In this document: one piece after another, positions 1-64,000 of the stretch | Layout: each line of letters begins with the position of its first letter | How positions within the stretch are numbered: position 1 is the first letter of the stretch | DNA from: a virus | Lineage: Duplodnaviria; Caudoviricetes | Length of the DNA stretch: 64,000 bases | Reading direction: 5' to 3' (one strand) | Virus record (IMG/VR): IMGVR_UViG_3300038679_000051 | Span: 64,001-128,000 of that record | The notes under the pieces: model-generated | The model's input: only the letters and a program-made list of their open reading frames with translations | What the model was told of the DNA's origin: nothing | Database searches by the model: none | Position numbers and translations under genes: made by a program

Positions 1-205
1 TCATAGGGCAAATAGGTTCTTTCGGGTGGACAATTAATGTCATTTCTGGCGTAGGTTTCAATCTTATATGGAACATCTTCATTACCTTTAAGTAATGCGC
101 AAACCACTTTTTCGTTTGGTTTGAGTCGTAGGCTTAGGTTTATGCCGTGTGTTTCTTCAAGCCATTTAAAATCTTCGGGAGTTTCCAGTAAGGTCATTTT
201 CATGC

Positions 206-571
206 TCATTTCTCCTTTAATGCTCTGATGCATTTTTTCAAATCGAATACGTCATCGTCGCACATCCACATTCGTTTTACGCCGGGGGGCATTTCTGACA
301 AGTTTTCGGGCGAATCGTCGATCATTAGATCAATGCCCAATTCCGTGGCCACTCTCGATTTGAACGCTTGTGGCGTTTCGTCATTGTCGTTTGGCATGAT
401 TAATTCGGTATAAGATATGTTATAATCATTTAGGTCGATGATTGTAGCTTCGCGACCGTCCCTATACGTAATGATATAAATCTGATGTTTTTGGATCAAT
501 GCTTTGGTGATGATTGCAAAGAATTCCGGCATGGCAGTAATCGTATCGTCCAAATCAATGCCTATTTTCAT
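206..571 (-). CDS. HAD-superfamily hydrolase (nucleotidase/phosphatase-like)
   Basis: N-terminal IGIDLDDT (DxDxT motif I) and C-terminal LMIDDS motif. Confidence 0.7.
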   Translation of the reverse strand: MKIGIDLDDTITAMPEFFAIITKALIQKHQIYIITYRDGREATIIDLNDYNISYTELIMPNDNDETPQAFKSRVATELGIDLMIDDSPENLSEMPPGVKRMWMCDDDVFDLKKCIRALKEK

Positions 572-1460
572 TTTTATCCTCCGCCGCGACCTCAGTTTCT
601 CTAATCCAGACTACCCGTGGTTTGCCTTCATCGTCTCTGCGATATCGTTCATCACGTAATATGCGGAAATGCGCCCTTCGTAAATACCATGATGGCGATG
701 GTTTGAATTTATCGCCTAGTAGGATGCAACTAGGTTTCTCACCTAACTGCATCCGTTGTTTGTCTTTAAACGTTCGTAGATCCGGTTCTCTAACGTTTAA
801 GTAACATAACGTGCCCATGATTAGACGCATCAATGATGCCGATTGCTTTTTTTCTGCGTCGTTTAATGAGTGTCCAACTTTGAAGGCAGGCAATTCATTG
901 ATTACGTCGTCAATGGTCTTACCTTTCGTTTCGCGCAAATCAACGTTGCTCTGATATTTCTCAGGCGGTTGTCCATACATCATCCTGAAGGCATTGCTGA
1001 CATGATCAATGCCGCCGTCTATGACCATACCGGCACGATCCAATAATTTCATAATCGTATTGGTAGTAGCTTCATCTGGTCCGACCAATACCAATAGACT
1101 GGGCACGTCGCCAATCACGTTCGGCAATCTTGTGCCACGTTCGACGCACAATTCGAACAGATGAAACGGCAATCGTAGATTGTCCAAGCATATTTCATTC
1201 ATGTTAGTATTGACTATGGATTCAGCAAGATCCTTGGTGATGCACACAACTTTATGTGAAATGGCATAATGCATTGCTTCAATAACCACTCCGAAGATCG
1301 ATGGATCATGTGCCGATGAATCATGCAATTGTTTTGCGGCTTGTATTGACAGATCGAGCACGTCTTTGCTGGTGCGCATCTTCTGTAGTCCTGCTCCTTT
1401 GATTGCTTTCCTAGCTACGTAAATCTCGCCCATGAATGGTGGAAATCGTTCCATGTTCAT
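555..1460 (-). CDS. hypothetical phage protein
   Basis: 301-aa ORF with RBS; C-terminal LRRAHFR...VWIRETEV motif resembling phage proteins of unknown function. Confidence 0.6.
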   Translation of the reverse strand: MNMERFPPFMGEIYVARKAIKGAGLQKMRTSKDVLDLSIQAAKQLHDSSAHDPSIFGVVIEAMHYAISHKVVCITKDLAESIVNTNMNEICLDNLRLPFHLFELCVERGTRLPNVIGDVPSLLVLVGPDEATTNTIMKLLDRAGMVIDGGIDHVSNAFRMMYGQPPEKYQSNVDLRETKGKTIDDVINELPAFKVGHSLNDAEKKQSASLMRLIMGTLCYLNVREPDLRTFKDKQRMQLGEKPSCILLGDKFKPSPSWYLRRAHFRILRDERYRRDDEGKPRVVWIRETEVAAEDKNENRH

Positions 1461-1463
1461 CTC

Positions 1464-1907
1464 CTATGGTAAAAGGGTTGTATCGGCCAATTTATCACCT
1501 CTTCTAATAGATGCACGAAGTTCTGTGCTTCTAATGAAACGGTGAGTGTTATCATTTTGTCTTACTGCTGCCAGGCATATTTCTGGCGTCTGATCCTTGA
1601 CAAATTGTAGTGCCCAACCATCTTGTTGTACTGCGGCCATACACAATTCTGGCGTCTGCTCCTTAATGCAATTCAGTGCATAACCATCTTGTCTTACTGC
1701 TGCCATACAAATTGCGGGGAATTGTTTATCTATGTTATTGCATATGTAATATAAATCTATTTCATCGTTTAATAATTTTTCGACGATCTCATAATCCGTT
1801 GTACTGCGTTCCATATTATAACCGAAAGCGCCGACGGCGGCACCATGCTTTACAATCTGGATTACGTCTTGTAATTGTTCTTTAGTTATATCCATCAGCC
1901 AGTGCAT
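1464..1907 (-). CDS. DUF4116-like repeat protein with MHW leader
   Basis: MHWLMDITKEQLQDVI leader plus QTPE(L/I)CxAAVxQxG repeats. Confidence 0.75.
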   Translation of the reverse strand: MHWLMDITKEQLQDVIQIVKHGAAVGAFGYNMERSTTDYEIVEKLLNDEIDLYYICNNIDKQFPAICMAAVRQDGYALNCIKEQTPELCMAAVQQDGWALQFVKDQTPEICLAAVRQNDNTHRFIRSTELRASIRRGDKLADTTLLP

Positions 1908-1910
1908 TTT

Positions 1911-2663
1911 TTAACTCCTAGGCGGCACGTTCGCCGCCATATATTTAAGCGCTGGACCATATTGCTGCACCGCAGTTAAACATATTTCTGGCGTCTGTTC
2001 CTTGACATATTTAAGTGCCCCACCATCCTGTCGCACTGCTGTCATACATATTTCTGGTGTCTGATTCTTGACATATTCAAGCGCTCGACCATCTTGTTTT
2101 ATTGCTGCCATACATATCTCTGGCGTCTGACTCTTGACAAATTGCAGTGCCCAACCATTTTGTTGCACTGCTGCCATACACATTTCGGGTGTTTGCTCTC
2201 CGATGTATTTGAGTGCATGGCCTTGTTGTCTTATCGCTGCCATACGTATTTGTGCGCCATAGATGCCTTCTAATATCTGTCTTCTGACATCTTGGAGAGC
2301 ATAACCATTATCTTTTACTGCTGCCAGGCATATTTCTGGCGTCTGTTCTTTGACAAATTCAAGCGCATAGCCGTTCTGTTGTACTGCAGCCAGACATATT
2401 TCTGGTGTTTGTTCCTTGACAAGTCTGAGTGCATAACCATTTTGTTGCACGGCAGCCATGCAAATCGCTGGAAATTGTCTATTCATATGTCCCAAGATAA
2501 AATATAAATCTATCTTACCACATAACAATCTCTCAATTATGCCATGTTCCGATGTGTCTGTGATGACGGACCTATTTTCTGGAGACATAAGATCATAACC
2601 ATGCTTTGCAGTCTGGATTACGTCTTGTAATTGTTCTTTGGTTATATCCATCAGCCAATGCAT
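1911..2663 (-). CDS. DUF4116-like repeat protein with MHW leader
   Basis: Same leader; about 7 copies of the 24-aa repeat. Confidence 0.75.
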   Translation of the reverse strand: MHWLMDITKEQLQDVIQTAKHGYDLMSPENRSVITDTSEHGIIERLLCGKIDLYFILGHMNRQFPAICMAAVQQNGYALRLVKEQTPEICLAAVQQNGYALEFVKEQTPEICLAAVKDNGYALQDVRRQILEGIYGAQIRMAAIRQQGHALKYIGEQTPEMCMAAVQQNGWALQFVKSQTPEICMAAIKQDGRALEYVKNQTPEICMTAVRQDGGALKYVKEQTPEICLTAVQQYGPALKYMAANVPPRS

Positions 2664-3283
2664 TTTTTAACTCCCCACGTTTTGAATTCTTCTTTAAGAA
2701 CTGGATCTTTGATGTGTTTATATGTGCATGACATTGGGTGGCTTTGTTTCACTGCTGCCATACACATTTCTGGCGTTTGTTCCCTGACATACTTAAGTGC
2801 CCAACCATGTCGCTGTACTGCCACCATACATATTTCTAGCGTCTGTTCTTTGACATATCGAAGTACCCAACCATATTGTTTTACTGCTGTTATACATATC
2901 TCTGGCGTCTGATCCTTAACATATTGAAGTGCATGACCGTCTTGTTGTACTGCTGCCAGACATATCTCTGGTGTCTGTTCCTTAACATATTGAAGTGCAT
3001 GACCGTCTTGTTGTACTGCTGCCAGACATATCTCTGGCGTCTGTTTCTTGACACATTTAAGTGCTTTGCCGCTCACATCCTGTTTTACTGCTGCTATGCA
3101 GATTGCTGGAAATTGTTCATTCATGCTCTTACATACATAATGTAGATTTACCTCGTTGTTGAATAATTTCTCGATTATACGAACATCAGTAAGATTAGAG
3201 AGATTATGAGGCTTATAACTACGTTTCGCAGTCCGAATTACGTCTTGTAATTGTTCTTTGGTTATATCCATCAGCCAATGCAT
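2651..3283 (-). CDS. DUF4116-like repeat protein with MHW leader
   Basis: Same leader; about 6 repeats; its C-terminal codons contain the RBS and start of the next paralogue. Confidence 0.75.
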   Translation of the reverse strand: MHWLMDITKEQLQDVIRTAKRSYKPHNLSNLTDVRIIEKLFNNEVNLHYVCKSMNEQFPAICIAAVKQDVSGKALKCVKKQTPEICLAAVQQDGHALQYVKEQTPEICLAAVQQDGHALQYVKDQTPEICITAVKQYGWVLRYVKEQTLEICMVAVQRHGWALKYVREQTPEMCMAAVKQSHPMSCTYKHIKDPVLKEEFKTWGVKKCIG

Positions 3284-3328
3284 GAAATCACCCCAATTTG
3301 AGGATGCGTCGAACGGGCCGATTTCATA

Positions 3329-3619
3329 TTATGATTTTTTCTTAGTTGGTTTTCTCTTGGTTTTTCGTTTAGTTTGTGCGGATCGCATCATGGCCGTATC
3401 ATATCCGGCCATGATGGCATTGGCAAACCAACCAATCATCAATCCGCGCTGGTCCTGCACTATGCCTTCCTTAGTGAAGACGCTAAATCTTTTGCAGAAT
3501 TCCGAAGTCCATTTCTGTGCATCCAACGTGTGCGGCCAACGTTGTTTCTCCGTTTCGATCATCACTTTTATCCACCCATCTGGACCACATTGCTTTTTGC
3601 GCTGCCGTTGCTTTTTCAT
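3329..3619 (-). CDS. hypothetical protein bracketed by a direct repeat
   Basis: 96-aa ORF between repeats at 3294-3320 and 3635-3661. Confidence 0.55.
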   Translation of the reverse strand: MKKQRQRKKQCGPDGWIKVMIETEKQRWPHTLDAQKWTSEFCKRFSVFTKEGIVQDQRGLMIGWFANAIMAGYDTAMMRSAQTKRKTKRKPTKKKS

Positions 3620-3631
3620 GTCTTGTTCCTT

Positions 3632-3922
3632 TCACAATTTGAGGATGCGTCGGGTGGGCCGGCGTTTGTCTTGTTTTACTTTTGTCCGTTTTGCCAATTC
3701 AGCCTCATAAATATGAAGATTAAGATGTCGTGCCGCCTCCTTCCCAATGACAAAGGTTTCGTCATATCAATGATCATCTGGGAATGAGCCGCCACCGGAT
3801 CTCAACGTAATTCCGGCGACGGCTCTTTTCCTAATCATCCTTATTGTATTGATTAAGTGCTGATCACTCATTTCTGAGATTTTTATGATCGTCCCATCTC
3901 TCGTCTCGTGCTCATATTCCAT
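3632..3922 (-). pseudogene. hypothetical gene with an internal in-frame TGA
   Basis: ATG at 3922 (MEYEHETRDG...GGGSFPDDH), TGA at 3769-3767, same frame continues (YDETFVIGKEAARHLNL...RRILKL) to TGA at 3634-3632. Confidence 0.5.
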
Positions 3923-3939
3923 GTCGACGATCCTTTGAA

Positions 3940-4413
3940 TTATTTTAACGTAATGACGTCGTCCGACACCGTAATTCTGCGTCCTTTCACCAAGCGCATC
4001 AACGTATAATGAAAAGCCTCCATTTCATTGCGGCCTTTTGCCCAACGACCGGCGACCAATGACACTGGAACGGTGTTAGTTCCGTCTTGCATGCTACGCG
4101 AGATGACCTTGAATAACCTATCCTTGTCTGATACGGTTTGACTCTGAATCTTGCGACTCTTGCGGCCCCTGCGGCCCCTGCGGCCCCTGCCGTTCTCGCT
4201 CTTGCTTTTGTTCTTACCTCGTGTCCGTCTGGTCTGGCGCATTTCATCAACGTCGATGTTGATGTTGAGACTTGCCGCAATTTCATTGATTTCATTGAGA
4301 GCAGCGACATGTTTGCTCCGTTCGAGTTTCAGATCTTCCAGATTTTTCTTCAATTCAGCGATCATTTGCTTGTGCATCGTTCTTCTCCCTATCTTGGGCG
4401 TCTCGCGCCACAT
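3940..4413 (-). CDS. hypothetical basic protein
   Basis: Coiled-coil N-terminus and an Arg/Gly-rich tract (GRRGRRGRK). Confidence 0.55.
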   Translation of the reverse strand: MWRETPKIGRRTMHKQMIAELKKNLEDLKLERSKHVAALNEINEIAASLNINIDVDEMRQTRRTRGKNKSKSENGRGRRGRRGRKSRKIQSQTVSDKDRLFKVISRSMQDGTNTVPVSLVAGRWAKGRNEMEAFHYTLMRLVKGRRITVSDDVITLK

Positions 4414-4437
4414 TTTGTGCGTTGAACGTCCACACGC

Positions 4438-4674
4438 TCAACGTTGTCGGCTTTTCTTTCGCGCCACATTTTGTTCAATGTCATCGATTAATGCATCCAT
4501 GCGCCTACATATTTGGCCATAATGAACTTTCATCCATTTTTTATCCAATTTCAGTGCATTTATCTGGCGTTTCGCATTCGCACTCTTAGGTAATTGATCG
4601 TAATTTACGAACGCATGTGATTCACGCGAAATGAGTCTAGCCCAAGCATCATATTTAGGTGATTTCATCTCCAT
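4438..4674 (-). CDS. hypothetical protein
   Basis: ORF with RBS, co-oriented with neighbours. Confidence 0.5.
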   Translation of the reverse strand: MEMKSPKYDAWARLISRESHAFVNYDQLPKSANAKRQINALKLDKKWMKVHYGQICRRMDALIDDIEQNVARKKSRQR

Positions 4675-4709
4675 ACCTCGTTTTTAACGACATGGGTTGA
4701 ATTCGTAAA

Positions 4710-5195
4710 TCATTTTCTCTTTTTGATTTTTATTGCGGTCCATCTACCATCGACATACTTAAACGGTCGATCGTGCCGTTCAGTGGTTACTGTGATCGTT
4801 GCATCTTCACATTTTGCCGAAATGCCGTCGATTTTTTCTACGCTGATGTTCTGCACTGCGAGCAATTCTTTTACTTGGTCTGGAAGCTTCTCGAACGTGA
4901 TCTCACCCATGGTCATCATCTCCCTTATCAAAATGTAATTGTTGATTTTAAGGTGCCGTTTCATCCAAACGTGCCTGATGTCAAAGAAATCAGTGGCCAT
5001 CTTAGCGTAGGCAATGCGTTCCGATTCATCCGAATGTTTAATTGATCGTCTACAAAACAATGCGCGTTCCTCAGCCATGTCCGCAAGATGTAAAATTATG
5101 TCATTGGCCTCGACCAATTTGTTTGATTTAAATAGATCCAATGCCGTGCGATGCATTAATGTCACGTCTTTCGTCCATACGTCCATCATGTTCAT
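4710..5195 (-). CDS. hypothetical protein
   Basis: ORF with an AGGAG RBS. Confidence 0.55.
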   Translation of the reverse strand: MNMMDVWTKDVTLMHRTALDLFKSNKLVEANDIILHLADMAEERALFCRRSIKHSDESERIAYAKMATDFFDIRHVWMKRHLKINNYILIREMMTMGEITFEKLPDQVKELLAVQNISVEKIDGISAKCEDATITVTTERHDRPFKYVDGRWTAIKIKKRK

Positions 5196-5257
5196 TGTTG
5201 ATTCTCCTAGGTTACGTTTATTAATACGTCTACATCAATCACTAAAAACAGAAAACG

Positions 5258-5860
5258 TCAAACTTTTTTCCGTCTTGTGTCACACACCTCAACTGTGACA
5301 TCGCCATGCTGCATGGTGACGACGCTGCCATGATCACCGATCATACATGAGTATTGACCGGGATGTCGTTTAGACAACAGATAAATCATGGCTTGATCCG
5401 GATGCATGCTGTCATTATGATTCTTATCAGAAATGAACATAAACTGTTTTGACGACGGAAAGATGTCAAGATATGTAATGTAATCGTCGTCGGTTTTGAA
5501 GATGATGCTGTGCAAATCGTCTGCCGACCAAATGCGATGCGACCCTAGTTTAAGTCCAATGCCAGTGCCCTCAAAATAGGTATTTAATATGAATTTTGTA
5601 AATCCGTCAAACGTATCAACGTCTTCGGCAACAATTTTGTTGAATTTTATCTTTTTGAGGTATTTCTCAAATGCATCACAATGTTTCATGTCTCGTGGTC
5701 GTGGTTTAATTATCTTCATAAGTAATGCATTTCTCCCCGCGTCTCTCAATGCGACGCATTTCGTCGCATATGTCCAAGGCCCTGTCGGCGGCGTCCAGAT
5801 AATCATAACCTTCAGCGATGGCCATGTCAAGTACTTTTCGTTGCAATGCTCTTTTAGCAT
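5258..5860 (-). CDS. hypothetical protein
   Basis: 200-aa co-oriented ORF. Confidence 0.5.
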   Translation of the reverse strand: MLKEHCNEKYLTWPSLKVMIIWTPPTGPWTYATKCVALRDAGRNALLMKIIKPRPRDMKHCDAFEKYLKKIKFNKIVAEDVDTFDGFTKFILNTYFEGTGIGLKLGSHRIWSADDLHSIIFKTDDDYITYLDIFPSSKQFMFISDKNHNDSMHPDQAMIYLLSKRHPGQYSCMIGDHGSVVTMQHGDVTVEVCDTRRKKV

Positions 5861-6024
5861 GCTCTGAAAGCTTCATCCAATTCATGTGGATGTCTAAAAA
5901 TTTGTACATCTTCCTTTCTCTCTCTTTTGGGTCCGTTATGGCAGATGCCTGAATTTCATCTGGATCATATTCCATTTATTATCTCCTTTCAGTTGTTCTT
6001 GCACCGTCTTAGAAGGTGGTTCAT

Positions 6025-6645
6025 CTAGGTCATCTTCTTTTTGATGGCTAATTGTTCACGTAATTGTTCCAATCGCAATAAGAAAATCAGACACGCACGG
6101 ACCATCATGTCCTGACCTCTGACTGTATTGTTTGCTTCATGATATGCTGCTGCATAACTACAGACGGCATATACTTCATCTTTCCCGTATGAATACAGTT
6201 CGTTGAGACGTGTCATGATCTGACTTCTTCGTCGATTCCAGATTTTCAGATTTTCGTATGGCGATTTGCGTGCACACAGAACGTATTCGAAAATTACCAG
6301 CCCCATTAATCTTCTGTCGGTCATCGTCGCTTGATATTTTTCATAATCAAACCAATGGTCTTCTATTGGATCTTTGATAACGACGCCGACTTCCCTTTCT
6401 TTGATTTCACACATCCAATCTGGATGATACGGTTCCGGTGCATCATATGCGACCGTATTTTGTTTCAGTCCGTCATACCACTCTTTGGTTGCATATTCAT
6501 GATTGAATCGACATTCGAAACAATAACATTGTCCTCTGATTCCAAACAAGGGATTGTCTGCCTGTGGCGTACCATATTCTCCAACGTAGATGCCACATTT
6601 GGTGCAATGCGTCGTCCGTTTGGCCATTCTATCGGATCTCGACAT
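6025..6645 (-). CDS. hypothetical protein with N-terminal Zn-finger-like CxxC pairs
   Basis: CTKC...CYCFEC. Confidence 0.5.
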   Translation of the reverse strand: MSRSDRMAKRTTHCTKCGIYVGEYGTPQADNPLFGIRGQCYCFECRFNHEYATKEWYDGLKQNTVAYDAPEPYHPDWMCEIKEREVGVVIKDPIEDHWFDYEKYQATMTDRRLMGLVIFEYVLCARKSPYENLKIWNRRRSQIMTRLNELYSYGKDEVYAVCSYAAAYHEANNTVRGQDMMVRACLIFLLRLEQLREQLAIKKKMT

Positions 6646-6814
6646 TTTTCACACCCTCAATCAGTTTTAGAGTCAATTCTACGCCGGACACGCGGATTTG
6701 TAACATGTCTGCCCTCCGACGTTCTCTTGGATTAGTGGAGAATTTTAGCTTCATTATTTCCGATTGCATTCGTCGTCGCACTGCGTTGATTGCGCTGATG
6801 ATTCTAGGATTCAT
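6629..6814 (-). CDS. hypothetical protein
   Basis: ATGA coupling to the upstream gene. Confidence 0.45.
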   Translation of the reverse strand: MNPRIISAINAVRRRMQSEIMKLKFSTNPRERRRADMLQIRVSGVELTLKLIEGVKNVEIR

Positions 6815-7377
6815 TGGGATTTCCTTTCTAGGAATTCCTTCTGGAGTCTTTTTCTGAGTTCAACGTCTTTGACATGATTGATTGCCGATCTGCCATGTCG
6901 TTTTACTGCTTCTCTGCACAATTCGGGTGTTTGTTTGATGAATTGCATCGCCCAATCACCGTCCGGACCTTCTATGGCCAATTTACACAATTCTGGCGTC
7001 TTCCTCTTCTCCTCTAAGTATGCTATCGCACCACCATTCTGTGTTATGGCCGCCCTATAGAGTTCAGGCGTCAGGTATCGCCGATGCACATTGCTTAATG
7101 CCATTCCATTTTGTTTTACTGCCATCATGCATAATTCTGGCGTCTGCTTCGGGACATATTTTATGTGTTGACCATCGGTCATAATTGCTGCCATACACAA
7201 TGCTGGAAATCGTTGACCTGGTCTTAAATTATCTATTAAAATATTCCAATTAATCTCGTCCTTAAGCAACATTTCTACTAAAACCGCATCGTCCATGTTC
7301 TCATACTCCTTATTTTTCTTTAATACTCGGAGTATGTCTTGTAACTGTTTCTTGGTCACTTCCATCATCCAATGCAT
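6811..7377 (-). CDS. divergent DUF4116-like repeat protein with MHW leader
   Basis: MHWMMEVTKKQLQDIL leader and TPELCxxAV repeats. Confidence 0.7.
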   Translation of the reverse strand: MHWMMEVTKKQLQDILRVLKKNKEYENMDDAVLVEMLLKDEINWNILIDNLRPGQRFPALCMAAIMTDGQHIKYVPKQTPELCMMAVKQNGMALSNVHRRYLTPELYRAAITQNGGAIAYLEEKRKTPELCKLAIEGPDGDWAMQFIKQTPELCREAVKRHGRSAINHVKDVELRKRLQKEFLERKSQ

Positions 7378-7715
7378 TATTGTTCACTTTTTTCGTCTTT
7401 AGCATAGGCGTAATTTTTGCGAAGTTCAGCTATTATTTTATTATTTTCGATGGTTATCTGATCTACATATCGTGCGATTGCCGACGCCAATCGTACCGGT
7501 TTCAGTCTTTCAAGTGGGATGGATTCACGATCGAAATTGCCGCTGATGTCGAGTGTATGGTCGGTTATCGTAATAACGACTACGTGACGCCAATTCATTT
7601 TGATGGTGCACTGTGATTTCGAGACGTCTATGTCAAATGGGGTTTTGGCTTTCAATAAGATTTCTGATTTTAACACTTCCAATAATGCATTTGGTTGTTC
7701 AGGTTCATTTGACAT
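7377..7715 (-). CDS. hypothetical protein
   Basis: TAATG coupling to the next gene; RBS. Confidence 0.5.
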   Translation of the reverse strand: MSNEPEQPNALLEVLKSEILLKAKTPFDIDVSKSQCTIKMNWRHVVVITITDHTLDISGNFDRESIPLERLKPVRLASAIARYVDQITIENNKIIAELRKNYAYAKDEKSEQ

Positions 7716-7725
7716 CTTTCCCTCC

Positions 7726-8259
7726 TTATTCTTTGCATTCTACGTAACCTTTTGATTGCCATCGTAACATCAGTTTGTTCAAATGTTTCTCATTTCTGAT
7801 TGAGTATTTCTGTCCGCCTTTCACTCTCTTGTGTTCTCTGATGGCTGTCAGGGCAGCGTCTTCCTCCTCTGCGGTCATAGTAGAGAATATGATGAATTTA
7901 CTGTCGTTTATCAATGCGATGTGATTGGTGATGCCGCCCATTTGTCCGGATTTCAACCAATGTCTGTAATTCGTCACTTTGACGGTCGGCACCTGAAAGA
8001 TGCGGGTATAATGCATCTTACGAGTCTTGTCTCTGTCTCTGATATACACCCATGGCAGATTGATCCTATCTACGACAAATATGTCATCACCCTGGCCGTC
8101 GACTTCCGATATGGTCACTAACATGTATCGTTCAAGATTTGTCTTCATTTTTGCATCCTTTATCAAAGAGTGCATTGAATGAACTGAATATTTTGAGGCA
8201 TTCCTCACTCGCTTCAATTCGTTCAATGGCGAGTTCCTTCGTGCGTTCAATGCTGGCAT
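7726..8259 (-). CDS. hypothetical protein
   Basis: Co-oriented ORF; true start may be internal. Confidence 0.45.
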   Translation of the reverse strand: MPALNARRNSPLNELKRVRNASKYSVHSMHSLIKDAKMKTNLERYMLVTISEVDGQGDDIFVVDRINLPWVYIRDRDKTRKMHYTRIFQVPTVKVTNYRHWLKSGQMGGITNHIALINDSKFIIFSTMTAEEEDAALTAIREHKRVKGGQKYSIRNEKHLNKLMLRWQSKGYVECKE

Positions 8260-9166
8260 CCATGCGTTTCAGTTCATCTTGGCGTTTAATCAATGTGTCA
8301 GCCTGTGCTTCTGATTGTGTCAGGCATTCAGCTAAATCCGCCTCCTGCGGTTTAATCACTTCTTCTACCCACAACCCCCACAACCGTTTCATTTCATCTT
8401 CACAAGCCGTTTCCCAGTCTTGTCCACTTAAGATGATTTCTTTGGTCAGTAAATTTCGACCATATTTCAATTCGGTTTCAGTCGGGAGCTTCAGACTGTA
8501 ATCGGTCTCTCTTACTTTGTCCGGCACTTCTGGCGACCACCTATAAATCATTGGTCTGCTTGATACTTCCGCCGCTGGAAAGACCTTCTTGGGTAATGAA
8601 TAAGTACCAATTTCATCTTTATGACGCAGTTTGCAGCGTTCGCTCCAACAGAATTCTTCCCATGATAGGGGTCGCCAACAAGCATGTAATTTGAATTCCT
8701 CGAACTCCAATCCAGTTGCCTTGCGCAGACCTTCAAGTCCGAACATTGCATTGCCGACCCCAGTTTGGTCGTTCGCACCGACAAGATGTTTGGCACCGTA
8801 TGCCCAACCGATGAACGTCCAAAACCTTGCTTTGAACGTTTCCCATTTCTGACGTGATGGACTATGTGCATTACGCCATTCGGCCAGCGATGCGTCGTTT
8901 TCGTGTACGCATTTGAATTCCAATCCGATCTCTTTGTGGATGAACTTTCGATAGAACTTGCTGATGAAATCCAATCGTTTACAGTCTCTCTCATTTGGTC
9001 CGACGACGTTTAGCTCAAGACCGTTGTAATGTGCCGCCTGGTAGAATTGTAAAAATCTTGATAAGGTTTTCGGCGAGATGATTTCCTCATAATTCAATCC
9101 AGCATATGCCATTGCACCGGATTGCCAAGCCATGATCGTGTCATGTGTGTTGCTAAACGTTGGCAT
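8132..9166 (-). CDS. hypothetical protein
   Basis: 344-aa ORF overlapping the end of the sigma-like gene. Confidence 0.55.
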   Translation of the reverse strand: MPTFSNTHDTIMAWQSGAMAYAGLNYEEIISPKTLSRFLQFYQAAHYNGLELNVVGPNERDCKRLDFISKFYRKFIHKEIGLEFKCVHENDASLAEWRNAHSPSRQKWETFKARFWTFIGWAYGAKHLVGANDQTGVGNAMFGLEGLRKATGLEFEEFKLHACWRPLSWEEFCWSERCKLRHKDEIGTYSLPKKVFPAAEVSSRPMIYRWSPEVPDKVRETDYSLKLPTETELKYGRNLLTKEIILSGQDWETACEDEMKRLWGLWVEEVIKPQEADLAECLTQSEAQADTLIKRQDELKRMDASIERTKELAIERIEASEECLKIFSSFNALFDKGCKNEDKS

Positions 9167-10250
9167 CAGACCTCCTTTCCAACTCTGCCGTCACTCTTGC
9201 CATTATGGTGCCACGCAATTCGTTCTTTAATCGTAATCGTCGGTCGTTGGCCTCGGCTTGTTCTTTTGACAATTCATCGGACTGTTCACCGGCCATGATT
9301 CTGGCCTCATTCATCATGTCTTTTTTATTCTTTTTCTTTCGTTCAATGCGTTGCCGTTTGTGCTCACTGACTTTTTGCGTCGTATCGAGAATTTTGTCCA
9401 CCACGTCTCTGCCAAGCACGCGGTCCACGTCCTCGCGTGGGTATTCCTCAAGAATGATGGTTATGGCACGACCTTTCAATTTGTCAATCGTCATGTGGAT
9501 CATCTGTCGGCTGACTTTACGATTTCTGGCGATGTCGACCGGTTGCAACCCAGTCAGTAAGTCGTTTACGATCTCTTTCTGGTCTGGACTTTTGGCAGAT
9601 TCATGCATTGCTTCAAAGAGACGTTTAGTCATTGCTTTCAACTCTTCCGGCATTCCCTTATCCACAAGATCAAGCTTGTACTGATCATCTTTATCCTTGT
9701 CGAGCGGATCAATCTGTACCATCATTGGGGGCAATTTATGTTTGAGATTGTAATCACAAGATGGACATTTTACCGTACCGTCTGCATTTGGGATGGCAGC
9801 CATTCCGACGTTGTGATTTTCACAATTTGGATTGGTACAGAACCATCGTTTCTTCAATGGGACTCTCATCAAGCTGCGATGATATTTTGCCCGTTGACAG
9901 ATTTGACGGACCCATCTCCTACTGAATCCCTCCATTGTAATTGTCGGCATCCACTTGTCGGTTAAGGCGGCACGCCACAATGCATATATGGCATTGGCTT
10001 TCATCTCTTCGAAGGAGATTTTGGGATTGGAATATCTCCTTGATTCGCGTTCGATCATGCTCATGCACAACTTGATGCGTTCTTCCATTTCATCGTCTGG
10101 CACCAGTCGGATCGTCCTGATACCCTCTGCTTGGAGACGTTTCGATTCGTCTTCGGTCAGCAATCGTCCGGCTTCATCCATATATTGTGGATTGATTGGT
10201 TTTTCCGTCAACGTATTTCTTCGTGTGGTCATCCCGACTTCCTCTTGCAT
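9153..10250 (-). CDS. sigma-70-like transcription factor with a Zn-ribbon insertion
   Basis: Region-2-like MIERESRRY...ISFEEMKANAIYALWRAA; CTNPNC...CPSC insert; region-4 HTH QPVDIARNRKVSRQMIHMTIDKLK. Confidence 0.6.
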   Translation of the reverse strand: MQEEVGMTTRRNTLTEKPINPQYMDEAGRLLTEDESKRLQAEGIRTIRLVPDDEMEERIKLCMSMIERESRRYSNPKISFEEMKANAIYALWRAALTDKWMPTITMEGFSRRWVRQICQRAKYHRSLMRVPLKKRWFCTNPNCENHNVGMAAIPNADGTVKCPSCDYNLKHKLPPMMVQIDPLDKDKDDQYKLDLVDKGMPEELKAMTKRLFEAMHESAKSPDQKEIVNDLLTGLQPVDIARNRKVSRQMIHMTIDKLKGRAITIILEEYPREDVDRVLGRDVVDKILDTTQKVSEHKRQRIERKKKNKKDMMNEARIMAGEQSDELSKEQAEANDRRLRLKNELRGTIMARVTAELERRSDANV

Positions 10251-10330
10251 TTGTAACCCTCCATTCTCACATTACGTCATTTCCTTTTATCAATGTTTTC
10301 ACATTTGTCAATTCTTGACAAATAAACGAC

Positions 10331-10363
10331 AGCAACGCGAGGGAGAATCCCCCTCGCGTTGCT
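10331..10363 (-). terminator. 13-bp perfect hairpin, terminator-like
   Basis: AGCAACGCGAGGG-7 nt-CCCTCGCGTTGCT just downstream of the 10389 stop. Confidence 0.55.
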
Positions 10364-10388
10364 ACCCCCCCCTGCTATTTTATTTATG

Positions 10389-11060
10389 TTAATCTGGTTT
10401 TAAAGAAGGACTGTATTTCTTGACAAATCCCATCGTTTCAAGGACTTTTGCCTTTTTATCTACATCAGCGTCAATGAAGCGTCGTTCGTGCAGTTCTTTG
10501 GTGGTAAAGAGCGTCACATTAATCGCGAACAACTCATTGAATCTTTCCGGGCCACCAACTGCTTCGATGATTTTCCGCAACGTTTCGTCATCCTGTCCTT
10601 CTTTCTTCAGAGCGATTGAATACTTGGTAGAGAAGAATCTATCTACCTCATCACCAAATGCTTTCTTGGCTTCATCCAAGACTTCATTGACTTTGGCTGC
10701 GGTTTCTTCGCCAGCACCCTTGACCACCGTTTGGTGCAATTCGTTGTATTGTACGTAGCAGAGAAGCTTGTCGTTCAGTTTGACGGAGCCTTTGTAGCCG
10801 CTACCGTCACGACAGGCTTTCTTGTGCTCACCTTCGATGCTCTTAGCGATGATGCCTTTGAATTGTTCCTTCCGTCCCTCGGCATCTTTGAAGTCCTCGG
10901 CCGCTTTAATGAAGCCATCAACGGCCATGTCCAGATCGGGAAGATTGATGCGTGGTTTTTCTTCTTTTGCCTTACTGGAAGACGGTGCAGCTTTCTTGAT
11001 CAAACCACCTAATACGCCACCGAGCGGTGCACTTTTGTCTGACTTTTTGTCTTTAGCCAT
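10389..11060 (-). CDS. hypothetical protein
   Basis: 223-aa ORF with a strong RBS. Confidence 0.6.
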   Translation of the reverse strand: MAKDKKSDKSAPLGGVLGGLIKKAAPSSSKAKEEKPRINLPDLDMAVDGFIKAAEDFKDAEGRKEQFKGIIAKSIEGEHKKACRDGSGYKGSVKLNDKLLCYVQYNELHQTVVKGAGEETAAKVNEVLDEAKKAFGDEVDRFFSTKYSIALKKEGQDDETLRKIIEAVGGPERFNELFAINVTLFTTKELHERRFIDADVDKKAKVLETMGFVKKYSPSLKPD

Positions 11061-11139
11061 GTTCGTTTTCTCCTCTGATTCTCAGCCATTATGTAATCAT
11101 TTCATGCCACATGGCATGAAATTTTACATCAGGTAGAAA

Positions 11140-11790
11140 TTACGTTTGTACGCCCATTTTGTTGCCATCGGATCCGCCGCGCCATTTACATTTGGTCCAA
11201 GCATAGTTGACCGTTCGTTCTTTGATCGAACCGACCAACGTTGAATCTAATGCTTTGATGACCAATCCTTCCGTCCATGGGAGCGATTTCGACAATTCGA
11301 ACGCTTCAACAAAACTTTTACGCGTTCGATGCGTCACCGTCAATATTGGGCCAGGCAACGTCGAAAAATTCTTCAGCGTGTCGTCATTCCAGACGTTTGG
11401 CACGCAATCAAGGAAATTCATTCTTTCTGCGTATGTCATCCCACCCAACCATTCACCGGCATGGAACATTGCATCCCACAGAATGATCGTTTCCGGTCCA
11501 ACCGTACGACGTTCGAGCCATTCTCCATCTAGAATCGTGCCGCGTGGAAAGCTTAATTTTTCTTTTAAGAGTGTCGCCATCTCCTTTGAGATTGGGTGCT
11601 TTTTCCACTTTCTGGACCATGGCACGATGCCATGATCAGTAAATTCCAAATGAACCCTGTAACCATCTGCCTTGAATTCTGCAGAATATTTTCCTTCTTC
11701 AAATTCATTCAGACAATTCGGGAGCCGCCTTACGCAGTCGTCACAGTATCTTCTAAACATTATTCCTCCTTCGTGATTCGGAAACGTCAC
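11140..11790 (-). CDS. ATP-dependent ligase-family adenylation domain, no OB domain
   Basis: Motifs I EFKADG, III LDGEW, IIIa LWDAM, IV EGLVIK, V WTKCK; the ORF ends just after motif V. Confidence 0.75.
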   Translation of the reverse strand: MTFPNHEGGIMFRRYCDDCVRRLPNCLNEFEEGKYSAEFKADGYRVHLEFTDHGIVPWSRKWKKHPISKEMATLLKEKLSFPRGTILDGEWLERRTVGPETIILWDAMFHAGEWLGGMTYAERMNFLDCVPNVWNDDTLKNFSTLPGPILTVTHRTRKSFVEAFELSKSLPWTEGLVIKALDSTLVGSIKERTVNYAWTKCKWRGGSDGNKMGVQT

Positions 11791-12186
11791 TCAATGATTT
11801 ACCAATGATTTACCATCGAGTTCCCAACCGACGTTGTTCTTAGACAAAATGGATTCTCTTCCATTAAGAAGCAATTGTACTTTATGGACCGCATGTTGAT
11901 CAGCCAATGATATGATCGGCCATATTGCCGAATGCTTGAACATAATGGGTCTGGTTGTCTCGGCGCATGCCGTTTTGTCGGGCATGATGCGCATTCTTAC
12001 CCAACCAGTCTTTAACATGTCGCTCATGTTTAGGCCGTGAGCGATTGCCCACTCATTGTGAATGACATCCTTGAAGGTGAATGCCTTGTCATCGGGGTTG
12101 ATCCAAATCCCAATTCCTGCCTCTTTGAACAATTTGTTCTTCGCCATTTCATCGATGCGCATGTCCAGCCATTCCTTGAAATCCAT
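11791..12186 (-). CDS. hypothetical protein related to 39315..39758
   Basis: Shared pattern GxWI...H..WA...GWxRxR. Confidence 0.5.
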   Translation of the reverse strand: MDFKEWLDMRIDEMAKNKLFKEAGIGIWINPDDKAFTFKDVIHNEWAIAHGLNMSDMLKTGWVRMRIMPDKTACAETTRPIMFKHSAIWPIISLADQHAVHKVQLLLNGRESILSKNNVGWELDGKSLVNH

Positions 12187-12189
12187 GTT

Positions 12190-12441
12190 TCATTCCTTTA
12201 TCGTTTGTCCATGTTTTAACAACCATATCTGAAATTGGCACACGTTAACGTTCCACCCCTTGTCGCCCGTTGCCTTGGCGTATGCCTTACGGCACGCAGA
12301 AACCCAGAGAATGTAACCGGTCATTTTACCTCCCGGCCATTTCAGGTCATCATCTTGTAAGCACGCTTCCGGATCATCTGGGAATCCACGAGCTTTGCAG
12401 TAAGTGAGATAAGCATGCGTGAATTCCTGTTTCACCATCAC
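12190..12441 (-). CDS. hypothetical protein
   Basis: Co-oriented small ORF. Confidence 0.45.
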   Translation of the reverse strand: MMVKQEFTHAYLTYCKARGFPDDPEACLQDDDLKWPGGKMTGYILWVSACRKAYAKATGDKGWNVNVCQFQIWLLKHGQTIKE

Positions 12442-12934
12442 TGGTAAATCCTAGGCACGTTGTTAGCCATGTCAAGTTTGAAACATTTCATTCGTTCGGT
12501 CAGGGGAACGGAATCATGTTGCTTCTTTCGAAATTCAACGATGTGTTTGTTGCGCTCTTTCTTGGTAAGGAATGGTCCGATCAATTTGCCAGCAGATAAG
12601 ACGTAGAAAGAGCCAGCCTTAACGTTTGTCTTAACGTTTGCGTGTACTATTAGACGCCAACCCAACATGTTGAGCGCCTCCAATGCAGCATCCTGCACGT
12701 CAATTGCTTTGACTACGAATGAATCATTTGCATCATTGTCGTTTTGGATCGTGAATTTTCTCATCTTTTTCCTCCCCATTTTTGCTTTCGGTTTGTGACA
12801 CCGCTTTGAAGACGTGCTCATGGACTGCGGCATCGGATTCAAATTTACCGCAAGCGTCGCAACGCTCAATGCGGACGCCATGGACGTCGTTTTCAACGAG
12901 CAAGTAACCACGACTCTCACACGCTTTGCATCTT

Positions 12935-13336
12935 TTATGCGCCATTTTCGCTCTCCTCCTTCTGCCGGTCCGTATCGGCAACGAGGTCGCCGCTCCGTGC
13001 GGGGAAAGCGACGTTGACGATGGCCTTCAATTGCTCGACGGTCAGCGTCTTGACGTCAATCTTCTCGAATTTACGAGTCAGACATTGTTTGAGATACCGA
13101 CATTTAAGATCTTCAGTTTCGACGCGATAAATCACGCGATCGTAGCTTTGACCGCCAACTATCCTCACTTGATCATATGTGTAGATTTCACGATAGAATT
13201 TGATGGGCGGCTGCGGCTTCATCCTTTCAACGACGGCTTGCTTTTCCGTCGTACGCGAAATCACGAACTTCGTCAGCCCCTGATAAAAATTGTCGGCGTA
13301 AACGACCATGCCGGCTTCAAGCTTTGCCATTTTCAT
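12935..13336 (-). CDS. hypothetical protein
   Basis: Co-oriented ORF. Confidence 0.5.
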   Translation of the reverse strand: MKMAKLEAGMVVYADNFYQGLTKFVISRTTEKQAVVERMKPQPPIKFYREIYTYDQVRIVGGQSYDRVIYRVETEDLKCRYLKQCLTRKFEKIDVKTLTVEQLKAIVNVAFPARSGDLVADTDRQKEESENGA

Positions 13337-13339
13337 CTC

Positions 13340-13543
13340 CTAATCTCTTTCCGAGTAAATTCCGTCCGTGGTCGGTTGTGATGCTTTATTGCCTAACAAT
13401 TTGCGGACAAATTTCAACGTTTTTCGTTCTTTAGGCGAACATTTCAATTTCATTTCATCCGAGATCGAGGATTGTGCAACGTCGAGCAGATTCAGAAAAT
13501 CGTCGTAGATTTCAGCCGGGATTGTAATCGTTTTGGTCTTCAT
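13340..13543 (-). CDS. hypothetical protein
   Basis: RBS AGGAG; small ORF. Confidence 0.45.
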   Translation of the reverse strand: MKTKTITIPAEIYDDFLNLLDVAQSSISDEMKLKCSPKERKTLKFVRKLLGNKASQPTTDGIYSERD

Positions 13544-13555
13544 TCTTTCCTACTC

Positions 13556-13807
13556 CTAACAGCTAAAGAGAATGTGTCGGTGCGTCTTAGGATTGTCTTC
13601 GCAACGACAGGGATTCGGTTGACCACTGTGAAACTTTTTATCTTTGGAGACTTTCCATCCACTGTTCACCGGTTGTTCCGAGTTAAGCCTTCTCGTCGCT
13701 TCCCTATTCGTCAAACTCGTACAGACGGAAGCATAACAGATTCCTAAACTGTAGATGGTAAAATCCTCGGCCTTCGTTGTCTTGGTCATCATCGTTTTTG
13801 TCTTCAT
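13556..13807 (-). CDS. hypothetical protein
   Basis: Starts directly after the ligA 3' duplicate; C-terminal PCRCEDNP...HILFSC. Confidence 0.5.
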   Translation of the reverse strand: MKTKTMMTKTTKAEDFTIYSLGICYASVCTSLTNREATRRLNSEQPVNSGWKVSKDKKFHSGQPNPCRCEDNPKTHRHILFSC

Positions 13808-13893
13808 TTGATCATCTCCAAAAATTGTTCCTCGCTAATCACTTTCGTGCCATACTTCTCAGCTTTTTTGGTCTTGCTACTTTGGCTTGACGG
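13807..13893 (-). repeat. diverged duplicate of the ligA 3' end
   Basis: Encodes SSQSSKTKKAEKYGTKVISEEQFLEMIK versus LigA SSQSSKTRKAAKYGTKVISEEQFLEMIK (14670-14756); most differences are at third codon positions. Confidence 0.85.
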
Positions 13894-14104
13894 TCAATCT
13901 TTTCCTAAGCGCCTCGGCGAGTATTTCCACGTTTTCCAGGCTGTAATCATCTTTTAATGCAACCCTAAACGGATCTGAGTCGTGCTTACAGTATCGTTCA
14001 AATTCCTCTAGTTCTTCCGCATGGCGGGACAACAACCGCTTGCGGTTCTCATTATTTATCGCATCCCACTGAATATACCTGTCAACCGCTTCTCTTATGT
14101 TCAT
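13877..14104 (-). CDS. hypothetical protein between ligA and its 3' duplicate
   Basis: RBS GGAGG; stop codon falls within the duplicate. Confidence 0.5.
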   Translation of the reverse strand: MNIREAVDRYIQWDAINNENRKRLLSRHAEELEEFERYCKHDSDPFRVALKDDYSLENVEILAEALRKRLTVKPK

Positions 14105-14153
14105 CCCGCCTCCCCTAAGTTGGCGAATTCCTCTTTGCAGTAAACTACCGCTA

Positions 14154-14576
14154 TCATTTTATTTCTCTTACTACAAAGGCAAAGACATCGTCGGCATCGT
14201 CATCACGATAAATGAAATCGTATTCTTCATCCTCATCTTTTTCCAACTTCGTTTTTAACCAATGAAGTTTACGACGGGCCAAGAATTGTTTTTTGCTACC
14301 TTTGTTCTGATCTTCCGGAATTCCGCTTTTGCGAGCGCGTCGCTTCCAGTCCTTGAGTTCCGCAGCACGAAGTGGATCTTTCAAGCTGACGACAACGCGC
14401 AAGTCTTCCTCTAGCTCTTGCCAATCGTCGCTTTCACGTTCGAGCATGCGTTCACATAAACTCTGTCGAGCGGCATCATATGCGTTTTTAGCACGATAAA
14501 AATTTAACTGTGTTGGATCTAATCCTAGATGGTCAATAACATGTTGCGTCGTTGCTACGGCAAATCGTTTCATCAT
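14154..14576 (-). CDS. hypothetical protein between ligA and its 3' duplicate
   Basis: RBS AGGAG; 140 aa. Confidence 0.55.
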   Translation of the reverse strand: MMKRFAVATTQHVIDHLGLDPTQLNFYRAKNAYDAARQSLCERMLERESDDWQELEEDLRVVVSLKDPLRAAELKDWKRRARKSGIPEDQNKGSKKQFLARRKLHWLKTKLEKDEDEEYDFIYRDDDADDVFAFVVREIK

Positions 14577-14642
14577 TCTATTCTCCTTTGCTGGATGTTT
14601 CTACTTTCAACGGTCCCCGTGACCATAACGATCATCCCGACA

Positions 14643-16565
14643 TCAAGTGTACTCTGCAGCGCTGGACAATTTGATCATCTCCAGAAATTGCTCCTCACTA
14701 ATCACTTTTGTGCCGTATTTTGCGGCCTTGCGGGTTTTAGATGATTGGCTTGACGGGTCCGCTTGCACCAAGTGGGTCACCGTTGGACCGACTTCATCCT
14801 TCACCGCCCCACCGTTTTCAAGGACCAATTGCTGCGCCGCTGCCCGTTTCATACCCGACGGCAACGCTCCCGTAAACACCATGACGAGATTCGCCAGTTT
14901 CCCGCCGCTCGTCGCCGCCGGCGTCTCCTCCGCCGCGTCGTCCGCGTCACCGACGACCACGCCGTTTGCCAGCAGTTTGTCGACGAGTCCGCTACACGCC
15001 GCCAGTCCGGCCACGACGACAGGACCAATGCCGCTGCCGAGCGCAAGCGATTCTTCCGTCGTCATCTCACGCCATTCCCTGAGCGTCTTCTTGCCGCATT
15101 TCTTGATGAACTCTTCCGCCGCCCGTTTACCTAGGAAGCGGATGCCCAATGAGCCAATGAATTCGGCCAAGGTCAAATTCTTTTTCTTCTCAATCTCAGC
15201 AAGAATTGCTTGTGCTCGTTTGATGCCGAGATTGCCGTTGCCGACGGTCAGATTCGGCAACCTTTCCATGTCGAGGACGTAGAGATCGGCTGGGTCTTTA
15301 ACCAGACCGGATTCATACAACGCCGCTTCCACTTCCGGACCGATGAACTTGATGTCGTTCGACTTAATCCAGCGACGGACTTTACGGACGGCCTTACCGT
15401 CGCACTCGTCATTTTGACAAACCAATGCTGCACCATCGCGAGCCACCGCACCGCCACAGACTGGACAGACCGTTGGGATTGTAATTGGCGTACCACCCTT
15501 ACAGGATACTAACTTAGGGATCACATCCCCTGCTCTGATGACTTCGACCTCACCGCCGATCCCTAAATTGAGACGCTTAATCTCATCTTCATTGTTGACT
15601 AAGACGGAAGTGACGGTTACGCCGCCAATGTTGATCGGGTCAATTTTACCAACGGGGACGATGCTGCCGGTGTGACCTACCGACCATTCGATGGAACGTA
15701 GAATTGATTTTCCGCCCATCGGTGGGAATTTGTAAGCCATTTGACCCTTGGGGTTCTGGTCATGAAACCCAAGTGCCTTTTGCGTTGCAATGTCGTCAAA
15801 CCGCAGCACCAATCCATCCACTTCGAACGGCAGTGTGGCCCGTTCGTTACGTCGTTTGTCATAGACGGTTTGTATCAGACCCAATGTGTCTGCGCCAGTA
15901 ACCAATGCGCCCTCATCGACGTCGAATCCCAATCGAGCGAGATATTGTTGGTTATCCCGTTCGGTGTCGCAGCATGATTCACCGTCGCACAGCACGTCGT
16001 ATGCCTTTAGACGCAACCATTCACAACCATCACCGCGTTTGTTGCGCAATGCACCGTTACCGGCATTGCGGGGATTGGCACAATCGGCGAAATGCGTTTT
16101 AAATTCGTCTTGGTGGAGAATTGCCTCACCACGTACGTAACCGGTGAATTCTTCATTCAACCGTTGGGGAATGAATTTGGATTTCTTGACGTTTTCGGTC
16201 AGGTCCTCGCCGGTATTTCCATCCCCACGACTGATGGCCTGTACCAGTTGTCCCTTCTCGTATTTAAGAGACAATGAGCAGCCGTCGAACTTCCATTGGA
16301 CGAGAATTTTCGTACCAGGGGTTTTGTCCAACCAGCGCTTGATTTCTTTCTCATCCTTGACTTTGTTGAGACTGCCCATTGGGATGCTATGCTTGATCTT
16401 GGTAAAGAGGTCGGAGACTGGTGCCCCAACCGTTTTAAAGAACGGGTCGTTGGGATGTTCAGCCTTCGCCTCGTCATACAGACGGTCGTAATCGGCGTCT
16501 GACATGACTGCTTTGTCATTGTAGTAAGCTTCGGCAGCCTTCTTGAGCGCATCAATCTTGGTCAT
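14643..16565 (-). CDS. ligA: NAD-dependent DNA ligase
   Basis: AYYN...SDADYD domain Ia, KFDG motif I, SRGDG, RGE, DGLV, AYKF, OB fold, CPVC Zn finger, HhH repeats, C-terminal BRCT (VFTG...R). Confidence 0.95.
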   Translation of the reverse strand: MTKIDALKKAAEAYYNDKAVMSDADYDRLYDEAKAEHPNDPFFKTVGAPVSDLFTKIKHSIPMGSLNKVKDEKEIKRWLDKTPGTKILVQWKFDGCSLSLKYEKGQLVQAISRGDGNTGEDLTENVKKSKFIPQRLNEEFTGYVRGEAILHQDEFKTHFADCANPRNAGNGALRNKRGDGCEWLRLKAYDVLCDGESCCDTERDNQQYLARLGFDVDEGALVTGADTLGLIQTVYDKRRNERATLPFEVDGLVLRFDDIATQKALGFHDQNPKGQMAYKFPPMGGKSILRSIEWSVGHTGSIVPVGKIDPINIGGVTVTSVLVNNEDEIKRLNLGIGGEVEVIRAGDVIPKLVSCKGGTPITIPTVCPVCGGAVARDGAALVCQNDECDGKAVRKVRRWIKSNDIKFIGPEVEAALYESGLVKDPADLYVLDMERLPNLTVGNGNLGIKRAQAILAEIEKKKNLTLAEFIGSLGIRFLGKRAAEEFIKKCGKKTLREWREMTTEESLALGSGIGPVVVAGLAACSGLVDKLLANGVVVGDADDAAEETPAATSGGKLANLVMVFTGALPSGMKRAAAQQLVLENGGAVKDEVGPTVTHLVQADPSSQSSKTRKAAKYGTKVISEEQFLEMIKLSSAAEYT

Positions 16566-16864
16566 TCTTCAGTCTCCTTAGATTCTTTCGTCTCATGCTC
16601 TTCACGCAGTTCGTCCAACAATCCCGTGATTTCATCATATGAAAATCCGGTCTTTCTAGCGAGTCGATACGTCAACTGATGATACTGATTGCCTGGCAAT
16701 GATTCCAGGGAATCAACCGGATCGTCACCAAGAACGTCAATCTTTTTCAATTCAGCGAGCATGACGTTCTTCTTATCAATCTTAGTCATTCTGTCTCCTT
16801 TTGGGGTTTGAACCAACGAGTATCTTGATCTTGAATTTTTTATTAACGTATTCAAGTGCCTCAT
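16562..16864 (-). CDS. hypothetical protein (probable start MTKIDKK near 16789)
   Basis: AAGGAG RBS precedes the internal ATG; ATGA coupling to ligA. Confidence 0.45.
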   Translation of the reverse strand: MRHLNTLIKNSRSRYSLVQTPKGDRMTKIDKKNVMLAELKKIDVLGDDPVDSLESLPGNQYHQLTYRLARKTGFSYDEITGLLDELREEHETKESKETEE

Positions 16865-17513
16865 TGTTCTGTTTTACTGCCGCCATGCACAATTCTGGCG
16901 TCTGCTCCTTAACGTATTCAAGTGCCTCACCATTTTGTTTTACCGCCGTCATACATACCTCTGGCGTTTGTTTTTTGACATATTTAAGTGCCCAGCCATT
17001 TTCTTTTACTGCTGCCATGCATATTTCTGGCGTCTGCTTTTTAACAAATTCAAGTGCCAAGCCATATTGTCTCACTGTCGCCATACAGATTTCTGGTGTC
17101 TGTTCCTTGACATGCTGAAGTGCATGACCATTTTGTTGTACTGCAGTCAGACATGTATCTGGTGTTTGTTTTTTGACATGCTGAAGTGCATGACCATTTT
17201 GTCTTACTGCTGCCATGCACAATTCTGGCGTCTGCTCCTTGACATATTCAAGCGCATAACCATTTTGTTTTACTGTTGCCATACAGATTGCGGGAAATTG
17301 TTTATCTATATTCTTGCATGTGGAATATAAATCTATTCCATCATCCAATAATTTCTTGACAATCGTTGTATCCTTCATCTGTTTATAATCATCAATCTTT
17401 CTCACTGCTTTGATTACGTCATTCAATTGTTCTTTGGTTACGGTCGTTATCCAGGCGTTCTTTCTCTTCTTCATTGTAGTGCATAACCATCTTCTCGTAC
17501 TGCTGCCATACAT
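16782..17513 (-). CDS. DUF4116-like repeat protein
   Basis: Leader WITTVTKEQLNDVI and about 7 repeats. Confidence 0.7.
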   Translation of the reverse strand: MYGSSTRRWLCTTMKKRKNAWITTVTKEQLNDVIKAVRKIDDYKQMKDTTIVKKLLDDGIDLYSTCKNIDKQFPAICMATVKQNGYALEYVKEQTPELCMAAVRQNGHALQHVKKQTPDTCLTAVQQNGHALQHVKEQTPEICMATVRQYGLALEFVKKQTPEICMAAVKENGWALKYVKKQTPEVCMTAVKQNGEALEYVKEQTPELCMAAVKQNNEALEYVNKKFKIKILVGSNPKRRQND

Positions 17514-18115
17514 ATTTCTGGCGTCTGTTCTTTGATATCTTGAAGCGCCCAGCCATCCTGTTGTACTGCCGCCAGATATGCCTTCTTTTTAGTCATGGTC
17601 ATTGTTTTCACGTCAAAAACAAGACCATCATCATCAAACTTCTTTTTAGTCATGGTCATTGTTTTCACGTCAAAAACAAGATCATCATCAACAGTTCCGT
17701 TACATTCTTCCTCTTCCTTTACTTCTATTAATTCAATTAAATGTCGGTATTTTTTCGGTGTCTTTTTAATTACATCATCTTTATCATCCTCATAAATAAA
17801 CATCGTCGAATTAGCTACATCCCTTGGCCAACCAGCAAGCGTCAATAATTTAATCTTTAATGGCCATGCATATTGCTCAAGATAATCAAAGTTATTTTCT
17901 TTGATATCCATGAGAAACCTCGTTGAGTCGATTTTCAATTCCTCTAATATTGCTTCCATAATTTCATCATTGATTCTCATCTTAATGCATACTCCCTCTT
18001 CTTCGTCTTCTGGATCGTACGCATACCCCTTGTCGTTCTTCACGACGATGTCTTTTTCATACCAGATGCCACCGTCATCTGTCTCGGTGTCAAAATCGAA
18101 AATGTAGGTCATCAT
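17471..18115 (-). CDS. acidic hypothetical protein fused to a DUF4116 fragment
   Basis: Internal 57-bp-period duplication (DDxLVFDVKTMTMTKKK twice), then YLAAVQQDGWALQ repeats. Confidence 0.55.
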   Translation of the reverse strand: MMTYIFDFDTETDDGGIWYEKDIVVKNDKGYAYDPEDEEEGVCIKMRINDEIMEAILEELKIDSTRFLMDIKENNFDYLEQYAWPLKIKLLTLAGWPRDVANSTMFIYEDDKDDVIKKTPKKYRHLIELIEVKEEEECNGTVDDDLVFDVKTMTMTKKKFDDDGLVFDVKTMTMTKKKAYLAAVQQDGWALQDIKEQTPEICMAAVREDGYALQ

Positions 18116-18336
18116 TTCTCCTTTAGATCTTCTGGGTTGACGTCAATGACAATTTGATCGGCTTTATGCGATTTGCCAGGCATTTCTTTTTTCATGTTTG
18201 TGACGGATGTTACGTATGGCAGACATATGTCCAAAGATGGCGCTTCCAATCGCCATTGCAGTAAAATTTCTTTGCCGGATGGAAGGACCAAATTCACGTC
18301 TCTCGCTTTATTTCCTAATTTGATTTTTATCATCAT
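18112..18336 (-). CDS. hypothetical protein
   Basis: ATGA-coupled ORF. Confidence 0.45.
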   Translation of the reverse strand: MMIKIKLGNKARDVNLVLPSGKEILLQWRLEAPSLDICLPYVTSVTNMKKEMPGKSHKADQIVIDVNPEDLKEK

Positions 18337-18581
18337 CGGTCTCCTTTGGCATTACTTACTGATCTGTAAAGATCGACGTAATCACCGAATTCTTCGTCAA
18401 AGATTTCAATTAAGTTATTGTAGTTGCCGGCCATCATCCGTCGCCGTATGTCTTCCCAATTATTCAAATTCAATTCTTCACATAATTGTTTGGCTATGCC
18501 GAGTAAACAAAAGGCATTGCCTTGTGGACCGCTTAAATCGATTTCAGTCTTTCTCGACGGCGGTTTTCCGCTGTGAATCAT
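18333..18581 (-). CDS. conserved-looking small phage protein
   Basis: IDLSGPQGNAFCLLG...MMAGNYNNLIEIFDEEFG pattern. Confidence 0.55.
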   Translation of the reverse strand: MIHSGKPPSRKTEIDLSGPQGNAFCLLGIAKQLCEELNLNNWEDIRRRMMAGNYNNLIEIFDEEFGDYVDLYRSVSNAKGDR

Positions 18582-18865
18582 CTCGTCCTCCCTCTTGCTG
18601 CTGCATCTAAAAAATCACGAATGTCATTTATTGACGACGATTCTAGCAAATTTACTAACATTTCTACGTCAAAGCTCGTCGTATTAGGCACGTATCTGAG
18701 ATAAACAGAGACGTTGAAATTCTGGTAGAATTTGATGCCAATGGATTTACGCTCATCGAGATAATGGACGAACCATAACATTGATGGATGTTGATAATGA
18801 TCAATGACGTTGAATTTGAGATGTGATAATTCATCTACCAATGACTGAAATGGTTCTATGTCCAT
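18578..18865 (-). CDS. hypothetical protein
   Basis: ATGA-coupled ORF with RBS. Confidence 0.45.
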   Translation of the reverse strand: MDIEPFQSLVDELSHLKFNVIDHYQHPSMLWFVHYLDERKSIGIKFYQNFNVSVYLRYVPNTTSFDVEMLVNLLESSSINDIRDFLDAAARGRTR

Positions 18866-18879
18866 CCGTCTCTCCTTTC

Positions 18880-19362
18880 TTAATATTGAAGAAGTTTGTT
18901 CTCTTTAGCATTCCACAACAATGCTTGTATGATTATTTCTTTTACGTCTGGGTTGTAAATCGTTCCTGGATTGAGTGAATGTAACATCAGATGTTGTGTC
19001 CGATGCTTCCCTTTAAGATTCGTTATTCCGGGTTCGTAGAAATTTCTAGCGCCAAAAACGACCCACCATCTATTGCTGACAAATGCCATGCTTGGACGTC
19101 CCCCGACTCCTGTGACATATATGTCACATTTAGTCGGGTCGAGATCAAGCATCAACTGTAGATTATAATTATACGCATCTAAAATGACATCATATTTGAC
19201 GGCTATGATTTCACATTCCTTGTTGCATCCAGCCGTCATTCTTGGCGTTTTCACTAATTCGATTGGCATCGTTGCAATTAAACGGACATGCTTTGGTTTA
19301 ATGTCATATTCAACTACTCTATTGATTTTGTTATGTTCAAAGTTTTTTGGACCGCTTACCAC
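18880..19362 (-). CDS. hypothetical protein
   Basis: Co-oriented ORF with RBS. Confidence 0.5.
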   Translation of the reverse strand: MVSGPKNFEHNKINRVVEYDIKPKHVRLIATMPIELVKTPRMTAGCNKECEIIAVKYDVILDAYNYNLQLMLDLDPTKCDIYVTGVGGRPSMAFVSNRWWVVFGARNFYEPGITNLKGKHRTQHLMLHSLNPGTIYNPDVKEIIIQALLWNAKENKLLQY

Positions 19363-19389
19363 TTTTCTTTCTCCTTGACTTGGCGTTCG

Positions 19390-19608
19390 TCATCCAGTGC
19401 ACGTTTTATCTCCTAACACATAGACGTCGGCTTTATGTGCCGACGTTAAAATCAGCATACGTTCTTTGCCATCAGCGTCAATTATGATCTGTGAACGACA
19501 CAAATCGCCGTAGTCGTTCCACTCCTTACCGTGCCGGATTCGAAACGGTGCCGGACAACTTTCAAGTAAGGCTTTTGCTTTTTTGAAGCTTTTGATTTTC
19601 CTTCTCAT
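19390..19608 (-). CDS. hypothetical protein
   Basis: RBS AGGAGG. Confidence 0.45.
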   Translation of the reverse strand: MRRKIKSFKKAKALLESCPAPFRIRHGKEWNDYGDLCRSQIIIDADGKERMLILTSAHKADVYVLGDKTCTG

Positions 19609-19828
19609 CGCATCCTCCTAAATCTCCATACATGTGTGGAAACAGACCAGCCCATTCCGTAAAACCGTAGGCTAATCCTGCTGGGTGTTTTTTGTCTACG
19701 TCACGAAAACTGATGAAATAATTCAATCCGCTCTTCATCAGCATCTTGATGGCACGCCTGCGGTTGCAGGTATTGCGATATAATCGTATCCCACCCTTTG
19801 TGACCTTACCCGTAGCTATGCTTAGCAT
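19562..19828 (-). CDS. hypothetical protein
   Basis: RBS GGAGG. Confidence 0.4.
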   Translation of the reverse strand: MLSIATGKVTKGGIRLYRNTCNRRRAIKMLMKSGLNYFISFRDVDKKHPAGLAYGFTEWAGLFPHMYGDLGGCDEKENQKLQKSKSLT

Positions 19829-19853
19829 TCGTCATCCTCCCTTGGATTGTAGT

Positions 19854-20387
19854 TTATGTGATTTTTGTGATCTCGATTTCGACCCTGAATTTAGTCTTAT
19901 CGATGAGATCAAACACTGTATCATTTCCTTGTGCTGCCGCCATGCACGTTTCTAGTGTCTGTTCTTTGACATATTTAAGTGCCGAACCGTCCTGTTGTAC
20001 TGCTGCCAGACAGATTTCTGGTGTCTGTTTCTTAACATGCTGAAGCGCATAACCGTTTTCTTGCGCTGCTGCCATACATATTTCTGGTGTCTGCTCCTTC
20101 ACATATTTTAGTGCCAAACCATTTTGTTGTACTGCAACTAAACACAATTCTGGTGTCTGTTTTTCGATGCATTCAAGTGCATAACTACGTTGTTTTACTA
20201 CTGCTATGCAGATTTCTGGAAATTGCTTGTCCAAATGTTTGAACACATTCAATAGATTTACTTCATCATTCATCAGTTTCTTGACAATCGTTACATCCTT
20301 CATTCGTTCATAATTATTGTTTATCTTCTTTACTGCTTGGATTACATCAGCCAACTGTTCCTTGCTTGCGTTCATCATCCAGTGCAT
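19854..20387 (-). CDS. DUF4116-like repeat protein with MHW leader
   Basis: MHWMMNASKEQLADVI leader and about 4 repeats. Confidence 0.75.
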   Translation of the reverse strand: MHWMMNASKEQLADVIQAVKKINNNYERMKDVTIVKKLMNDEVNLLNVFKHLDKQFPEICIAVVKQRSYALECIEKQTPELCLVAVQQNGLALKYVKEQTPEICMAAAQENGYALQHVKKQTPEICLAAVQQDGSALKYVKEQTLETCMAAAQGNDTVFDLIDKTKFRVEIEITKIT

Positions 20388-20397
20388 GATTTTCTCC

Positions 20398-20775
20398 TTA
20401 TCGCAATGGACAATGCGTCATTTGTTCAGACAACGACCATTCATGTTCGATGCCGCAGTTCGGACAGGCTTTTACGACGATCGGCCAGGCTTGACATGCT
20501 CTAATTGTAATCATCTCCTCGCATGTCGGACAATGGAATTCAGCCGCAAATTCACGATGACCGAACAATCCATAATCAGTATCACACGTACAATTTTCAC
20601 TGACGACGGCGACCGATAGACAAGTTGTCTTGTTTATTTTCCGAGCATCATTCCACATCGTCCGGAACGTTTTACAATCCTTACCTAATTTAGTCGCTTC
20701 CAATTTAACAACGGCTTCTTCGTACGTATTGCTGTTTTCGACGATCTCAAAAATCACTTCCTTCACTCTACCCAT
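20398..20775 (-). CDS. hypothetical Zn-ribbon protein
   Basis: CPTC and CPNC pairs. Confidence 0.5.
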   Translation of the reverse strand: MGRVKEVIFEIVENSNTYEEAVVKLEATKLGKDCKTFRTMWNDARKINKTTCLSVAVVSENCTCDTDYGLFGHREFAAEFHCPTCEEMITIRACQAWPIVVKACPNCGIEHEWSLSEQMTHCPLR

Positions 20776-21535
20776 GGCATTCTCCTTTCCACATCCCTTG
20801 TGTGCTTCTTTCTATGCATTTGATGGCAGCTTCTGACATCACGTCATATCCGATTTCCTCGAATATTTGTGATTGTATGCTGGCATCCAAATAGGGCAGA
20901 CAACGAGGATTACATTTGACTGCCTTCATCGCTATGCGTAAATCCTTGATTGGTTCAAAACCTGACAGAATCTTTGGTGCATCTGTCGGTAAAAGAGAAA
21001 ACATGATGTCAAAAAGTTCAACGTTACTCATCATTACATAATGGCTTAGACAACTTATCATTTTGGGATATACGCGAGCAACCGTTGCGAGCATGGCACT
21101 GGGCAGATACTGAGATAAAACGAATGAATTGTTGATGAACAAATTCAACTCTGGATCATAGAGTGACGTAATGATGGCCACTCTTTCGAAGGATGGTTGA
21201 TTCTTTAGAATTTCTATGACCTTTATTAATCGTCCGTTTTTCGACATAGTCAACAAAAATTCTTTCGTAAATCTTTCAACTAAATGAATTGGTGCATGCT
21301 TGCACACCATAGCACGGGTATCCCGATGTGCGTACCATGCTGGATCGAACAATAATTCTTTAGTGCGTTCATTCTTAAGATATGGGTAGAGATCTTTTAT
21401 GGGGTAAGACATTAATCTTTTCAAACATGTGGCCGGATTCCATCGTGCCGTGTTTCCATTTACATTGTGCACGGCTTCGATGATGTCGTCTATTTCCTCC
21501 TTGGTGGCAGTTTCCAACCACTGTGAAACGTCCAT
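20768..21535 (-). CDS. helical protein with a divergent MHW-type leader
   Basis: WLETATKEEIDDIIEAVHNV resembles the family leader; degenerate repeats at the C-terminus. Confidence 0.5.
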   Translation of the reverse strand: MDVSQWLETATKEEIDDIIEAVHNVNGNTARWNPATCLKRLMSYPIKDLYPYLKNERTKELLFDPAWYAHRDTRAMVCKHAPIHLVERFTKEFLLTMSKNGRLIKVIEILKNQPSFERVAIITSLYDPELNLFINNSFVLSQYLPSAMLATVARVYPKMISCLSHYVMMSNVELFDIMFSLLPTDAPKILSGFEPIKDLRIAMKAVKCNPRCLPYLDASIQSQIFEEIGYDVMSEAAIKCIERSTQGMWKGECHG

Positions 21536-21855
21536 TCTTTATTCCTCCTTTTCTGGTGCACCATACTGATAATATGGTGCACCCCAGATCACCTATTTCC
21601 GCATTATCTCATTCAATTCAAGCCAGGCTCGAACTCGACGCATGTACGTGAAGACATGTCGACGATTATCACATGTCTTCATTTCTTCATAATGTCGTGA
21701 TTCCTCATCCCACTGATAATTAAGAATCTGATTCATGTCTCTCAAAATGCCGTATGGAACTTTAACAAGTCTAGCTACTTGATTGTTAGGTTTCTTCGGT
21801 TTCTTCGTCGCTTTATTCATTTCGTTCCCTTTCTGTGGCAAACCACCATGTCTTT

Positions 21856-22143
21856 CTAAGAGTGGAATGACCAACGTTTATCTTCATGATGGTAAATCCC
21901 ACCAATGACGTATGCTGGATTTTGTGGAAGACCTTCTTTGGGATAATAAGTGGCGGTGATTTCATATTCCAGATTGTCGTTCGCCAATGGACATAAATAA
22001 CAGAAATTGTAACCCTTATGATGAAACGCCCACGTTGCCAAATATCCGACCGCTGCATTAAAATCTTTACATTCCCTAAGTTTATTCCATGTTTCATTGT
22101 CGCCTATGAGAATTACTTTGCGCTCGCATCTATCGTCCTCCAT
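21856..22143 (-). CDS. hypothetical protein
   Basis: RBS AGGAGG; C-terminal YVIGGIYH...WSFHS. Confidence 0.5.
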   Translation of the reverse strand: MEDDRCERKVILIGDNETWNKLRECKDFNAAVGYLATWAFHHKGYNFCYLCPLANDNLEYEITATYYPKEGLPQNPAYVIGGIYHHEDKRWSFHS

Positions 22144-22154
22144 GTCGATCCTCC

Positions 22155-23060
22155 TTAGACTTCCAATTTCCTGCGACCCAAAATGCGTGATTCCAAAGTG
22201 ATTGCCTGTTTTTCGAGGTCGGTCCCTGCCCCATTCAGAATCGATGAGTATTGTCTGATCCGTTCCTTGATCGCCTCAATTCTGCCGATGCGCGTCTTAC
22301 GCCACGTTTCAGTGACTTGTTGATGGCCTTCAGCCACGGCTTTGATGTCACGGTCAATTTCGAGCATCGACGCCAGCACCTCATCGTTGACGGCGGTTCT
22401 AACCGTTACGCGACTGCTTTCCACATCGGGAATCGGAAGATGATCAAAAGTGAGACCGGGGATTTGTTGCACCATCCGTGAGACGGCATCGATGACTTCG
22501 CCGTATGTGGCTGGGATGAAATAGACGCCACCTTGATTTCGGAGTGCCACGATGTCGGCACGACTCCTAAAGATCTTCTGTACGTATCGATTCATGTCGG
22601 ACGAATTGTACTTCGTCTTCTCAATTTCGAATAACTCAGCGATCCGTTTCTTGATTTCCTCGTTGCCTTTCACCAATGAGTCGGCAAAGATGCCGGTTTC
22701 GGCATATTTGTTCTTATCGATCACGACGCTCGTTTCCTTCACGTAATCGATATATGGTGTGTCATCATCCTGCAACGTCTCGGCAGTGAACTGATAGATT
22801 AGACGATCTTTATTTTCCGACACCAATTTGATGATGCGTTTTTCTTCCATGTTGCGTAGAGCACGAATGAATGATGAGCGCCAATTATGTTCTCGTGCGA
22901 AACTGGTGGGCAAACCGACCGATTCTAGAATTGCAGCGAATCTGTCTTGCGTCAATTCCACGTTGTGTGCGCTCGTCCAGCAGACATGCCCCAAAATTCG
23001 TACGTTCACGTTTTCCTGTTTGATTTGTCCAAAGATGGCACTTGCCGTCGTCATGTTCAT
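22155..23060 (-). CDS. conserved phage protein (DUF6744/DUF3150-like)
   Basis: LGHVCW...LRNQGGVYFIP motif typical of proteins in AAA/VWA neighbourhoods; family assignment from recall. Confidence 0.5.
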   Translation of the reverse strand: MNMTTASAIFGQIKQENVNVRILGHVCWTSAHNVELTQDRFAAILESVGLPTSFAREHNWRSSFIRALRNMEEKRIIKLVSENKDRLIYQFTAETLQDDDTPYIDYVKETSVVIDKNKYAETGIFADSLVKGNEEIKKRIAELFEIEKTKYNSSDMNRYVQKIFRSRADIVALRNQGGVYFIPATYGEVIDAVSRMVQQIPGLTFDHLPIPDVESSRVTVRTAVNDEVLASMLEIDRDIKAVAEGHQQVTETWRKTRIGRIEAIKERIRQYSSILNGAGTDLEKQAITLESRILGRRKLEV

Positions 23061-23101
23061 TCTCCTCGTTAGGTTGGAATTAGGTGGTAGTTTTGTTGGG
23101 A

Positions 23102-23488
23102 TTATTCGAATGCTTCGTCTTCGACCAGGGAATCTAATTTGCCGTCTTGATCGTAGTAAGCACCGATCGTAGTGCCGACCTTTAGATCTTTAATCAAATT
23201 TCTTATTTGTCTGATCTTACAAGCCTCGGCCCACATCCTCATGATGTATTGGTCTCGATTGCCAACTTCACCGTATTTGTTCAAAACTGCTATCCTGGCC
23301 AACCAAGACACGGACTCAGATACTTTCATTACTAGACCGACTGGTGATTTTGCTCGCGTGATCATGCCGATGAATTCCGTTGGGACTCCGAATTTTGGTT
23401 TATCCACGATTGTCAACGGTTCATTCGGGGCGAGATCGCCCAAGTTCCAGGATGGTGCAACAAGATATTTCCAACAATCCATGTTCAT
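23102..23488 (-). CDS. hypothetical protein
   Basis: Co-oriented ORF. Confidence 0.45.
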   Translation of the reverse strand: MNMDCWKYLVAPSWNLGDLAPNEPLTIVDKPKFGVPTEFIGMITRAKSPVGLVMKVSESVSWLARIAVLNKYGEVGNRDQYIMRMWAEACKIRQIRNLIKDLKVGTTIGAYYDQDGKLDSLVEDEAFE

Positions 23489-23489
23489 C

Positions 23490-24230
23490 TCACAATTCTA
23501 GTTTTCTGTGGCCCAATGCGCAGAATTTCTTAATTACCATTCTATCTACCGACGTTTCGTGCATCTCCTCGATCACTTCATCCTCCTGCTGTGACGTGAT
23601 GGCCACGTCTGCATCTGCGTCCGCGTCTGATCCATCTAACATTAATTTTCGTTGGCCTAATCCACCAAATTTGACGCGGACGACGTTGATGATTCTCTCG
23701 GCTAATTTTTTCAGGTATTCGCGGATTGATTGTGACAGTGCAGCATCCTTTTCGTTACATTCCTCCAAATTCATTGTCAACGTATCACGCATTCGCCGTA
23801 CGCCATTGGCAACCTTCGTCTCGTTCTTGCTGAGCAGCAACACGTGTGAATCCTTGGACCAGGAGTTCAACACGGTCACCATCATGTGTTTTGATGGGTC
23901 ATACGATTGTAGGACCTTAAACGTGCCATCTTGAGCATTCTGGACGTATTCCAGTTGCGTCACTTTATATTGAGTGCCGAGCATTCTGGCCGCCTCGTTG
24001 TCCTTCTTGAGTTGTTTCTCGTCCTGTGGTGCATAACCTTTCTTCACCTTTTCATTGATTTTGTCTTGGATGAATGCGGCACGTTCATATGGCGATCCGA
24101 AATCGTGCGTCTTTTCTTGCGGTTTCAATCCAATCCTTCCCCACTGAACTTTCACGGAAGTCGTACCAATTTCCTCGTATGCCCACATCTTATTCGAACT
24201 TCCCTCTTTGCACGTGAAGATTTGTTTCAT
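23490..24230 (-). CDS. WGR-domain protein
   Basis: SSNKMW...VQWGRIG...INEKVKKGY. Confidence 0.75.
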   Translation of the reverse strand: MKQIFTCKEGSSNKMWAYEEIGTTSVKVQWGRIGLKPQEKTHDFGSPYERAAFIQDKINEKVKKGYAPQDEKQLKKDNEAARMLGTQYKVTQLEYVQNAQDGTFKVLQSYDPSKHMMVTVLNSWSKDSHVLLLSKNETKVANGVRRMRDTLTMNLEECNEKDAALSQSIREYLKKLAERIINVVRVKFGGLGQRKLMLDGSDADADADVAITSQQEDEVIEEMHETSVDRMVIKKFCALGHRKLEL

Positions 24231-24604
24231 CGACGTTCCCCTTTTGGTTGACAGTATTTGTCGATTACGCCCTTTAATTTATCTTTAGGCGTGGCCGTAA
24301 TTTTTGCAATCAATCCCGGATTTTGCCTCAACAACGACAACAGCATTCTAGCTTCTCTGCGACGATTGTTTTTCGCCTGTTTGCGACATTCTTTACACAA
24401 TTCGGATTGATAGAAACATGACGTGAACGATTCATGCTTCTTTTTGCATTTCTTGCAGATTAGCGTGCCAATCTGCTTGTTCGATTCTAAGTCGTATCTC
24501 AATGATCCGACGACGAAATGTGGATATTTCTCTTTTAATTCCGTTTCATCCATCCTGGCTGCGGCTACTCGTTCCAACAGCATCTGCATTTCTTTTTTGT
24601 CCAT
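24227..24604 (-). CDS. Zn-finger protein, paralogue of 25383..25667
   Basis: KYPHFVVGS...CKKC...FTS...CKEC. Confidence 0.55.
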   Translation of the reverse strand: MDKKEMQMLLERVAAARMDETELKEKYPHFVVGSLRYDLESNKQIGTLICKKCKKKHESFTSCFYQSELCKECRKQAKNNRRREARMLLSLLRQNPGLIAKITATPKDKLKGVIDKYCQPKGERR

Positions 24605-25337
24605 TTTTCTCCTCCGTGTTCTCGATCCACGTTCTGATCATGCTGTTCAGATGTCTGTGTTCGTTTGGCATTATGCGTATGAATTCCGAAAATTCATCGA
24701 CGTACAGATCTCTTTTGTTGGCCATGTTTTCAGCAACTATCATTTGTGCTTCGAGCAGCGTTTGTTTGTCTTTGAACCGAAGTTTATGTAACAACCACGG
24801 CGATCGACTTTTTTTAATTGCGATCAATTTCATGTCATCACCCATGGCATAACCGTAGTCTAAGGGTAATTTTGGGTTAACGTTGATCGCGATGATTGTC
24901 AACTCCCTGATTTGTTCTTCCGTATAATTCAAATGCTTGCAACTATGCTTGCATTGATTTAGGAAATTACTGACACATTTTTCGGATGCGGCATGCATCG
25001 CTGCATGGCGGAATTCAAAATTATCTAATTCTGATGGGATTGTAATGTGACCTCTATTGACGTTCGTGTATGTCTGTAGAATCAATTCCGGCACTTTGCA
25101 TTTCATGTTATAAATCCATGTTCCATTTATGAGAGAATATTTTTTATGTCCAGTGTCGGCATGTTCAATCAAATTAGCCATCAATTTATGATCCGTCATT
25201 CGTAAGACGTTTTTGTCGACTTTTCGCATTGCTTGCAATATGTCTTCGACGATTTCCCGCGTCGCTAATGATGATGCAATAAATTCCTTGAACGGCATTG
25301 GTCTCCACTTCGGTTCATTCATCGCTTCTCCTTCCAA
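24546..25337 (-). CDS. helical protein with a divergent MHW-type leader
   Basis: LATREIVEDILQAMRKVDKN...MTDHKL resembles the leader. Confidence 0.5.
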   Translation of the reverse strand: MEGEAMNEPKWRPMPFKEFIASSLATREIVEDILQAMRKVDKNVLRMTDHKLMANLIEHADTGHKKYSLINGTWIYNMKCKVPELILQTYTNVNRGHITIPSELDNFEFRHAAMHAASEKCVSNFLNQCKHSCKHLNYTEEQIRELTIIAINVNPKLPLDYGYAMGDDMKLIAIKKSRSPWLLHKLRFKDKQTLLEAQMIVAENMANKRDLYVDEFSEFIRIMPNEHRHLNSMIRTWIENTEEKNGQKRNADAVGTSSRSQDG

Positions 25338-25382
25338 TGAGCATGGGTGGCGAGGTAAGCCTCGCCACCCATGTCGTTATCG

Positions 25383-25667
25383 TTATTTCTTATCTTTCTT
25401 CGTTTCTTTCTTGACCTCTTTCTTTGTCTTTGTTTCTTCTTTGGTCTCTTCTTTAATTTTCTTGGTTTTCTTGCGACAATCCGCACATGTCTTCAGTTGG
25501 AACAGATCGGATGTGAAGCATTCGTATTCCGTACCACAGGCACATTTACAACGCGCACGTTGTTTGTTCTTGGTGGCATCCCAAACGATGGAACCCGCGA
25601 CGAAGTGTGGATACTTGGCGAAGTATTCATCGCCTTTTCTTTTCACTTGCTTTGCTTGCTTTGCCAT
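25383..25667 (-). CDS. Zn-finger protein, paralogue of 24227..24604
   Basis: KYPHFVAGS...CKCAC...FTS...CADC plus a Lys/Glu-rich tail. Confidence 0.55.
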   Translation of the reverse strand: MAKQAKQVKRKGDEYFAKYPHFVAGSIVWDATKNKQRARCKCACGTEYECFTSDLFQLKTCADCRKKTKKIKEETKEETKTKKEVKKETKKDKK

Positions 25668-25793
25668 GGTCTCTTCTCCTTTTGTTTCGGTTCAATTGCC
25701 AATTGCACGATTTGTACGACACGGTTTACGTCTTAATCATCACATTCGTTTAATCTCCTTTTGATTGTTGTCAATCATTGCGTTTGCATTTGC

Positions 25794-25822
25794 GTTTTAA
25801 TCTCTATTGGGTCGATTGTCAA
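25794..25822 (-). promoter_or_regulatory. sigma70-like promoter
   Basis: TTGACA-17 nt-TAAAAC on the minus strand. Confidence 0.4.
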
Positions 25823-25834
25823 GAATTAAATTAA

Positions 25835-25990
25835 TGCCGGTCTAACTTCTTGACCGGCAAGTCCCGCAATCGGGAAGGAGACCGATAGGGACCTGCGGGT
25901 GATTTGGGGCTGAATGTTACGACCTTTCGGCCGCTGAGCCTGCCCTTGGGGTACGTCCGCCCGCTGCGTCGCTCCCGCATTCGGCTCATA
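25835..25990. other. GC-rich structured non-coding segment
   Basis: Hairpins TGCCGGTC/GACCGGCA, CCCGCA..ATCGG/CCGAT..TGCGGG and GGCC-GAAA-GGTC. Confidence 0.4.
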
Positions 25991-25992
25991 CA

Positions 25993-26499
25993 TTACATAA
26001 TTTTTATTTTTTTCGATTTAGATAAGAATTTGGCAAAATTCCTACTGAAATCAGTAGGCTTGCAGAAGCATTCTGGAGAGAAGACAGATTTCTCACCAGT
26101 GAGCAAGTAACCTATGACTATTTGATAATCACCATAATGACGGTTATTTAACACGACCAACATGACGTTGCATCCGTCTACAATTCTAGCTTCTATTTTA
26201 TTGCCGAATTTATTTGGCCAAATGCAGTCTTCAATGTTGATCTTCCGTCCAAATTTCTTAATGATTTGCTCATTGACATACGTCTCTTCCATGCGTACAA
26301 TCGCAGCCTTAAATTCGTCTATTGCGTTTGGCATGTCTGGTGCAGACATTTCGAACGATGCGTCGCCGATGGTTATTTTGACGGGCACTCGTTTTATATC
26401 GAGTTCATTAAGCTTGTGTTTTAATTGGTCAATCATCGTTTCTCCTTCCATGGGCTGGGCGGCGAGGCTTACTCGCCCAGCTTCGTCATTCTGGCTCAC
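25993..26499 (-). CDS. hypothetical protein
   Basis: Co-oriented ORF; probable start at internal MIDQL. Confidence 0.45.
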   Translation of the reverse strand: MSQNDEAGRVSLAAQPMEGETMIDQLKHKLNELDIKRVPVKITIGDASFEMSAPDMPNAIDEFKAAIVRMEETYVNEQIIKKFGRKINIEDCIWPNKFGNKIEARIVDGCNVMLVVLNNRHYGDYQIVIGYLLTGEKSVFSPECFCKPTDFSRNFAKFLSKSKKIKIM

Positions 26500-27040
26500 C
26501 CATCATGAAAATTCTTGCATTCTTACCTTGACTCCGTAGCACGCTTAATCGTGCTTTTGCTTTTTCTATTTCGGTAACCGGAAACGTTAGGGCATCCAAC
26601 TCCTGGTAACAACCCTCATAGCAGGGATTACCCTTGGGGTTTTTTGTGATTGCGCAGATTAAAAAGCGCGTCTTTAACTTCATTGTCGTGGGTTTGGGGT
26701 GCATTTCTTGTTCATCCAATTCCGTGAACGGTCCATAACGTTCCTGCTCAAGATAGGCGTTGACTAAATCGTGTTGTTCATCCACCTCCTTCTGTGTCAT
26801 CGGCTGGATTGGATTAACGGGGATGCCGGATCGCATTAATCGTTTGCCGGTCGTTGGGTCGTATGAATAAACCATCTTGATCTCCTTATAAACGTGGATT
26901 GAAACTACCATGTGCTTGTTTTTGTATCTTGTAGTGGTGTCGAAACTGGGTGAGAGCAGTCGTAGCCGCAATTCAGCCAGATATTGTTCGACGAAAAGCA
27001 GACGTTCATGTCCTTGTAAATCAAAAACGAACAAAGTCAA
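26486..27040 (-). CDS. hypothetical protein
   Basis: Co-oriented ORF; probable start at internal MVYSYDP with AGGAG. Confidence 0.45.
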   Translation of the reverse strand: MTLFVFDLQGHERLLFVEQYLAELRLRLLSPSFDTTTRYKNKHMVVSIHVYKEIKMVYSYDPTTGKRLMRSGIPVNPIQPMTQKEVDEQHDLVNAYLEQERYGPFTELDEQEMHPKPTTMKLKTRFLICAITKNPKGNPCYEGCYQELDALTFPVTEIEKAKARLSVLRSQGKNARIFMMGEPE

Positions 27041-27343
27041 TCTGGGGCTACGTTACCGCCAAGCGTGCCATGATCACCAAATTCGATGTCGGCGAAACGT
27101 TGAGCGACCTCACGGATCTTGGTGATTCTTTTCTTTGTCTTACTATTCATCTTTTGCTCCTTTTTGTTTTCTTTTTTCCGACATATTTAAGCTTAATCGC
27201 TCCACCTACCGTAGCGGATAGGTCTCGCGGCACGCGTCTCCAGACACTATCTGGGACGGTCTTACCGATTTCAGACAAAATCGTCCCAATGGATTTCACT
27301 TTCTTTTTCCGCTTCCCGCATGGTTTTTTCATTTCTTCCTCCT

Positions 27344-28663
27344 TTATGAGGCGTAGAACTCCTGAGGTAGCAGGCTCATGTCCCACATATTCTTCCACCC
27401 CCGGCGTCCGGTATCCCGCCAGATGACCAGCTTCTTCTCGGCGTACGGAGCGAAGACTTTCCGACATTGGGCCAAGAATGGCACTTCCCATGCCGTCGTC
27501 ATCTTGGTCACAATCTCGGACCCAACCCTCTCGGCCAGCTTCTTGGGGATGTCCCCATAGAGGCAGGTCAACCCGACGCAAATCTCGTCGGCCAACCCAT
27601 ACGCCTCGGCGAACGTCCCATGTTCTATTGCCATGCTAGAGATGTCCGGCATACATGGACAGACGTTGACCACCAGTTTGATTTTCCTCTGTCTGTAGAT
27701 CTCCCTAATCGCAGCAATCCTCTGTTCGTTGGGCGGCGCGTTTTGTTCCAGCCGCTTTCGCATCTCCTCGTCGAATGGAGAGAGTGCCATGTGGATGGAC
27801 GGATTCGGGAGCTTCGATATGAGGTCGAGATCACGAACCACAAGTGGTGATTTGGTGAAGATCCCGACCTTGGTCACATCTTTACCGCCGACAAGGTGAC
27901 GTAGGATGGTCTGCGTCGCCAGCGCCTTCTCCTCGCAGGGCTGGTACGGGTCTATATGGGTGCCGATAACCACCCTTCCCTTGAGGTCAAGTGGTAAGCA
28001 GGAAAAATCCTTGGACACACAGCCGTAGCAGTAGACGCAGCCGTGGGAGCAACCAGTGTACGGGTTATATCCGCGATCGAAACAGGAGAATCCGGTGGTC
28101 CTCGCATCCGTTGCCCCTTGCACGGAGGCGGTCGACCCCAGAAGCACGGCCTCGTAATTCTTGATCTCGAACACGTCGGTCTGGGCGTATTGATTGGTTA
28201 CACCAGCCAGTAGGGCGTGCATCGCCTCGTCGTGAGTCTCCACGGCCCTGACCGTCCGTTTGGACACCTCGCCTGTCTTATTGAAAAAGATCTTGATCAC
28301 CAGGAACGTTCCGGTCCGAATGGCGTGTTTCTTCTTGTCGCCCCGGCCCATGGTAATGGTAATCTTCTGATTGCCGGGGACTTCCAGCGTCCGATAGATT
28401 GCGCCATCCTTGGAAATGAAAGCGGCATTCCGCGTAGTGTGCCAGTGGAAGTTGCCATCGTACGTCTCGGAGAGCGCTCCCTCTCCGCCTTTCTGGACGG
28501 AGACCACGACGTTACTGATCTTCCCCGATCCGCCCCGGTCCTCGTTCCTGGTGCTCTGAATCCCGACGATCCAGTAATCGCCGTCCTTACTTTGCATCTT
28601 GCCGAAGTCCAGCCCAGACTTCATGTTGGTACCCTGGAAGAGCGGAGTCACGTCTTTTTCCAT
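27344..28663 (-). CDS. radical SAM protein (SPL-like/Rv2578c-like) with an unknown N-terminal domain
   Basis: NPYTGCSHGCVYCYG (CxxxCxxC), THIDPYQPCE, IFTKSPLVVRDLDL. Confidence 0.8.
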   Translation of the reverse strand: MEKDVTPLFQGTNMKSGLDFGKMQSKDGDYWIVGIQSTRNEDRGGSGKISNVVVSVQKGGEGALSETYDGNFHWHTTRNAAFISKDGAIYRTLEVPGNQKITITMGRGDKKKHAIRTGTFLVIKIFFNKTGEVSKRTVRAVETHDEAMHALLAGVTNQYAQTDVFEIKNYEAVLLGSTASVQGATDARTTGFSCFDRGYNPYTGCSHGCVYCYGCVSKDFSCLPLDLKGRVVIGTHIDPYQPCEEKALATQTILRHLVGGKDVTKVGIFTKSPLVVRDLDLISKLPNPSIHMALSPFDEEMRKRLEQNAPPNEQRIAAIREIYRQRKIKLVVNVCPCMPDISSMAIEHGTFAEAYGLADEICVGLTCLYGDIPKKLAERVGSEIVTKMTTAWEVPFLAQCRKVFAPYAEKKLVIWRDTGRRGWKNMWDMSLLPQEFYAS

Positions 28664-28672
28664 TTCTTCCTC

Positions 28673-29236
28673 CTATCCGTTGTACGCCGTCTGACAATCC
28701 TCATCGCAGCATCGTTGCCCGCGTTCTGTCGGTTCAAACCAATTTCCACACCAATCACATTGTCGCGGATTTTGCCATGATGGACATCCGGTCTCATGAC
28801 AAAAAACGCCATTTATCATGACTGCTTCACAATCATCGCATTTCTTAACCTTCCGTGGCTTAATTCCGGGCATTCTCTCCTTTCTTGTAGTATGGATTGA
28901 CAAACGTTCCTCATTTCTGCAGGTAGCCAGAAATCCTATCCAATCACGAATGTGTTGAATGCTGTCCAAATCATGAAGATTCGTCTGAATTTCAAACTCA
29001 TCACCTTTCAATCTATAATGCATCCATACGTTTCCATTTTCATAAAAGATGATATAAACGTTCGCCAATGGTACGCCGAACGGCGATTCTAATTTAAATG
29101 ATGCCGTGGCTACTTGAGTGGCTACTTGAACGAATTTAATGCCCAAGTCTTTGGTCAATTCATCGAGGATTTTCTGATACATGGCCTCAATTTCCTGACG
29201 TTGGTCGTCTCTGCTTCTTCTTTTTGTCTGATTCAT
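28673..29236 (-). CDS. hypothetical protein, possibly a fusion of two genes
   Basis: Internal AAGGAG-ATG precedes a CDDC..CHETGCP..CDWC module. Confidence 0.5.
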   Translation of the reverse strand: MNQTKRRSRDDQRQEIEAMYQKILDELTKDLGIKFVQVATQVATASFKLESPFGVPLANVYIIFYENGNVWMHYRLKGDEFEIQTNLHDLDSIQHIRDWIGFLATCRNEERLSIHTTRKERMPGIKPRKVKKCDDCEAVMINGVFCHETGCPSWQNPRQCDWCGNWFEPTERGQRCCDEDCQTAYNG

Positions 29237-29525
29237 CTATGAATGGCATTACATTTCCACTGTTAATATCATCCTTGATGTTGATTTTTATATGGTGATC
29301 CATTAACCAATCCACCAAGAACAATAGACCAATCCACCAAGAACAATAGTCGCAATTCCATTCCTTTCCATTTACAGTAAAGCCACTTCTTGACTTCCTT
29401 GTGAAAACTATCTTAAATTCACGAATGTCCGGTTTTTGCTTCTTTTGCTTCTTTTGTTTTTTCATTTTCATTCTCCTCTTTCTGCGTCCACGGAGCAGAC
29501 GACCATCAACATTGATGGTCGTCAT
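29187..29525 (-). CDS. hypothetical protein with a 22-bp tandem duplication
   Basis: ACCAATCCACCAAGAACAATAG at 29306-29327 and 29328-29349. Confidence 0.45.
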   Translation of the reverse strand: MTTINVDGRLLRGRRKRRMKMKKQKKQKKQKPDIREFKIVFTRKSRSGFTVNGKEWNCDYCSWWIGLLFLVDWLMDHHIKINIKDDINSGNVMPFIDESDKKKKQRRPTSGN

Positions 29526-29548
29526 TCCCTCAATTTCCTGACGTTTCT

Positions 29549-30160
29549 CTACTTCTTCTTTATGGAAAGTGATTCTATTTCAAATTTAGTTGTATCGACA
29601 AAATCTATTACCTCCGTCATATTTGCTGCAATTGCTGCATCAATCGCTGCAGTGCAAATTTCCAACGTCTGCTTTTTAACAAATTCAAGCGCCATCCCGC
29701 ATTTCTGCACTGCTGCCAGACATATTTCCGGCGTCTGCTTTTTTACATATTCAAGCGCCTGACCATTTTGTTTTACTGCCGCCAGACATATTTCAGGTGT
29801 CTGTTTTTTGACATATCGAAGTGCCCAACCATTTTCTTTTACTGCTGCCATACATATTTCCGGCGTCTGCTTTTTTACATATTCAAGCGCCTGACCATTT
29901 TGTTTTACTGCCGCCAGACATATCTCTGGCGTCTGATCTTTGACGAATTTAATTGTATAACCATTTCGTTGTACTGCTGCCATGCATATTTCAGGAAATT
30001 GATCGCCCAAATCATGGAGTACGCCCCACAAGCTTATTTCATTGTTCAACAATCTCTCTACAATCGTTTCATCCTTCATCTGTTTATAATCGTCAATCTT
30101 CTGCACTACTTGAATTACGTCGCTTATTTGTTTCTTGCTTGCGTTCGTCATCCAGTGCAC
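29549..30160 (-). CDS. DUF4116-like repeat protein with MHW leader (GTG start)
   Basis: GGAGATAAAAC-GTGCACTGG; about 5 repeats. Confidence 0.75.
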   Translation of the reverse strand: MHWMTNASKKQISDVIQVVQKIDDYKQMKDETIVERLLNNEISLWGVLHDLGDQFPEICMAAVQRNGYTIKFVKDQTPEICLAAVKQNGQALEYVKKQTPEICMAAVKENGWALRYVKKQTPEICLAAVKQNGQALEYVKKQTPEICLAAVQKCGMALEFVKKQTLEICTAAIDAAIAANMTEVIDFVDTTKFEIESLSIKKK

Positions 30161-30170
30161 GTTTTATCTC

Positions 30171-30830
30171 CTATGCCAGAATGCAGATCTTGGTCTTGAA
30201 TTTCCTATCAACATATTTAAGTGCATCACCATTTTGTCTTACCGCTGCCATGCATATTTCTGGCGTCTGTTCTTTGACATATTCAAGTGCTGCACCATTT
30301 TGTCGTACTGCGGCCATGCATATTTCTGGCGTCTGTTTTTTGACAAACCGAAGTGCATCACCATCTTGTTGTACTGCTGCCAGGCATATTTCTGGCGTCT
30401 GTTTTTTGACATATACAAGTACCCAACCCCATTGTTGTACTACTGCCATACATATTTCTGGCGTCTGTTCCTTGACATATTTAAGTGCATCATTATCTTG
30501 TTGTACTGCTGCCATGCATATTTCTGGTGTTTGTTCCTTGACGTGTTCAAGTGCTGCACCATTTTGTCGTACTGCCGCCATGCATATTTCTGGTGTCTGT
30601 TCCTTGACATATACAAGTACATGACCCCATTGTTGTACTGCTGCCAGGCATATGGCTGGAAATTGATTGTCTAAATGTTTAAGCACATCACTTAAAACCC
30701 GAATCTCATCATCCAATAATTTCTTAACGATCGTTTCGTCCTTCATCTGTTTATAATTGCCATCAAACTTTCTCACTGCTTCAATCACATCATTCAATTG
30801 TTCCTTACTTGCGTTCGTCATCCAGTGCAT
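30171..30830 (-). CDS. DUF4116-like repeat protein with MHW leader
   Basis: MHWMTNASKEQLNDVI; about 6 repeats. Confidence 0.75.
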   Translation of the reverse strand: MHWMTNASKEQLNDVIEAVRKFDGNYKQMKDETIVKKLLDDEIRVLSDVLKHLDNQFPAICLAAVQQWGHVLVYVKEQTPEICMAAVRQNGAALEHVKEQTPEICMAAVQQDNDALKYVKEQTPEICMAVVQQWGWVLVYVKKQTPEICLAAVQQDGDALRFVKKQTPEICMAAVRQNGAALEYVKEQTPEICMAAVRQNGDALKYVDRKFKTKICILA

Positions 30831-30869
30831 GTTTATCTCCTATTGGACCAATTTGTCTCTTTTGTTATT

Positions 30870-32567
30870 TCATTCCCTCAATTTCCTGACGTTGGTCGTC
30901 TCTACTTCCTCATCGTCTGAGGCTGGTGTGGCGTTTTCCTTGGCCCAATTTGCCATTGTCTCCAATTGCTTGGCGCGTGATTTGGCCAATGGTGTGAAGC
31001 TGTCCATTTCTGCCAAGATGTGTTCCTTGGTCAATTGGCGATCACCGCCCATGTGATAAGCATGAAACAATCCACCGATGACGGCTTGTTCGATTTCTGC
31101 GCCACTGTAATCCCTAGATTGTTTGACCAATTCATCAACGCCGACCTTCTTTGGATCGCGACCGTGTTTGCGGATTTGGATTTCAAAAATGTCCTTACGT
31201 TCCCTCTCAGACGGCAGACCGACGAAGAAGATTTCGTCGAAGCGACCTTTTCTGAGCAATTCATCTGGCAACAAATCAATTCTGTTCACTGTGGCCATGA
31301 TGAAGGCTTGTGATTTCTTTTCCTGCATCCACGTAATGAAGGTGCCGAACACCCGTTTGCCGGTGCCGCCGTCAGTCTCACCGCTACCGCCCATTCCGGC
31401 GAATGCCTTGTCCAATTCATCGATCCAGACGATGCAGCGACCGACGGCATCGATCGTGTTGATGGCCGTCCGCACGTTTGCTTCCGATTGACCGACCAAC
31501 GACCCAAATACTTTGCCGACGTCAAATCGAATGAGTGGGACGCCGATTAGGTTTGATGCTGCTTTGGCGGCGAGGCTTTTACCACACCCTGGCAGGCCCA
31601 CCAGCATGACGCCCTTCGGCGACGGCAGACCATACTGTTTCGCCTCTTTGGTGAAGCATGGTTGGACGCGATTTTTGAGCCATCGTTTCAAGCGGTTCAA
31701 ACCACCCACGTCTTCAGGTTTCTCAACCGCCTCGAAGATTTCCAAGATGCCGCTCTTTTTGACCGCCAATGATTTTTCTTTCATGACAATTCGACTGATC
31801 GGTAGATCAAGATTCAATTTCTTTTTGTCGATTGCTGCCTTTGCGATTGCGTTTTCCGCTTCACCAATCGTCAGCCCCATAGCTGATTGGATGATCATGT
31901 CTTTTTCTTCTTCCTCGATCTTACCGAAAACGTTCTTATTCTCAGACATCAGATTATCCAAGACTAACAGGATGTCTTTCTCTGATGGCAAATCGAATTC
32001 CAGGAGAACCAGATCACGTTCCAAATCTTGTGGGATTGATTTGACCGGGCTGAGACAAATCAGCATCTTCTGTTGCGATTTGAATTCCCGACAGATGTCC
32101 CTGATCATGCGTCTGACTTTTGGCATTTCAAAGAAGGGATGTATGTCCCGGAAGACATATACGACGCCATCGCTTTCAGTATCGTCGAGCGCTTTTTGGA
32201 GGGCACCCACTGGATCATCCAATTCCTTGTCCTTCTCTTCTTCTTTCCATTGGCCTTTGACGTAAACCTCTTTGAGCCAACCTTCAGAGTGTGACCAGAA
32301 GGTGACTTTGCGATTCAATTCTTTGGCAGCATCCAACAACATCAATTCGGCACGACCCTCTTCGGCCGTCTGCAGATAAATTGCTGGATATCCGGCACGC
32401 ATGTAATTTGCCAAATTCAGTTTGCTCATTTTCGCACCCCTTTCCCTCTCTTTTTTATCACCACATCGGAAATCGACAAGATCTTGATCTTCAATTTGTT
32501 TAAAACCTTGCGACAGGCTAGACATGGTTCCAGCGGCAATATGCGTCCGGCACTGCTGATGCGGCAA
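30870..32567 (-). CDS. Ycf46-like AAA+ ATPase (probable start MSKLNL near 32429)
   Basis: Walker A GLPGCGKS, Walker B WIDE, LLRKGRFDEIFFV; N-terminal YMRAGYPAIY. Confidence 0.85.
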   Translation of the reverse strand: MPHQQCRTHIAAGTMSSLSQGFKQIEDQDLVDFRCGDKKERERGAKMSKLNLANYMRAGYPAIYLQTAEEGRAELMLLDAAKELNRKVTFWSHSEGWLKEVYVKGQWKEEEKDKELDDPVGALQKALDDTESDGVVYVFRDIHPFFEMPKVRRMIRDICREFKSQQKMLICLSPVKSIPQDLERDLVLLEFDLPSEKDILLVLDNLMSENKNVFGKIEEEEKDMIIQSAMGLTIGEAENAIAKAAIDKKKLNLDLPISRIVMKEKSLAVKKSGILEIFEAVEKPEDVGGLNRLKRWLKNRVQPCFTKEAKQYGLPSPKGVMLVGLPGCGKSLAAKAASNLIGVPLIRFDVGKVFGSLVGQSEANVRTAINTIDAVGRCIVWIDELDKAFAGMGGSGETDGGTGKRVFGTFITWMQEKKSQAFIMATVNRIDLLPDELLRKGRFDEIFFVGLPSERERKDIFEIQIRKHGRDPKKVGVDELVKQSRDYSGAEIEQAVIGGLFHAYHMGGDRQLTKEHILAEMDSFTPLAKSRAKQLETMANWAKENATPASDDEEVETTNVRKLRE

Positions 32568-32764
32568 ATGACGACGCTTTTCACTCGTTGATCTTTAATG
32601 GCATCCAATTCAGCATGCACGCCACCACCCTTCTTGCTGAATCTCGGACGATTGAATTTACAATTGACGATGCGTCCTTCGGCATCGAGACCTAAAGCCG
32701 CAACGCGGTGTTTACATATTGATTTTGATGCTTTAGAGATGAGACGATCATAAATGTTCTGCAA
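32426..32764 (-). CDS. Zn-dependent cytidine/dCMP deaminase-like protein
   Basis: HAE and PCxxC motifs (VHAELDAI...EPCLAC). Confidence 0.75.
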   Translation of the reverse strand: MQNIYDRLISKASKSICKHRVAALGLDAEGRIVNCKFNRPRFSKKGGGVHAELDAIKDQRVKSVVICRISSAGRILPLEPCLACRKVLNKLKIKILSISDVVIKKRGKGVRK

Positions 32765-32766
32765 AA

Positions 32767-33399
32767 TTACCGTACCAATTCACCAGCACGTTTTAGTGCT
32801 TTTTGCTTGCTTTTTTTGTATTTCTCGATGTTCCGTAATCCTTCACCTATTTTTTCGTACATAGGTCCTACTTTCGATAAATAAGATTCACAGAGGATTC
32901 TGCGGAGATCGTCCGGCGTATGCCATGCAATTCCTCTACTAGTTGATTTATCAAACACCATCTTAACCCATCCTTTACGTGGCACTTGGTGCGGAAGCTC
33001 GGAACGATAGAATGATTTGCTTTTTGTAATCCATACATCTACTCCTATCTTCTTCAGCCGCTGTCCGTAATAATACCATTCATTAATGTGTGTCCGCCGC
33101 CGCACATGACTATGTTTGCAAAACGAAGACAATATATCATCAACCAGATTTATAAATGTTTCAGGATCATTCCCATCAGAGGCCAGATAATTGACGAATT
33201 TGATCCTCTCCTTAATGTCTGGAATAACCTTAGAGAGTTTTTTAAGAACATACACATCATAAATCTTATGTATGTTTATTTCTGGCCGGTCCTCCTCGCA
33301 CATACGAAGAAATTCCTTCCGTGTATGTGTTTTTGCTAAGCACTCTACTACTCTTCGATCTGCTTGTGTAGGATCACACATGAATTGTCGAAAACTCAT
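32767..33399 (-). CDS. hypothetical protein
   Basis: Co-oriented 210-aa ORF. Confidence 0.5.
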   Translation of the reverse strand: MSFRQFMCDPTQADRRVVECLAKTHTRKEFLRMCEEDRPEINIHKIYDVYVLKKLSKVIPDIKERIKFVNYLASDGNDPETFINLVDDILSSFCKHSHVRRRTHINEWYYYGQRLKKIGVDVWITKSKSFYRSELPHQVPRKGWVKMVFDKSTSRGIAWHTPDDLRRILCESYLSKVGPMYEKIGEGLRNIEKYKKSKQKALKRAGELVR

Positions 33400-33413
33400 T
33401 TCGTCCCTCCCTT

Positions 33414-33647
33414 TTATAAGTGTTCCTCAAGCCATTTTCGTTCTGCGTCCAATGCTTCCCATCTAGTCTCAAACGGTCCGAGCATGACGTTTGGTCTGAT
33501 TGGCGACATGTCGGCTACCCATTTGCCGTCGTCGTCTGGTTCGACGTGACTGACGCGTTTGGTGGTTGCCTTGCCTTCAGTCATCAGACCGCGCAGATCA
33601 TCGTTGTAGACGAATTTAATCGTGCCGTCAGGCATCACGTTGATCAT
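33414..33647 (-). CDS. small protein typical of AAA/DUF2997/DUF1257 neighbourhoods
   Basis: IKFVYNDDL...RVSHVEP...WVADMSP...LGPF...ALDAE. Confidence 0.55.
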   Translation of the reverse strand: MINVMPDGTIKFVYNDDLRGLMTEGKATTKRVSHVEPDDDGKWVADMSPIRPNVMLGPFETRWEALDAERKWLEEHL

Positions 33648-33659
33648 GTTCCGGTCCTT

Positions 33660-34010
33660 TCATCTTTTCATCAATTTGCCGCATTTGAAGTCGTTAACCA
33701 ATTTCTGCAGACCGAGGTTATTATTATATTCAAAGATTTCACCATTGACCGACGTTGCTTCAATCTGATTGGAGTAGGGATGAACCGGTACTCGTGGTCC
33801 GTTTTTCTCCCCCAACATGATGAAATCATCACCATCCCAATAGTCTTGATCACAAACCACCTCAGTTGGTACGCCTAGTGCTTCGATCTTCGCTGCGATT
33901 CGTTCAGCTTTCATGTTTGACCCCCATGATTGAAGTTCTATTCTTCCTCTTAAACAGACGTAGGGTGGGTCTTTATCTCTTTGGTTCTTTATTCTCCTGC
34001 AAAACCACAC
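33660..34010 (-). CDS. hypothetical protein
   Basis: Co-oriented ORF; probable start at internal MKAERI. Confidence 0.4.
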   Translation of the reverse strand: MWFCRRIKNQRDKDPPYVCLRGRIELQSWGSNMKAERIAAKIEALGVPTEVVCDQDYWDGDDFIMLGEKNGPRVPVHPYSNQIEATSVNGEIFEYNNNLGLQKLVNDFKCGKLMKR

Positions 34011-34236
34011 CGTGTCGGATCACTTTAACAATATCATGATCACATGGCAAACTGGCCAAATGTTCCTGTCCATTGTCTGCACGGGAAGTACGTCGATTAG
34101 TGCCTTTTAAAACAATCCAATGTGGGTATGGAGTTTCAGCCTTTTTACAATATATGAAAGTCACTCCGTGAATGGATATCAATTCATCTCCCGGAAGACA
34201 TTTTGTTAAATCAATCTCTTCCATTACGTTGTTCAC
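33973..34236 (-). CDS. hypothetical protein
   Basis: ATGA coupling. Confidence 0.4.
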   Translation of the reverse strand: MNNVMEEIDLTKCLPGDELISIHGVTFIYCKKAETPYPHWIVLKGTNRRTSRADNGQEHLASLPCDHDIVKVIRHGVVLQENKEPKR

Positions 34237-34448
34237 GTTCCGGTCCCTTGTCCCTGTTTGAGTCCTTGTCCCTCGGACATGTAATATTCGCTGGTCTTTT
34301 TCGTCGACGTGACCTTACCAAGTGCCTTTTCGATGTCTGCCGTCAATTTTGAACATTTGCTGCCCTTCATTCCTTGTACTTTGATCATGCTTTCACCCGA
34401 TGGTGAAATTTCAATGATTATCTGGTGCATGTCATTCCCCTTTCTCAT
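34233..34448 (-). CDS. DUF2997-like protein
   Basis: IIIEISPSGES.IKVQGMKGSKCSKLTADIEKALG...KKTSEYY. Confidence 0.7.
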   Translation of the reverse strand: MRKGNDMHQIIIEISPSGESMIKVQGMKGSKCSKLTADIEKALGKVTSTKKTSEYYMSEGQGLKQGQGTGT

Positions 34449-34534
34449 TCCACAAAGTTTATGTCGGCGTCTTGCATGCCGTTCGTTGCATCAAGTAACG
34501 GTTGCATCAAGTAACGCCTTCTGATGTGCTGCCG

Positions 34535-34927
34535 CTACGCTCGTCGACCGCCTGTTGTTTTCAGGACATCAACGTCGATCACGTCCACTTTTAAATCTTC
34601 CACATTGGTCTTGACTTCGGAAACGACGCCGCCGCTTACGATGATTGCTACATGTTTGGTGGCGTTTTGGTTCCGAACAACGCTGGCGTTTTGCTCTCTC
34701 TTTTCGTACATTGCTTTTTCAAAAGCAGCCATTGCTTCGACCGGCGTCTTACCAAAACCGGCAACGCCGTCTTGGATGTTGTTGCCCCACAGGACACAGT
34801 ACTGATCACCGTCGAGGAATGGTTTAAGGCCAAGCACGACGGCCCATTGCCGTCGTCTATCTGCACCGTCCATTTCCACGGAGAGCAATTCTGATGCGCG
34901 TCCTTCTAAAAATTGTGGTAAATTCAT
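34535..34927 (-). CDS. hypothetical protein
   Basis: DGDQYCVLWGNNIQDGVAGFGKTPVEAM motif. Confidence 0.5.
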   Translation of the reverse strand: MNLPQFLEGRASELLSVEMDGADRRRQWAVVLGLKPFLDGDQYCVLWGNNIQDGVAGFGKTPVEAMAAFEKAMYEKREQNASVVRNQNATKHVAIIVSGGVVSEVKTNVEDLKVDVIDVDVLKTTGGRRA

Positions 34928-34956
34928 CTCTTTCTCCTTTCAAATGTTTGTCACCA

Positions 34957-35598
34957 TTAAACGATTATCGTTACGTCGTTTCTTGCCTTGTACAGGTAAT
35001 CCTTAACTTCCTTGTCGGCACCAACATAAAGTGATCCGACCAATTCGGCGACCTTATCGTCGTTGATTTTTTGCGCCTTTACTAGTGAAATGAAATCAGA
35101 CACATCTTGGTGTTTCCTTGCTTTTGATCGATTGGGACTGATAAATGCCGCATATTTCATAACCACTGCCATTTCTGGTGTAGGTATGTTTATTTTTATG
35201 TTTCCTATTTTTCCAGTTTGAGAATTGTTGAGCGTTGATTTATAAAAACCAATCGGCTTGAGTATGTCGATCACTACGTGTTCGCCGTCAAAAATTCTCA
35301 CGGCATCCGATTCATCAACCGGTTTAAGATTTGGCCACTTGTTCATTATCGCCTTAACGGCCAATTTATGATCATCGACCACTACGTCGACGTCCTCCGT
35401 AGCTCTCGGCTGATTGGTATGTTGGGACAACGCCTGTGCGCCGACGAGAACGCATTCAATTCCTGCATCATTCAACGTTTTCATTACGTCAGTGATCAGA
35501 TAGAACTTCCGATTAAGCCCTTCGAGTTGAAGTTGTGAAAGCATCTGGGAACGTTGCACACTCCCAAACGTTTCACCAAACGCTTCACTAAGTTTCAT
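34957..35598 (-). CDS. nucleotidyltransferase-fold protein
   Basis: LVGAQAL...PRATEDVDVVV (G..A...R.T.DxD) and ..K..QD. Confidence 0.7.
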   Translation of the reverse strand: MKLSEAFGETFGSVQRSQMLSQLQLEGLNRKFYLITDVMKTLNDAGIECVLVGAQALSQHTNQPRATEDVDVVVDDHKLAVKAIMNKWPNLKPVDESDAVRIFDGEHVVIDILKPIGFYKSTLNNSQTGKIGNIKINIPTPEMAVVMKYAAFISPNRSKARKHQDVSDFISLVKAQKINDDKVAELVGSLYVGADKEVKDYLYKARNDVTIIV

Positions 35599-35609
35599 CG
35601 CTTACTCCT

Positions 35610-36008
35610 TCACTTGCTCAGGGCTAATTGGACCGTGCCGTCTTGTTTGATCTTTTTCTGAACGATATAACCCATGCTGCGGGCCTTCTTAGTGGCCACT
35701 TCCACGCCGTATGCCTGTTTCATTTTGTCAAGTTCTTTCGAATTGCCCCAATTGCCGTTAAAGTTGTCAAATTTCAGCGTCCCATCGTTCAACAATGCGA
35801 CTGGGTATCTCCATCCTGGCAGATTGAATGAGAATTCACATTCAACGCTGCCGCTGTACATCGTGACTTTGTGCTTGCCGGTCTTGAATTGGCAACCAAG
35901 TTGCTTGCACGCCATCATCAATGCTGTCTTGTCCTTAATTTCCGTTTGTACCGTCGTTACGTGGCTCATTCGTCTTTCTCCTTTTGAATGGTTTGGAATT
36001 GTCTCCAT
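35610..36008 (-). CDS. DUF1257 (Ycf35)-like protein (probable start MSH near 35969)
   Basis: MSHVTTVQTEIKDKTAL..AC..LG...FDNFNGNWG...LKQAY-like pattern. Confidence 0.7.
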   Translation of the reverse strand: METIPNHSKGERRMSHVTTVQTEIKDKTALMMACKQLGCQFKTGKHKVTMYSGSVECEFSFNLPGWRYPVALLNDGTLKFDNFNGNWGNSKELDKMKQAYGVEVATKKARSMGYIVQKKIKQDGTVQLALSK

Positions 36009-36328
36009 ACCGCTTTGATCTTTTCAATGCAGTCAAGGTCATGGAGATCGGTAACGAAATTCCAATTCGATTCTTTGAAATTCATAATGCTGACTTTGTT
36101 GTCGTAAATGCCCCAGATCATGCTTGGCGAAATCACATAAATATAAGTGGAATCGTCTATGTCTTCACTACATATTGGTGAATCGAATTCCATAGCAATG
36201 CATTTAAACAATTCGGTGTAAGGGCACATGTTTTCACCCATGTTTTCATCTCCTTTGTTCATCCCACCGTTCGATCGTCCTTTCACGGGCTGCGATTTCC
36301 GGATTGCCCACTGGAATTTGGTTGTCAT
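35966..36328 (-). CDS. hypothetical protein
   Basis: Co-oriented ORF; true start probably internal. Confidence 0.4.
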   Translation of the reverse strand: MTTKFQWAIRKSQPVKGRSNGGMNKGDENMGENMCPYTELFKCIAMEFDSPICSEDIDDSTYIYVISPSMIWGIYDNKVSIMNFKESNWNFVTDLHDLDCIEKIKAVWRQFQTIQKEKDE

Positions 36329-36338
36329 CCATCTCCTC

Positions 36339-37049
36339 TCACAATTGTAGCACCCTACCGCGTTTCATCGTGGCTTCTTCAGATTGGTTTAGTCCCTCAA
36401 GAAGTACCAGACTGGCACGACGAAATGCCGCCAACGTCTGTTCTTCGACATATTCAAATGCACCACCATTTTGTTGTGCTGCCGCCATACATATTTCTGG
36501 TGTTTGTTCTTCGACATATTCAAGTGCCCAACCATTTCGTTGTACCGCTGCCATACATATTTCTGGTGTCTGCTCCTTAACATACTGTAATGCCCAATTA
36601 TGTTGTTTTACTGCTGCCAGGCATATTTCTGGCGTCTGTTCCTTGACATGTTGGAGTGCCAGACCATGTTGTTGTACTGCTGCTATGCATATTTCTGGTG
36701 TCTGCTCTTCAACAAATTCAAGCGCTCGCCCATCTTGTTGCACTGCTGCCATACATAATTCTGGCGGTTTCTTAACATATTCAAGTGCCCGACCATCCTG
36801 TTGCACTGCTGCCATGCATAATTCCGGCGTCTGTTTTTTGACATATTCAAGTGCCCGACCATCCTGTTGCACTGCTGCCATGCATAATTCTGGTGTTTGT
36901 TCCTTGACATATTCAAGTGCCGAACCATTTTGTTGCACTGCTGCCAGACACAATTCTGGTGTCTGTTCCTTAACATATTCAAGTGCCCAACCATTTCGTT
37001 GTACCGCTGCCAGTTCCTTGTTTGTGGTCGTCATCTTATCTCCTCTCAC
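36339..37049 (-). CDS. DUF4116-like repeat protein lacking the leader
   Basis: About 8 repeats; flanked by direct repeats 36331-36442 and 37038-37136. Confidence 0.7.
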   Translation of the reverse strand: MRGDKMTTTNKELAAVQRNGWALEYVKEQTPELCLAAVQQNGSALEYVKEQTPELCMAAVQQDGRALEYVKKQTPELCMAAVQQDGRALEYVKKPPELCMAAVQQDGRALEFVEEQTPEICIAAVQQHGLALQHVKEQTPEICLAAVKQHNWALQYVKEQTPEICMAAVQRNGWALEYVEEQTPEICMAAAQQNGGAFEYVEEQTLAAFRRASLVLLEGLNQSEEATMKRGRVLQL

Positions 37050-37251
37050 AATTGCAGCACCCTACCGCGTTTCATCGTGGCTTCTTCAGAAATTTAAGTA
37101 CCAGACTGGCACGGCGAAATGCCGCCAACGTCTGTTTTATATAAATGATAAGACAGATTTACGTGACGTACTTAATGCATTTCTTATTCGTTCATGATGC
37201 CATCATCTTCTTATCAATTGCGTCAACCAGTTCCTTGCTTGCGGTCGTCAT
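37038..37251 (-). pseudogene. decayed DUF4116-family gene remnant
   Basis: Leader-like MTTASKELVDAIDKK broken by stops; ends in the same 3' tail and RBS as the adjacent gene. Confidence 0.55.
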
Positions 37252-37302
37252 GTTTTCACCCACACGTCAAGATAATTCTTCCATTGTCCACCCATGAAGT
37301 TT

Positions 37303-37512
37303 TCATCTCTCTTGGTTTTGGTCGATGCTTTGATCTTGCTCATCCCACCAAACATTCAAATCACGTTCAAATTCAGCGTCCTGCAGCATTTCAGACAATG
37401 ACGGCCCATCCATCACCGTCAATTCGGTCATTTCCTGTTGTTCGATTCGTGCATCGTCCATTTCACGGATTGCGATTTCCAGATTACCTATTGGAGTTTG
37501 ATCACCATCCAT
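37303..37512 (-). CDS. acidic hypothetical protein
   Basis: Co-oriented small ORF. Confidence 0.4.
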   Translation of the reverse strand: MDGDQTPIGNLEIAIREMDDARIEQQEMTELTVMDGPSLSEMLQDAEFERDLNVWWDEQDQSIDQNQER

Positions 37513-37772
37513 GTTTCACCCTCCAGTTTCATGATTTTAATCTTCGCTTCCTCTTTCGTCAAATTAATCTCATGGTCGAGCAATTCTTCGATGACTTGCT
37601 CACGCGCCTCACGTAAGGTATCGGCAGTCACCTTCATGGCCGATTGGACGCGAGAATCAAGCAGCGTAATCCAAACGTATTCTCGACCGGCCAATGACGT
37701 AGATGGTTCCACCGACAACCAAGTGGTTGGCTTAGGAAGACGTTCTTCTATCGGCCTATTGTCACCAAACAT
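37488..37772 (-). CDS. hypothetical protein
   Basis: RBS AGGAG. Confidence 0.45.
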   Translation of the reverse strand: MFGDNRPIEERLPKPTTWLSVEPSTSLAGREYVWITLLDSRVQSAMKVTADTLREAREQVIEELLDHEINLTKEEAKIKIMKLEGETWMVIKLQ

Positions 37773-37784
37773 TCATCTTCTCCT

Positions 37785-38057
37785 TTACCATCTCATTGGT
37801 TCCATTTTAACGGTGCCATTAATGTTAATGGCAATTCGTTTTGCTTCCTCTTCATCTTCACATCGCCCAACGTATGTGCCGTCCTTATCATACAGGATGG
37901 ACACAAGTGGCGCTTTAGGTTTATCTGGCACTGGCAATGGCGTCAATCCCTTAATTCTCCGTGATGCATTAGTTGAGATTATTGATTGTCGTGCTTTCAT
38001 TAAGCGTTGATATTCTTTATGTTTCTTGTTCATTTTAACCTCCATCGCAAATGTCAC
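37785..38057 (-). CDS. hypothetical protein
   Basis: Co-oriented ORF. Confidence 0.4.
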   Translation of the reverse strand: MTFAMEVKMNKKHKEYQRLMKARQSIISTNASRRIKGLTPLPVPDKPKAPLVSILYDKDGTYVGRCEDEEEAKRIAININGTVKMEPMRW

Positions 38058-38848
38058 CCCTCAACAATCTTGATCTTGAATTTTTTGTTAACATATTCAA
38101 GTGCTTCACCATCTTGCTGCACTGCTGCCGTACATATCTCTGGTGTCTGCTCCTTGACATATTCAAGTGCATGACCATTTCGTTGTACCGCTGCCATGCA
38201 CAATTCTGGCGTCTGTTCCTTGACAAATTGAAGTACCAAACCATTACCTTTTACTGCTGCCATACAGATTTCTGGTGTCTGTTCTTTGTTGTTCGCAGAA
38301 CATTTGACATGTTCAAGTGCATTGCTATTCTGCTGCACTGCTGCCATACACATTTCTGGCGTTTGTTCCTTAACATATTCAAGTGCCGAACCATGTCGTT
38401 GTACTGCTGCTATACATATTTCTGGTGTTTGTTTTTTGACATGCTGAAGTGCATGACTATTTTGTCTTACTGCTGCCATGCATATTTCTAGCGTCTGCTC
38501 TTTGTTGTTCGCAGAACATTTGACATGTTTAAGTGCACCACCATTTTGTTTTACTGCCGCCATGCAGATTTCTGGCGTCTGCTCCTTGACATATTCAAGT
38601 GCATAACCATCTTCTTGCACTGCTGCCATACATATTTCTGGAAATTGCTTGTTTAAATGTTTTAGTGCATCACCGCTTGGCAGCGATTTGGGCCCATACC
38701 CGCGTAGGGACGGAGCGCGGACGGGGCGAGTCAATAGTATCTCAATAATCACTTCATCCTTCATCTGTTTATAATTGCTATCAGTCTTTCTCACTGCTCG
38801 GATTACGTCAGCTAACTGTTCTTTGGTTACGGTCGTCATCCAGTGCAT
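38054..38848 (-). CDS. DUF4116-like repeat protein with MHW leader
   Basis: Leader plus about 7 repeats, two with a CSANNK insertion. Confidence 0.75.
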   Translation of the reverse strand: MHWMTTVTKEQLADVIRAVRKTDSNYKQMKDEVIIEILLTRPVRAPSLRGYGPKSLPSGDALKHLNKQFPEICMAAVQEDGYALEYVKEQTPEICMAAVKQNGGALKHVKCSANNKEQTLEICMAAVRQNSHALQHVKKQTPEICIAAVQRHGSALEYVKEQTPEMCMAAVQQNSNALEHVKCSANNKEQTPEICMAAVKGNGLVLQFVKEQTPELCMAAVQRNGHALEYVKEQTPEICTAAVQQDGEALEYVNKKFKIKIVEG

Positions 38849-39293
38849 TTAAATTCCTTTCTTGATTTTCTAACATGTTGATTATGTCACTATCGTTGAG
38901 GTTCTTTGCGAATTTCATAGGAGTCCAGCCTTCAATTTCGCATGTCTCATGAGGGTCTGCCCCACCCATCAGCAATTTTTCTACCAATTTTATTTGTTTA
39001 TCAACCATTCTATTATAGAAGTAGCCATCACGTATCACAAGCGTCAATGCTGGAACCATGGCCGTACTGAACGGCACTTTAAATCTAACATGGGCGAATT
39101 TTTCCGGTTTTCGAAGTTCTGATAAGAACATCGATACTTCTTCATATCCTGCCCTAATTCCATCATTACATAATTTCTTGATAATCGTTTCATCTTTATA
39201 TCTTGCCCAATTTTTATTGATCTTATGTGCAGCTTGCAATATGTCATCGATGGTTTCTTTGTCCGCCATCGTCAATAATTCGATTAGCGTCAT
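38808..39293 (-). CDS. protein with an MHW-type leader and an ankyrin-like C-terminus
   Basis: TMADKETIDDILQAAHKINKNW.RYKDETIIKKL leader; LLMGGADP...GWTPMKFA...IINML. Confidence 0.5.
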   Translation of the reverse strand: MTLIELLTMADKETIDDILQAAHKINKNWARYKDETIIKKLCNDGIRAGYEEVSMFLSELRKPEKFAHVRFKVPFSTAMVPALTLVIRDGYFYNRMVDKQIKLVEKLLMGGADPHETCEIEGWTPMKFAKNLNDSDIINMLENQERNLNALDDDRNQRTVS

Positions 39294-39314
39294 TTGCCCA
39301 CTCCTTTTTGTGAT

Positions 39315-39758
39315 TCAAATTTGACGTAACCTCTGGTTTATTCTGGCGATGAATTTCTCATCATAATTATACTTTAGACCTTCACGCATCAACACCTCGT
39401 CGCTCTTCATAGCCTTTTTAAATCCGTCATAAGGCACGTCAATCATGTCTTTGGTTCGGAGGTTGTTGACAATCAATTGCGTATATGGCCCTGCCATTCC
39501 GGTTTTCTCTAAAAAGAGATAAATGGACCAGAGGGCTGAATCCGTGTTTTTGGAAAATTCGAAAGTAATGCTGTTGCCATGTCCTCTAACTCTGATCCAA
39601 CCTTTGTTCATGACTTGTAGCAGAATCTGAACGCGGTCTTTGTCATTGTGTGGATTTAAATCCTTATCGACTAGACCGCGTTCAGATGCCCATTGAGCAT
39701 GATCATAAACCTCATGTCGTCTGTCCTTATCAGTGATCCAATAGCCCTCTTTGGTCAT
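39315..39758 (-). CDS. hypothetical protein related to 11791..12186
   Basis: GYWI...HAQWA...GWIRVR. Confidence 0.55.
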   Translation of the reverse strand: MTKEGYWITDKDRRHEVYDHAQWASERGLVDKDLNPHNDKDRVQILLQVMNKGWIRVRGHGNSITFEFSKNTDSALWSIYLFLEKTGMAGPYTQLIVNNLRTKDMIDVPYDGFKKAMKSDEVLMREGLKYNYDEKFIARINQRLRQI

Positions 39759-39773
39759 TTTCTCATCCTTCCG

Positions 39774-40313
39774 TTATTTTTTAATGCGTGCTTCCAAAGT
39801 CTTGAGGGAGCGTTTCGCCTCCTCTCCGCAATATTCCTTGTTGTAGAATCCACCACATGAATCGACACAAGTGCCATCTTTGTCCTTTATTACGTATTCC
39901 CAAACGTCGCCTTGTAAATATTGATCGTACGTCGCCACTTCCGCGATTAACAATTCCTTCGTCTTCTTGAGTGATTCCTCATTACAATCCCCATGTTCCT
40001 CCATGATCATTTCTTTGGTGGCATAGATGAGACCAACTTGCCCAGAGTCCCATGAGCAGGAGAATCCGGTAACGTTCATCGTAATGCCACTGTGATCATA
40101 AAGATATAATGGTAAGACGATTTCCGCATTCAATTCTTTGCGTAAATGGCCCTCTAATTCATCCCATCCATTGAAATCTTCATGTTTGAAATCATGTTCA
40201 TCGCCTAAGTCATAACGGCGATGAAAGCACACCATCTTGCCGAAACAATCATATTCTTTGCGAGGATTTGGGGCGGATTCGTCCTGTAAAATTTCGAGCA
40301 CCAATTTACCCAT
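39774..40313 (-). CDS. conserved phage protein
   Basis: LPLYLYDHSGITM...WDSGQVG...YDQYLQGDVW...DSCGGFY. Confidence 0.6.
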   Translation of the reverse strand: MGKLVLEILQDESAPNPRKEYDCFGKMVCFHRRYDLGDEHDFKHEDFNGWDELEGHLRKELNAEIVLPLYLYDHSGITMNVTGFSCSWDSGQVGLIYATKEMIMEEHGDCNEESLKKTKELLIAEVATYDQYLQGDVWEYVIKDKDGTCVDSCGGFYNKEYCGEEAKRSLKTLEARIKK

Positions 40314-40369
40314 CTGTCACCTCCCTCTCATCACCCGTTCCCATTCTTCCCACACTTTGTTGATGTCTT

Positions 40370-40518
40370 AGCTATCTCTTTCTTAAGAGTTGGGTCTTTA
40401 ACAAATTGAAGAGCTTTTCAGAATGCATTAAGATGCGCATTAAGATGCACATTGGGTTTATTTCAACCATTAATCACGTCAGCTAATTGTTCTTTAATCA
40501 CTTCAGAGAGCCAATGCA
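40370..40518 (-). pseudogene. collapsed DUF4116-family remnant (leader joined almost directly to tail)
   Basis: GTGCATTGGCTCTCTGAAGTGATTAAAGAACAATTAGCTGACGTGATT, stops, then CAATTTGTTAAAGACCCAACTCTTAAG tail. Confidence 0.55.
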
Positions 40519-41039
40519 CGTTTTATCTCCTCTCTAAGAGTTGGGTTTCTAACAAATTGAAGTGTATCCTTATCTCGTTGTACTGATGTCATACATATTT
40601 CTGGCGTCTGTTCTTTGACATATTGTAGTGCCCAACCCCATTGTTGTTGTATTGCTGCCATACAGATTTCTGGCGTTTGTTCCTTGACACATTGAAGCAC
40701 ATGGCCACTTTCTTGTATTGCTGTCATACACATCTCTAGTGTCTGTTTTTTGACATATCGAAGTGCCCAACCATTCTGCTGTACTGCTGTCATACACATT
40801 TCTGGCGTTTGTTCCTTAACATATTGTAGTGCCCAATTATACTGTTGTACTGCCGCCAGACATATAGCTGGAAATTGTTTATTTAAATGTTTGATGATGT
40901 CACATAAGTTTATTTCATCATTTAATAACATATCAATAATTATTTCTGGTTCCTTCTGATTCAGTAGCCCAAAGGATGAATGATAGGCTTTAATCACGTC
41001 AGCTAATTGTTCTTTAGTCACCTCAGAGAGCCAATGCAC
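40503..41039 (-). CDS. DUF4116-like repeat protein with MHW leader (GTG start)
   Basis: Leader plus about 4 repeats; ends EEIKRALAL. Confidence 0.75.
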   Translation of the reverse strand: MHWLSEVTKEQLADVIKAYHSSFGLLNQKEPEIIIDMLLNDEINLCDIIKHLNKQFPAICLAAVQQYNWALQYVKEQTPEMCMTAVQQNGWALRYVKKQTLEMCMTAIQESGHVLQCVKEQTPEICMAAIQQQWGWALQYVKEQTPEICMTSVQRDKDTLQFVRNPTLREEIKRALAL

Positions 41040-41568
41040 GTTCTATCTCCCATTTAATGGCTGGATCCCTAACAAGATTAAGTGCATGGCAATCTTGTTG
41101 TACTGCTGCCATGCATATTTCAGGTGTTTGTTTTTTAACATGTTGAAGTGCCTGACCATTTCGTTGTACTGCTGCTAAACATATGTCTGGTGTTTGTTCT
41201 TTAATAAAGTGAAGTGCATAACCATCTCGTTTTACTGCTGCCATATATATTTCTGGTGTCTGTTCCCTGACATATTTAAGTGCCCAACCATTTTGTTTTA
41301 CTGCCGCCAGACAGATTTCTGGCGTCTGATTTTTAATGTACTTAAGTGCATAACCATTCTGTTGCACTGCTGCCATACATATAGATAGAAATTGCTTATC
41401 TAATTGTCCGATGATACCAGATAAATTTACTTTATTGTTCAATAACAGCTCAATAATTGTTTCTGGTGGCAAATCACCGCTGAATGCCAAATTTACCGTT
41501 TCCAATGAACGACAGGCTTGAAGCACGTCAGCTAATTGCTCTTTAGTTATGTCTATCATCCAGTGCAT
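41023..41568 (-). CDS. DUF4116-like repeat protein with MHW leader
   Basis: Leader plus about 4 repeats; ends WEIERALAL. Confidence 0.75.
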   Translation of the reverse strand: MHWMIDITKEQLADVLQACRSLETVNLAFSGDLPPETIIELLLNNKVNLSGIIGQLDKQFLSICMAAVQQNGYALKYIKNQTPEICLAAVKQNGWALKYVREQTPEIYMAAVKRDGYALHFIKEQTPDICLAAVQRNGQALQHVKKQTPEICMAAVQQDCHALNLVRDPAIKWEIERALAL

Positions 41569-41599
41569 TCAAGCTCCTTTCTATGATTTGATTAGGTTT

Positions 41600-41655
41600 C
41601 CCATGACGGGGAGAGAACTCCCCGTTTCGACTAGTTACCATCTAGTCATCGTCAA
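41600..41655 (-). ncRNA. degenerate type I hammerhead ribozyme (H1)
   Basis: Minus strand: TTGACGA-T-GACTAG(ATGGTAA)CTAGTC-GAAA-CGGGGAG..CTCCCCG-TC-ATGGG; core C3 changed, one extra nucleotide, 5' stem I strand lost. Confidence 0.55.
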
Positions 41656-41678
41656 TCAAAACGATTTTAATCTCCTTG

Positions 41679-41770
41679 CCCATTACAAGCACACCAACGG
41701 GCGGCGGACTTCTGTGCCTTATAACCCGTGTGGTGTGCTTGTTTCGATCATTAAGATCTCGTCAGATGGG
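41679..41770 (-). ncRNA. type I hammerhead ribozyme with an extended stem III (H2)
   Basis: CCCAT-CTGACGA-GATC(TTAAT)GATC-GAAA-CAAGCACACCA..TGGTGTGCTTG-TA/ATGGG. Confidence 0.85.
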
Positions 41771-42193
41771 TTTTACCCTTTCAATTATTCCGTTCGGCAA
41801 TTAAATGGCCTTGACGTGTGCCGCTCACGTCGAACATGATCGGTAACTAATTGAAGTGGCACCTCCTTTCGTGATCTCAAGGGTTTTTATCTTAGATCGT
41901 ACTTGTTCTTGCTCACTCCGTTGGTGTCCGTGCCGCCTTGCTCGCTCCGGCGGGTCACAGCTTGCGAAGACGTTTGTGCTGGTCACCTTCAACGTCAATA
42001 ATGACTTCACTTCCATCTTCACATTCTTCCAACTCTTCCTCCGTGCGTTTGCCCTCGTTCACCAACGTCTCGACAGCTTTCTCGTCCGAAATGACCCCTC
42101 TGTTTTGGTCACCGTTACAACCGTCGAACACGATCAGGGCAAATCTGCTCATGTGTTTTCTCCTTAGAATGGGGTTTTAGGTGGGTTTCTTTT

Positions 42194-42253
42194 CCCGTGA
42201 CGGGGAGCGCTTGTTCCTCTCCCCGTTTCGACCATTCGGTCTCGTCAGACGGG
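42194..42253 (-). ncRNA. type I hammerhead ribozyme (H3)
   Basis: CCCGT-CTGACGA-GACC(GAAT)GGTC-GAAA-CGGGGAG..CTCCCCG-TC/ACGGG; GUC site; stem I covaries with the other copies. Confidence 0.9.
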
Positions 42254-42329
42254 TTTGTTCTCCTTCAGTCAAGATTTTAAAATGTTTTTGGAAGTGCGGG
42301 TAAAAACCGTATTCCATCCTTGATGGGGT

Positions 42330-42614
42330 CTAAACTTTTCTCATCACTGTCCTGATTGGACATCGCAATTCTACCCATCCAGCCGCTTTACCTGCTTTGA
42401 AGATTATCTTCTTCGGTTTGTTGTTCCATTCATGATCAATGGACAGATCGAGCATTTCATTCAACTCATCGTAACTCAGTTCAACAGCTGGCTGTTCCAT
42501 CATTCCTTCAATGAGTTCATTTAATTCCTTAATTTTACTAACCACCTTAGTTAGCATTAATTTCCGTAATTCAGTTGCATCCAACAGTCTCTCTTCATTC
42601 ATTCTTTTCTCCAA
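42330..42614 (-). CDS. hypothetical protein
   Basis: Co-oriented ORF. Confidence 0.45.
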   Translation of the reverse strand: MEKRMNEERLLDATELRKLMLTKVVSKIKELNELIEGMMEQPAVELSYDELNEMLDLSIDHEWNNKPKKIIFKAGKAAGWVELRCPIRTVMRKV

Positions 42615-42643
42615 TCTTATCTGGATCCCTCAATTTGGTTTGA

Positions 42644-42952
42644 TTACTTTGCCCCGTCAATTCTTATTCCTTTAAAATTTTCTTTGTTTTTAGATGCAAG
42701 AAATTTTTCAATGGCTTTTCTTTCGTCTTTGCTTAAATCATAATCCGACATATTAAAATCAATTTCATCTTTACCATCCCAATCGATTTCACCATCATAT
42801 GTAAAAACGTATGCTATTGGTACAAAACTGCTTTTATCTTTTGTTCCAATTTTTTGTGCCCCTATGCCAGTGTAAACACAATCTGATTTTTCCCATGTAA
42901 CTATGCCTAATCTCCATCCTGATTCTAAAATTGCATCTATCTCTTTCCGCAT
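42644..42952 (-). CDS. hypothetical protein bracketed by a duplicate of the VWA gene 3' end
   Basis: 25-bp repeat at 42626-42650 and 42962-42986; AT-rich. Confidence 0.55.
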   Translation of the reverse strand: MRKEIDAILESGWRLGIVTWEKSDCVYTGIGAQKIGTKDKSSFVPIAYVFTYDGEIDWDGKDEIDFNMSDYDLSKDERKAIEKFLASKNKENFKGIRIDGAK

Positions 42953-42965
42953 GTTTACTCCTCCC

Positions 42966-44288
42966 TCAATTTGGTTTGATTACTTTTCCCCATGTGGGCA
43001 TTTGATTTGAGGATGATACGACATACCACAACATTGGGTATGATTTCTGTTCTGGCCATTCTAGATAACCGTCGGTGATGACTACGTTGACGTCACCGAT
43101 CAAACCGCGTTCTTCTGCCTCTTTCAGTGCTCTGACGATCGACGTCCCACCACGACCGTGGATTTTAATTTTCTTCCAATCACCTTTCCGGTATTTGCTG
43201 ACGTGTTCTATGCCATGATCAAATTCAATTAATCTGATTTTAGATCGGTAGGCGAGTTTTTCAATGTTGCTGAACGCTTCACTGATTTCATCCGGTCCCA
43301 TTGATCCAGACGTATCACAGAATACGCTTAGATCAACCATCGCCCTGCTGGTCGATCCCGGTATGCCGAATCTAGGGAGTCGGCGATTCAATCTGGAAAA
43401 CGTATTGCGTCTTCCGCCGCATTTCTTCCCCATCCATTCGTTCATCTCACGCATCCAATTAGTGCGTACTTCCTTCAATGCTTTGATGGCTTCTTCAAGA
43501 TGACCCGGTGCGTTTCCAGCGGACTTACATGTCTGTGCGACCATGCCATCAACAATCGCACGAGCATCATCCTCATTTGCCGTGCTGTTATCCCACATAC
43601 CATGATCATCAACCATTTCTGGTTTAGCACCGCACGTCGGACACGTATGTTCATCCTTCTCCTGACCCTGATCATCCTGATTTTGACTACCTCCACCACC
43701 TTGGCCTTGATTCTGGCCTTGATTCTGGCCTTGACCCTTCTGATTCTGGCCTTGACCCTTACCCTTACTCTGGTCATTTTTTGCATTCGGGTCGAAATGA
43801 ATGACCATTGCACCGCATGTCGGACAGATAGTAGAATTTTTCTTCAACCAGTCGTAATACTGTTCTGTGCCGAGATTGCTTTCCGGTGCCGTATACCATA
43901 CGACACTATTTGGAAGATAACATTTTTCGCTATAATCTTTGCCCACGATCTTGATGTTTGGATTATCTTTTGTGCCATTGACAATCGCATCAGCCGCGAT
44001 GTTCCAACATTCCTTGATCCTACTCATTTTCCTGATGCAGTGCAATCTGATGATATGATCAATTTCATGTATGATCACACATGCTAATCCCTCATTACTG
44101 AGACTATCGACGAATTCACGATTGTAGACCGAATCCACCGTGCCATCAGAAATGACCGACACGCCCATCGTTTTACAGTCTCTAGCATTTACCTCACGCC
44201 ACCTCATCATTGAAGCGAAAGTCCCATACCATGGCTTCCGCATAAGAAGTTGGCAGCGCACTTTTTGAATTCTTTCCATTTGGATCAT
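42966..44288 (-). CDS. DUF2201-like metallopeptidase plus VWA-domain protein
   Basis: HEIDH (HExxH), WNIAAD, Q/G-rich linker, MIDAS-like DTSGS, GRGGTS, ITDG. Confidence 0.85.
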   Translation of the reverse strand: MIQMERIQKVRCQLLMRKPWYGTFASMMRWREVNARDCKTMGVSVISDGTVDSVYNREFVDSLSNEGLACVIIHEIDHIIRLHCIRKMSRIKECWNIAADAIVNGTKDNPNIKIVGKDYSEKCYLPNSVVWYTAPESNLGTEQYYDWLKKNSTICPTCGAMVIHFDPNAKNDQSKGKGQGQNQKGQGQNQGQNQGQGGGGSQNQDDQGQEKDEHTCPTCGAKPEMVDDHGMWDNSTANEDDARAIVDGMVAQTCKSAGNAPGHLEEAIKALKEVRTNWMREMNEWMGKKCGGRRNTFSRLNRRLPRFGIPGSTSRAMVDLSVFCDTSGSMGPDEISEAFSNIEKLAYRSKIRLIEFDHGIEHVSKYRKGDWKKIKIHGRGGTSIVRALKEAEERGLIGDVNVVITDGYLEWPEQKSYPMLWYVVSSSNQMPTWGKVIKPN

Positions 44289-44359
44289 TTGTCACCTCCT
44301 TCTCTAGTATTTTTGTCAAACATAAACCGTGGGATGGAACAACAATTGAAAGGAACATC

Positions 44360-45415
44360 ATGTTCAACTGGATCAAAACTCAAAATTCTTTACCTCCTTT
44401 CATCGCAGTCGTCAACTGTGATGACTGCGGTGTTGAAATGACGAGGAAAATACGTCGCGAATCAGATTTACAAATTACTAAACATCATTGTAAACGATGT
44501 ACTGCGAAAAGACAATGGCAGGACCCAAAGTTTCGTGAACTCGTGGTTTCAAGCAGTAGGAAAATTTGGAATGACGAGGAACGTCGTACTAAAATGAGTA
44601 AGATACGAACTGATCCTATTCACGTTGCTAAACTCATTGAGAGGAATAAGACAATCAAACCAGACCCAATAAAGGCGTCGATTGCAGCTAAAGCAACTTG
44701 GCAGAAAATTTTATCGGATCATGAACGACATGTTGCTGCCATAAAAGCAAGAACGAGACAAGCAAAAGAAGCATGGACAAACGACGAATTTCGCAATAAG
44801 GTCGTCATGAATAATAGAAAAAATTGGCAAAACGATGAATATCGTACATCAATCGTCGAATCGTCGAAAGAATTGTGGAAAAATAAGGAGTATAGAGATA
44901 AGATACTCAATAAATTACAAGATCCGGAATATCGCATCAAAATGGCAGAGAAAATGCGCAATAAGTGGCGCACCGACGAACAATTTAGACAAAAAATGCG
45001 CGACCAACCAAAAGTTTCAAGCATTCAAAAGACGCTTTATTCCATATTAGATGATCTTAAAATCAATTATTTTAAAGAACGTGAAGATGGACCGTCAGAC
45101 AAAGAATGTATGATCGGTCCGTATCAATTCGATTGTGTCATTCCTCGTGGCAACAAAACGTTACTCATCGAATGTCAGGGTGATTATTGGCATTCAAAGC
45201 CGGACATCATCAGTAGAGATGCGGCAAAATCTTCTTATATAATGAATAATTTTCCAAATCAATATGAAATTAGATATCTTTGGGAACATGAATTTTCACA
45301 GAAAGATAGAATCGTCAATACTATTAAGCATTGGCTCGACATTAACCAGATCGACGTCGTTGACTTTGAATCACAAAATTGCGTGTCTAACGGCTCATTA
45401 ACTGATCGACGATGA
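44360..45415 (+). CDS. free-standing homing-endonuclease-like protein (PD-(D/E)xK, DUF559/Vsr-like)
   Basis: Helical W..P.FR repeats then YQFDCVIP..LIECQGDYWH..YLWEHE; the only long plus-strand gene in the minus-strand block. Confidence 0.7.
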   Translation: MFNWIKTQNSLPPFIAVVNCDDCGVEMTRKIRRESDLQITKHHCKRCTAKRQWQDPKFRELVVSSSRKIWNDEERRTKMSKIRTDPIHVAKLIERNKTIKPDPIKASIAAKATWQKILSDHERHVAAIKARTRQAKEAWTNDEFRNKVVMNNRKNWQNDEYRTSIVESSKELWKNKEYRDKILNKLQDPEYRIKMAEKMRNKWRTDEQFRQKMRDQPKVSSIQKTLYSILDDLKINYFKEREDGPSDKECMIGPYQFDCVIPRGNKTLLIECQGDYWHSKPDIISRDAAKSSYIMNNFPNQYEIRYLWEHEFSQKDRIVNTIKHWLDINQIDVVDFESQNCVSNGSLTDRR

Positions 45416-45999
45416 GGATTACGCTGTTCTCGGAGACATCCAATCACGATGAGACCGGCATCGTGCCGTAATCGCCGCCCTATCTGGATTAATGGCACAT
45501 CCTCCGCAACCTCTGAAATGACGACGTTGGTGTCCTTAACCAAATAATCGTTGATTCGTCTAGTCCCCGTTGGAAGATTAAAGTGAACGATGCCTTTGTC
45601 ATCGAACTTTTCAATCGTTCCCTTATCCAACATTTTCTTAATCAATTCATCGCGTTGTTTGATGATTTCCTCCGGTGGGGTGGGGATTTTACTTACCGCC
45701 TTGCGTTTGGATGCAATGATCTTTGGTATTCCGGCCATCAACGCATCTATGTCCGCATAATAATTGTTGTTGATGCGAAATTGTTTGCCTTGAATATAAA
45801 CGTTCCAATCAAACGTCTTGCCGTCAATTTCAATTTGCATTTGCGCAAGCAACAGGGAACCATACCTGGCAAATTGTGAACCTCTAGCTTCCGGAGAGAT
45901 GGAGATCACGTATCTCACGCCGTCAATCTTGGGCCATTTCTCCCCAAGTCTCTGTCTGACCAACGCATTGATCTCGTCTATCAATTCTTTGCCGTTCAT
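45259..45999 (-). CDS. hypothetical protein; 3' end overlaps the antisense nuclease gene
   Basis: RBS GAGGAG; last ~50 codons run antisense to the nuclease. Confidence 0.45.
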   Translation of the reverse strand: MNGKELIDEINALVRQRLGEKWPKIDGVRYVISISPEARGSQFARYGSLLLAQMQIEIDGKTFDWNVYIQGKQFRINNNYYADIDALMAGIPKIIASKRKAVSKIPTPPEEIIKQRDELIKKMLDKGTIEKFDDKGIVHFNLPTGTRRINDYLVKDTNVVISEVAEDVPLIQIGRRLRHDAGLIVIGCLREQRNPHRRSVNEPLDTQFCDSKSTTSIWLMSSQCLIVLTILSFCENSCSQRYLISY

Positions 46000-46046
46000 T
46001 CTTGCTCCTCTCTTTCTTCGTCATGAGCGTCGTGACCAATTTCGTT

Positions 46047-46736
46047 TCAACATTCTTTCTCCTTTAACCATTCCCCAAACTTCTTGTCGGTCGCGTCGGC
46101 TCCCGTTTGCATTTCACCTACGAAGCGTTTAAACGTCTCGCTTCTTTCATCGTCGCCCAGTTTAATCAACACCGCATCGGCAGCCACGATGAAATGCATG
46201 AAATTGTTCTTATTGAGATGCACTCTTCGGTATGAGATCCAGTCGATCAACTTTCCAATTTCACCGAATTGCGACTGCAGTCGCAGACTGAGTTCTTTGG
46301 CCATCAGCTTCAAATTGTCCAGCGGGAAGTCGCCGGATTTCATCTTGTTCTTTTTCATTCGTTCTCTTCGCGTTTTCTGTTTCGGATCATAGATCAGAAG
46401 TCCGTCTTTGAACTTTATGTCGTCCGGCAATTTCGTGTAAGGATAGTCAATTACTATTGCACCGTATTTCTTTGCCAATTCACATGCTCTGTTTACGTCT
46501 TGACCGACAAAGACCGGTTTTTCGCTTACTCTTATGTTGTTCCAGTTGGTTTTAATCCAGGTCAGATCGGCGTCTTCCAACGATTCTTTCATGCAGGTAG
46601 CGCTTATTGCTGCGATGATCTCTTCTCTTCCACCGTAAATCACTTCACCGGTGGCGTTGATCAGTGGTTCTGGATTGACGCTCATCTCCCACGTGCCGTC
46701 CTCGTTTTTAACTGCTCCCAGCACTTCCATTTCCAT
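46047..46736 (-). CDS. hypothetical protein
   Basis: AGGAGG RBS just downstream of H4. Confidence 0.55.
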   Translation of the reverse strand: MEMEVLGAVKNEDGTWEMSVNPEPLINATGEVIYGGREEIIAAISATCMKESLEDADLTWIKTNWNNIRVSEKPVFVGQDVNRACELAKKYGAIVIDYPYTKLPDDIKFKDGLLIYDPKQKTRRERMKKNKMKSGDFPLDNLKLMAKELSLRLQSQFGEIGKLIDWISYRRVHLNKNNFMHFIVAADAVLIKLGDDERSETFKRFVGEMQTGADATDKKFGEWLKEKEC

Positions 46737-46759
46737 GTTATCCTCCTTTCGATTAGGCT

Positions 46760-46816
46760 CCCATTAGGGGAGAAAATCCTCCCCTTTCATTCCTGCCACG
46801 GAAATCATCAGATGGG
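46760..46816 (-). ncRNA. type I hammerhead ribozyme with a weakened stem II (H4)
   Basis: CCCAT-CTGATGA-TTTCC(GTGGCA)GGAAT-GAAA-GGGGAG..CTCCCC-TA/ATGGG; first stem II pair is U-U. Confidence 0.7.
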
Positions 46817-47107
46817 CAAAGATGAGTGATAAAACTGAAGAACTAAATGTCCTTGTACTTCTTCACTGACCAGACCGTTTTCCAGCGGCGGATTGACGTC
46901 GTTCGAGAAATTTGCAAGGTGTCCATCCGGTACGGAAACGATCGAACAATGTGGATAACCGCTGCCAAAGTCTAAAGCAATTTTTCTTGCTTCTTCTTGA
47001 TTGAGATGTCCTGGAAGGACGATCGGCTTCACATCATCGTCGAGTCGTCCTTCCATGGTTGGAACTACGATGGTAACATTCATTTTGTCAGCGATCCCCT
47101 CGGTCAT
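46808..47107 (-). CDS. hypothetical protein ending in the H4 core
   Basis: Ends CCC ATC TGA; the stop codon is part of CUGAUGA. Confidence 0.45.
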   Translation of the reverse strand: MTEGIADKMNVTIVVPTMEGRLDDDVKPIVLPGHLNQEEARKIALDFGSGYPHCSIVSVPDGHLANFSNDVNPPLENGLVSEEVQGHLVLQFYHSSLPI

Positions 47108-47113
47108 GACTGT

Positions 47114-47770
47114 TTATTTCTCCAGCACGTCCACTTTGATGTCGGCGATCGCTAAAGCGACGTTAGCGAATCCTGACGCGCCGAGCGTCTTGCGGGCGAT
47201 TTCAGCACGAACCGCTCTTTCCATCGTGCCGATCTTGGAGAGTTTCGTGCGGATTTCGATGATCTTCCGTTGGGCGTCATCGATCGCCTTTTCCAGCATT
47301 TCGTTGCGTTTGATCGCTTTCTTTTCCTCGTCGTTCAACTTCCGTTCCAGTTGCGCATCGTACAGGTTGTTGCAGTATGAGTGTTCTTTGTCAACCGAAA
47401 CGACCACGCTCAACATGAGCGTTTCTGCCTTTTCACACGGTCCCACGATTGACGCCTGCATGCTGCATTTCACTTTCACGTTCAGATCCTTGTACGCTTC
47501 CAGCAGCTTTTTCACTTTCGGCGTCCAGTAATTGGTCGCTGACTGAGAAGTCATCTTTTCGAAGCCGTCCTTGTTCTCTTTCAGTTCTTTTTTCGTCGCC
47601 GCCAGTTCGGCCACGATCTTTTTCTCCTCCACCATCAATTTGTTTTCAAATTCAGAGACCTTAATTGCCACCAGATCTCCCGTCGTCACCTGGGCGCTCA
47701 GCGTGGTGACGTTCTTCACATCGAGTTCTTTCTTCATCAGCATCTTCCTCCTTGAAAAGGTGGTTCCCAC
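47114..47770 (-). CDS. coiled-coil hypothetical protein
   Basis: 218 aa, heptad-rich. Confidence 0.55.
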   Translation of the reverse strand: MGTTFSRRKMLMKKELDVKNVTTLSAQVTTGDLVAIKVSEFENKLMVEEKKIVAELAATKKELKENKDGFEKMTSQSATNYWTPKVKKLLEAYKDLNVKVKCSMQASIVGPCEKAETLMLSVVVSVDKEHSYCNNLYDAQLERKLNDEEKKAIKRNEMLEKAIDDAQRKIIEIRTKLSKIGTMERAVRAEIARKTLGASGFANVALAIADIKVDVLEK

Positions 47771-47787
47771 GTCCCCTTCTTGACTTT

Positions 47788-47849
47788 CCCATTAGGGGAG
47801 GATTTCCTCTCCCCTTTCGGCTGGTCGTCATCCAACCTCATCAGATGGG
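47788..47849 (-). ncRNA. type I hammerhead ribozyme (H5)
   Basis: CCCAT-CTGATGA-GGTTGG(ATGACGA)CCAGCC-GAAA-GGGGAG..CTCCCC-TA/ATGGG-AAAGTCA; loop TGAC complements tail GTCA. Confidence 0.9.
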
Positions 47850-48128
47850 CCGTTGAAGTTCAGAGCCAGGATACGTTTCAAAAAATTCAGGATCTTCAGG
47901 ATCAAGACACGGAAATTCTTTCTTTATCCTTGCTGGAATCCCCATCAAATCATCCAGCGTCGCCCTGCGTTCAGTGTGATCATCCGTCAAATCACCCACG
48001 TTGTAAGCCGTCCCGTTCCCATTGACGCAATGCTCTTCTGCCACGTAGACCATTTTACCATTTTCCAAAACAAGAATTTGGTAAAGTCCGTCAGCATCCA
48101 CGTTAATTGACGTCCTAATCTTTGCCAT
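47841..48128 (-). CDS. hypothetical protein ending in the H5 core
   Basis: Ends CGG CCC ATC TGA. Confidence 0.5.
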   Translation of the reverse strand: MAKIRTSINVDADGLYQILVLENGKMVYVAEEHCVNGNGTAYNVGDLTDDHTERRATLDDLMGIPARIKKEFPCLDPEDPEFFETYPGSELQRPI

Positions 48129-48164
48129 CTGATTTCCTCCTCTTGAGTAAATCTGAACGTGGTC

Positions 48165-49334
48165 TTAATCAGGAGAACCTCTTGGTGCCATTTCCGTTTC
48201 GTCTTTTGACATCAGTTGTTTTGTCAACTCGAAGATTTTGGTTCTGCTCGGTATTTCTTTCAGCCAAATGTTGTTCGTCTTTGACATGATGTCGGCGACG
48301 GCTGCATTAGCCACGATCACAATTCCCATGGTTTGATATTGCGGCTTAAGGATTTGTGAGGCTAAGACTATGGCCATGTCTTTTTCCTTCGAGTCGCAGA
48401 GATGTTCCACGAAATCAAAGACATTGCTGACTTGCGCTTTGGTTACTTTCTTGTCCAAATTTCTGATATATGAAACCACACCCCACACCAGACCGGCCAT
48501 CAGATCACGGCTTATTTCTCGTCCCAGATCATAGATCGGTTTCACGCCATAATTCAGGATGTCCTTCGGTTCGATCTCGAAATTGACCTTTTCATATTGG
48601 ATGGCCAATTCACGACCGATCAATCCCGCTCTGACGTCACGCACGACGTCCAATGGGAATTCTGGGGCATGTTTCTCAATGCGTCCCACTGCCTCCCACA
48701 ATCGCGGTGATGGTTCGATCTTGAAATCCAATGAACCTTTTTCTCTCGTGCAGAGATTGGCCGGATCTGAACCGATGAACTGAATGATCCGCGTAACTTC
48801 CGTATTTGTTCTGTTGGTCACGTAGCTCATCCATTCCGTCATGTAATCCTCTGACATGGTCAATTCTACGTGGCAGAATCGTCCAATGAATGCCTTACAG
48901 AAATCGTTGACGTGGTATCCGTTGTTGTAATTGCCAGCACTGACCACTGACCAACCAGTGAAATTATCATTGTCGTCGTATGAGGTTGGTAACTCGTACG
49001 TGCCAATTCTCCTCTCAACGATCAATTGGAACGCCGCCTGAATGACCGGGTCATCTGCTCGATTTAATTCATCCAGAAAGAACAACCCCTGTCCCTCGCG
49101 GGGCAACTCCGCTGGTGGGCGATAGATCGTATAGCCGTTTTCTTTGTCCGGAAATCCTCGGAGATCCGTGGCCTCGATCTGTGCAGCCCGATAATCCACA
49201 AAACCAATTTGCATTTCTTGTGTAACTTGTCTGACGATGCTTGACTTACCCATCCCATGATGACCCCAAATCATGATGGGCACTTGTACTTTGTGACACA
49301 GTCCGATCGCACCCTTCAATTCAGCTACATTCAT
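48165..49334 (-). CDS. MoxR-like AAA+ ATPase
   Basis: Walker A GHHGMGKS, DLRGFP, Walker B FLDELNRA, AGN, RF.H, SPRLW. Confidence 0.85.
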   Translation of the reverse strand: MNVAELKGAIGLCHKVQVPIMIWGHHGMGKSSIVRQVTQEMQIGFVDYRAAQIEATDLRGFPDKENGYTIYRPPAELPREGQGLFFLDELNRADDPVIQAAFQLIVERRIGTYELPTSYDDNDNFTGWSVVSAGNYNNGYHVNDFCKAFIGRFCHVELTMSEDYMTEWMSYVTNRTNTEVTRIIQFIGSDPANLCTREKGSLDFKIEPSPRLWEAVGRIEKHAPEFPLDVVRDVRAGLIGRELAIQYEKVNFEIEPKDILNYGVKPIYDLGREISRDLMAGLVWGVVSYIRNLDKKVTKAQVSNVFDFVEHLCDSKEKDMAIVLASQILKPQYQTMGIVIVANAAVADIMSKTNNIWLKEIPSRTKIFELTKQLMSKDETEMAPRGSPD

Positions 49335-49423
49335 TTCTGTCTCCTTTCATCGCCCCCAACCATTAAATCCGTTCTTCTATCGCGTAAACATTGCGAAATG
49401 TCTGTCATCTCAGAGAACCATTG

Positions 49424-49660
49424 TCATACAGAACGATTAGAAGTTTGGTTCATGAACAGCCCTTCACGTTCGATGCGTGATAATTGCCTTAGATCAGCGG
49501 CAGATAAATCATGGCGCGTCCCCGACGGGGAGATGAACGTCCAGTCGGATTCACATCGCCATCCAGATTCCCAACAACGTGTCACTGCATCTAACCACAT
49601 TTTGTACTTCTCAGAACTCGTTTTCGTTTCATTCATTTGTAACCTCCAACTCAGTACCAC
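49424..49660 (-). CDS. hypothetical protein
   Basis: WTFISPSG..HDLSAADL motif; probable start at internal MNET. Confidence 0.45.
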   Translation of the reverse strand: MVLSWRLQMNETKTSSEKYKMWLDAVTRCWESGWRCESDWTFISPSGTRHDLSAADLRQLSRIEREGLFMNQTSNRSV

Positions 49661-49820
49661 GAATCAGAATTGATCGGCCATCGTCAAACGTCACTTCCCA
49701 CATACAAGGCGGGACTTCCCCGACAATTTTAGTGATTTTGCCGACCATGCCATCATATTTTGGATGCGTCTCACCCTTCACTCTAATCGTAACGCGATCA
49801 CCGACTTTGTTTTTGCTCAT
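49629..49820 (-). CDS. small SH3/KOW-like protein
   Basis: KVGDRVTI...GKIT..V.FDDG. Confidence 0.45.
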   Translation of the reverse strand: MSKNKVGDRVTIRVKGETHPKYDGMVGKITKIVGEVPPCMWEVTFDDGRSILIRGTELEVTNE

Positions 49821-49829
49821 GCACCCCTC

Positions 49830-50282
49830 CTAATATACGGAAAATCCACCACAGTTCTGTAGAAATGTAATGAATTCCTTTAGGTGATCCAAATTAATTC
49901 TGTATGGACTGACCAGATCATCCCTACTGCCCTTGTACGTTTTCATATTGACAAACGCATTGGTTTTCTCGTCAATTACCAACGAATTTGTAGGAAGACG
50001 TAATTCATTGTCACCAAGAACAAAACCAAATTCGGTAGCCAGTGCTGGTTTGTTGATAATTTCGTTTAATTCCTCGGCTACGCGCAGACATTGTTCGTCG
50101 GTCAATCCCGCACCGTCGTTATACCTCATTGCAACGTACACTTCCTCAGAAATCAACTCATTATTGTTTCGTTTGTTGATGATGCCCAACAATTCATGTA
50201 GTGGATGCCATGACCAAATATTAGCCCTGAAATACTCGCCCTGTTCATTTCTCGGTTTAGTCCCGGTTACGTCCATCCCCAT
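49830..50282 (-). CDS. conserved phage protein
   Basis: MGMDV...GEYFRANIWSWHPL...F..FLQNCGGFSVY. Confidence 0.6.
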   Translation of the reverse strand: MGMDVTGTKPRNEQGEYFRANIWSWHPLHELLGIINKRNNNELISEEVYVAMRYNDGAGLTDEQCLRVAEELNEIINKPALATEFGFVLGDNELRLPTNSLVIDEKTNAFVNMKTYKGSRDDLVSPYRINLDHLKEFITFLQNCGGFSVY

Positions 50283-51037
50283 TCATTTACCCTCCTTTTC
50301 GTCTCTCCATGTTTTATCTCCTCTCTAAGGGCTGGGTCCTTGACATATTGAAGTGCCCAACCATCCTGTTGCGCTGCTACCATACATATTTCCAGTGTCT
50401 GTTCTTTAACAAATTGAAGTGCGTAACAATTTTGTCTTACTGCTGCCATGCACATTTCCGGCGTCTGTTCTTTGTTGTTCGCAGAATATTTGACATATCT
50501 AAGTGCCCAACCATGTTGTTTTACTGCCGCCATACATATTTCTGGCGTTTGTTCTTTGACATATCGAAGTGCATCACCATCTTGTTGCACTGCTGCCATA
50601 CATATTTCTGGCGTCTGTTCTTTGACATATTCAAGTGCCGAACCATTTTGTTGTACTGCTGCCAGATATAATTCCGGCGTCTGTTCCTTGACATAATCGA
50701 GTGCAAAACCGTTTCGTTTTACTGCTACCATGCACAATTCCGGCGTCTGTTCCTTAACATAATGAAGTGCCAGACCATCTCGTTTTACCGCCGCTAGACA
50801 TATGTCTGGCGTCTGCTCTTCAACAAATTCAAGCGCTCGACGATTTTGTTGCACTGCCGCCATGCATATTTCAGGAAATTGCTCATTTAGGTGTTTGAGT
50901 ACATTCCCTAAACCTATTTCATCATTCATCAATTTCTTGACAATCGTTGCATCCTTCATTCGTTCATAATCAATCTTCCTCATTGCCTGGATCACGTCAT
51001 TTAATTGTTCTTTGGTTACGTTCGTCATCCAGTGCAC
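50267..51037 (-). CDS. DUF4116-like repeat protein with MHW leader (GTG start)
   Basis: About 8 repeats; flanked by a perfect 37-bp direct repeat at 50311-50347 and 51038-51074. Confidence 0.75.
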   Translation of the reverse strand: MHWMTNVTKEQLNDVIQAMRKIDYERMKDATIVKKLMNDEIGLGNVLKHLNEQFPEICMAAVQQNRRALEFVEEQTPDICLAAVKRDGLALHYVKEQTPELCMVAVKRNGFALDYVKEQTPELYLAAVQQNGSALEYVKEQTPEICMAAVQQDGDALRYVKEQTPEICMAAVKQHGWALRYVKYSANNKEQTPEMCMAAVRQNCYALQFVKEQTLEICMVAAQQDGWALQYVKDPALREEIKHGETKRRVNEWGWT

Positions 51038-51137
51038 GTTTTATCTCCTCTCTAAGGGCTGGGTCCTTGACATACTTAAGTGCCTGACCATCTTGTCTTA
51101 CTGCCGCTGCCAGCCGTCGTTGCAGTCGTTGCTCCTT

Positions 51138-51458
51138 TCATCTCCATTCCCACAGACATGAGTTTATTTTGATGCGTTTATTGCTTTTCCGCAACCTGTC
51201 GCCCAGGTCTTTCAGAGATGACTTATTGAACCAGAAACCAACTCGTTCCCATTTATCCTTGGGATACCAATCACAAGCGACAACATCATTTTTTACTACT
51301 TCCAGAAACAACCGCCCATCATCCAACAGGAGAACGACCAGATTCTCCCTGACGGCAAACGCCTTGAAATCATAAGCTTTGCCCATGATTTCTTCTCGTT
51401 CAAATTCATTTGCCGTTCTGGGTTTCATATACAGTTGTGCAAGTGCATTCATTCCCAT
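51138..51458 (-). CDS. hypothetical protein
   Basis: RBS AGGAGG. Confidence 0.45.
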   Translation of the reverse strand: MGMNALAQLYMKPRTANEFEREEIMGKAYDFKAFAVRENLVVLLLDDGRLFLEVVKNDVVACDWYPKDKWERVGFWFNKSSLKDLGDRLRKSNKRIKINSCLWEWR

Positions 51459-51476
51459 TTTTAATCCTCCTTGATG

Positions 51477-51665
51477 TCAGAACTCGTCCACATCGCCATA
51501 TTTGGTTAGAACGGCGATGACTGCCTCTTTGATTTGCCCAGCGATTTTCTCAACGTCTGCAGTCCCATCACGGATCTTAATTAATTCAAGATCAATAAAG
51601 ATCTCGACGTCTTCCTTCTTCTGTGAAGTCAGAATAATGTTAACGTCCAGTTGGCTGACTGTCAT
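51477..51665 (-). CDS. hypothetical protein
   Basis: ATGA coupling. Confidence 0.45.
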   Translation of the reverse strand: MTVSQLDVNIILTSQKKEDVEIFIDLELIKIRDGTADVEKIAGQIKEAVIAVLTKYGDVDEF

Positions 51666-51904
51666 CGCTCGTTTCTCCTTAATGGTAGTTTTCTGAGTTC
51701 GTTCTCGATTGCTTTCCCAATATAAGGGCTGAACATAGATAACAATGCCGGTGAAATCTTTTTCTTTACCTTCGGTTCCATCCGTTCAATATTTGTGGAG
51801 GGAACCTGCCGAGCACAACATTTCTTCTTCTTTTTGCCGCTGCCACACGAACATGGCTTATTCATGTTTGCAGTGTCCTTGACATATGCCGTGGTACTTG
51901 CCAT
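51662..51904 (-). CDS. SEC-C metal-binding motif protein
   Basis: NKPCSCGSGKKKKKCC. Confidence 0.7.
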   Translation of the reverse strand: MASTTAYVKDTANMNKPCSCGSGKKKKKCCARQVPSTNIERMEPKVKKKISPALLSMFSPYIGKAIENELRKLPLRRNER

Positions 51905-51921
51905 ATCTCATTGGTTCTCTC

Positions 51922-52248
51922 CTACCATTCAGTCCACACGTCACACACCAGTTTAGTGAGGTTCGCTTCTTCGATTTCGTACTTGCCCCGCATTTCCGGT
52001 AAGGCGTAAACGTATTTCCCGTCTTCCTTGATGACGAACGTACAAAAGCCCGAATCAAAGAAGACGTCGGTACCGTCTGGTACTTCAAACGAGCCGTGCT
52101 CGTCGATTTTATCATCGATATTGAAACCAGGACTTTCCTTGATGGCTTTCTTGGAGATTAAAACCATCTTCATTCGGTCGTGGCAAACGGCGTAGTTGAG
52201 CGTCGTCTTTCCACGTTTGGTCTTGATCTTATCCTTTATCTGTGTCAT
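51922..52248 (-). CDS. hypothetical protein
   Basis: ATGA coupling. Confidence 0.45.
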   Translation of the reverse strand: MTQIKDKIKTKRGKTTLNYAVCHDRMKMVLISKKAIKESPGFNIDDKIDEHGSFEVPDGTDVFFDSGFCTFVIKEDGKYVYALPEMRGKYEIEEANLTKLVCDVWTEW

Positions 52249-52622
52249 TTGGTCATATCGTTTCTAGTGTTTTCATCCATTCCATACAGCATATCACGGA
52301 CGGCCTTAATTGCTTTCTCAAGGTCTTCTGATGAGATCTCATCAGGCTCGCTCATGAGATGGTCCCACATGTATTCGGCCAATGCAGGGATGAACGAATT
52401 GTCTAAATCATTCACGGTCGTTGCGGTTCCGCTCATCATCATGACTACGGAAAAATCTACTGCCCTCATCTGCCAACCAATGACGTACTTCATGCTGAGA
52501 TAACAAAGATTGTTCAGTTCTTCAGTGGTTGGCACGTGCGTAGTAAAATCAACCAGTACCGGTGCGTTCTTGTTCTTGTCCTCAATCATCTTAATCCAAT
52601 CATGTAGTTCTTTTCTTGTCAT
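52245..52622 (-). CDS. hypothetical protein
   Basis: RBS AAGGAG. Confidence 0.5.
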   Translation of the reverse strand: MTRKELHDWIKMIEDKNKNAPVLVDFTTHVPTTEELNNLCYLSMKYVIGWQMRAVDFSVVMMMSGTATTVNDLDNSFIPALAEYMWDHLMSEPDEISSEDLEKAIKAVRDMLYGMDENTRNDMTK

Positions 52623-52682
52623 GGCGTTCTCCTTAAATGGTTATTAGTGTTTTCTGAGTTCGTTTTATTCATCCGTTCCTCG

Positions 52683-52928
52683 TTATTCATTAAGGCGCTG
52701 GAAGTTCTTAAAATCATCACTCCAAATTTGACGACTCGCATCGTTTTCAAATTTCACGATCATTTTGGGTCGACCGTCTTCAAATGGTTCAACGTCAGTC
52801 ACTACACCAGTCATTCCTTTACTGACATGAAGATGCTGTTTTTCGCCATCAGACCAGAAAACATCATTCAAAACGACAACCCGATCACCCTTTATCATTT
52901 TCTTTTCCCTTTCTTTTGTCATTTTCAT
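52683..52928 (-). CDS. small SH3/KOW-like protein
   Basis: KGDRVVVL...GMTGVV; starts just after H6. Confidence 0.45.
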   Translation of the reverse strand: MKMTKEREKKMIKGDRVVVLNDVFWSDGEKQHLHVSKGMTGVVTDVEPFEDGRPKMIVKFENDASRQIWSDDFKNFQRLNE

Positions 52929-52953
52929 TTATTATTTCCCAACATCTTAGTTT

Positions 52954-53012
52954 CCCATTAGGGGATATGAGATCCCCTTTCGACTAGTTACTAGCTAGTC
53001 TCATCAGATGGG
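52954..53012 (-). ncRNA. type I hammerhead ribozyme (H6)
   Basis: CCCAT-CTGATGA-GACTAG(CTAGTAA)CTAGTC-GAAA-GGGGAT..ATCCCC-TA/ATGGG-AAACTA; loop TAGT complements tail ACTA. Confidence 0.9.
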
Positions 53013-53119
53013 TCAATTATGGTTCCGAGGCATATCCCATACAGTAATCACATTCATAAATCATATGCATATGACATCTACATCCCGGCGGTCTACTTCT
53101 GACATCCGCCTCTTCCAAA

Positions 53120-53413
53120 TCACACCTGAAAAACATCCGGTGCACGCCAGGTGATCCATTCCCTATCCCAGAATCTCAAATCACTCTTTTCATCTGCTGT
53201 TCGGACCATAAACATACCATTCCCCATATCCATAACAAACCATCTATAAACACCATCTGGTTTGTCAGACATATAACAGACCGGTCGTTCCCCGTTCTCC
53301 AACAGAAAAACATCACACTCCCAACATTTCACAATCACATGCGCACCAACTAGTTCAGCCAACGCATCGAGATCATCATGGTTTTTCACGTTATAATCCC
53401 CCTGAACAATCAC
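53120..53413 (-). CDS. hypothetical protein
   Basis: Co-oriented; strongly G/T-biased coding strand. Confidence 0.45.
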   Translation of the reverse strand: MIVQGDYNVKNHDDLDALAELVGAHVIVKCWECDVFLLENGERPVCYMSDKPDGVYRWFVMDMGNGMFMVRTADEKSDLRFWDREWITWRAPDVFQV

Positions 53414-53604
53414 AAAACACGTACCAACTCAGTTTCATCATCAAACGAAATAACTTCATTTATTTCACAACTAGTAGTATAATACACAATGTCACGCTTC
53501 GAATAATTAAAGTTAGAACAACCCATAATCTCTTGAACAGACTTAAACGTCAAATCATCACTCAAAAAAACACCATCAGACTTCCGCCTAATCCTAAATC
53601 TCAT
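53410..53604 (-). CDS. hypothetical protein
   Basis: GTGA overlap with the next gene; G/T-biased. Confidence 0.4.
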   Translation of the reverse strand: MRFRIRRKSDGVFLSDDLTFKSVQEIMGCSNFNYSKRDIVYYTTSCEINEVISFDDETELVRVL

Positions 53605-53868
53605 CCAAATGCCTCATCACTCATCGCATTCCCTCCCAATCATCGAAACAATCCCGTTGTTGGTGTTGGTTGAAGAACCCTTTAAGTGCGTGTAAGAGGC
53701 TTGATTATCGCAAATATATTATATATTTTAATTATTTCACTAATAGGATATTAACAGCTTGCTAATGCTTACTTAATAGCTCCCGTATGCGACCCTAATG
53801 CACATAGAGCAAGCGTTGACGCTCATTGTGCAGCTCATTGTGCACTGACTTATTGCACACCGAGCAAG

Positions 53869-54081
53869 CGTTGACGCTCATTGTGCATCAATACGTTCTG
53901 GGTTAGTTTGAACCAGAACAAAGAAAACCGCTATCCACATTTAAGATGCTCCGGTTTTCCCGGCTACATTTTACGTGGAAATCACCCAATCTAACGCTTG
54001 CGGCGTTAGCTCTAAGGGTGACTTGTTGCGGCAAAACGTTGACGCTCATTGTGCATCAATACGTTCTGGGTTAGTTTGAAC
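53869..54081. repeat. 45-bp direct repeat duplicating the 3' end of the receiver gene
   Basis: CGTTGACGCTCATTGTGCATCAATACGTTCTGGGTTAGTTTGAAC at 53869-53913 and 54037-54081; partial third copy near 53807-53832. Confidence 0.85.
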
Positions 54082-54384
54082 TGGATCACACCGAACCAAC
54101 TCGGTAACACTAATTCTGATGTACCCCATTGCCACTAACGCACGAGCGATGTTTTCTCTCCCCACTGGATTCATAGTTACTAATACGACCGCTTCTGGTT
54201 GATAGGCAGGATTTTGTTCCAGCCAATTGGTTATATCATATCCCGTCTTCTCCTCACCTAAATCGTGGTCCAAGTACAGGACATCCCAGGGACCATTCTG
54301 TAATGCCACAATTCCGTCATCATATGTTCTGGCTGTGCGGTGGACGGTCATTACTCTTAAATCATCAATCAGAAGCATTTTCAT
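54046..54384 (-). CDS. stand-alone receiver domain of the cyclic-phosphate-processing type
   Basis: LLIDDLR...LYLDHDLGEEKTGYDITNWL...TMNPVGRENI. Confidence 0.7.
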   Translation of the reverse strand: MKMLLIDDLRVMTVHRTARTYDDGIVALQNGPWDVLYLDHDLGEEKTGYDITNWLEQNPAYQPEAVVLVTMNPVGRENIARALVAMGYIRISVTELVRCDPVQTNPERIDAQ

Positions 54385-54395
54385 ATGGCATCTCC

Positions 54396-54650
54396 TCAGA
54401 CATCTGGTTCCCGTTCTTTATGCCTGGCAAAACGCGACCGCGTTTCTTCTGCTCCCGCGTTATAACCAGCACACCATCGTTGGTTCCAGGCATTCAAATG
54501 AATCTCAATAAATTTCCCGACGACATCCATAGCAACTTCATGTGTGCAACCTGTCGTTTTACGAATATAAATTGCCATCTCTCGGTGCCAATTTGGTGTT
54601 TCGGCATTTTGAAGTTCATCGTGATCCATTTTGGCACCCTCCTCCTTCAT
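54396..54650 (-). CDS. hypothetical protein
   Basis: Co-oriented ORF. Confidence 0.4.
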   Translation of the reverse strand: MKEEGAKMDHDELQNAETPNWHREMAIYIRKTTGCTHEVAMDVVGKFIEIHLNAWNQRWCAGYNAGAEETRSRFARHKEREPDV

Positions 54651-54800
54651 GATTTACCCACAAGAATCCGTCCCAGTCGTTTGTGACCAGCATGTTTGTA
54701 CCATTTCTTCCACCAAATGGCGACTTCTTTTGCCGACCATTCCTTGTTGAATTCCTCGGCAGCTTGTTCTGCGGCTACATCCATTCCGTCTGGGATCATG

Positions 54801-55145
54801 TCATTTCTCCTTGATCGTTTTATCACAATGCCAGTAACAATCATCACCTTGTTGGAGATTCCAAACACGGAATGATACTGCTTTAAATGACGGTTTGCCG
54901 TCGACTCCTGGTCGAGCAGCATTTTCGAAAACGCCCACAGGGACTTTCAAGATGTAATTCAGTGCAGCAGCAGGATTGACAACAACTACACCTTCGTACT
55001 CCTCATCTTTATCACCAGCAGCAGTTTCACTGAATGCATCCTCATCACCAACGTGGACCAACTCGATGCGAAGCTGGTCTGCCAACTGAATCTGATCCTC
55101 GGTCGGTACATGTCTTGAAATGAATGCGAATCTCTTTTTTCTCAT
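54801..55145 (-). CDS. hypothetical phage protein
   Basis: FAFISRHVPT.DQ..LA...ELVHVGD.DAF...VVVVNPAAAL...GVFEN..R motif. Confidence 0.55.
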   Translation of the reverse strand: MRKKRFAFISRHVPTEDQIQLADQLRIELVHVGDEDAFSETAAGDKDEEYEGVVVVNPAAALNYILKVPVGVFENAARPGVDGKPSFKAVSFRVWNLQQGDDCYWHCDKTIKEK

Positions 55146-55253
55146 CTCTCCCTCCCTTTCGTTTGGTGGATGTTATTTGTGGGGTTTCTACATATACAAG
55201 CCTATTGTCATATCTGACCGATTTCGGGGGATATAACAACATATACGTTTCTA

Positions 55254-55439
55254 TTAGATGACATCATAACCGTTGAGGAAGATAACACCATCACCGCGAC
55301 GAGCACGACGGTGTGCAGCTTTCTTCAGCTGCTTTTTGATTTTCTGAGAACAACGGGTCTTCGCACGACAAGACCATGACCACTTCCAGTCGTTGGAGAA
55401 ATATTCCTTCTCTACGATCTTGCTGGTGCTTCGACGCAT
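55254..55439 (-). CDS. small basic protein inside the inverted repeat
   Basis: AGGAGG RBS directly after H7; KKAAHRRARR. Confidence 0.5.
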   Translation of the reverse strand: MRRSTSKIVEKEYFSNDWKWSWSCRAKTRCSQKIKKQLKKAAHRRARRGDGVIFLNGYDVI

Positions 55440-55466
55440 GCCACACCTCCTTTCAGTTTGGTGGCT

Positions 55467-55523
55467 CCCATTAGGGGAGGTTTCCCTCCCCTTTCGACCG
55501 TGCCACCGGTCTCCTCAGATGGG
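55467..55523 (-). ncRNA. type I hammerhead ribozyme (H7)
   Basis: CCCAT-CTGAGGA-GACCG(GTGGCA)CGGTC-GAAA-GGGGAGG..CCTCCCC-TA/ATGGG-AGCCAC; loop GTGGC complements tail GCCAC. Confidence 0.9.
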
Positions 55524-55682
55524 CTGCAGCACCCTAGCTTCTTCCTGCACGCGGGTTCTCTTCGGCTTACTGGGGTACTTTGCATATGAACCAATCCAAT
55601 GAAGAGTTGGTTCATGTGCTTTTCCCCCATCTTCAGCAGCTAGTTTCGGTCGAGGGCTTTCGACCGTTGTGCGGTGCTGCAT
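55515..55682 (-). CDS. possible 55-aa ORF ending in the H7 core
   Basis: MQHRTTVESP...RVLQPI-TGA, read by hand; not in the ORF track. Confidence 0.3.
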   Translation of the reverse strand: MQHRTTVESPRPKLAAEDGGKAHEPTLHWIGSYAKYPSKPKRTRVQEEARVLQPI

Positions 55683-55956
55683 TCTTATTTTTTACGAATA
55701 TCGCATAAGAAACCTCCTTCTTTAATTGTACCGGGATCTACGGTCAGGAGCACAAGCATATTTTGCCTCCCAGTATCTAATGGCTCCCTCCGGACTGGGT
55801 CTTAATTCACAAGAATGTCGCACCTCCTTTCTTGGTTTGTATGTTCATCGGCAATAAAAGCGTATATGTTGCTATATCCCCCGAAATCGGTCAGATATGA
55901 CAATAGGCTTGTATATGTTGCCACCGGGGATGATTTATTGTCCCCGGTGGCACAGG

Positions 55957-56163
55957 TCATTTGGCTTGCAGCGCAGCCTCGATAGCTGCCTGCAGGTCGA
56001 TTACCTGCATGTGGCGTGCACGATTCAACATCTTTATGTAATTCGCGGCTTCATCGACCGTCCCACGATAGACGGTCTGACCACTTCTTTTCCTGATTTC
56101 CACCATCTTCTTGTCTGGGGACGGGAAGCATTTCAGTCCCAACTGGCACAGGTTTTCATTCAT
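55957..56163 (-). CDS. hypothetical protein
   Basis: AGGAGG RBS. Confidence 0.5.
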   Translation of the reverse strand: MNENLCQLGLKCFPSPDKKMVEIRKRSGQTVYRGTVDEAANYIKMLNRARHMQVIDLQAAIEAALQAK

Positions 56164-56291
56164 TGGACACCTCCTTTTTCTGACTTTACTCTACTCGATT
56201 AGGATCACAATGATCCCTGGGTAGACAACCCTCTTTGTGGAAGGTTGTCTACCGAGGGATCATACCCTCGGCGGGCTTTCACCCGGTGTGA

Positions 56292-56525
56292 CTAGTCCTG
56301 CGAGGCTTCCCATTCAACTTCACCCAACGGGAAGGGTCCGAACCCCTTGGTACAGACATGGGTCTTTTCTCCCGCACCCATGACATAGCTGATGACCCGA
56401 TCCGCCGTTTCTCCGGCAATACGGATCTTGTCACCTTTCTTGAGATTCGCACCAGCCGCTCCCACTTTCAAGCTGCCCGTGTCGTTGTTCGTCACTTTGT
56501 TCGCCATTCTACACCTCCCTCTCAA
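56292..56525 (-). CDS. small protein, tandem paralogue A (probable start MANKVT)
   Basis: NNDTGSLKVG..G.NLK.GDKIRI...ISY.MGAGEKTHVCTKGFGPFPLGEVE. Confidence 0.6.
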   Translation of the reverse strand: MRGRCRMANKVTNNDTGSLKVGAAGANLKKGDKIRIAGETADRVISYVMGAGEKTHVCTKGFGPFPLGEVEWEASQD

Positions 56526-56577
56526 ATTAGAAGATTATCGTCGGGTGAAACACTCACCTTACGAAACCTTCTGGTTT

Positions 56578-56639
56578 CCCATTAGGGAGAGAAAATCCTC
56601 CCCCTTTCGGCTGGGGACCACCCAGCCTCATCAGATGGG
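56578..56639 (-). ncRNA. type I hammerhead ribozyme (H8)
   Basis: CCCAT-CTGATGA-GGCTGGG(TGGTC)CCCAGCC-GAAA-GGGGGAGG..TCTCTCCC-TA/ATGGG-AAACCA; loop TGGT complements tail ACCA. Confidence 0.9.
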
Positions 56640-56846
56640 TTATTCAGCCGAGAACTCGACCTCACCCAACGGGAAGGGTCCGAACCCCTTGGTACAGACA
56701 TGGGTCTTTTCTCCCGCACCCATGATGTAGCTGATGGTCCTGATCTTGTCCTCGCCAGAAATCCGGATTTTATCCCCGACCTTGAGGTTTTCCCCGGCTT
56801 TCCCCACTTTTAGGGACCCCGTGTCGTTGTTGAGTACCTTCGCCAT
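56640..56846 (-). CDS. small protein, tandem paralogue B
   Basis: Near-identical to 56292..56525; TAA stop abuts the first base of H8. Confidence 0.6.
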   Translation of the reverse strand: MAKVLNNDTGSLKVGKAGENLKVGDKIRISGEDKIRTISYIMGAGEKTHVCTKGFGPFPLGEVEFSAE

Positions 56847-56883
56847 AGTAGTATCTCCCTCTCTCAGAAAAACCAGACGAGCA

Positions 56884-57355
56884 GGCCAGCCGACCAGCCA
56901 GTCGGCCCCGTCCCGCCCGTCCCGTCCCCCGCCCCACCCGCGCCCCGCCCCCGCCCGGCCCGCGCCGGGCGATCCGATTCCTTTCCAGCGAGAGATATAT
57001 TCCGTATGCGACCCTTAACTAAAAATCATAACTATCTTGTTCTTCCAGCGAGCGAGAGATATATTCCATATGCGACCCCTGCATGTTTGGTAGAACAATA
57101 ACTAAAAATCATAACTGTACACACATTGTCCATATTTCCGTGTGCAGTGAGGTAATGAAATTGAGCCGACAGGCATTTCTGTGAGTGCAACTAATGCACA
57201 CACCACAACGTTCAATGAGACAATAACTAAAAAATCATAACTGTACACACATTGTCCATATGATTGAAGCATAACAGAACATCACAATGTTTGCAAAACA
57301 ATAGTATTTTAATGAGACGATAACTAAAAATCATAACTGTACACACATTGTCCAT
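56884..57355. other. GC-rich tract and 35-bp repeats at the strand switch (possible origin or terminus region)
   Basis: C-run tract at about 56905-56965; TAACTAAAAATCATAACTGTACACACATTGTCCAT at 57099-57133, 57224-57259, 57321-57355, partial at 57016-57033; GCGAGAGATATATTCCRTATGCGACCC twice. Confidence 0.5.
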
Positions 57356-57393
57356 GTTACTGTATTTATTGCCTTTTTCTGTGTGTTTTTTGT

Positions 57394-59433
57394 GTGTTAT
57401 GTCAAACATATTGGAGAACATTGGCGCAATACAATAATTCTGTATTGCCTGCTTTGAAAAATCAAAAGGAGAAAAATTTCATGTACCAGGACATTACGGA
57501 AGCTGATCTACCCAAAAAGGCACCGGTGCCAATGATGCCTACGGCGGATATTAAAAAACTGAGAACGGCTGCGCAACCGGAAGCGGCTAAAGCTGTTGCA
57601 GGACGATTGGAGAAGATTGATCCAAAAGTGCTCGCTGCTATGGCACATGCTCGTACTGAAAGAGGTACGGCGACGAAGAGCATGCAACATGGCATTGGTG
57701 GTGGTCCAGTTGATTTGTTACCACCGGCAGTGGTCAATGATTTCAGGGCCGCTCTACCACATTTTATTGATGTGGCGGCGGCTGGTGGTTATAGTCCTAG
57801 AAGGGTCGAACAAAATGATTTAGATGATGTCAAATCAGGCGAAGAAAAACCGGCCTGGTGGCATAACATGAATGAGAAACTTACGGAAATTAAAACTAAG
57901 GTTAAATCGATTTTTGAATTACACATTGATGATGCTGCATTGTTAGGTAGACATTCGAAACAAATAGATGACATGCATACGATGGGTCAGATGTTTGGTT
58001 ATTTGATGGCTGCGCTGCAACCACCTAAAGAAGAAACGGACGTTATGCGTACTGCTGCTGGTGAGATCAATAAAGCATTGAGAGGACCATATGTGGACGA
58101 TGACGATGATCCAACCGCCGAAACGGAAATATACGGCGATTGGTATAAACGAGCCGAAAAAATCGGATGGGATCGAGAGACTGGCATGCAAAAAGGTTGG
58201 AAATATCTTGAAGACAAGGACGGTAACGTCATTGAAACGCCAGATGGAGAATTGAAACGAAAACAGGGTGCCATACTTGAAGCATTGAAGAAGGAATTCC
58301 TGACTATCATGTATGCACAATTAATGGTACACGAAACGCTGTTGAAGGGCGACAATAAAAATAAACAAAAACTTGAACGAGATGCACAAGTAAGTAAACA
58401 GAGATATGAACATTGGGAAAATGAAATGGCTTTGCTTAAGAATGAAATCATTCACGATGAATACCCATTTACGAGATTTTTTCAATTGATGGAATCGATT
58501 ATACAAAAATCGGCACTCGGCGGCGGTGCCGTATTCCGGAAAGAACGTGACAAACACGCACTGGGCCGTAAGGGGAGACAAGAATTCAGATCACAAAAAG
58601 AATGGGATGACCTAGTACAACAAGTCACGCAACGTGCGAAGGACCCACAATCATCCCCAAATAAATATCAAGACATTGTCGATGAATACGTTGCAAAAGG
58701 TGCAAGCAAACAAGAGATCAATGACCTGATACGGACCGTTGAGGCCGAAAACGCATTCAAATGGGAACGGGAGAGAACTAAAATGAAAGAATCGACGGAA
58801 AAAACAAGTGTGCCACTAGTCGAAGTTGATCAAGAAGGACCAATCAATCTTGCTGATCGACCAGGTAATCCTGCACATACCTTCCAAAAAGTGTACCAAG
58901 AATTTGTTAAGAGATCTGAATTGCAACCAGTCACGCAACAGGATTATGACGACACTAAAAACGTTTGGTTCAATGCCATTAACACGCACATTGGCCATGG
59001 CATAAGCCAAAAGAATGCAAATAGAGTGTTTGAAGGCGTGAAAAAAATCGAAAACGATTACCCTGATTTACAGAAGAGATTCGAGAAATTATTGTTTTAT
59101 GGGACTAATTGGTTACTCTCCGCTATGGGTCTTAGTTCTGAATCATTTGAAATGATCGTCGACGATACGCTAGAATGTCTATTCGAAATAGATGAAAAAC
59201 GGCTTATAGCGATCATATCTGAATCTAAAACGCTATCCGAAGGCAAAGAAGAATCAATTGCCATGCTCCGCGAATTGTTAAACAAGGCGAAGCTAGGCGA
59301 CCTAACTAAATACGACATACACAACACCATCAAAAAACACGTTCCAGCCATGGAACGAAACACGCAACAATACGAAGACCTGTTCGACGGCCTACAAAGT
59401 GCATTGGAATCATACGGTAAAATCGTTGCCTAA
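57394..59433 (+). CDS. large helical hypothetical protein (probable start ATG 57481)
   Basis: AAGGAG RBS before MYQDITE; first gene of the plus-strand block. Confidence 0.6.
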   Translation: MLCQTYWRTLAQYNNSVLPALKNQKEKNFMYQDITEADLPKKAPVPMMPTADIKKLRTAAQPEAAKAVAGRLEKIDPKVLAAMAHARTERGTATKSMQHGIGGGPVDLLPPAVVNDFRAALPHFIDVAAAGGYSPRRVEQNDLDDVKSGEEKPAWWHNMNEKLTEIKTKVKSIFELHIDDAALLGRHSKQIDDMHTMGQMFGYLMAALQPPKEETDVMRTAAGEINKALRGPYVDDDDDPTAETEIYGDWYKRAEKIGWDRETGMQKGWKYLEDKDGNVIETPDGELKRKQGAILEALKKEFLTIMYAQLMVHETLLKGDNKNKQKLERDAQVSKQRYEHWENEMALLKNEIIHDEYPFTRFFQLMESIIQKSALGGGAVFRKERDKHALGRKGRQEFRSQKEWDDLVQQVTQRAKDPQSSPNKYQDIVDEYVAKGASKQEINDLIRTVEAENAFKWERERTKMKESTEKTSVPLVEVDQEGPINLADRPGNPAHTFQKVYQEFVKRSELQPVTQQDYDDTKNVWFNAINTHIGHGISQKNANRVFEGVKKIENDYPDLQKRFEKLLFYGTNWLLSAMGLSSESFEMIVDDTLECLFEIDEKRLIAIISESKTLSEGKEESIAMLRELLNKAKLGDLTKYDIHNTIKKHVPAMERNTQQYEDLFDGLQSALESYGKIVA

Positions 59434-59436
59434 TGC

Positions 59437-59760
59437 TTAGATTGTTCCATCATTGCGTACTTCCGTTCGGCCTACGCTCAATTTCTTTAAAATCATCCTC
59501 GCCATGTCCACGGCACAATATAACTGTGGGTTTTCCTTCTCAACATCCTCAAGTTCGTCTAACTCCATTGCCGCAAACGTCTCAAGGTTATCCAATACCC
59601 AAATAAGCCTCGGCAACAATGCGGTCGCAGTCGCGTTTTGTAGAGACTCATCAGATTGTATCCCAAAGTCGGCTATATGTCGTCCTTTATCGTCAACAAC
59701 CGCACATTGTCCATGGCCCTGCGTATCCACGTGCCAGTTTTCATTTTTAAAATCCTTCAT
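59437..59760 (-). CDS. hypothetical protein
   Basis: RBS GGAGG; W...GHG...VVDDKGRHIAD..NATA.A.LP motif. Confidence 0.5.
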   Translation of the reverse strand: MKDFKNENWHVDTQGHGQCAVVDDKGRHIADFGIQSDESLQNATATALLPRLIWVLDNLETFAAMELDELEDVEKENPQLYCAVDMARMILKKLSVGRTEVRNDGTI

Positions 59761-60047
59761 TTTTCTATCCTCCCCATGAAATCGTCGCTTATGACTACTG
59801 GGCGTTCAAAATTTCGACGTGCTTGGTTGAATTGTTTCATGAATTCCTCTTTCTCATTTGAATTCATGGTCTCATCGATAATTTTAATGGCCTCTTCATC
59901 AAAACCATTTTTTAGCCAATCATAAATGTGTCCCATTCGTTCATGTGCAATTACAGCTGGATCATTGCCAGTCGCCAATGCCTCTGAAGCGATGCTGGAC
60001 TCGAAAATTTTAACGATCATATCATCCATTTGGTTCCTCCTCTGCAA
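59757..60047 (-). CDS. hypothetical protein
   Basis: Co-oriented; probable start MDDM. Confidence 0.45.
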   Translation of the reverse strand: MQRRNQMDDMIVKIFESSIASEALATGNDPAVIAHERMGHIYDWLKNGFDEEAIKIIDETMNSNEKEEFMKQFNQARRNFERPVVISDDFMGRIEK

Positions 60048-60167
60048 ACGTCTTTAATCTATGTCATCAAATTCGTCAATTTATTTTTAAAATTGACGGA
60101 TTTATTCATTGCATATAAGTATTTAATGATTTGTGAATGATTCCATTTTCATCCAAAGGAGAAGAAA

Positions 60168-61433
60168 ATGTCTAATACTGATTTTGTGTTCAATGCCGGA
60201 AAATTGACGTTTGTAATGGATGGTGGGGCCGGAAGTTCTGGAAAAGGAAAAATTGGATCATTTATAGCAGAAAATTCGAGTAGTTGGCAATTTGCATGTC
60301 ATGCATTTATGTCAAATGCAGCGCACATAGTAATAATAGAATCTGGTAAACAATATTTATACCAATGTTTATCTTCAATGGCATATTTACATCAACGATA
60401 TGAGAAAATTTATATATGTGGTGGAGCAGTAATAGAATTGCCAGCATTATTGAAGGAGATCGAAGAAAATGGAATCCCGAAAGATAAAATTGGCATCCAT
60501 CCACTAGTGGCCATAGTCCAACAAATTGACATTGACTATGAATGTGGTTTGTGTGATTTGGACGGAAATTATTTCCAAGAACGACGAGTTTGTGAGAATC
60601 TCAAATTAGGTTCGACACTGCACGGAGTCGGTGCCGCACGAGCACGACGCATTTTGCGTAAAAACAATGCTTTATACGCAAAAGACGTACCCGAATTGCA
60701 GGAATATATATGTGATTCTCGTGCCGAAATAGTGACTAGACTAAACGGCGGCCAGTCAGGCATCTGTGAGATTGCTCAAGGATTCCAATTGGGATATTTG
60801 GAACCACGGTTCGCACCGAAGACGACGAGCCGCAATTGTACCGTCGCGGCCGCACTAGATGATTGTGGCATTCCGCCATTTTATGCTGGAAACGTAATCA
60901 TTAACTTTAGAACATATCCAATCCGCGTAAACAACAACAAATATGTAGATTCTAGAAATGGCAAGATTTTGAATCACGAGGAAATATCGCAAATGAAAAT
61001 TAAAGGCGACGATGGTTATGTCGAGACAATTAAAGGCGACAGTGGTGCTTGTTATGAAGATCAACAGGAAATCACCTGGGATAAAGTAACGAATGACAGC
61101 GGCATCAAGAACATCGACCCATCAGCCGAAATTAGAGAAACGACGTCACTCACTAAGTTGGAACGACGCGTATACAATTGGTCCAAAATCAATTTAAGAG
61201 ATGCAATCATTTATAATAAAACGAATGGTAAAACGTTTATTTCAGTTAATTTTATGAATTACGTTGACGCCACGTTAACCGGTAAACGAGGAATGGTTGT
61301 CGACGTCATGCACAATCATCCTAGAGCATCTGCGTGGTTGCAAAACAACGTCATGCAGGTAACAAATGGAACTGGTGCAATGTTGAAGTTTCTTGGTACC
61401 GGCGCAAAATCAAACGACATGGTTTGCTTCTGA
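60168..61433 (+). CDS. purZ: PurZ-type succinoadenylate synthetase (2-aminoadenine pathway)
   Basis: PurA fold with GSSGKG (Ser for the PurA catalytic Asp of GDEGKG), GSTLHGVG, RTYPIRV, SGACYED, TSLTKLERR (Leu for the PurA Arg), NFMNY in place of TKLD. Confidence 0.8.
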   Translation: MSNTDFVFNAGKLTFVMDGGAGSSGKGKIGSFIAENSSSWQFACHAFMSNAAHIVIIESGKQYLYQCLSSMAYLHQRYEKIYICGGAVIELPALLKEIEENGIPKDKIGIHPLVAIVQQIDIDYECGLCDLDGNYFQERRVCENLKLGSTLHGVGAARARRILRKNNALYAKDVPELQEYICDSRAEIVTRLNGGQSGICEIAQGFQLGYLEPRFAPKTTSRNCTVAAALDDCGIPPFYAGNVIINFRTYPIRVNNNKYVDSRNGKILNHEEISQMKIKGDDGYVETIKGDSGACYEDQQEITWDKVTNDSGIKNIDPSAEIRETTSLTKLERRVYNWSKINLRDAIIYNKTNGKTFISVNFMNYVDATLTGKRGMVVDVMHNHPRASAWLQNNVMQVTNGTGAMLKFLGTGAKSNDMVCF

Positions 61434-61459
61434 TTTGTAAAGTCTAAAAGGATAAATGT

Positions 61460-61933
61460 GTGACTAAAGAATGCAATAAGTGTGGCATACAAAAACCGCT
61501 TACCGCCTTTTCTAAAAATAAGAGTGATTCAAGTGGGTATTTTCGTTGGTGCAGAGAATGTTGGAACGCAGCAAGAAGAAAACGATATGCCAAAAATCCA
61601 GAACCGTTCAAATTGGCTGGTGAAAGGTACAGAAACAAGAAGGAATTAATGCTGTCTGAATGTTTTTGGTGTCATAAACCGGCCGTGAAATTATCGGCGA
61701 TCATACCAGGAACGTCGAGATTAGTCCCGACATGCAATGGGTGTTCATATGATGCTACCATTTTCGGTAGATTGAATAATGATAAAACAATAGAAATCTT
61801 ATCATCACTAAATGAAGACGACCTTAATAAGATAAGACACATTCTTATCGGTGAGGCACTAAACGTGAAATCTGCGATAGATGCAATGAATCTCTACGAC
61901 AAACATAAAAAAGAGAGGAAAGTGACAAAATGA
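61460..61933 (+). CDS. Zn-finger protein (HNH-associated N-terminal module, no nuclease core seen)
   Basis: CNKC..KPLTAFSKNK...WCREC; CFWC...CNGC. Confidence 0.55.
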   Translation: MTKECNKCGIQKPLTAFSKNKSDSSGYFRWCRECWNAARRKRYAKNPEPFKLAGERYRNKKELMLSECFWCHKPAVKLSAIIPGTSRLVPTCNGCSYDATIFGRLNNDKTIEILSSLNEDDLNKIRHILIGEALNVKSAIDAMNLYDKHKKERKVTK

Positions 61934-62286
61934 ATGTGATCATTTCAACTGGGATTGTGGTCGACAAACCAACATCATCAGGATTAATATATAATCGACA
62001 GACTGTGCAGAAAATTATAGATGATTTTAATAAAAATCCCAATGACGTGTGTGGTGGGTTATTAAATCGTAAATCAATTGAAAAAATTGGTAAGAAGACA
62101 CACAAGGTGAAAAGCGTCTTTCTACATAATGACGAATTAATGATGAATGCAGACATAATTGACGAATCAATTATGGACGATCTGAAAAATGGACAATTTG
62201 TCGCCAAACCAATAGTAATCAATGAATTGAACCAACCCACGAACGTAAAGGGTTTGCGCAGAATAGACATTGAGAGACGAAAATGA
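61930..62286 (+). CDS. possible degenerate prohead-protease-like protein
   Basis: DKPTSSGLIYNRQTVQKII...GGLL...THKVK resembles the T4 gp21-type N.NGRIY...GEL.H layout but lacks the His and SSRG motifs. Confidence 0.3.
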   Translation: MNVIISTGIVVDKPTSSGLIYNRQTVQKIIDDFNKNPNDVCGGLLNRKSIEKIGKKTHKVKSVFLHNDELMMNADIIDESIMDDLKNGQFVAKPIVINELNQPTNVKGLRRIDIERRK

Positions 62287-62714
62287 ATTTCAAAAATAGA
62301 TTATCCTTGATTATGGAAGACGTATTGTGTGAAGTAAGATATATGCATCTTATCTATGGACCCACAGACGACCCAGGGACTCGGAAATGGCAGGACAATC
62401 AAAACGAGAAATTTCAACGAGGACAAGCCACAGTCTATCTTAATACTATCGACGAATTATTGAAAAAATACTCCACACAACCAAGCGTCGAACAAATCAA
62501 GACAATAATAGACAAAAATTTTGAGTCATTGCTCACACGGTTGAATCTCCAGAATTTATATAATACGGCTTCTTATAGAAAATATATGAATTACATATCA
62601 AATTTTTTACATGAGAAATGGGACATGTTAGAGATTTTTGCTGACGTCGATGGCGATGAGTCAATTGACCAAGAATTAATTGATCGCCTTGCTGGTGGGC
62701 AGGATCGTGAATAA
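62283..62714 (+). CDS. hypothetical protein
   Basis: ATGA coupling. Confidence 0.5.
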   Translation: MNFKNRLSLIMEDVLCEVRYMHLIYGPTDDPGTRKWQDNQNEKFQRGQATVYLNTIDELLKKYSTQPSVEQIKTIIDKNFESLLTRLNLQNLYNTASYRKYMNYISNFLHEKWDMLEIFADVDGDESIDQELIDRLAGGQDRE

Positions 62715-62762
62715 TTGACTGTAGATCAAATCGCGATAAAAATCCTCTGAGGAGGACAAGCG

Positions 62763-63113
62763 ATGATCAGAACATATGACATTAAAGCTAAAAGACACCG
62801 GTTTGATCCAACCGACGAAGAAATAAAATTATATGAATGGATCAGAAACAACATTGAAATTCGTCCCTCGATTAGGAAAAACGGTCATGAAATGGTACGA
62901 ATTACCGATCATAAAGGCATTTTTTATATGAATCCAATGTACATGATGAATATGCCAAAAGAAATCATATCATTAGTCATCAAAGTTGCAAGAAATCAAC
63001 ATCCAAAATTTAATGGCGATGATGGCGAATTGTGCAGCATGATTTTAGAAAATAAATTGTCGTTGGATTTGTGCACCACCCCATATTATGAATATGAAAC
63101 ATTTGAAGTTTAG
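62763..63113 (+). CDS. hypothetical protein
   Basis: GAGGAG RBS. Confidence 0.5.
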   Translation: MIRTYDIKAKRHRFDPTDEEIKLYEWIRNNIEIRPSIRKNGHEMVRITDHKGIFYMNPMYMMNMPKEIISLVIKVARNQHPKFNGDDGELCSMILENKLSLDLCTTPYYEYETFEV

Positions 63114-63224
63114 TGACCGACGTTTGGCCGAGGAGAAAAGATGAGCGAACGAATTGGGGGTAGGTGATGGTTGTCGAGGGGGTCACTGAAGAGAGATTAG
63201 CGAAGGTGAAATGGGAGCGCACCA

Positions 63225-63827
63225 ATGACCGCTGAAACTGCGGAACTCATGGAAAGACGTGCTTTTCTTTCTAATGATCATTCTATTGCAACCCAACTGG
63301 GCATTGACGTGCTCAATGCAAGCCCGGATTGGGACGAGCACACTGTTCATCCTCAAACAGGTCCTAAGCCTTTGTGGAGCTTAACTATAAAAATGGAAAC
63401 ACCCAAAGAGATGCCGTTCAATAACTTCGGCAATGAACCGATTTTTGATGCTCCAAGAAGGACGATGGATTGGGTGCGACCGGTTGCAAAAAAACTGGAT
63501 GAGTTGTTGTCTCTTCCTCAAAACTGGGATTCTTACGGCGCTCCGAAGATCGCCGATTCCGTGGTTCCCACGGTAATCGGTCTCTTACAAGATGTGATGC
63601 TACCCACCACTCCGATTCCACAAATTTTTCCGACAAGTTCAGGGGGCGTTCAGTTGGAATGGCACCAAAACGGTGTTGACTTAGAAATCGAAATTGATCC
63701 GCACGACTTTGCGCACGTTCATTTCGTTTGTGAAAATTCCGTGCAAAGTGAAGAATTTGAGGGGGAGGCGTCAACTCATCAAAAAGAATTGGCGGAACAA
63801 ATTCGTTTTTTATCAAACTGCAAATAA
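63225..63827 (+). CDS. hypothetical protein of a widespread uncharacterised family
   Basis: LDELLSLPQNWDSYGA..I...PQIFPTSSGGVQLEWH..GVDLEIEI. Confidence 0.55.
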   Translation: MTAETAELMERRAFLSNDHSIATQLGIDVLNASPDWDEHTVHPQTGPKPLWSLTIKMETPKEMPFNNFGNEPIFDAPRRTMDWVRPVAKKLDELLSLPQNWDSYGAPKIADSVVPTVIGLLQDVMLPTTPIPQIFPTSSGGVQLEWHQNGVDLEIEIDPHDFAHVHFVCENSVQSEEFEGEASTHQKELAEQIRFLSNCK

Positions 63828-64000
63828 TCGAATTTCAATTCCTTAATTCTTTCTGTGCTATTTTCCAGAATTCTATTGCCCATCGTCTAGATTGACCAGT
63901 CGTTAATAACGGTATAACATTATCTTCTATCCATTCCTGGTCGATATTGTTTATTTTAATTAATTCTGCATAATCACCACGATCCTTCAGACGACCAGCA

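Follow-up and report, generated by a model that had tools for sequence, protein, structure and literature searches.

In bacterial rRNA operons, leader and trailer sequences pair into stems which are substrates of RNase III and release the rRNA. Invertons and the invertible segments of phages (Mu G and P1 C, together with the promoter invertons of gut bacteria) are served by a dedicated recombinase, mostly encoded next to the segment, and either both orientations are functional or a promoter lies inside. MITEs and the ultra-small mobile elements of mycobacteriophages (MPME) occur in multiple copies and duplicate their target. For the icaR mRNA of Staphylococcus aureus, pairing of the 5′-UTR with the 3′-UTR creates an RNase III site and also hides the ribosome-binding site (PMC3868564). 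Concerning ribozymes, Perreault et al. (2011) described clustered hammerheads flanking single genes in polycistronic RNAs of prophage type, with a pseudoknot between stems I and II (PMC3088659).

The locus analyzed here lies in a window of 64,000 nucleotides, which covers bases 64001-128000 of a complete virus record (320,399 bp, with direct terminal repeats). Two long arms in inverted orientation enclose a type I hammerhead, H7, and a gene for a small basic protein. We consider this feature, present in a single copy, to be real and unusual; the reading we favor is that of a frame, at the level of RNA, around a gene cassette processed by a ribozyme, its function being a proposal. A literature search turned up no report of a hammerhead-gene unit enclosed by a long perfect helix.

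Geometry and uniqueness of the inverted repeat

The earlier note on this DNA had described near-perfect inverted repeats of 57 bp with one mismatch, bounding about 730 bp. Alignment together with a stem scan agrees with this description, giving core arms of 58 nt with a single mismatch, 613 nt apart. A repeat search extended them to 73 nt, 92% complementary and 597 nt apart. The arms, named below by their order in minus-strand RNA, and their immediate surroundings are as follows (window positions).

55957..56163, minus strand: upstream flanking gene, 68 aa, an orphan
55920..55951, minus strand: perfect 11-bp G+C-rich hairpin, 1 nt from IR-R and after the stop of the 68-aa gene, without U-tract
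55861..55918 (core) and 55853-55925 (extended), minus strand: IR-R, the upstream arm in minus-strand RNA
55813..55852, minus strand: decayed inner continuation of IR-R, with imperfect pairing to the final codons of the 61-aa gene (55256-55295)
55190..55247 (core) and 55183-55255 (extended), minus strand: IR-L, the downstream arm in minus-strand RNA
54801..55145, minus strand: downstream flanking gene, 114 aa, with a ribosome-binding site ~30 nt beyond IR-L

The sole core mismatch is located at 55236 (partner 55872) and forms a G.U pair on the sense RNA, and the extended IR-L ends within the stop codon of the 61-aa gene. The sequences flanking the arms are ...GGGGTTTCT and TGCCACCGG..., and no direct repeat of at least 3 nt was found at any boundary between the 58-nt and the 73-nt limits, as the earlier note had anticipated in reporting no obvious target duplication.

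BLAST of the second arm against the first gave E = 2.9e-25 within the 320-kb genome, hence the match is not due to chance. When the whole genome was compared with its own minus strand, a handful of inverted repeats was recovered and the highest-identity separated (non-hairpin) pair was that of the 55190/55918 arms. The only other sizeable separated inverted repeat of the genome lies outside the window, at genome positions 272833-273078 and 276557-276802 (246 bp, 81%, 3.5 kb apart).

No third copy of the arm exists in the 320-kb genome. Exact arm words of 21-27 nt were absent from IMG/VR and from JGI metagenomes, in scans that are blind to diverged copies. GTDB genomes gave one match to an arm 21-mer; since its flanks differ and the number is about that expected by chance for a 21-mer, we take it as fortuitous. 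Likewise, a DNA search of INPHARED for the repeat or the cassette returned no match.

We then consider the distribution of differences between the arms. Divergence climbs inwards, from 1/58 in the outer core to 3/15 in the extension and ~35% further in, which suggests that the outer core is kept by selection or by conversion. The four differences of the 73-nt arms are all transitions and three of the four are wobbles on sense RNA, a proportion that is not statistically significant. Complementarity continues imperfectly for ~40 nt inwards: the duplex formed by the inner continuation scored -22.4 versus -15.4 for shuffled sequences (P ~0.03).

Hammerhead H7 and the genes of the cassette

Leftwards of a strand switch near 57.0 kb, all credible genes lie on the minus strand and are preceded by strong ribosome-binding sites of the GGAGG type, so that both arms would be copied into one long polycistronic RNA. 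We infer from this arrangement that the cassette is co-transcribed with its neighbors, ~1.1-1.8 kb into a long leftward transcription unit. Neither a sigma-70-type promoter nor an intrinsic terminator was found in the arms, and a scan for tRNA and tmRNA gave none.

On the minus strand, the order is 68-aa gene, 11-bp hairpin, IR-R, ~330 nt, H7, ribosome-binding site, 61-aa gene and IR-L. The contents named in the earlier note, H7, the ORF at 55254..55439 and a possible 55-aa ORF, are all present in the enclosed 613 bp, which besides the hammerhead and the 61-aa gene carry smaller ORFs:

55685..55759, minus strand: 24-aa ORF with ribosome-binding site GGGAGG, coding status uncertain
55515..55682, minus strand: possible 55-aa ORF, ending Pro-Ile-stop inside H7 stem I
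55467..55523, minus strand: H7, type I hammerhead motif (stem I CCCAU/AUGGG, core CUGAGGA, GAAA; stems of 5, 5 and 7 bp)
55254..55439, minus strand: gene for a basic protein of 61 aa, with a strong ribosome-binding site AAGGAGGTG at 55452-55444

The ~330-nt leader between IR-R and H7 shows moderate predicted structure (z = -2.7) and contains a 4-codon mini-ORF. At 55815-55831 on the minus strand, it carries a near-copy of the ribosome-binding site and start of the 61-aa gene (GAAAGGAGGTG...), in which ATG is changed to ATT and a stop follows four codons on; this could be a gene start that has decayed or, alternatively, a leader mini-ORF. The 55-aa ORF lacks its own ribosome-binding site, and its ATG lies 2 nt past the stop of the 24-aa ORF. 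Its codon score is modest, and neither a homologue nor an occurrence in the protein collection was found. All ribosome-binding sites of the cassette lie on the minus strand; on the plus strand, none is present together with a start codon, and the plus-strand ORFs score as non-coding.

The 61-aa gene is, on the strength of its sequence relatives, a real gene that belongs to a small family of conserved phage proteins. An exhaustive phmmer search gave four relatives of 47-60 aa with 39-55% identity, sharing the motif W..AW..R.KTR...KK.AHR.ARRGDG..RL...DV, and the identical protein is encoded on five contigs in all, one of them the present genome; the four others also encode the identical 114-aa protein of the downstream flanking gene. 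Searches of Pfam and PHROG returned no match, the Atlas returned only unnamed viral clusters, and the AlphaFold model consists of two helices at low confidence (pLDDT 62). Only one relative could be seen in its context, at 3307-3477 of another phage locus, L101, where it is an ordinary small gene. There, no flanking repeat of at least 23 nt, none above 88% complementarity and no ribozyme were detected; the repeat is thus not a property of the 61-aa gene family. That relative is directly upstream of a dATP/dGTP diphosphohydrolase-type gene (PF18909), and its other neighbors encode a DUF5906 protein, a Dam-type methyltransferase and an exonuclease. The family may therefore travel with nucleotide or DNA-modification modules.

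Of the flanking genes, that of 114 aa encodes a member of a widespread family of unknown function (>100 members of ~97 aa, ~40-58% identity), found in phages, metagenomes and some bacteria. The 114-aa protein has no match in Pfam or PHROG, and neither it nor the 68-aa protein has a match among isolated phages. The 47 IMG/VR loci with distant homologues of the 114-aa protein showed no common neighbors and no hammerhead.

H7 presents all invariant core positions of hammerheads (C3-U4-G5-A6-N7-G8-A9, G12-A13-A14, A15.1-U16.1 and H17), and the predicted cut falls between 55472 and 55471 at a UA site (CUGAGGA ... GAAA ... UA|AUGGG). On sequence grounds it is a real hammerhead motif, for which self-cleavage is predicted. 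With our own pattern, six type I motifs were recovered in the 320-kb genome, all on the minus strand between 41.6 and 56.6 kb of the window, and a seventh hammerhead, at 46760-46816, fits on alignment by eye. The seven thus occupy window positions 41679-56639. Their stems II and III vary in sequence yet stay paired, that is, they covary. The same pattern gave 0 matches in 844 kb of other phage loci. Rfam searches at gathering and permissive thresholds returned no family of any kind; none of the seven was recognized as a hammerhead, even at E <= 10 (a 121-nt stretch in the case of H7), and an exact pattern made from the stem sequences of the array, blind to diverged copies, had no match in IMG/VR.

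In most of the seven copies, the 4-5 nt directly behind stem I are complementary to loop II, as in UGAC/GUCA at 47788; in H7, loop II GUGGC (55506-55502) can pair with GCCAC (55465-55461). These loop-tail pairs differ between copies, and their summed lengths exceed those obtained with shuffled tails (P = 0.0013). As in the array of Perreault et al., several coding-strand hammerheads lie at gene junctions and a loop-tail pseudoknot is predicted (PMC3088659). The phage hammerheads differ from those cases in being type I with a 5-bp stem I, missed by Rfam models, and a term search of that article showed no long inverted repeat around a ribozyme-gene unit (PMC3088659).

The interior of the cassette has no paralogue in the genome except the other hammerheads. 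Its only similarity is that of H7 with the hammerhead at 46760 (75% over 79 nt), which indicates that H7 is native to the phage and a paralogue of its other hammerheads.

The arms considered at the DNA level

Three options had been offered for the repeat: an invertible segment, a MITE-like element or an RNA panhandle. According to the first, the 613-bp segment would be inverted by recombination between the arms, which would switch off H7 and the 61-aa gene. With 58-bp repeats on both sides of ~0.6 kb, the geometry is what inverton finders look for, and a stretch of a few hundred bp lies between inverted repeats, as in invertons. In addition, the arms are long enough for inversion by general homologous recombination. 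Unlike invertons, however, the cassette lacks any promoter-like site inside and any signal on the other strand, and no site-specific recombinase was found in the replicon. Six-frame searches of the complete 320-kb genome, in which positive controls worked, gave neither a serine (PF00239) nor a tyrosine (PF00589) recombinase.

Moreover, the flipped orientation would offer neither a credible ORF nor a ribosome-binding site accompanied by a start codon, and the assembled orientation agrees with that of all other hammerheads and genes. We consequently regard an invertible switch as improbable. Inversion would, as the earlier note supposed, move H7 off the coding strand, and general recombination between the 58-bp arms might occasionally produce it, but nothing indicates a regulated event. 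Were the arms nevertheless a DNA switch, the cassette would represent a phage inverton without a recombinase of its own.

We also examined the sequence composition of the arms. Each consists of two ACATATAC boxes and a palindrome ATATC-N15-GATAT, and ACATATAC is over-represented in the window, with 7 occurrences where 1.3 are expected; the arms contain four of the 7. This would fit paired sites bound by a protein of the phage, such as two operators or a site of DNA looping. However, the composite occurs at no other site of the genome, and the remaining ACATATAC matches are inside repeated genes. No DNA-binding gene was identified nearby, the 61-aa protein itself giving only the low-confidence two-helix model. 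Such a role of the arms appears very unlikely.

The second option, a MITE-like element, is also disfavored. The cassette resembles MITEs and MPME in its small size, terminal inverted repeats, small ORF and location in a phage genome. The earlier note was right that no transposase is present, as judged from a search for one DDE family (rve) and from the recombinase searches. Unlike these elements, it is single-copy: no other copy or parent element was found in the genome, nor by exact words in three public collections, a result that is strong without being absolute, since diverged copies escape such scans. It has no target-site duplication, and it contains a phage-native ribozyme. Since H7 is a paralogue of the other hammerheads of the phage, the cassette is not a foreign MITE.

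More generally, the repeat could be a by-product without present function, left by an inverted duplication of ~100 nt of spacer, as a scar of the recombination that placed the 61-aa cassette, or as a MITE-like relic, its identity being kept by youth or by gene conversion. This view is favored by the pair being single in the genome and absent elsewhere according to exact-word scans, and by the relative of the 61-aa gene that has no repeat in another phage. Also, deletion of 55190-55918 leaves a normal-looking spacer (hairpin, ~40 nt, ribosome-binding site and gene), and decayed translation starts are found between IR-R and H7.

On the other hand, the uneven divergence, 1 in 58 nt and then 3 in 15 (binomial P ~0.03), is unexpected for neutral decay after one event. 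The missing target duplication and the absence of a transposase of the one DDE family searched for (rve) also count against this view, and H7 as a native paralogue implies that the segment was not imported whole. On balance, we judge a functionless by-product rather unlikely, though likelier than an invertible switch.

The arms considered at the RNA level

The third option, an RNA panhandle, fits best: the arms are in spacers, the predicted fold is dominated by the helix, and the G.U pair exists on the sense RNA only. We tentatively propose that the arms act as RNA, forming a stem for RNase III-type processing or for insulation in the leftward polycistronic RNA, in concert with H7. IR-R would be transcribed from the spacer after the 68-aa gene and IR-L from the spacer between the 61-aa and 114-aa genes. 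Their pairing would give an uninterrupted helix of 58 bp, imperfect for ~40 more nt, closing a 613-nt loop in which the leader, the 61-aa gene and H7 lie. Perfect helices of this length are substrates of the double-strand-specific RNase III of the host. The 61-aa message might then owe its 5′ end to the H7 cut and its 3′ end to cleavage in the helix. The latter would also uncouple the cassette from its neighbors on both sides, in the way leader-trailer stems release rRNAs. As no RNase III or RtcB (PF01139) of its own was found in the phage, the host enzyme would be needed. The data show the repeat, its uniqueness, its place between translated regions, the hammerhead motif and the predicted fold, and from there we infer co-transcription, formation of the helix in the cell, cleavage by RNase III and an effect on expression.

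Folding of the region 55965..55140 gave a structure dominated by the helix (MFE -352 kcal/mol, z = -14), which is present in both MFE and centroid folds; since every inverted repeat in DNA gives a helix once transcribed, this result does not count as independent evidence. The core duplex of the sense RNA has 58 unbroken pairs including the one G.U (-103.4 kcal/mol), while that of the antisense RNA is broken by an A.C into 46 + 11 pairs (-99.1 kcal/mol), a small difference in energy. With 58 bp and -103 kcal/mol, and being stable against alternative folds, the helix is above the limit of ~20 bp or more for double-stranded RNA. The arms avoid well-supported coding sequence and ribosome-binding sites and are on the same strand as all neighboring genes. 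No relative bearing the repeat was found in the collections searched, and the related gene in L101, the only one seen in context, has no repeat, which counts against the helix as an acting element.

The operon is rich in features related to RNA processing: seven same-strand hammerheads, a 24-bp hairpin at 56210-56263 and, inside the hammerhead array, a cREC gene.

54046-54384, minus strand: stand-alone cREC_REC receiver-domain gene (PF20274, E = 3.6e-19)

cREC is the ‘cyclic-phosphate processing’ family of Pfam. Among 50 loci with cREC homologues, our pattern detected no type I hammerhead.

A general rule of helix-framed genes in this operon was considered and rejected: its other long-range stems were at shuffle level, and no other gene had a comparable frame.

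Among described systems, the stems of rRNA operons resemble the proposed one in that a functional unit is framed by a long helix, here predicted, between complementary segments located far apart on one transcript. It differs in that the unit is a small protein gene with a ribozyme, that the helix is a perfect 58 bp without the usual bulges and that cleavage is a proposal. As described for icaR (PMC3868564), the predicted pairing is long-range within one mRNA, and a ribosome-binding site is involved: in the inner extension of the phage arms, GGAGG would pair with a CUUCCUC located close to the 3′ end of the gene. Unlike the phage helix, the icaR pairing is short and regulates translation of its own gene (PMC3868564), and the paired ribosome-binding site of the phage belongs to the decayed start and not to the 61-aa gene.

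A more specific form of the RNA proposal would be an excision module made of ribozyme and panhandle. The helix would hold both hammerhead products together and supply the double-stranded cutting site, so that one small gene would leave a transcript tens of kilobases long as a separate RNA, its 5′-OH end made by the ribozyme and its 3′ end protected by the helix. We consider this version distinctly doubtful; if true, an mRNA would be made in a manner resembling rRNA maturation. The cassette, which joins a predicted ribozyme cut with a predicted long-range helix, bears on what bacterial and phage hammerheads are for. It offers a concrete example, easy to test, of the way in which messages for single genes might be carved by a phage from a very long transcript. 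Were the arms neither an RNA helix nor a switch, they would be a one-off duplication of no wider interest.

Two further observations concern the region upstream of the cassette. The 24-bp hairpin at 56210-56263, with a 6-nt loop, is located between the 77-aa and 68-aa genes; the 320-kb genome contains only about five long palindromes, this one included. Of the two mismatches in the hairpin, one is a transition and forms a G.U pair on the minus-strand (sense) RNA, and the hairpin is a candidate RNase III-type site. Finally, the segment 56292-56846 carries tandem paralogous small genes (77 aa and 68 aa, with a 342-bp period), between which hammerhead H8 is found.

Follow-up and report, generated by a model that had tools for sequence, protein, structure and literature searches.

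A PurZ-like synthetase from a separate clade in a 320-kb jumbo phage, and a plausible non-canonical route to 2-aminoadenine DNA

A complete jumbo phage genome encodes an enzyme of the adenylosuccinate synthetase (PurA) superfamily that carries the active-site signature of PurZ, the synthetase of phages with 2-aminoadenine (Z) in their DNA, yet belongs to a clade separate from the characterised PurZ enzymes. The explanation that accounts best for the data, to which we give roughly even odds (about 0.5), is that this protein, P0001, is an ATP-dependent dGMP-aminating enzyme that would feed Z into DNA, with a deaminase route removing deoxyadenosine compounds; judged from sequence, Z-containing DNA made by a non-canonical pathway is plausible in this phage. 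Natural Z-DNA and its enzymes have been described in small phages, which carry DatZ/MazZ/DpoZ sets or, in actinophages, DutZ/DmtZ sets, and the accessible literature links PurZ neither to jumbo phages, nor to a phage PurB, nor to a deaminase. What is new here is a large, unnamed clade in which the PurZ active-site signature keeps other company, namely PurB and an adenosine-deaminase-type enzyme.

The gene lies in a window of 64,000 nucleotides (the whole stretch of DNA that was analysed), which spans bases 64001-128000 of a record that is 320,399 bp long, has direct terminal repeats and is estimated to be 100% complete; an earlier note on the window had supposed a large, jumbo-type carrier, and the complete genome bears this out. 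The product (Table 1) matches PF00709 (E 4.6e-12; 45.8 bits against a gathering score of 27), which makes it a member of the PurA superfamily, and PHROG 1211. Among solved structures, a sequence search finds phiVC8 PurZ best (6FM1/6FKO/6TNH; E 1e-21), then Pyrococcus PurA, S-2L PurZ and PurZ0. An AlphaFold model built on 30 relatives (mean pLDDT 94) retrieves 43 PurA or PurZ chains in Foldseek with a probability of 1.00: complexes of phiVC8 PurZ with dGMP and ATP come top (E 1e-26), followed by S-2L PurZ (7ODX), archaeal PurA and PurZ0, with bacterial and eukaryotic PurA lower. With Pfam, the phiVC8 sequence match and Foldseek in agreement, the PurZ-like match is not due to chance.

Table 1. 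Positions of the PurZ-like gene, its motifs and associated features; coordinates are those of the window except in the last line.
Feature	Coordinates	Strand	Length or residues	Basis
Shine-Dalgarno-like GGAG	60158..60161	+		read from sequence; 6 nt before ATG at 60168
PurZ-like synthetase gene (PurA superfamily; P0001)	60168..61433	+	421 aa	open ORF and translation, PF00709, PHROG 1211, clade 100/99
P-loop GSSGKG	60231..60248	+	22-27	alignment; 110/115 relatives
RTYPIRV strand	60909..60929	+	248-254	alignment; PIR[IV] in 113/115 members
SGACYED, PurZ-type segment with three-residue YxD insertion	61041..61061	+	292-298	alignment
Aspartate loop TSLTKLERR	61143..61169	+	326-334	alignment; literature mapping
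NFMNY, ATP-type base-recognition motif	61248..61262	+	361-365	alignment; NFxNY in 106/115, NFADY in 7
Neighbour ORF, endonuclease VII/HNH-like	61460..61933	+	157 aa	PHROG 1035, 2633, 2255; E 4e-12 to 3e-8
Adenosine-deaminase-family gene	12418-13356 of the genome (outside the window)		312 aa	PF00962

Is P0001, then, a PurZ in the strict sense? On the NCBIfam PurZ model (NF038379) it reaches 131.4 bits, below the cut-off of 300; the controls score 397 (phiVC8), 366 (PurZ0 of DrRobert), 145 (the homologue from phage MaF61) and 127 (E. coli PurA), and a PurZ score no better than that of E. coli PurA counts against the preferred explanation. All PurA models used (TIGR00184, NF002223 and NF003295) fail by a wider margin, NF003295 coming closest at 113 against 368 bits and TIGR00184 giving 52.5 against 396. 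NF003295 represents the short archaeal PurA, of which the Pyrococcus horikoshii enzyme (5K7X/2D7U) is the next-best solved match and shares the compact PurA fold; that enzyme was crystallised with IMP and GTP. A PMSF tree was built from 74 sequences, with E. coli PurA as its only root. In it the clade of P0001 is recovered as monophyletic (100/99), with a long stem (0.43-0.5), and the reference PurZ clade (100/100) and the PurZ0 clade (100/99) are both separate from it; the node joining it to PurZ is weakly supported (50/71). A phylogeny of this kind had been proposed earlier as a check, and it points both ways: P0001 groups with ATP-type sequences, outside PurZ0 and the Asp-retaining types, but in a clade of its own outside the characterised PurZ enzymes, which also weighs against the preferred explanation. 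The PurZ reading of the earlier note stands as regards the residue signature and the best fold and sequence matches; the family score and the separate clade show that P0001 is not a canonical PurZ.

The clade is large. A word-based search finds over 330 homologues, of which the top 120 are 43-77% identical and several lie on contigs of 100-385 kb, and among 1.84 billion representative proteins 81 clusters fall below E 1e-30 and 706 below 1e-10. The proteins are about 400-450 aa long and mostly encoded on viral contigs that range from tens to hundreds of kb (385 kb at most); the phages of this clade span about 125 to nearly 400 kb, in contrast to the 35-90 kb or so of classical PurZ contigs. 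One copy is cellular, from a Pirellulales MAG in which an insertion sequence splits the gene, and the sole member found in a cultured phage is ORF141 of Flavobacterium phage MaF61 (PQ858689; 168 kb), annotated as a "putative adenosuccinate synthetase", 35% identical to P0001 and bearing the same GSSGKG loop. The paper describing MaF61 is silent on the enzyme and on the base composition of the DNA. Inteins typically sit in genes whose active sites are strongly constrained, and intein or homing-endonuclease domains, inserted at several sites, occur in 7 of the 10 longer homologues scanned; together with the number of homologues, this makes the gene look important to its carriers.

The alignment that underlies the active-site assignments comprises P0001, E. 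coli PurA, PurZ0, four reference PurZ enzymes and clade members, and was read against published structural descriptions; motif conservation was counted in 115 full-length clade relatives and, for some residues, in 30 members. The five motifs from which the PurZ assignment had been proposed are all present in the ORF, and the PurA motifs quoted for comparison (GDEGKG, TTGRRRR and TKLD) are present in E. coli PurA. Each of the three positions held to be diagnostic follows PurZ, and the PurA hallmarks, Asp13 in GDEGKG and the GTP-specific (N/T)KxD, are replaced by Ser23 and NFMN. First, Ser23 occupies the place of the catalytic Asp13, a residue that 99% of PurA sequences keep, and has its counterparts in Ser14 of phiVC8 PurZ and Ser23 of S-2L PurZ; changing this Ser to Asp in PurZ abolishes substrate selectivity. 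Second, Leu331 stands at the position of E. coli Arg303, as does Leu278 in S-2L, with Leu in 100 of the 115 relatives, and the TKLERR stretch of the aspartate loop resembles TKLPRR of S-2L. Third, the base-recognition motif is NFMNY in P0001, NFCNY in phiVC8 and NFAQY in S-2L: Phe362 and Tyr365 match phiVC8 Phe295 and Tyr298, which stack on adenine, and Asn364, equivalent to phiVC8 Asn297 and S-2L Gln308, replaces the guanine-reading Asp333 of PurA.

Beyond these positions, the alignment reveals two further PurZ-only features: Thr326, which matches phiVC8 Thr262 and S-2L Thr273, and the YxD insertion after the PIRV strand, which is missing from PurA and PurZ0 and around which Gly293 is invariant and Ser292, Tyr296 and Asp298 are present in at least 90% of the 30 clade members. 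P0001 shares with the phiVC8 and S-2L enzymes (PurZ, also DgsS, succino-amino-deoxyadenylate synthase) the fold, the P-loop Ser, this Thr and this insertion, and the substrate contacts described as unique to PurZ (Ser23/Thr273/Gln308 in S-2L; Ser14/Thr262/Asn297 in phiVC8) have their counterparts in Ser23, Thr326 and Asn364. Residues of general nucleotide binding are also kept (His53, Gly148/Thr150, Arg164, Gln204, Thr220-Arg222 and Arg333/334). PurZ0 (Gordonia phage Archimedes, 7VF6; Arthrobacter phages) makes an instructive comparison: it is phage-borne, counts as PurZ in the wider sense, is accompanied by DutZ, DmtZ and DUF5664 and, like P0001, has Ser at the Asp13 position, but it retains the guanine-reading Asp (TMLD; GTP is the donor) where P0001 has Asn364, and, unlike P0001, it exceeds the NF038379 cut-off. 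Because every residue that the literature ties to guanine and ATP is PurZ-like and conserved, the activity predicted as most likely for P0001 is the succinyl-amination, at the expense of ATP, of a guanine nucleotide (probably dGMP).

The choice of sugar is read less directly. Val254 corresponds to S-2L Val241, which is said to clash with the ribose 2'-OH, and in PurZ an insertion after the conserved Val draws this residue towards C2', so that ribonucleotides are excluded. P0001 has both the Val and the PurZ-type SGxxYxDQ segment, but an insertion of about 35 residues, specific to the clade, directly follows Val254. It is one of three conserved insertions peculiar to these proteins: (i) a D121/E125/G127/G133 element in the nucleotide loop before GST (residues ~121-143); (ii) the insertion after Val254 (~255-288), which starts with a strongly conserved N-S-N-K-Y, the PIR[IV]-N-S-N-K-Y segment taking the place of the PurZ Gly-Gly after the C2'-facing Val; and (iii) one before the aspartate loop. 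These make P0001 some 60-80 residues longer than the phiVC8 and S-2L enzymes, to which it is just 25-30% identical, and the position of phiVC8 Phe12 is Ala in P0001 and in 102 of the 115 relatives. The insertions at the nucleotide loop and after Val254 could alter base or sugar specificity; like the Ala, they count against the preferred explanation.

Classical PurZ travels with DatZ, MazZ and often DpoZ; this phage has none of them. The earlier note did not see datZ, mazZ or dpoZ in the window, and their absence extends to the whole genome: tblastn with the DatZ, MazZ and DpoZ proteins of phiVC8, S-2L and an Acinetobacter phage gives no match, Pfam models for HD, MazG, YfbR-like, PF04447 and PF18909 (MazZ types), NDT and Nudix families yield no candidate, DUF5664 is missing as well, and the PolA family is matched by a single 373-aa ORF (42 bits), which is not DpoZ-like. 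PurB is likewise absent from the 320-kb genome, as judged by tblastn with four phage PurBs and a Lyase_1 profile search. In a genome whose completeness is estimated at 100%, this list of missing enzymes is a point against the preferred explanation. Some superficially suitable genes were set aside. An HD match at genome positions 62571-63140 on the minus strand is of the HD_4 type, a SpoT/RelA-type hydrolase and not DatZ. Two dUTPase-family ORFs at about 148.1-150.2 kb of the genome were considered as a DutZ-like dATPase. One is an ordinary trimeric dUTPase, whose 36-40% identity to DutZ-type proteins of actinophages is not discriminating; the other looks like a dCTP deaminase. A Tmk-like kinase is encoded between the two. 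In mid-size clade members an HD family in which all DatZ catalytic residues align sits beside clamp-loader genes; it is a widespread family of phage dNMP phosphatases, with members in 253 phage records, lambdoid phages included, is absent here, and was rejected as a specific partner.

What accompanies the synthetase instead? For comparison, 20 large-phage records of the clade were set against 12 classical small PurZ contigs taken from the same search. A YfbR-like DatZ above the cut-off is present in all 12 classical contigs and in none of the 20 clade records, and PF04447 MazZ in 10 and none, respectively; conversely, Lyase_1 (PurB) occurs in 9 of the 20 clade records, and so does A_deaminase (PF00962; this genome included), while neither is found in the classical set. 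The seven clade records that are at least 83% complete, and MaF61, all carry PurB, the deaminase or both: two have the deaminase only (G000 and G002), four have both (G001, G012, G015 and G016), and the complete genomes of G014 and MaF61 have PurB and no deaminase. In MaF61, PurB lies about 10 kb from ORF141. In the closest jumbo relative with a complete genome, PurB exceeds the cut-off for ordinary purB (373 against 326), whereas the PurBs of mid-size clade phages are divergent (227-267 bits against a cut-off of 446).

The deaminase of this phage keeps the catalytic HxH, HxGE, HG and TDD motifs, and genes of its family are rare, with A_deaminase matches in 6 of 50,697 cultured-phage records. 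A reciprocal look at four more deaminase-bearing viral contigs found a PurZ-like gene in a complete 395-kb phage and none in a 234-kb phage that is 89% complete; the other two contigs are fragments. Several of these facts tell against a joint pathway: the gene lies 112 kb from the synthetase gene, the solved structures nearest to its product are adenosine (nucleoside) deaminases, for which no dATP activity is known, one phage has the deaminase without the PurZ-like gene, and G014 and MaF61 have the PurZ-like gene without the deaminase.

How might such a set of enzymes deliver Z? In the proposed scheme, P0001 would use ATP to phosphorylate a guanine nucleotide, most likely dGMP, at O6 and would attach aspartate, so that N6-succino-2-amino-2'-deoxyadenylate is formed. 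As the genome has no adenylosuccinate lyase, host PurB would take over the next step and release dZMP, which host kinases would convert into dZTP, and the phage replicase, a split DnaE-type enzyme, would place Z opposite T. The deaminase would lower the deoxyadenosine or dATP pool in place of DatZ/MazZ. It is a reasonable candidate to substitute in dATP clearance, and if these phages make Z-DNA it would add another case of different enzymes converging on the removal of dA. The replacement of A might be full, partial or nil; lacking the deaminase or some other clearing enzyme, A would be replaced by Z only in part.

Among the alternatives, the one that survives best keeps the chemistry and changes the substrate: P0001 may act on another purine, for example converting ribo-GMP into 2-amino-AMP for subsequent reduction by ribonucleotide reductase, or on a modified or oxidised purine nucleotide. 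The conserved insertions flank the nucleotide site, the PurZ equivalog cut-off is missed and the stem of the clade is long, and the divergent PurBs of many relatives could point to a non-standard succinyl intermediate. Yet the surroundings of the base and of the 2-amino group are PurZ-like, the residue that faces C2' remains Val or Ile, TGT/DpdA and QueC, the 7-deazaguanine genes sought, are absent from the genome, and the PurB of the closest jumbo relative scores as an ordinary one; on this evidence, a different purine substrate is unlikely.

The purine nucleotide cycle consists of three steps, catalysed by a deaminase, a synthetase and a lyase. Exactly this trio co-occurs in the clade, which suggests a second alternative: P0001 could be an adenylosuccinate synthetase that turns IMP into succinyl-AMP and, with PurB and an AMP/adenosine deaminase, runs the cycle or supplies AMP, leaving the DNA bases unchanged. 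The annotation of homologues as adenylosuccinate synthase in their source records and the lack of the dATP-clearing enzymes usual in Z phages fit this scheme as well. The active site does not: the near-universal Asp of PurA is Ser here and in 110 of the 115 clade members, and in PurZ it is the reverse change that removes selectivity; the guanine-specific Asp333 has become Asn; the PurA models are missed widely; and solved bacterial PurA structures rank below PurZ. We regard a PurA-type function as a still less likely reading. Finally, a role in manipulating nucleotide pools (using up dGMP or dATP, or making a little Z) for counter-defence, host shut-off or partial camouflage, with phage DNA remaining mostly adenine, would suit a genome in which the synthetase is present while a lyase and any recognised dATPase/dGTPase are missing, has a precedent in S-2L PurZ, which uses up dATP as its phosphate donor, and agrees with a stand-alone accessory gene, given that 10-12 kb around the gene at 42 related loci show no conserved neighbour (the commonest ORFs recur in just 5-6 loci), but it is improbable in view of the deep conservation in the clade, the repeated invasion of homologues by inteins and the repeated pairing with PurB and the deaminase, which suggests a pathway with flux.

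If P0001 and its relatives do make Z-DNA, base replacement reaches jumbo phages and DnaE-type replicases. A broader proposal, which can be advanced only tentatively, is that a second Z pathway replaces adenine throughout a lineage of large and jumbo phages, of which some replicate with DnaE-type enzymes. This pathway would consist of a divergent PurZ, often a phage PurB, and a deaminase that destroys deoxyadenosine compounds where classical Z phages use DatZ/MazZ; Z-DNA would be a common feature of the largest phages, put together on at least two occasions with different helpers. If, on the other hand, these phages have no Z-DNA, a Z genome cannot be predicted from the Ser/NFxNY signature alone, a limit that matters for annotation because PHROG 1211 and sequence records already label such genes "2-aminooxy adenylosuccinate synthetase". 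With MaF61 in culture, the question is directly testable.

In the immediate surroundings of the gene, Pfam and PHROG are uninformative about the neighbours, except for the endonuclease-like ORF that follows it. This 157-aa ORF may be a free-standing homing endonuclease adjoining the PurZ-like gene, and its tie to the findings above is uncertain. Upstream, the PurZ-like ORF is preceded by an AT-rich spacer of 120 nt.

A domain scan of ten longer homologues of the PurZ-like gene (734-893 aa) found that Hint-type intein and/or LAGLIDADG homing-endonuclease domains interrupt seven of them (P0122, P0124, P0127, P0189, P0209, P0236, and P0238), with at least three insertion sites, near query residues ~50, ~147, and ~222. 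In the phage itself, the ORF directly 3' of the gene encodes a Cys-rich protein which resembles endonuclease VII or HNH homing endonucleases and matches PHROG 1035 (E 4e-12), a candidate free-standing homing endonuclease adjoining a gene that is also targeted by inteins. On the 5' side, the PurZ-like gene and ORF 59757-60047 (-) are divergent, and the AT-rich spacer between them holds a perfect inverted repeat, possibly serving as an operator or forming a hairpin. Across window positions 58000-64000, the coding strand switches from minus to plus, the AT skew changes sign from ~58 kb and the GC skew from ~60 kb, and the GC content is 0.385-0.39, down from ~0.41-0.51 in earlier 2-kb bins of the window.

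The clade is not uniform at the base-recognition motif: 7 of the 115 full-length members (among homologues P0002-P0121) carry NFADY in place of the ATP-type NFxNY, retaining Asp at the guanine-reading position, and by this signature may use GTP. The only cellular copy found lies on a 441-kb contig (L106) of a Pirellulales MAG, where an inserted transposase gene splits it; two further ORFs, one small and P-loop kinase-like, the other HD dNMP-phosphatase-like, are located within 3.5 kb of this copy.

Elsewhere in the phage genome, the DnaE match is shared out over two ORFs (450 and 737 aa) ~2 kb apart, which makes for a split or interrupted catalytic subunit. A PolA-family match covers the C-terminal third only of the family model (42 bits with its neighbors); this ORF is too short and too divergent to be assigned as DpoZ, the PolA-type partner of PurZ. 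An HD_4 protein with SpoT/RelA-type hydrolase motifs is possibly a phage (p)ppGpp hydrolase, and three consecutive genes encode a trimeric dUTPase, a thymidylate-kinase-like P-loop protein, and a dCTP-deaminase-like protein.

Features of the PurZ-like locus, the phage genome (C1), and the cellular contig
Feature	Position	Strand	Remark
Inverted repeat, 9 bp	window 60074-60098		CGTCAATTT / AAATTGACG, 7-nt loop
Cys-rich ORF, 157 aa	window 61460-61933	+	
HD_4 protein, 189 aa	C1:62571-63140	-	just ahead of window
Pyrimidine-deoxynucleotide cluster	C1:148101-150164	-	outside window
DnaE (DNA_pol3_alpha) match	C1:172227-172511 and 174445-174963	+	outside window
PolA-family partial match, 373-aa ORF	C1:184844-185212	+	outside window
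Split clade gene	L106:8422-9411 and 10593-10991		transposase gene at ~9457-10612
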